From Promethearchaeota archaeon (GTDB lineage: Archaea; Asgardarchaeota; Lokiarchaeia; Sigyniarchaeales; SOKP01), in NCBI GenBank assembly GCA_013375475.1, contig JABXKD010000067.1, positions 1 to 21,383 of the forward strand: a stretch of DNA of 21,383 nucleotides, read 5' to 3'. Below are positions 1 to 21,383 of this stretch, piece after piece. The position numbers were made by a program, and so were the translations under genes. The notes below the pieces were generated by a model, which was given only the letters and a program-made list of their open reading frames with translations, ran no database searches and was not told where the DNA came from. Each line of letters opens with the position of its first letter. Position 1 is the first letter of the stretch.

Positions 1-2
1 CA

Positions 3-125
3 GGTATTATTGACCCTTTACTAGTTACCAAGAGCGCTCTTCAGAACGCAGCTTCAGTAGCGACAACTATATTATCAACCGATTGTGTAATCAATAATTT
101 AAGAATTGATGAAAGCGATAGGTAG
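3..125 (+). CDS. groEL: 3' end of a group I chaperonin (GroEL-like), partial
   Basis: The frame from base 3 reads [40 protein letters not shown], matching the GroEL C-terminal GIIDP..V..SAL.NAASVA motif. There is no GGM tail. Not in the ORF track. Confidence 0.85.
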
Positions 126-153
126 AAATTTAATAATAGAAAAAATAAAAGAA
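109..153 (+). pseudogene. N-terminal 15 codons of a GroES-like co-chaperonin, fused in frame to ppsA
   Basis: ATG at 109 overlaps the groEL end and reads [15 protein letters not shown], resembling GroES N-termini (MKPLGDRVLV-type). The frame then switches into mid-PEP-synthase sequence. Confidence 0.55.
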
Positions 154-1677
154 AAACAACGAGATGGTCTTGAAAGCGTTACTATAGATTGTAGTGAAGG
201 GCAACCACGAATATGGTTGAAAAATGTCAGTTACGATTACGATTCGATAGAATTTGTACAACTTCCACATACAAAAACTCAGGTTTTAGTTAACCTAGGA
301 ATTCCAAAGGGCGCACTTTCATCAGGTAAGTATCCAGATGGCACAGGGTTAGCCCGATTAGAGTTTATAATAAATGACGAGATTAGAATTCATCCAAACG
401 CTTTAATCGAGTTTGATTCTTTAGTTAGGAGGTATGGAGTTCTATTAGACCATAGAAAGAAAATAGAAAATATTAAGAAAAGCGACTTATACCATAAAGA
501 TCCGTTTAATAGAGAAATTTTGAAATTAAAAGAAACTATTGATACTATTAGGGAAATAACAACGGGATACGACGATAAAGAAGAGTATTACATCGAAAAA
601 TTAGCGGAAGGAATCGCCACGATTGCAGCAGGCGTTTGGAAAGTATTACCTAATGGAGAGATAGGGGAATGCGTAGTACGTCTTTCTGATTTTAAAACTA
701 ATGAATATGCAAATCTAGTAGGGGGATGGATATACGAAGGAGAAGAAAATAATCCCATGCTTGGTTTTAGAGGATGTTCACGTTATGTTCATGAAGAATT
801 CCAAGAAGCATTCATCTTAGAACTTAAGGCGATCAAAAAGGCAAGGGAATGGGGATTAATTAACATTGTTCCCATGCTTCCATTTTGCAGAAGTCCTGAA
901 GAAGCTAAAAGAATAATAGAGATTATGGAAGAAGAAGGATTAGTTAGAGGTCAAAATGGTCTTAAAGTCTATGTTATGGCAGAAATACCTTCAAACATTA
1001 TTTGCGCTGATATTTTTTGCGAATATTTCGATGGATTTAGTATCGGGAGTAATGATCTTACCCAACTAACGTATGGTGTTGGTCGAGACAACGAAAAGAT
1101 GATTCCTTTAATGAATAGTTATGATTACAATACTAATAGCGAATCTATTCGGAGATCTGTTAGTCATTTAATCAAAACTGCCCACGAGCGAAACCGAAAA
1201 GTAGGAATTTGTGGACAAGCCCCAAGCGACGATCCTGACTTTTTAAGGTTTTTAATTAGAGAAGGTATTGATTCTATATCGCTTAACTTTGATACATTTG
1301 CTCGCGGGCGTATTAATACGTGGCGCACAGAAATTATCGAATCTAAACTAACAGAAGAAAACAAGAAAAATACCTATAAATTTCTAGATAAGTGCGATAA
1401 TTTAATAGATAATATTAGAATTCCTCGCGGAAAATTACGTAACATGGTAAGGAAGCAAAGAAAGGAAGCAGATAAGAAACTCCTAGAAGCCACCGAAAAA
1501 TTTGATAATATTTTTGAAGAAATTTCTGAGATTTCATATAATTTTATAAGAGATTTAAATCAAGGAGATTTAAAAGCGTTTGATAAATTATACAATAAAT
1601 ACGACGAAAAGATCACTAAATGCGAAATAGAAATTCCAAAATTAACCGAACAAATTCGTGAATTTGGAATTTTCTAA
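154..1677 (+). CDS. ppsA: PEP synthase (pyruvate,water dikinase), C-terminal portion; 5' part missing
   Basis: Motifs VTIDCSEG, GTGLARLEFII, VVRLSDFKTNEYANLVGG, EENNPMLGFRGCSRY, MAEIPSN, FSIGSNDLTQL and GICGQAPSD. The nucleotide-binding domain and phospho-His motif are absent. There is a helical C-terminal extension of about 110 aa. Confidence 0.9.
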   Translation, partial: KQRDGLESVTIDCSEGQPRIWLKNVSYDYDSIEFVQLPHTKTQVLVNLGIPKGALSSGKYPDGTGLARLEFIINDEIRIHPNALIEFDSLVRRYGVLLDHRKKIENIKKSDLYHKDPFNREILKLKETIDTIREITTGYDDKEEYYIEKLAEGIATIAAGVWKVLPNGEIGECVVRLSDFKTNEYANLVGGWIYEGEENNPMLGFRGCSRYVHEEFQEAFILELKAIKKAREWGLINIVPMLPFCRSPEEAKRIIEIMEEEGLVRGQNGLKVYVMAEIPSNIICADIFCEYFDGFSIGSNDLTQLTYGVGRDNEKMIPLMNSYDYNTNSESIRRSVSHLIKTAHERNRKVGICGQAPSDDPDFLRFLIREGIDSISLNFDTFARGRINTWRTEIIESKLTEENKKNTYKFLDKCDNLIDNIRIPRGKLRNMVRKQRKEADKKLLEATEKFDNIFEEISEISYNFIRDLNQGDLKAFDKLYNKYDEKITKCEIEIPKLTEQIREFGIF

Positions 1678-1821
1678 TTTTTAATTCTAAATTTGTATCT
1701 CTTAGTGTGCTCTAATTTTTAAAAATCAAAAAAATTAAATTTCAATGAATATTCAAAAAAAACAAGTAACTGAGTTTTTATATTAATTTTTTATCTAAAC
1801 AAATACTCTGGTGGGAGAAAA

Positions 1822-2103
1822 TTGCCAAGGGGAGATGAATTTACAGAAGAAATACTTGATACGTTTGAAAAAGTCGATTATTTATTAAATGGCATGATCA
1901 AAGACCGAGGAGTTCCAAGAAACATCAAACGCGTAGCTCAAAAAGGTATAGATGAATTACAGCGTGAGGACGATACACCAGCAGTTCTTGCGAGTAACGT
2001 TATGTATATGATCACAGATTTGTCTCAAGATGCAAATATTCCGTTCCATTCACGTACAACAATATATCGGATAATTTCTTTGTTAGAAAATATAAAAGAC
2101 TAA
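1822..2103 (+). CDS. UPF0147 family archaeal protein
   Basis: D.GVPRNIKR.A and D.NIPFHSRT.IY.IIS.LE motifs; TTG start preceded by GGTGGGAG. Confidence 0.85.
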   Translation: MPRGDEFTEEILDTFEKVDYLLNGMIKDRGVPRNIKRVAQKGIDELQREDDTPAVLASNVMYMITDLSQDANIPFHSRTTIYRIISLLENIKD

Positions 2104-2177
2104 CAATAAATCTTTTTAATTTATTCTATTTATATTATTAGTGAGTAATTTCGATTTTCAGCTATCGATTTTATATC

Positions 2178-2278
2178 GGGAAGGTGGTCTAGCTTGGAAT
2201 GATACTGAAACTATTAGGTTTCAGCGTTAATCTCGGTTCGGAACTGAGCGGTCGGGGGTTCAATTCCCCCCTTTCCCA
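2178..2278 (+). tRNA. tRNA-Pro (anticodon CGG) with 27-nt intron at 25/26; CCA not encoded
   Basis: Acceptor GGGAAGG/CTTTCCC; D arm GTCTAGCTTGGAATGAT; anticodon stem CTCGG/CTGAG with loop TT-CGG-AA (2239-2241); T arm GGGGG-TTCAATT-CCCCC; discriminator A2278. Confidence 0.92.
2204..2230 (+). other. tRNA intron with bulge-helix-bulge motif
   Basis: Central helix AATG/CGTT, 3-nt bulges ATA and AAT, inner hairpin CTGAAAC-TATTAG-GTTTCAG. Cleavage after the second bulge nucleotides restores a normal cloverleaf. Confidence 0.85.
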
Positions 2279-2414
2279 TTCATTTGAGTTTAGGTTGAAA
2301 TGAATTTATTTATATAATTATTTTAAATCTGAAAAGCGTTAATATTTATATTTCTAATTTTTTAATTATATTAAGAAATTTTCAACTTTATGTTTAGACT
2401 AAGACTGCTTGACT

Positions 2415-3452
2415 ATGGAAGCAAAACTAATTAAAGGAATATTATACACTGAATTAGATGAGGAAGTTGGTCCAAATCCATTTGTATGGCTAGGTGAAAT
2501 ACCACAAACCAGTAGACTTCATATTGGTGTTAAAACAATTACAGTTCTTTCAGGAGAGAGTGGGCTTGTTCCAGAATCATTAGTTATTCTTCCATTCCCT
2601 TCATTAAAATTAAAAGGTTTGATTAAATATGTCAAATGGAACGAGGAAGCCAGACGAGGAGGGATTGGACAAGGAGCAATTACCTTATTATTTAAGGAAT
2701 CTGATGACGTTATATTTTACAAATATCTGAATTATTTCGATTCCCCATTTGAAGAAGTAGCTGATAAAATTGCAACTTTACAAAAGGCGAAAACGCCTAG
2801 GGAGAATTACATAGATGTTTTGACTCAGTTTTCCGTTATTATTAACCAATTTTTAAACGAGTTTAAGAATAACGAGATCGCAGAGGAAAGCGCTAAAGCT
2901 TTTCCTGATCAAGAAATCAAAGATGCAAACTTAATTAACTATAAATTCAAAATAATTATCTGTGGCGATCCTTCGGTTGGTAAATCCTCTTTGATATTAA
3001 GATTTACTAACAATGCATTTCGAAGGCATTATATTCCAACGCTTGGAGTTCATGTTTCGGATAAGATTTTTCAGATAAAAGATTCTTACGTACAATTAGT
3101 ACTATGGGATATCGCTGGTCAACAGAAGTTTCAAACTATGAGACAACAATTTTACTTAGGATCTGACAGTCTATTCCTCATATTCGATTTATCAAAACCA
3201 AACTCGCTAGAAAGCGTCTCGAATTGGTATTTAGACATACAAAACCAATTAAAAGACAGACCGGTCTTAACTGGTTTTGTTATTGGAAATAAAAAAGATT
3301 TAGTCCATGATCCTGCTGGCATAGGAGAAAAAGGTTCTGATCTTGCAAGATACCTTAATCTGGAATACATTGAGACTTCTGCTTTAACAGGTGAAAATGT
3401 TGAAAATGCCTTTTACACTATTGCCGAAACGCTTTATAATGCGTTGCAGTAA
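2415..3452 (+). CDS. Rab-like small GTPase with an N-terminal longin/uDENN-like domain of about 170 aa
   Basis: G1 GDPSVGKS, G2 YIPTLG, G3 WDIAGQ, G4 GNKKD, G5 ETSAL. The N-terminus has ILYTELDEEVGP. ATG 2415 is preferred over TTG 2409. No C-terminal Cys motif. Confidence 0.9.
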   Translation: MEAKLIKGILYTELDEEVGPNPFVWLGEIPQTSRLHIGVKTITVLSGESGLVPESLVILPFPSLKLKGLIKYVKWNEEARRGGIGQGAITLLFKESDDVIFYKYLNYFDSPFEEVADKIATLQKAKTPRENYIDVLTQFSVIINQFLNEFKNNEIAEESAKAFPDQEIKDANLINYKFKIIICGDPSVGKSSLILRFTNNAFRRHYIPTLGVHVSDKIFQIKDSYVQLVLWDIAGQQKFQTMRQQFYLGSDSLFLIFDLSKPNSLESVSNWYLDIQNQLKDRPVLTGFVIGNKKDLVHDPAGIGEKGSDLARYLNLEYIETSALTGENVENAFYTIAETLYNALQ

Positions 3453-3470
3453 GAATGCTAATTATTTTGA

Positions 3471-3500
3471 TCGTGAAAGATTAATTTCACGAATTTTTTT
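3471..3500. terminator. Hairpin plus T-tract between convergent genes
   Basis: TCGTGAAA-GATTAA-TTTCACGA inverted repeat followed by a T run, between the GTPase and FG-GAP stop codons. Confidence 0.5.
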
Positions 3501-4646
3501 TTAGGATTGTATCCAAGCTACGACTTCAGAAGCATCCCAAGCTGTTGTTAAAATATCTATTTTCGAATCCCCATTGAGATCTATTGCAGAACAACTTGAA
3601 GCACCATTAAAACTGCTAGTTAGAATATGTTCAGTAAATTCTTGAAATCCGTTATTCTCAAACCAGCTGATTTTATCGGCTAACAGAGCTGCACCAATAA
3701 TATCGACATCTCCATCGTTGTCAATGTCAATTGGAAACGCACTATTTGGTCCACCAAAATTAGAAGATATTAAGTGCTTAGCAAATGTTAAGTTTCCCAA
3801 GTTTTCAAACCAATCAACGGTATCTAAGGTAGCGGAATTGCTAACAATATCAAGATCTCCATCCTTATCTACATCGACGGAGTAAAGTTCGTGAATTCTT
3901 CCGTAATTTACTGAAAGTTGTTTTTTTGAAAAGCTTTCAGTTCCATTATTTTCCCAACAACAAAGTTCACCTATTTGAACTGAAGATGAAGACCCCGTTA
4001 CGATGTCTACATCGTTATCATTATCTAAGTCAGCTGCGAAAACTGAAGCGTGCCCTTCATCAGAAATTTCTGGGTATCCTAGCGAAATTTCGTGTTCTGT
4101 AAAGGTTTGATTACCATTATTCTCCCACCACGTAACTTCTTGGGCGCCAGTGCTTATAATATCAATATCGTTGTCAAGATCTACATCAAAACAATTTATA
4201 CCTGTAGGCGTCTCATAAGATAGCGCTAACGTGTGTTTAATGAAAACGGTGTAATTGTTTTCCCACCACGCAAGTTCATCACCAGAATCGCTTACTCCTA
4301 GAACATCTATATCACCGTCCTTATCAACATCACCGATATTAATGAAGAAAGCGTTAATAAAACTATTCGCGATAAAATGTTTTGTAAAACTCATATCTGT
4401 ATTTTCCCACCAAGAGATTTGATTTAATCCGTGAGACGCTGAAATCACGTCAATATCTCCATCGTTATCGACATCAGCCCCAAAAATTCGCCCGGCTTCT
4501 TGATAATTATTATCTATTATGATTTGATTAAAGCTAGGCTTTTGCGATAGATTTAGAACTATTAGGGAGATAGTAATTACTAAAATCAAACTTATAGCTA
4601 TAATAACAATAACACTTACTTTGTAACTTTTCTTAATAAGAACCAC
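3501..4646 (-). CDS. Membrane-anchored FG-GAP/VCBS repeat beta-propeller protein
   Basis: N-terminal basic plus hydrophobic anchor, then seven DxDxD(G/N)DxD-type Ca-binding repeats, most followed by W(W/F)EN. Confidence 0.88.
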   Translation of the reverse strand: MVLIKKSYKVSVIVIIAISLILVITISLIVLNLSQKPSFNQIIIDNNYQEAGRIFGADVDNDGDIDVISASHGLNQISWWENTDMSFTKHFIANSFINAFFINIGDVDKDGDIDVLGVSDSGDELAWWENNYTVFIKHTLALSYETPTGINCFDVDLDNDIDIISTGAQEVTWWENNGNQTFTEHEISLGYPEISDEGHASVFAADLDNDNDVDIVTGSSSSVQIGELCCWENNGTESFSKKQLSVNYGRIHELYSVDVDKDGDLDIVSNSATLDTVDWFENLGNLTFAKHLISSNFGGPNSAFPIDIDNDGDVDIIGAALLADKISWFENNGFQEFTEHILTSSFNGASSCSAIDLNGDSKIDILTTAWDASEVVAWIQS

Positions 4647-4704
4647 CTAAATGGAAATTAATCGCAGTAAATATTTAATACTATTGTATTTTGAAGCGAT
4701 TTTA

Positions 4705-4749
4705 TCATGAGCCCACGATCTCTTTAAATTCGGGTGGTTCGTCTTCTTC
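4705..4749 (-). pseudogene. Remnant copy of the gelsolin gene 3' end
   Basis: Reads EEDEPPEFKEIVGS* versus EGNEPPKFKEIVGL* in the neighbouring gene. An in-frame TAG lies a few codons upstream and there is no start codon. Confidence 0.75.
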
Positions 4750-4861
4750 ATATTGTTTTTCGCGCTAATTTGTATATATCGCCGCAGTACTAAAATAACA
4801 TCTACATATTATGATACTCGCCCTTACGAAATTTTTCGAACACTTTAGAGAAAAATAATTG

Positions 4862-5167
4862 TTACAAACCTACAATCTCTTTAAACTTAGGTGGCTCATT
4901 TCCTTCGTCCACCGTCACAATTTTAAAATCTATCCCGTATTTATCTCGGATATTAGGTACGTTCTGAGTAGCAATAAATTTTTTTCTTATACTCGCGTTC
5001 TCGCCTATCCACATCCAAATTTCTTTATTTAGAGGATCTACAACTATGAAAATTGAGAAAAGATTAAAAATTGTATGAATAGCGCCATCAAAATCTTTGA
5101 CTTCTCTAAAATCCTCGTTTTCCTCATCTATTTCAAATAATAGAAATTGTTCCTCTAAAATGTTCAT
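4862..5167 (-). CDS. Single-domain gelsolin-like protein
   Basis: IFIVVD...EIWMWIGENASIRKKFIA and VTVDEGNEPPKF match the gelsolin-repeat consensus (W.G..S; V.EG.E...F). Confidence 0.8.
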   Translation of the reverse strand: MNILEEQFLLFEIDEENEDFREVKDFDGAIHTIFNLFSIFIVVDPLNKEIWMWIGENASIRKKFIATQNVPNIRDKYGIDFKIVTVDEGNEPPKFKEIVGL

Positions 5168-5272
5168 TTTATTTCGCTTTAGGTATTTTTACAAAAGTGT
5201 GCAAATAACAACTATGCAATCCTTTATTATAAGCTTTATTACATAATGAGTGCTTCGGGAAGATATTCAAAC

Positions 5273-6262
5273 TTATATAATAATAAAAATTTTCATTTTG
5301 TTTAAGTAATATGCTGTAATCCAAATGAAAGCAGCATGTAAGAATACAAAAAGGAAGACAATTATACTTGGTGTATCGAATGGGAATATTGTAAAGATAA
5401 CATATGCAATTACGATGTGAATTAAGTAAAAAATAAACGCATTTTTCCCTATGGCACTGAAAATTCTCTCTTTTTTTGCGAAGCTATAATTAGTGCACCA
5501 AATTTCGTATATATAATACAGGAAGCAGTAAAATACGGAAGCAATTCCCACAGAAATTAGTATGTAGGGCAATGAAATATAAGCTCTACTTATTCCAAGG
5601 AAAAAAGCAGATCCAATCCCAAATATCAAGCAAATAAGTCCTCCAAATAAGAAGTGTTTTCTGACATATTCCTTTTCTTTATCTAAACCTTTAGCAAGGA
5701 AAGAAGATAAAATCATCATTGATCCCCAGGAAAAAATACCTAAGATTCCACCCTCTATCGATTCATAAATTAGAATGTTAACTGGTGTGAAGAGAAGAAA
5801 TTGATGTAAACTCATAAAAGCTATAGCAAAAATTAATTTTATATATGGTTTTAAACCGAGTAATGGTAATAACATTAAACCTGATGTCCCTAGAACTTGG
5901 AGGGTTCCCCATCGAAAGTAAAATTCATTTACATCGATATAAATAGTTAATATTAAACCTATACCTATAAATATCAAAAATCTGCGAATATATCTTAACC
6001 ACGCTTTTTTCTTTCCTTCCTTCTGGACGCGTTGCTTATAGGAAGTATTAAAAGTAAGTGCTAACATAAATACAAAAAAAGGTGCTACTAAGTCAACATA
6101 TGTCAGACCATAATCTCCAGCATGTTTTGTCCATGCGGGTACGTTATCAAAGGGTTGAATACTATTAACAACAACCATAAGAAGAACCGTCAATCCCCTA
6201 AAAATATCGATACTTAAAAACCTCCGGGGTTGTTCAGTAAGACTTTCTTCTGCTTGAGGCAA
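5273..6262 (-). CDS. HGSNAT-like membrane acyltransferase (DUF1624/DUF5009-like)
   Basis: RFLSIDIFRGLTVLLMVVVN, H..DYGLTYVDLVAPFFVF and WGTLQ motifs; multiple TM helices. Confidence 0.85.
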   Translation of the reverse strand: MPQAEESLTEQPRRFLSIDIFRGLTVLLMVVVNSIQPFDNVPAWTKHAGDYGLTYVDLVAPFFVFMLALTFNTSYKQRVQKEGKKKAWLRYIRRFLIFIGIGLILTIYIDVNEFYFRWGTLQVLGTSGLMLLPLLGLKPYIKLIFAIAFMSLHQFLLFTPVNILIYESIEGGILGIFSWGSMMILSSFLAKGLDKEKEYVRKHFLFGGLICLIFGIGSAFFLGISRAYISLPYILISVGIASVFYCFLYYIYEIWCTNYSFAKKERIFSAIGKNAFIFYLIHIVIAYVIFTIFPFDTPSIIVFLFVFLHAAFIWITAYYLNKMKIFIII

Positions 6263-6360
6263 AATTCTTAAGAATAAATCTATTTATTAAAGATTTAAAG
6301 AGAATATTGAGTTAAAAGTTTTATTAAGAACGATAAAATGAAAGAAAAAATTAGTTTTGT

Positions 6361-7470
6361 TTAGATTTTCCACTGGCCTTCTTCATAGATAACTTTGCCA
6401 TCAGCAATGATTTTTGAATCTGGAAGCGTCATATCCTTAAGAATATCCCAATGAATTGCGCAATGATTTTTTGATCCCGTTTCGGGTGGTCCTGCACCTA
6501 AAGCGCAGTGTAACGTCCCCCCTATTTTCTCATCAAATAGCATATTCTTCGTAAATTTAGTAATGCCATAATTAGTTCCGACAGCAAATTCGCCAAGCGT
6601 GTCAGCATTTTTTATACCAACTATTTCTTGTAGTAAATCTTCGGCTTTATTGGCTATAGCTTTTATCACTTTCCCGTCTTTGAATTCCAAGTAGATATTT
6701 TCGATTTCTTTTCCTTGATAGATGCCAGGATAGGTGAATCTTATATGTCCATTCACCGAATCTTCTAGAGGAGCAGTATATACCTCTCCATCGGGCAAGT
6801 TGTTATGTCCGCAGCAATTTATCCATTTTCTTCCTTTTACTGAAAGCGTTAGATCAGTATCCTCGCCTAGTACTTGAATCTTGTCTACTTTATCTAAGAT
6901 TTCTACGATTTTATCTTGCTTTTTTTCCACTTCCTTCCATTCTTTAACTGGGTCTTCCTTATCTAATTGTAGCGCTTTTCGAACAAACTCTGAGTAAGAA
7001 AATAAATCCATTTCTGCTTCTTGCGCAAAAGAATGACAAGGAAAAGGAACTATCACCCAATTTAGTTCTCCATCGGCGTATCGTTTCATGTAGGTCATCA
7101 TTAACTTAGCATTTTCGGGCGAACCTTTCACTTTAGCGATTATTTTTGGGTCAATTAATGAGAGTTTTTTCGGATTGTAATCCGCAAATATACTGATAAG
7201 GCAATCGTATTCATTAATAACTATTTTCTGGGCATCGTTAATATATAACAGTTGTTCTTCAGAGCCGTATTTATAAAGCAATTCTTGCGCTCCTTCGATC
7301 TGAGGTACTACTAGTGCGTGACCACCAGCTTTTAGAACTTCAACGTAAATCGCTTGAAATAGGCCTTCGGCAATGGAAGGCCCAACAACCGCTACTCTTT
7401 GCCCTTTCTTAACATCTAGAGCGTAATTAACTGCTAGTTTCGCTAATTTTTCATAAAATTCAGTAATCAT
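6361..7470 (-). CDS. Aminopeptidase, peptidase M29 (AmpS/AmpT) family, copy 1
   Basis: NLPDGEVYTAP, GEFAVG, FDEKIGGTLHCALG and SAIH-like CAIHWD motifs. Confidence 0.93.
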   Translation of the reverse strand: MITEFYEKLAKLAVNYALDVKKGQRVAVVGPSIAEGLFQAIYVEVLKAGGHALVVPQIEGAQELLYKYGSEEQLLYINDAQKIVINEYDCLISIFADYNPKKLSLIDPKIIAKVKGSPENAKLMMTYMKRYADGELNWVIVPFPCHSFAQEAEMDLFSYSEFVRKALQLDKEDPVKEWKEVEKKQDKIVEILDKVDKIQVLGEDTDLTLSVKGRKWINCCGHNNLPDGEVYTAPLEDSVNGHIRFTYPGIYQGKEIENIYLEFKDGKVIKAIANKAEDLLQEIVGIKNADTLGEFAVGTNYGITKFTKNMLFDEKIGGTLHCALGAGPPETGSKNHCAIHWDILKDMTLPDSKIIADGKVIYEEGQWKI

Positions 7471-7539
7471 ACCTTGTTAAAATTCTTGAAACTTTAAAAA
7501 ACATTCTCCAGTTGAGTCATGTTTTGCGATCTTCCATGC

Positions 7540-8649
7540 TTAAATTTTCCACTGACCCTCTTCGTAAATAACTTTTCCATCTGCAATAATTTTTGATCCG
7601 GGAGGTGTCATGTCCTTAAGAATATCCCAATGAATTGCGCTTTGATTTTTTGATCCTGTTTCCGGAAATCCAGCGCCTAGTGCACAATGCATCGTACCTC
7701 CGATTTTCTCGTCAAAAGCCATATTCTTGGTAAAATCAGTTATTCCATAGTTTGTTCCGATAGCAAATTCACCAATTATATTCGCGTTTTCAATTGCTAT
7801 TATTTCGTGAAGCAGTTCTTCAGCCTTATCTGCTGTAGCTTTTGTTACTTTCCCATCTGTAAATTCTAGATAAATGTTTTCGATTTCTTTTCCTTGGTAA
7901 ATTCCAGGATAAGTGAATCTTATATGTCCATTTACAGAATTCTCCAAAGGACCTGTAGCAACCTCGCCATCAGGTAAGTTGACCTGAGCACTAGCATTAT
8001 ACCATTTTCTGCCCTTCACTGAAAACTTTAAATCTGTATCCTCACCTAAAATGTGAATAATATCAACTTCAATCAAATATTCAATCATTTTTTCTTGTTT
8101 TTTCTCCATTTCCTTCCATTCCTTAACGGGGTCTTCTTTATCTAAAAATAACGCTTTTTTAACAAATTCTGAATAAGAAAATAAATCCATGTTTGCTTCT
8201 TGCGCAAAAGAATGACAGGGATAAGGAACAACCACCCATTTCATTTCTCCGCTAGCAGCGCGGTTCATAAATATCGTTGAAGACTCTTTATTAGAAGGTG
8301 ACCCCTTGACCTTAGCGATTAATTTTGAATCTACTAAGGAGAGTTTTTTCCGATTATAATCTCCAGAAATAAAAATAAAGCAATCAAACTCCTTATCAAT
8401 CTTTTTCAAGACGTCGTCATAATAAAAAAGCTGATCTTCAGAACCATGTTTGTAACGTAATTCTTCTGTTCCTTCGATTTTGGGCATTAATAAGGGATGA
8501 CCACCGGCTTTTAGAACTTCAATGTAAATAGCTTGAAAAAGTTCTTCAGCTATCGTTGGTCCTATTATTAACACCCGTTGGCCTTTTTTAACTTCTACAG
8601 AATATTTAACTGCTAGTTTTGCTAGTTTTACATAAAAGTCACTTATCAT
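7540..8649 (-). CDS. Aminopeptidase, peptidase M29 family, copy 2
   Basis: NLPDGEV, GEFAIG, FDEKIGGTMHCALG and SAIHWD motifs. ATG at 8649 (MISDFYVKLAKLAV) aligns with copy 1 and gives the same 1110-nt length. Confidence 0.93.
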   Translation of the reverse strand: MISDFYVKLAKLAVKYSVEVKKGQRVLIIGPTIAEELFQAIYIEVLKAGGHPLLMPKIEGTEELRYKHGSEDQLFYYDDVLKKIDKEFDCFIFISGDYNRKKLSLVDSKLIAKVKGSPSNKESSTIFMNRAASGEMKWVVVPYPCHSFAQEANMDLFSYSEFVKKALFLDKEDPVKEWKEMEKKQEKMIEYLIEVDIIHILGEDTDLKFSVKGRKWYNASAQVNLPDGEVATGPLENSVNGHIRFTYPGIYQGKEIENIYLEFTDGKVTKATADKAEELLHEIIAIENANIIGEFAIGTNYGITDFTKNMAFDEKIGGTMHCALGAGFPETGSKNQSAIHWDILKDMTPPGSKIIADGKVIYEEGQWKI

Positions 8650-8810
8650 AAATTTACTATTTTTTATTGATTTAAAAACTATTTCCAAATCAATTTTAAG
8701 ATTGAAGATTCTTAGGAGTTCTGAACATTAAATTATAAATGCCCTACTTCCCTATATCAATTAATCATATATATTGATTAATAACAACTCTTATTTTGGA
8801 AAAGAAAATC

Positions 8811-9626
8811 ATGCCTATTATCGGAATTGATTACCAAAAATGTAATAGCTGTCGAATGTGTATACAAGAATGTCCTAGACGCTTTTTCTTAGATGAGTCG
8901 AAAAGTAGGGTTCATTTCGAAGATATCGACGGCACATGCAGTTTATGTGGACATTGTATAGCTGTTTGCCCTGAAGATGCAATATTATATGAAGATTTCG
9001 GGGATGATGTTTTTACTTTTGATGGTATTGAAAACTTAGAAAAAATCGTACCTTATGAAAGTTTGTATAAGTTTATAAGAGCTCATCGTTCAATTCGACA
9101 TTATAAAAAAAGAGAAGTTCCGAAAGAGATATTAAAGCAAGTATTAGATATAATGCAATATGCACCTACCGGGAGTAATCTACGATACGAGAAATATGTA
9201 GTTATTTCGGATCGAGAAAAATTGAAGAATATTTCAGATGCAGTAATTGAAACGCTATTACAAGATCCTGGAATGAAAGATAAATATGAGGAAAGTTTTA
9301 ATATCAGAAAAAAGTATTATGACATTCCCGTATTCTTTGATGCACCTCATGTTATATTTGTATATTCGCTATTAGATATGCAACTTGCAGACCACAACAT
9401 AGGTATAATAATAACATACGGAAGACTAGCAGCCCAATCACTTGGATTGGGGACATGTTGGAATGGATGGGCTCAGATCGCATCTCTTGATAATAAAAAA
9501 GTAATGAAATTAGCAGGTATAAGAGGGAAACATATAGGAGCTTTTACAATTGGATATCCCAATATTACTTATAAACGTTGCCCTCCTCGCTCACATAAGC
9601 CGATTAAAGGATTGAAAATCGATTAG
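8811..9626 (+). CDS. 4Fe-4S ferredoxin domain-nitroreductase fusion
   Basis: Two CxxCxxCxxxCP motifs, then HRSIRHYK, APTGSN and AQSLGLGTCWNG. Confidence 0.92.
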   Translation: MPIIGIDYQKCNSCRMCIQECPRRFFLDESKSRVHFEDIDGTCSLCGHCIAVCPEDAILYEDFGDDVFTFDGIENLEKIVPYESLYKFIRAHRSIRHYKKREVPKEILKQVLDIMQYAPTGSNLRYEKYVVISDREKLKNISDAVIETLLQDPGMKDKYEESFNIRKKYYDIPVFFDAPHVIFVYSLLDMQLADHNIGIIITYGRLAAQSLGLGTCWNGWAQIASLDNKKVMKLAGIRGKHIGAFTIGYPNITYKRCPPRSHKPIKGLKID

Positions 9627-9801
9627 TAGATGCCATTTCTAGCAACTTTTATTTTCTCTTACCTAGATTTCTTTTTAGCTTCACCAAATAATTAACAATT
9701 CTATCTAATTTTTTTACTAACGCTTTTATACATCCTCATCTAATTAGTTATATATAAGTCTAATAAATCTTAAAAAAAAAAATAAAAAATTGGTGTAATA
9801 A

Positions 9802-10071
9802 ATGGGAAAAACTTTTGGTATTTTAGCTTTAATTTTTGGAATATTGGGTTTCTTTGCATGGATTATATTCCTTTTCATCCCTTTTAATCTTCCTTATAGT
9901 GGATTCTATATTCCTGGAGCGGCTATTGTTTTTGGAATTATCGGGATTATTGTAGACGACAGTAAAGGAATGGCTATTGCGGGATTAGTTCTTGGATGCA
10001 TTGCAATAGTATTTGTATGGTTCGTAATACCTATACTAATACTTATGTTCTTCTTCGCCCTAATACCTTAG
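9802..10071 (+). CDS. Small 3-TM membrane protein, DUF4190-like, copy 1
   Basis: AIVFGIIG...KGMAIAGLVLG motif; Gly-rich TM helices. Confidence 0.75.
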   Translation: MGKTFGILALIFGILGFFAWIIFLFIPFNLPYSGFYIPGAAIVFGIIGIIVDDSKGMAIAGLVLGCIAIVFVWFVIPILILMFFFALIP

Positions 10072-10268
10072 GGAGGAGGAAAATTTTTTAAATTTTTTAA
10101 ATTTTTTTTTTTATTTTTATTTCTTTAACAGGCACTCCCAATCAATTTGAGTCTTCCAGTAACATCTTTATCACAATAATTTTTACAAACTTTTTTATGG
10201 AAGTCCTCTTCATTAATAATCAGATATTTCAAAAAAAGATAATAATAAATGGGAAATAAGTGAATAAA

Positions 10269-10532
10269 ATGGGAAAAATTTTTAGTACTTTTGCTTTAGT
10301 TTTTGGGCTAATAGGACTTCTGGGTGGCTGGCTTTTAGTATTTTTCTTGCCTTTTGGAGAATTATACCTACCGATTGCAGCAATAGTTTTTGGGATAATC
10401 GGTATTATTTCTGAGGATTCCAGGGGTATGGCAATTGCAGGATTAGTTCTGGGAGTGACTGGAATTATTTTTGTGCTATTCGCTCTACCTGCGATATTAA
10501 CACTGATTCTTATCTGGTTGGCTTTAACTTAG
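10269..10532 (+). CDS. Small 3-TM membrane protein, DUF4190-like, copy 2
   Basis: Paralog of 9802..10071 (MGKxF, AAIVFGIIGII, GMAIAGLVLG). ATG 10269 aligns with the copy 1 start. Confidence 0.75.
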   Translation: MGKIFSTFALVFGLIGLLGGWLLVFFLPFGELYLPIAAIVFGIIGIISEDSRGMAIAGLVLGVTGIIFVLFALPAILTLILIWLALT

Positions 10533-10568
10533 GAGTATCAAGAATAATTTTATATTATACTCTTTTTT

Positions 10569-11636
10569 TTATTTCTTTAACAAGAATTCCCAATTAATTT
10601 GACTCTCCATTAACTCTAGAACAGCTTGAATTTCGTCTTCTTGTATCCCTGGTTTTAATCGCTCCAGATTTCTCATCGTAGTGTATGTATCCGATGGGCT
10701 TAAGATAATAGGAATTTTCTTTTCGTTAGCCACTCTTACGACTTTAGCGTCAGGTTGAATGAATCCCGTTAGAATGAGTACCGATACGTCTTCGTTAAGG
10801 GCTACTAAAGCAAGATCTGCCCTGTCTCCACCGGTAATTACTGCAGCTTTTCTAACTTGTCTTAGATATTTCAACGCCGCTTGAGCGTTCATAGCCCCGA
10901 TGATGATTGTTTCGACTGTATTACTCAATCCCGTTGTAGCTGCTTCGTTAATCAATTCCCCACCTATAGCTTCTAGCACTTCCATTACTCGAGGTGAGAA
11001 TAGGTCGATGCTTCTTTCAATTATCCCTAAAACAGGAATGTTATATTTATCAATGTGTTCTTTTTGTAGCTCTTTTATTCTTGGTATATATTCAAAATCG
11101 ATTTTATTAAAGATGATTGCTGAAAGGTTAACTTCTCGAAATTCAAAATAGTTTTTAGTAAAGAAAATGTTATCAATACACATATCAGAGGATTCGGAGG
11201 ATACATATATCAAATCTTTAATTCCTAACGACTTTGCTATGCTCACATCATCGATACCAACTCTCACGAATTTTCTTATTGATGGTGCTCCTTCGATTAA
11301 CACATAATCAACATCTTTAGAAATCTCTTCGTAGACTGCCCTAATCTCATCTAAATATTTTAATTTCTTGTCAGCATCTATTAAATCAATATAATAGGTA
11401 TCTGGAATCGAGATCGGACAAACCATATCGTAGGAATCTTTATCTTTGTATACAGTCTTCAAAATAAAATCAATATCTTTATCAGATTTTGAACTAAACG
11501 CACCCTTTGGGCATCCGATTGGTTTAAAGTAAGCAAATTTCTTACCCTCTTTTTTTAATTTTTGAATAAAACCAATTGAAAGAAAACTTTTTCCTACTCG
11601 TTCTTGCAAAGAACATAAATAAAGTGTTTTTACCAT
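10569..11636 (-). CDS. Phosphotransacetylase N-terminal-like protein (BioD-like P-loop plus DRTGG domain)
   Basis: RVGKS, YFKPIG, VLIEGA, IIFNK, IIGAM and ITGGDRAD motifs; no Pta catalytic domain. Confidence 0.88.
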   Translation of the reverse strand: MVKTLYLCSLQERVGKSFLSIGFIQKLKKEGKKFAYFKPIGCPKGAFSSKSDKDIDFILKTVYKDKDSYDMVCPISIPDTYYIDLIDADKKLKYLDEIRAVYEEISKDVDYVLIEGAPSIRKFVRVGIDDVSIAKSLGIKDLIYVSSESSDMCIDNIFFTKNYFEFREVNLSAIIFNKIDFEYIPRIKELQKEHIDKYNIPVLGIIERSIDLFSPRVMEVLEAIGGELINEAATTGLSNTVETIIIGAMNAQAALKYLRQVRKAAVITGGDRADLALVALNEDVSVLILTGFIQPDAKVVRVANEKKIPIILSPSDTYTTMRNLERLKPGIQEDEIQAVLELMESQINWEFLLKK

Positions 11637-11694
11637 TTTGTTCACTTATTTCATTTTATTCTTATTTTAATTTATATTATCTCAATAATTACCA

Positions 11695-13863
11695 TTATCG
11701 TGATATTGTTATCTTAATATCTACTGCACTATAACCCTTTACAAACGATAGAAGTGGATTTATATCTAACTCTACAATCTCTGGAAAATCGTTTACTAAT
11801 TGAGCAAGGCGTAATAAAACTTCTATGATCGCATCAATATCTGAGGAAGGCTCGCCTCGAACACCTTGTAGAAGACTAAAAATCTTAGTTTTTTCAATCA
11901 ACTTCTTTGCGTAATCTTTAGAAAAGTTATAGGATAGCGCAAATGACACATCTTTCATGAAATTAGCGTAAATCCCTCCCGTTCCAAACATAATCAATGG
12001 ACCAAACTGTGGATCTTTGCTCATACCAATGATTATTTCATTAACTTTAGTTTGCTGCTTAAAATCAATCATCTCCTGGACTTCTACGCCGAATATAAGG
12101 GCGTTTTGAGGTCCAAACCTCTTAGCATTATCGAGAATTTGTACATACGCTTCAAATGCGTCTTGTTCTGATTCAATGTTTAGGAAAATTCCGCCCACAT
12201 CTGTTTTGTGAATTATTTGAGGACTCACAATCTTCAAAACAGATTTGCCTAATTCTTTTTGTATTCTACTAGCTTCAGTCGGTGTTCTTGCTAATCGAGA
12301 TTTAGGAGATTTTATGCCATAATTATCAAAAATTTCGCTAGTTTCGTGGCTTAGCAATACTGTTCTCCCTTCTAGTCTAACATTATCGAATATCTCGCGA
12401 ACTCTTTTTTTTTCAACTTTAAATTTTGGAATCTCTATTTTATCGAGTGGGGCTCTATTTTGAAATTCATTATATTTAACCATAGCTTTAAGAGCTTCTG
12501 CAGCCCTTTCGGGAAATCGATAACATGGAATATGATTCTGCTTTAAATATTTTGTAGCCTCTACCATTGAAACTCCACCTACGAGTGCCGTAACGATTGG
12601 TTTATCTAATAAGGATTTAGATGAGATTCTGTGAATTAATTTAGCGACCTGAATTGGGTGCGTTTGAGCTTGTGGGCTCATAATAATAAGGGCACCATAA
12701 GTTGTGATATCATCCTCGTCAGGAGCTTGTAGAGTATTATGCTTATTTAATCCAAAAATAGTCTCTATGGTGAATTCATATCTCTCAGGAGAAGCGTCAC
12801 CTATGATGTCAATAGGATTAAAAATAGCTGCTTCTGCCGGCAAGGTTTCACGTAACATATGTAATATAGGCTCAGAAAATTGAGTAAATTTCAATCCTAC
12901 TCTTTCAAACGCATCTGTAGCTATTATACCCGGGCCACCAGCGTTAGTGACTATTGCAAAAGAATTCTTTTGGGGAATCGGTTGGAATAAGAAGATTTCT
13001 CCGTAGTCGAAGAGATCTGCGATCGTATTTGCTCTTAAAACTCCACATTTATCGAAAGCTAACTCATACGCTATATCCAAACCAGCTAGAGCACCAGTGT
13101 GACTCGAAGCTGCTCTAGCACCAGCCGCACTAACGCCTGATTTTAATATAATTATTGGTTTTTTTCGCGCTACTCTTGAGACTACTTCTAAAAACTTTTT
13201 ACCATCCTCAATGCTCTCTAAATAGCTTAAAATAACTTTAGTATTTGGATCGTCTGCAAGATATTCAATAAAATCAACTTCGTCGATGTCGGCTTTATTA
13301 CCTAAACTTATGTTACACGAAAAACCAAAAGCTTGATCCATAGAATAATCCATCATTCCAGTAAGCATAGCTCCAGATTGAGATATCATCGCAATCTCAC
13401 CCTTTTTAGGCGTGTTAGCAGCAAATGAGCCGTTATAATTAATCCCAATAAATCCTAAACAATTTGGTCCAATGACCCTCATTCCATACTTTTTTGCGAC
13501 CTTAATTAATTCCAGTTCTCGTGTAATTCCTTCGCCACCGATTTCTTTAAAACCGGCAGTAATAATGACCAATCCTTTAATCCCCTTTTTTCCGCATTCT
13601 TCAGCAGATTTATTTACAACTTTTCCTGGAATAACGAATATCGCTATATCGATCTCTTCTGGAACATCTAGAACGCTCTTATAAGCTTTGTTTCCTAATA
13701 TTTCACTCGCTTTAGGATTAATAGGGTATAATCTACCAGAAAATTTCGATTCAATAATGTTTTTCAATACATTGTATCCCACTTTACCAGGAGTACCACT
13801 CGCTCCAACGACTGCAATGCTTTTCGGGTTAAAAAAGAAAGATATATCGTTATTTTGGGCCAT
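11695..13863 (-). CDS. acd: ADP-forming acetate/acyl-CoA ligase, fused alpha-beta
   Basis: PKSIAVVGAS, IGPNCLG, SQSGA, phospho-His SHTGALAG, TNAGGPG, NPIDIIGDA, the ATP-grasp HKTDVGG, DPQFGP and ELDINP. Confidence 0.92.
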   Translation of the reverse strand: MAQNNDISFFFNPKSIAVVGASGTPGKVGYNVLKNIIESKFSGRLYPINPKASEILGNKAYKSVLDVPEEIDIAIFVIPGKVVNKSAEECGKKGIKGLVIITAGFKEIGGEGITRELELIKVAKKYGMRVIGPNCLGFIGINYNGSFAANTPKKGEIAMISQSGAMLTGMMDYSMDQAFGFSCNISLGNKADIDEVDFIEYLADDPNTKVILSYLESIEDGKKFLEVVSRVARKKPIIILKSGVSAAGARAASSHTGALAGLDIAYELAFDKCGVLRANTIADLFDYGEIFLFQPIPQKNSFAIVTNAGGPGIIATDAFERVGLKFTQFSEPILHMLRETLPAEAAIFNPIDIIGDASPERYEFTIETIFGLNKHNTLQAPDEDDITTYGALIIMSPQAQTHPIQVAKLIHRISSKSLLDKPIVTALVGGVSMVEATKYLKQNHIPCYRFPERAAEALKAMVKYNEFQNRAPLDKIEIPKFKVEKKRVREIFDNVRLEGRTVLLSHETSEIFDNYGIKSPKSRLARTPTEASRIQKELGKSVLKIVSPQIIHKTDVGGIFLNIESEQDAFEAYVQILDNAKRFGPQNALIFGVEVQEMIDFKQQTKVNEIIIGMSKDPQFGPLIMFGTGGIYANFMKDVSFALSYNFSKDYAKKLIEKTKIFSLLQGVRGEPSSDIDAIIEVLLRLAQLVNDFPEIVELDINPLLSFVKGYSAVDIKITISR

Positions 13864-14054
13864 TATTGAACGAACGCTAGTTGATTTTAAGATTATTCCT
13901 TACAGAGTTTTATTACTATTGGTTTAAAAGTTTTTATATTTTTTGCATAAGAATCTAAATCTAATCTACATCCTCTTATTTTTAGCTTAAAAACCATTTT
14001 CTAAGAATTAAACAATAAGTGTTGAAAGCTCCGCAATTTAGGTAAAATGAATAC

Positions 14055-14345
14055 TTATTCGCGTTTTTTCTTCTTTTTTAAGCGTTTTCTTACTACATAT
14101 AAAGACGGAATAGAGACTGCTCCAATTCCAACAATTATTAATAAACCAAAAGTTGGAAATTGTTGTTGCTCTACTTTAAAGTAGGCTTTACTGAAGCTGA
14201 ATGCCGAGAGATAGTCGGCATCACTAATTTTTATTTGGTAAAAGTTAGAAAGGCTTACATCTGATAAAAGATGCCATAAATACCTACCATCATTTGTAGT
14301 ACGATCAGTAATCGTTTGAACATATACATCTTCTTGGAATAGGTT
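14055..14345 (-). pseudogene. 5'-truncated surface protein: Ser/Thr-rich GPI-anchored/Kre9-like Ig domain plus C-terminal TM and basic tail
   Basis: The open frame (14369-14055) has no ATG/GTG/TTG. It reads NLFQEDVYVQTITDRTTNDGRYLWHLLSDVSLSNFYQIKISDADYLSAFSFSKAYFKVEQQQFPTFGLLIIVGIGAVSIPSLYVVRKRLKKKKKRE*. Confidence 0.75.
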
Positions 14346-14638
14346 CTTCCTTTCTATTCTGGTGGATACTTAACTTACCCTTAAGTCTAAATTCTAAGTA
14401 CACAATATTTCTAATACTCTTAGGGTGTCTTTTATCTCTATTTAGTTTCCATCATGTATTCAGTTTTTATAAAGCCTGTAAAAATTGCCCTACTCCTTTT
14501 AACTGGGCTATCTGTAGTGGTTTTAGTTCAATTAAATACAATTTGGATCAAAATGGTTTAAATAATTTTTTTAAATTGATGGATGGGTTACCAAAAGTAA
14601 GGATTAGAAAATCAATTAAAAAGATTGAAAAAGAGTAA
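14330..14638 (+). pseudogene. 5'-truncated membrane protein with a CxxC...W..C.GF motif
   Basis: The frame is open from 14312 and reads LLGIGSSFLFWWILNLPLSLNSKYTIFLILLGCLLSLFSFHHVFSFYKACKNCPTPFNWAICSGF...KKIEKE*. There is no start codon ahead of the TM and Cys region. Confidence 0.65.
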
Positions 14639-14881
14639 TTTTTACATATAAGACTAGCTACATATAGTTCATAAAATACTACCAAAGAATCATATAATTA
14701 GACCAGAACTCTTATCTTTATATTTCATACTAAATCATTCTTAAGGTAATTAAATTAGATAGCTTTTTGTAATATAATATTATTTTAACTTAACTTTTAT
14801 AAAGCGTTACTAGATATGTCCAATCAATTCGAACCTTAAAAATGTGAAAATCCTTTTTTATAATACCACACTAGACGTATT

Positions 14882-15358
14882 ATGACAAATGTAAAAATTG
14901 TTACTACAAAAGGAGACATTAACTTTAAGTTATTCGACAACGAAGCGCCTTTAACGGTTTCGAGTTTTTTATTTTTAGCAAAAAAAGGGTTTTACGACGG
15001 GATCGTTTTCCATCGAGTAATAGATAATTTCATGATCCAAGGAGGTGACCCTCTTGGTAACGGTATGGGAGGGCCTACAGCAGTTGGTGTAAATTCATTT
15101 CCATTTCAAGGACGAGATATGTCGTATCCTTACGCTGACGAATTTCAATCAGGAAAAGTCTTCAATAAACCTGGTATTTTAGCAATGGCTAACGCTGGTC
15201 CGGGCACGAATGGTTCGCAGTTTTTTATTACTCACGTACCCACTCCACACTTGAACAATAAGCATACAATCTTTGGAGAAGTTACGAGTCCCGCAGATCA
15301 AGCTGTAGTAGATGCTATAAGAAAAGGAGATAAAATAAAGAAAGTTGAAATTATTTAA
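14882..15358 (+). CDS. Cyclophilin-type peptidyl-prolyl cis-trans isomerase
   Basis: [39 protein letters not shown] and [12 protein letters not shown] motifs. Confidence 0.96.
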
Positions 15359-15440
15359 TAGCTCTAACCAATTTCTTTTTTATCGATTTTTAATAATTTA
15401 TTTTTCTTTTTTTTTAAGTTAGAAAAGTTAAAGATGTGAG

Positions 15441-15614
15441 TTAATAAGAATCTTCATCCCATTCGCCATCATTATAGTCGTCAAATTCGTTGTCATCGTC
15501 ATCATCGTCATATTCATCGTCCCAATCGTCATCATCGTCGTATTCATATTCTAAATCTACATCTTCTCTAACTTTAAATTTATTAAAAAAATTCTTATCC
15601 TCCATAATAACCAA
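15441..15614 (-). CDS. Hyper-acidic Trp-containing microprotein, copy 1 (57 aa)
   Basis: MVIMEDKNFFNKFKVREDVDLEYEYDDDDDWDDEYDDDDDDNEFDDYNDGEWDEDSY*. TTG start after GGGG (alternative ATG at 15605). Paralogous to copy 2. Confidence 0.8.
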   Translation of the reverse strand: MVIMEDKNFFNKFKVREDVDLEYEYDDDDDWDDEYDDDDDDNEFDDYNDGEWDEDSY

Positions 15615-15676
15615 CCCCTGATTTGATTATCTATGTAATTTTAATTATTTTTTTTGTTTTTTTTTAATCTATTGTA

Positions 15677-15727
15677 TATTATTTGAAATAAAAAGCACTA
15701 ATGTTTTTTAAAGATTACGATCAAAAG
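15677..15727 (-). promoter_or_regulatory. Conserved upstream block of microprotein copy 1
   Basis: 45/51 nt identical to 15932..15982; contains TATA-like CTTTAAAAA on the minus strand. Confidence 0.6.
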
Positions 15728-15732
15728 GTAAG

Positions 15733-15879
15733 TTACTCATCTTCTTCGTCCCAATCACCATCGTTATAGTCATCATAATCTTCCTCATTTTCGTCGTCCT
15801 CGTCCCAATCATCCTCATCTTCGTCTTCTTCTCTAATTTTATTTTCATTATATACACTTTCGTCCTCTATAATTACCAA
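15733..15879 (-). CDS. Hyper-acidic Trp-containing microprotein, copy 2 (48 aa)
   Basis: MVIIEDESVYNENKIREEDEDEDDWDEDDENEEDYDDYNDGDWDEEDE*. Same GGGG-TTG-GTW-ATT-ATR-GAG-GAY start context as copy 1. Confidence 0.8.
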   Translation of the reverse strand: MVIIEDESVYNENKIREEDEDEDDWDEDDENEEDYDDYNDGDWDEEDE

Positions 15880-15931
15880 CCCCAACTTTTAATCGTTTAT
15901 GTATTTTTTTTAATAATTTTAATCCTTTATC

Positions 15932-15982
15932 TATTATTTGAAATACAAATCTTGAATGTTTTTTAAAGCTTACGATCAAAAG
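15932..15982 (-). promoter_or_regulatory. Conserved upstream block of microprotein copy 2
   Basis: 45/51 nt identical to 15677..15727; lies in the divergent intergenic region before 16041. Confidence 0.6.
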
Positions 15983-16040
15983 ATTTATTAGAAAATGGCT
16001 TTATTAATAATTCATATTAGAACATTAGGTTGCGTTTAAA

Positions 16041-17495
16041 ATGAGTAAAGACATTAAAGATTTAATAGACTCGGTCGACTCTGCGAACCAAGCGCACTCT
16101 GATTTAGAAATTGTGATTAAACATTTGAAAGAGGAAGTACAGCGTCTTAATTTTACAGTAAGCGAACAGAGAAAAATTATCGAAAACCAAAAATCAAAAA
16201 TTTCGAATAATAACATTCCCGAAGATATTTCCGTGTTAAAAGACTTAGTAACGGAACAACGCCAAGACATAATAAAGAAAGATAAAGATATTGAGATTCT
16301 ACAACAAACTATCACCGATATTTCTTCAGAGCTGGATAATACACAAAAGTTTGAAGACGATAACAAAGAATTGATTTATGCTAACAAAGAGATTGTCCAA
16401 TTAACGGAGGAAAACGAAAGCTATAGAAAACAAGTTGAAGACTTAAATAAGGCAATTAAGGAATTGCAGAACGGAAAAGAGGAGGTAACATATAAAGTTG
16501 GAGAAGAAAGTCCTGAACTTATAGATGCAAAAAAGCTAATTATTAAATTAACGGAAGAAAATGCAATCAATCGCGTACAAATCGAATCTTCAAGGCGTGA
16601 GATCGAAGATCTAAAAAGGAGAGAGCAAGAAAGTGAAGATATAAAAAACCAATATTTTCATGAATTAAACGAAGTAAATAAAATTCTAGACCAACTGACA
16701 TTTGATAACGATCAATATCACGAAAAAGTCAATTACCTTCAACAAAAATTAGAAGAAACAGTACGACTGCAAGAAGAACAGTTTAAAGAAGTTGATAAAA
16801 GCGCAGGCTATGAAGAAACTAATCAAAACTTATTCGATTTAGAAGTAGAGAACAATGAATTGAAAAATATAATTAGTACTAACATTATCGTTATCGAAAA
16901 CTTAAAACAACGGAATCAAGATATCGAAAATAAATTGGAGGAAAAAGCTAAATTTGAAGACCAAAAATTAGACGATCTTCGACAGAAAGCTTTAGAAAGA
17001 GACGAAGAGTTAAATACCTTAAATCTTAAATTGCAGAAGATAGAAACTGCTAATAAACAACTAAGCGATTTAATTGTAGAATTAAAAGTTCTAGAAGACA
17101 CTATAGAGGATCGCGTTGAACTTGTAACTATTCCTAAGCAAACTGTTTTTGAGAACTATCCCCCCACATTATTTTTTAAGATGTATAAAATGCTCTCTAA
17201 TGATTATAAGATGTTAATCGTGGATCAACTTATAGAAGATTTAAAGAGCGTTAATAGAGATTCTAGAACTTACGCCATAAAGATACTAAGCGCAATTAGA
17301 GGTCCTAAAATATTTGATAAATTAAAAGAACTTGTAAAAGATGAGGATTGGATTGTTAAACTTTACCTAATAAAAGCTTTACGCAATTTTGAAACTCACG
17401 AATCCGCTGAGATATTGAAAATTCTTCAAGAAGATGGAGATCCTGACGTTCGAGAAGCTGCTGTAGAAATGATCTGTAAGTTAAATATCCAATAA
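16041..17495 (+). CDS. Long coiled-coil protein with C-terminal HEAT repeats
   Basis: About 350 aa of E/K/Q/N/L-rich heptad-like sequence, then LIEDLKS.NRDSRTYAIKIL, LVKDEDWIVKLYLIKAL and LQEDGDPDVREAAVEMI. Confidence 0.85.
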   Translation: MSKDIKDLIDSVDSANQAHSDLEIVIKHLKEEVQRLNFTVSEQRKIIENQKSKISNNNIPEDISVLKDLVTEQRQDIIKKDKDIEILQQTITDISSELDNTQKFEDDNKELIYANKEIVQLTEENESYRKQVEDLNKAIKELQNGKEEVTYKVGEESPELIDAKKLIIKLTEENAINRVQIESSRREIEDLKRREQESEDIKNQYFHELNEVNKILDQLTFDNDQYHEKVNYLQQKLEETVRLQEEQFKEVDKSAGYEETNQNLFDLEVENNELKNIISTNIIVIENLKQRNQDIENKLEEKAKFEDQKLDDLRQKALERDEELNTLNLKLQKIETANKQLSDLIVELKVLEDTIEDRVELVTIPKQTVFENYPPTLFFKMYKMLSNDYKMLIVDQLIEDLKSVNRDSRTYAIKILSAIRGPKIFDKLKELVKDEDWIVKLYLIKALRNFETHESAEILKILQEDGDPDVREAAVEMICKLNIQ

Positions 17496-17630
17496 TTTTT
17501 TTTATTATTCCGTTAATAGCTTTTTTTATAAAAAATTATATTCGAATAAAACAATAATTAAGGATAAGGTATAAGCTAATATTTACATGTTTTCTATCTA
17601 ATCTAAACTATCTTTCAACGATTGAATAAC

Positions 17631-17891
17631 ATGGTAAGGGAACTAACTGTTAACAGATGGAATTGGTCTCAAAAAGATAATAAATGGGTTTATATTGAGA
17701 GCAAAGACAACGGAAAGTTAGTGTATCATTATCAAATAAATCCTCCTAAACAATTCACCGAATCAATCTCAAAAATCAAGATTTTAAACGATAAATTGGT
17801 CGCGTGTAAAGATCAAGAAGAAAACTCTAAAATTTTTAGGGAAATGATGAAAATATCCAAAAGAATGCAATTTATGAGTAAAACCTGCTAA
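17631..17891 (+). CDS. Small basic hypothetical protein
   Basis: ATG 17631 (MVRELTVNRWNWSQKDNKWVYIE); protein-like composition; the ORF is flanked by AT-rich intergenic DNA. Confidence 0.7.
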   Translation: MVRELTVNRWNWSQKDNKWVYIESKDNGKLVYHYQINPPKQFTESISKIKILNDKLVACKDQEENSKIFREMMKISKRMQFMSKTC

Positions 17892-18063
17892 TACTACTTT
17901 AATTGCTAAAATGCCTTCTAGAGTAATAGAATATTAATATTTCAGTAAATTTCTTATTAATGATAATTATTTATTTATAGGCGTTTACAGAAATAAATCT
18001 CAAGATTTTATACCCTTACTATAATAATTTATATTAAAGAATAGTAATTAAAGGGGATTAATT

Positions 18064-18867
18064 ATAAAAATCGCAGTGTCTGGTAAGGGCGGGGTTGGTA
18101 AAACCTTAGTTTCCGGGACTTTAGCCCGGTTATTTGCTAAGGATGGTTTTAAAGTGTTAGCAATCGATAACGATTCGGCAATGAATTTAAGTTATACGCT
18201 GGGAATTGAAGAAGAAGTTAAATCAAAGATCGTTCCGATATCGGAAATGAAAGAAATGATTATGGAACGCACGGTAGTGAAGGGTGCGGGTTCTGGAGCT
18301 TATAACATCAACCCAGAAGTATCTGATATTCCTGATAGGTTCAAAGTTACAGGTCCAGACGACTTACAGCTTTTAGTGCTTGGAGGTATTGAAGAACCGG
18401 CTACTGGCTGTTTATGTCCTGAAAATGCATTAATAAGAACATTGTTATATAATCTTTTTGTGAAAAGAGACGAAGTTGTGGTGGTCGATTTCGAAGCGGG
18501 TTTAGAACACTTAGGGCGCGGGACTGCCAAAGGAATCGATGTTATGCTAGTAGTTACTGAACCATCCCAGAAATCCTTAGATCTCTCCTTAAAAATAATA
18601 GAATTATCGAAAAAATTAGGAGTTATAAATATCTATCTCGTTGCTAATAAAGTAATAGATGATTCGCAAATAGATATCATCAATGATCGAATAAAATCAT
18701 GGAAGGTCCCATTGTATCATTCTGTTCCTTACGATCTTGAAATTGGGAAAGCTGATCTTGAAGGTATTTCTCCAATAGATTTTAACCCCAATTCAAAAGC
18801 TATTAACTCCGTTAAAAGTCTATATAGCAAATTAAAGAAACTCAAATTAGAACTATTTGATTTATAG
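18064..18867 (+). CDS. cooC: CooC-type nickel-insertion ATPase (CODH/ACS maturation)
   Basis: (M)KIAVSGKGGVGKT, AIDND, the CxC motif in GCLCPENAL, VDFEAGLEHLGRGTA and VANKV. The conserved N-terminus begins at ATA 18064. Confidence 0.9.
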   Translation: MKIAVSGKGGVGKTLVSGTLARLFAKDGFKVLAIDNDSAMNLSYTLGIEEEVKSKIVPISEMKEMIMERTVVKGAGSGAYNINPEVSDIPDRFKVTGPDDLQLLVLGGIEEPATGCLCPENALIRTLLYNLFVKRDEVVVVDFEAGLEHLGRGTAKGIDVMLVVTEPSQKSLDLSLKIIELSKKLGVINIYLVANKVIDDSQIDIINDRIKSWKVPLYHSVPYDLEIGKADLEGISPIDFNPNSKAINSVKSLYSKLKKLKLELFDL

Positions 18868-18971
18868 CTTAGTAGAGGTATTCTAAACCTCCCAAGTTTT
18901 CTCGTTTAGCATCAAAAACACAATATATATAGACTATATATCTAAGCAATTTATAAGCTAATTTTGTTATG

Positions 18972-18988
18972 TGGATTGGAGCAATCCA
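18972..18988. promoter_or_regulatory. Perfect 7-bp inverted repeat, possible operator or 5' UTR hairpin
   Basis: TGGATTG-GAG-CAATCCA, about 40 nt upstream of the 19027 ATG. Confidence 0.35.
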
Positions 18989-19026
18989 AAAATTATGAAA
19001 ATTACTAAAAGGAGGGATGAATCAAG

Positions 19027-19212
19027 ATGGTGAAGAAAAAAGAAAATTTACTGGTCTTAGGGATGTTATGCTTGATTTCGGCGTTTGTTTTTGAAATGTT
19101 CGGTAATCCGAACTTAGTTCTTGATGTTATTATGTTGTTTTTCATAGCTATTGCGATTTTCTCTAATGCGTGGTATTTAGTACTATCAACTACTAACCAA
19201 AAGAAGAAATAG
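19027..19212 (+). CDS. Small 2-TM membrane protein
   Basis: Two hydrophobic helices with basic termini; upstream AGGAGGGA. Confidence 0.7.
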   Translation: MVKKKENLLVLGMLCLISAFVFEMFGNPNLVLDVIMLFFIAIAIFSNAWYLVLSTTNQKKK

Positions 19213-19235
19213 TCTATTTTTTTTAGATATACTAG

Positions 19236-19478
19236 TTATAACATATCAGACAAATCAAGGCTTTGATCGTTTGCGATTTCTTTCCATTGCTCAATCGCTT
19301 CTATTGCCTCTTTCTCGTCCATTTGCTCAATAGCATAACCAGCGTGAACAATAACATATTTTCCAACTTCAGGATTTAACACTAAAGCTATGATGACATC
19401 TTGCTGTATTCCATCGAAATCAACAAGTGCAGAATTTCCGTCAATTTTAACTATTTTACCAGGTATAGCGAGACACAT
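19236..19478 (-). CDS. hypC: [NiFe]-hydrogenase maturation chaperone HypC
   Basis: N-terminal MCLAIPGKIV and VGKYVIVHAGYAI motifs. Confidence 0.96.
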   Translation of the reverse strand: MCLAIPGKIVKIDGNSALVDFDGIQQDVIIALVLNPEVGKYVIVHAGYAIEQMDEKEAIEAIEQWKEIANDQSLDLSDML

Positions 19479-19650
19479 AATTTTTTAGCAAAACGATTTT
19501 AACTATACTCTTAAATATTCTAGCCTAAAAAAAATTAATGATTATGGTTGGTTAGTGATCATTAATCTCTATTTATTTTACTCGAACCCTTTATATAACT
19601 TAGCGTAATAATTTATCTTAACAGAATATCATAATTTTAAGTGTAAAAGT

Positions 19651-20202
19651 ATGATTTTAGATAAACTAAAAAAAACTCCCAGTGATTTAATACTCCTAAT
19701 AGGCGCAGCAATAGGAGTTATAATTCTTCTAACAATCAATATTGTGATTTTTGAGCCCATGTCAACAGCTGTTTATATATATGGTATCTTGGATTTCGAA
19801 TTTGCGTGGACTAAAGAGCAAATTTTAACGATTTTCTTCACATGGGGGCCTTTAGGTATGGAATTACAAGCAGCAGGAGTATATTGGGATTTTCTTTACA
19901 TTTTCGGCTACGTTGTACCTCTTTTTGCTTTGATAGTGTACTTTTCGAGAAGGCTAGAAGATAGAATCGCAACCATCGGATTGTATATGAGCTTAACACC
20001 CATAGTAGCAGGAATTTTTGATTTAATTGAAAATATTAATTTGTTAATCATGCTTAACGACCCGTCAGATTTTGCATCATTCGTACCATTAATCGCTTCG
20101 TTATCAGCAACTATTAAATTCGGGTTCTTGATAGTCGGGGCAATTTTCTTCTTAGTAGCGTTAGTATTAGTTATAATTAAAAAGATCAAGAAAGAAGACT
20201 AG
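19651..20202 (+). CDS. 4-TM membrane protein, hypothetical
   Basis: GILDFEFAW, YWDFLYIFGY, AGIFDLIEN and ATIKFG motifs between TM helices. Confidence 0.8.
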   Translation: MILDKLKKTPSDLILLIGAAIGVIILLTINIVIFEPMSTAVYIYGILDFEFAWTKEQILTIFFTWGPLGMELQAAGVYWDFLYIFGYVVPLFALIVYFSRRLEDRIATIGLYMSLTPIVAGIFDLIENINLLIMLNDPSDFASFVPLIASLSATIKFGFLIVGAIFFLVALVLVIIKKIKKED

Positions 20203-20266
20203 TTGTCTTTCCTTTTATTTTTTAATGAGCAACAGAGTCAGATAGGTTTTATAAAAAAGAGATCAT

Positions 20267-21049
20267 TTAAATCTTGTCGCTGTACTGGTTCAATAAATCG
20301 TCCAACCAGTTATAGATCTCTTCCTTCGATAAATTGCCTACGTTAAATTTCAACCGCTCGATTTCTTTCAAAAGATCTATCATCTCTAATGGGATTGATC
20401 TTTGGCACAGCTCGAATAACATTTCGTTGGTTTTTGAGATTAAGTATTTGACCTTTGATACTATAGGCTCCATGTTGGGCATATCTTCGAGGCGAACAAG
20501 AATATTTATAAGACTAAACAAAAATTCTGTTTTATTCCCTTTAAAAGAGCTGTCAAATTGATAGTAATATCGATCAAAATATTCCCTTGGAACGATTTCG
20601 TCGTATTTATTCGCTATTTTAATGACCGATTTAATGTTTTTAAATAATAGCGAAGGAGTCCACGTAAAAGCTTGATAATTAGCCTCAATCTTTCCACTAT
20701 GAAGCACCGGGATAAACTTATGGTCTTCCTTAAAATGACCAAAAGGCATAATGATAAAATCTAACGAGTCTGAAGAGGAGTAATCTTTCACGTTAATATA
20801 CAAATTCATTAAAGTGTGGATAAGTTCGGTACGATGATCGATAACATCGAACTCTATAGTATTTAAGGATGGTTTGTATATATAAAATAAGAGCCCTTCA
20901 AAACCCTGGATTTCTAAGTCTAACGAGAAGTTAAACATCTCAACTGAAGCATCTTCAGTCTTAAATCTCATATCTAACATAATGTGGGAATAATTCTCTA
21001 TATACGGGAAAAACCAGGGAGGATTTCTTTCGGTTTCAAACGATATCAT
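20267..21049 (-). CDS. Hypothetical protein
   Basis: 260-aa ORF with ATG and upstream AGGAGTAG; no recognisable motif. Confidence 0.75.
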   Translation of the reverse strand: MISFETERNPPWFFPYIENYSHIMLDMRFKTEDASVEMFNFSLDLEIQGFEGLLFYIYKPSLNTIEFDVIDHRTELIHTLMNLYINVKDYSSSDSLDFIIMPFGHFKEDHKFIPVLHSGKIEANYQAFTWTPSLLFKNIKSVIKIANKYDEIVPREYFDRYYYQFDSSFKGNKTEFLFSLINILVRLEDMPNMEPIVSKVKYLISKTNEMLFELCQRSIPLEMIDLLKEIERLKFNVGNLSKEEIYNWLDDLLNQYSDKI

Positions 21050-21194
21050 TTACCATCTACTCCTAATATATCTCATTAAGATGATTTATATATATATTAT
21101 ACCTATTTATACTTCTGCACTTGAAGAAATAAGTGCACATAATTAATCACTACCACTATTTTTAATATTTGCGATCTAAACCTCTAAATTTTGG

Positions 21195-21235
21195 TTATTT
21201 AAAGTTTGGTTTTAAAAAAACTCCAATATCTCCTC
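21195..21235 (-). pseudogene. Degenerate copy of the 3' end of the 21285..>21383 gene
   Basis: GAG GAG ATA TTG GAG TTT TTT T-A AAA CCA AAC TTT AAA TAA versus AAG GAG ATA TTA GAA TTC TTC TCA AAA CCA AAT TCA AAA TAG, with a 1-nt deletion. Confidence 0.65.
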
Positions 21236-21284
21236 AAATTATACTTTTAATTCAAAATTGCTATCGATCCCGAAAGGGCTCCCA

Positions 21285-21383
21285 CTATTTTGAATTTGGT
21301 TTTGAGAAGAATTCTAATATCTCCTTCCCATGAATTTCATTATAATGATTGCACGGTACATGACCACAGGATCTACACCTCGG
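21285..21383 (-). CDS. 3' end of a gene running off the window, Cys/His-rich (possible Zn site)
   Basis: Reads PRCRSCGHVPCNHYNEIHGKEILEFFSKPNSK*. Confidence 0.6.
   Translation of the reverse strand, partial: PRCRSCGHVPCNHYNEIHGKEILEFFSKPNSK

Follow-up and report, generated by a model that had tools for sequence, protein, structure and literature searches.

Our analysis of a 21,383-nucleotide stretch of a Lokiarchaeal contig, referred to here as the window, revealed a family of very small, hyper-acidic proteins which is very probably real and under coding constraint. We propose, at a probability of roughly 45%, that these microproteins are lineage-specific, polyanionic and disordered, and that they would dock onto a basic protein partner, rather than onto ions, via a tight turn flanked by Tyr and Trp.

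Two tandem ORFs and their predicted expression signals

The window carries two tandem paralogous ORFs on the minus strand between positions 15441 and 15885, in agreement with the preliminary description, whose figures of 29 Asp and Glu among 57 residues and 29 among 48 were confirmed by a hand count. On stop-to-stop frames, the acidic fraction is 0.48 for copy 1 and 0.57 for copy 2. The copy 1 ORF (15441-15614, 57 aa from a TTG) includes a coding sequence of 54 aa at 15444..15605, which begins with a conserved ATG at 15605, is followed by the stop codon at 15441-15443 and carries the invariant core Y-N-D-G-E-W-D close to its C-terminus. For copy 2, the ORF spans 15733-15885 or 15733-15879 on the minus strand (50 or 48 aa from TTG); its coding sequence of 48 aa from TTG lies at 15736..15879, with the stop codon at 15733-15735 and the core Y-N-D-G-D-W-D. 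Because an ATA (15868-15870) replaces the ATG found at this position in the orthologues, translation of copy 2 is uncertain; the orthologue of copy 2 in the nearest relative, genome G014, likewise has an ATA. Compared with genomes G014 and G044, the frame of copy 2 has been kept open via in-frame indels of 18 and 15 nt. The duplication comprises the entire unit, with about 270-290 nt aligned, and includes the upstream region with a 28-nt promoter box. A tblastn search of the organism's own genome with the low-complexity filter switched off returned only these two copies as mutual matches (E values of 8e-14 and 5e-15); the source assembly comprises 3.92 Mb in 288 contigs with 32.5% G+C. The opposite strand of the ORF DNA is also open, as a poly-Ser frame, and several unrelated ORFs with Trp in an acidic context (W-acidic ORFs) are present elsewhere in the same genome.

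Each microprotein gene is predicted to have its own archaeal BRE/TATA-type promoter box and ribosome-binding site. Upstream of copy 1, a Shine-Dalgarno-like AGGGGT (15614..15619, minus strand) is located 9 nt before the ATG and aligns with the GGAGG(T) of the orthologues, while a conserved box of BRE/TATA type (15700..15727), which reads CTTTTGATCGTAATCTTTAAAAAACATT on the minus strand, is found about 95 nt upstream of the same ATG. A second BRE/TATA-like box (15955..15982, minus strand) lies upstream of copy 2, in the divergent intergenic region which it has in common with the neighbouring coiled-coil/HEAT gene. Across the orthologues, GTAAnnTTTAAAAA, which has the form of an archaeal BRE plus TATA element, shows no or almost no variation across the aligned upstream regions (20 of 20) and usually lies 95-105 nt before the start; this promoter-like box upstream of the microprotein ORF is also denoted TTTAAAAA. 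A GGAGG/GGGGT-type site precedes the conserved ATG by 6-10 nt in all 20 regions, and similar TATA-like and GGAGG-like signals accompany some of the members from other genera. The residues M-V-I, previously taken for a conserved part of the protein, lie upstream of the conserved ATG and represent the spacer after the ribosome-binding site.

The convergent neighbour encodes a cyclophilin-type peptidyl-prolyl isomerase (14882..15358, plus strand; PF00160, E 3.8e-44) and the divergent neighbour a 484-aa coiled-coil protein with C-terminal HEAT_2 repeats (16041..17495, plus strand; PF13646, residues 395-477); both are syntenic in relatives. A reading of the ORFs as leader peptides was dropped because no same-strand gene follows downstream and the next gene is convergent. 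We also rejected a link to polyamines, since the genomic contexts are inconsistent. One relative adjoins an ORF which, on visual inspection alone, was judged to encode a pyruvoyl arginine decarboxylase, and an unrelated W-acidic ORF adjoins a deoxyhypusine synthase gene. The coiled-coil/HEAT protein, with 177 homologues, is far more widespread than the microprotein and is present where the microprotein has been lost, and it is therefore independent of it. Co-folding of the microprotein with residues 360-484 of the coiled-coil/HEAT protein, its HEAT domain, yielded a score of 0.02 against a mark of 0.32, which speaks neither for nor against binding.

Conservation within the genus and distribution of the family

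Recurrence of the motif in the genus exceeds chance: a back-translated pattern with up to two mismatches matched 27 of 42 genomes, compared to 0 for the reversed-pattern control. Every one of the 27 matches lies in a small acidic ORF which adjoins one or both of the cyclophilin and coiled-coil/HEAT genes. A protein search of relatives had revealed, in five further genomes of the genus, open frames at this position with lengths of 55-73 aa. Those 15 genomes in which the motif was not matched were re-examined via the cyclophilin locus, without use of the motif, and the cyclophilin gene was present in 11 of them. Three of these 11 loci carry an ORF with a variant core (LNDGEWD, ENDGEWD or YNDGKWD). 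In five (genomes G046, G042, G020, G005 and G009), the cyclophilin gene lies directly beside the coiled-coil/HEAT gene and no ORF separates them, and three have a different neighbour. As 27 genomes were identified by the pattern and three by the cyclophilin anchor, 30 of the 42 genomes carry the gene. That the two copies are paralogues from a real, conserved family of hyper-acidic and probably disordered microproteins is supported by syntenic orthologues in these 30 genomes and, with regard to disorder, by the lack of predicted secondary structure (see below). The gene is dispensable within the genus and has been lost at intact synteny in five genomes. Only a short relic of the microprotein ORF is left in G042, the BRE/TATA-like box is retained in both G042 and G020, which lack the ORF, and one genome of a sister genus has a truncated remnant of 22 codons.

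Since most members were collected by a pattern which demands the motif, the invariance of the core in our alignments A1 (30 genus members) and A7 is partly a matter of construction; only the three cyclophilin-anchored ORFs are free of this selection bias, and N-D-G-x-W is present in all three. Orthologues range from 45 to 73 aa, and their length changes are always in frame. In the nine core-motif columns of the 30 rows, variation within a residue is synonymous (Asn: AAT 20, AAC 10; Gly: GGA 15, GGC 6, GGT 6, GGG 3; Tyr: TAT 21, TAC 7). The Asn, Gly and Trp columns never change, and the other six show 1-4 replacements each; overall, changes in the core motif are mostly synonymous. Between copy 1 of this genome (G000) and that of G014, a hand count gave 8 synonymous and 6 non-synonymous codon differences over about 19 synonymous and 143 non-synonymous sites, which suggests a rough dN/dS near 0.1. 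A search of Rfam revealed no family match, the best being snoR28 with 20 bits against a gathering score of 45 (E 0.8).

At the level of the order, the exact core Y-N-D-G-[DE]-W-[DE] was found in 32 of 154 genomes, all of which belong to one family (f1), with 0 control matches. The shorter core N-D-G-[DE]-W-[DE] was found in 49 of the 135 genomes of this family, with 1 control match. Broken down by genus, the latter occurs in 27 of 41 genomes of g1, 1 of 1 each in g13, g14 and g18, 6 of 6 in g15, 4 of 4 in g16, 7 of 54 in g22 and 1 of 7 in g23, with G000 counted only in the total of 49 of 135; the pattern search did not find it in genera g12, g17, g19, g20 and g21. Small acidic ORFs with an N-D-G-[DE]-W core are present, in other contexts, in seven further genera of the same family. 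Of the 15 non-syntenic matches inspected, two arose by chance. The other 13 are small acidic ORFs with lengths of 31-78 aa, which lie in unrelated contexts and fall into several N-terminal subtypes; one of them, a paralogue, carries the motif unit twice, in tandem.

Beyond f1, the same class gave 2 pattern matches in 26 genomes, neither of them an acidic ORF, with 2 control matches in 161 genomes (1 of them outside f1). A profile of the 30 members matched 22 of 400 genomes of the phylum, all in f1, and 0 of 265 outside it, a negative which is weak because the profile also misses known members. In the genomes searched, all members thus belong to a single GTDB-level family. Among 1.84 billion representative proteins, the profile returned only 9 at E<=1e-3, all of 45-63 aa; for seven of these the sequences were compared, and they follow the same pattern. 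A word-indexed protein search gave 11 matches. Pattern searches of contigs gave 44 matches for genomes, 42 for viruses and 162 for metagenomes. One of the genome matches was confirmed by tblastn and represents a near-identical locus (Promethearchaeia archaeon record), and none of the viral or metagenomic matches was confirmed; these counts say little, since tblastn confirmation fails on short, low-complexity proteins. The sequence is listed for 21 sequencing runs, all of DNA and mostly from marine sediment, with a few labelled subsurface, sediment or hydrothermal vent or carrying no label.

The ORFs had been described as unannotated. This applies only in part: one 63-aa member is recorded at NCBI as a "hypothetical protein" (Candidatus Lokiarchaeota archaeon), and the 54-aa sequence is contained letter for letter in the ESM Atlas, where the best feature score for the microprotein (0.81) is at the level reached by shuffled proteins. 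No Pfam model matched the 30 and 23 aligned members at E<=10, NCBIfam gave no match at permissive thresholds, PHROGs gave no match (best E 0.27, in 1 of 30 members) and a profile search of the PDB at E<=10 returned 0 chains. No fused forms were found among the longer proteins searched, which is weak evidence. In the literature, supplements being outside the scope of the search, we found no description of the family or its motif, and work on Asgard archaea together with DSS1/Sem1 or on small or acidic Asgard proteins offered nothing relevant to it. Taken together, these searches strongly support a family which is real but narrow, confined to one Lokiarchaeal lineage and free of detectable homology to known families.

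Sequence anatomy and possible modes of action

The products of the family are 31-78 aa long and consist of 43-66% Asp and Glu. Members from the genus start with the short stretch M-x-[ND]-E-[DE]-L, to which are joined, in this order, an acidic tract, the core and an acidic tail. Across the family, N-D-G-[DE]-W usually comes after Tyr or Phe and is followed by Asp or Glu, and in the genus N-D-G-x-W is preceded by Tyr in 28 of 30 members. The core Trp, whose conservation had been anticipated, is present without exception in the aligned members (30 of 30 and 23 of 23), both sets being chosen by a pattern which includes the Trp, as well as in the three cyclophilin-anchored ORFs. Other motifs named in the preliminary description are less widely conserved: K-[VI]-R-E is conserved among the closest relatives only, and the Trp of the upstream DDWD is present in most members but missing in 6 of 30, the more general [DE][DE]W[DE] being found in 24 of 30. 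The "two-Trp" feature is common in the family but is not seen in every member. The C-terminal residue is Tyr or Phe in 17 of 30 genus members (hand count). The acidic tracts vary greatly in length and sequence among members and are of low complexity, and likeness outside the core may be compositional. Prediction by AlphaFold2 with the 30-row alignment resulted in a mean pLDDT of 60.7, a pTM of 0.11 and no secondary structure, and on this model the microproteins are likely to be intrinsically disordered.

Asn-Asp-Gly is a classic tight-turn sequence, and it is for this reason that we read the core as a putative aromatic knob on a polyanionic thread. The turn would place the Tyr or Phe before it close to the Trp behind it, and this flanking aromatic pair would form a small hydrophobic knob, which could fit into a hydrophobic pocket ringed by basic residues in a protein partner. 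Suitable pockets might be provided, for example, by nucleic-acid-binding or solenoid surfaces, while the acidic flanks would contribute long-range electrostatic attraction. The microprotein could thereby act as a free-standing docking or decoy peptide, similar to acidic tails which mimic nucleic acids or act as competitors. We infer such docking, tentatively, from the anatomy of the sequences. That N-D-G-x-W might further be a portable Trp-acidic docking signal on free-standing "motif-only" proteins of a whole Lokiarchaeal lineage, recognised by a scaffold of the alpha-solenoid or cytoskeleton-associated kind, for example the divergently transcribed coiled-coil/HEAT protein, and thus an independent archaeal counterpart of eukaryotic W-acidic short-linear-motif signalling (kinesin light chain-cargo, Arp2/3-WASP-A, Sem1-PCI), seems to us quite improbable.

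The strongest rival to protein docking, itself unlikely, is a cation-binding microprotein, in which the core would form an EF-hand-like or DxDxDG-like loop for Ca2+ (or Mg2+) within a polycarboxylate chain and the product would serve to sense or buffer ions, perhaps as a pair or dimer held together via the Trp at loop position 8. The canonical EF-hand loop has 12 residues, with oxygen ligands at positions 1, 3, 5 and 12, Gly at position 6 and a hydrophobic residue at position 8, and its position 4 favours residues of the left-handed turn. Set against this consensus, alignment A1 has Asp at position 1 in 25 of 30 rows and Asp at position 5 in 29 of 30, and in all 30 rows Asn at position 4, Gly at position 6, the hydrophobic Trp at position 8 and Asp or Glu at position 9. 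Some members from other genera in addition have Asn or Asp at position 3 and Asp or Glu at position 12, and both the paralogue with two tandem motif units and the extreme carboxylate content fit such a loop. In the genus, however, 28 of 30 rows have Tyr at ligand position 3, and the residue at position 12 varies (Ser, Leu, Phe, Ile, Asp or Glu). Unlike in EF-hands, a helix-loop-helix is not recognisable, as AlphaFold2 predicted no flanking helices, and the EF-hand, Excalibur, dockerin and TSP3 models did not match any of the 30 and 23 members at E<=10. Moreover, ion binding does not need an invariant Trp. A further alternative is a role of bulk charge, in which the microprotein would be a generic polyanion, either a "Hero"-like solubiliser or chaperone for basic proteins or a buffer for polyamines or cations, and the motif a minor element of structure or stability. 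The content of 43-66% Asp and Glu in tracts of highly variable length and sequence, the dispensability within the genus and the unrelated W-acidic ORFs of the same genome would fit with charge as the active property. It would leave unexplained the enrichment of Trp and an N-D-G-x-W which is invariant across at least 8 genera and whose core changes are mostly synonymous, and for the sake of this core we consider a charge-only role improbable.

Doubt could also be cast on the genes themselves, as the ORFs might be by-products of purine-rich DNA with GAY/GAR repeats, of a non-coding RNA or of a regulatory region of the neighbours. The low complexity of the DNA with its open poly-Ser frame on the opposite strand, the absence of an ATG in copy 2 and the survival of the upstream box after loss of the ORF are compatible with this. 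The coding signals contradict it, namely the mostly synonymous variation of the core together with indels which are in frame only, the conserved ribosome-binding site and ATG, and the recurrence of the same peptide motif at unrelated loci in other genera; the lack of an Rfam family match points the same way, and a spurious origin is therefore very unlikely. It had further been suggested that the microproteins are related to, or stand-alone precursors of, the Trp-acidic motifs of WASP/N-WASP ("A"), cortactin, Sem1/DSS1 or kinesin light chain cargo. Composition and the Trp in an acidic context do resemble these motifs. The genome of the host, an Asgard archaeon, contains four actin-family genes, as had been expected, and one PCI-domain match. 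The divergent neighbour of the microprotein genes, with its coiled coil and alpha-solenoid, is built loosely like kinesin light chain. Against common descent, neither DSS1_SEM1, WH2 or any other Pfam model nor a PDB chain matched at E<=10, and the microproteins were found in only one family of one class, the pattern search having located them in 0 of 26 other genomes from this class and the profile search in 0 of 265 other genomes from the phylum. The core surroundings G-[ED]-W-[DE] have no equivalent of the hydrophobic position in the kinesin light chain consensus, and the acidic part comes without V or C regions. This confinement, the repeated loss within the genus, which likewise weakens the idea of a precursor, the failed profile tests, the different surroundings of the Trp and the missing V and C regions argue against an ancestral eukaryotic link, which we regard as most unlikely.

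Small Asgard genes are easily missed by annotation, and the microproteins represent a clean example, a conserved family with a predicted promoter and ribosome-binding site, whose motif is sharply defined and for which no relatives are known. Should the motif be a docking signal, Lokiarchaea would make use of short-linear-motif recognition on disordered acidic chains, a mode of recognition usually regarded as eukaryotic; if it is an ion site, it would represent a minimal EF-loop-like sensor. The narrow range and the repeated loss limit the weight of the family for eukaryogenesis, and we consider it mildly interesting for Asgard cell biology.

Comparison with known acidic and Trp-containing systems

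Judged by sequence, the likeness of the microproteins to the WASP-A, Sem1 and kinesin light chain motifs is compositional. Sem1/DSS1 is a eukaryotic acidic disordered subunit of 70-90 aa, which is found in the proteasome lid, BRCA2, TREX-2 and other complexes. Like Sem1/DSS1, the microproteins are small, stand-alone, highly acidic and probably disordered, with few conserved aromatic or Trp anchors in acidic runs. Unlike Sem1/DSS1, which occurs in all eukaryotes, they are found in one Lokiarchaeal family, their 30 and 23 aligned members have neither a DSS1_SEM1 match at E<=10 nor a PDB chain, and we know of no counterpart of the N-D-G-x-W core in DSS1. The PCI-domain match of the genome (38.3 bits) lies in an 815-aa frame, and the model also scores in the Bacillus subtilis and Methanocaldococcus jannaschii controls. 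PMC6218214 describes Dss1 as a disordered protein joining many complexes, RPA among them.

With the WASP/N-WASP "A" region and cortactin NtA, the microproteins have in common a Trp flanked by Asp and Glu in an acidic stretch. The A region forms the end of a large protein, where it acts in concert with the V (WH2) and C regions, whereas the microprotein consists of the acidic peptide and nothing else, with no WH2 model match at E<=10 and no predicted helix. The Arp2/3 subunit ARPC4 (PF05856) had no match in the genome, nor in any of 14 control genomes; as the positive controls were thus silent too, this result carries no weight for or against an Arp2/3 complex.

The W-acidic motif of kinesin light chain cargo has a hydrophobic residue (Leu or Met) at the second position ahead of the Trp, which is followed by an acidic residue. 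The microproteins resemble such cargo in their short Trp/Tyr motif in an acidic context, which an alpha-solenoid could read, and in their neighbour with a coiled coil and HEAT repeats. They differ in the surroundings of both Trp, with G-[EDGK]-W-[DE] in the core and [DE][DEF]W[DE] upstream, in which the Leu/Met position is absent. Furthermore, kinesin light chain has a TPR domain where the neighbour has HEAT repeats, and this neighbour has a far wider distribution and is retained in genomes that have lost the microprotein. Both W-acidic and Y-acidic motif classes of kinesin light chain are named in PMC6214655 and PMC5450233.

The acidic C-terminal tails of ssDNA-binding proteins and the small acidic DNA mimics of phages are a further point of reference. 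These are tails of folded proteins or folded mimics, in contrast to the chains predicted here, and compared with the phage mimics the microproteins have neither a PHROGs match nor a confirmed viral relative and occupy a stable, syntenic chromosomal position. The acidic tails often end in an aromatic residue, and like them the microproteins are polyanions with aromatic anchors, 17 of 30 ending in Tyr or Phe.

Upstream box and microprotein remnants

Two members of the genus without a microprotein ORF have retained the GATCGTAAT...TTTAAAAA box, a BRE/TATA-like element found upstream of microprotein genes, beside the coiled-coil/HEAT gene (about 1332–1501 of locus L082 in genome G042 and about 1977–2215 of L084 in G020). 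G042 also preserves a short acidic relic of the ORF. Since the box persists after ORF loss, it may also serve the divergent coiled-coil/HEAT gene or may decay slowly. In a sister-genus genome (G099), the syntenic slot between the cyclophilin and coiled-coil/HEAT genes holds only a remnant of 22 codons from stop to stop (L055, about 1490–1560). It retains the Y-N-D-G-D-W-D core, lacks a start codon and is apparently a decaying microprotein copy.

A second subtype and other Trp-acidic ORFs

Within the genus, we detected a second, paralogous microprotein subtype at a locus other than the syntenic slot (G015:C122, locus L150, 317–538, and G057:C42, locus L151, 1344–1535, both on the plus strand). 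Its Lys-rich N-terminus is followed by F-G-E-x-A-G-D-L-E-E-D-W-E-D, and the G015 copy carries two tandem D-N-D-G-D-W-D units. This subtype is absent from the window's genome, G000.

G000 also encodes, convergently with a deoxyhypusine synthase gene, a small ORF of 42 aa from its ATG (C1:3395–3520, plus strand; locus L116, 1896–2021). It has three Trp within acidic runs, lacks N-D-G-x-W and is unrelated to the window's microproteins; among the 42 genus genomes, the sole further matches were one in G014 at 93% identity and a weak one in G024. Furthermore, a 159-aa protein without a Pfam match (C111:158656–159135, minus strand; locus L117, 1656–2135) bears a Trp-acidic tract with three Trp across its first ~40 residues, the remainder being non-acidic.

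Other features within the window

Opposite the acidic microprotein genes, two Ser-rich plus-strand ORFs (15490–15621 and 15701–15769) mirror the GAY/GAR codon runs of these genes and are most likely not genes themselves. Two adjacent paralogues encode M29 (thermophilic) aminopeptidases (6361–7470 and 7540–8688, both on the minus strand).

The coiled-coil/HEAT protein (484 aa; 16041–17495, plus strand) has a coiled coil of ~370 aa preceding its HEAT_2 repeats (residues 395–477). Its 177 homologues range from 266 to 847 aa, with 56–100% identity in the HEAT part among the 120 matches listed, and the few named ones bear a Lokiarchaeota, Promethearchaeota or Hermodarchaeota archaeon label. Database names are solely "HEAT repeat domain-containing protein" or SMC/SbcC, the latter being a misannotation.
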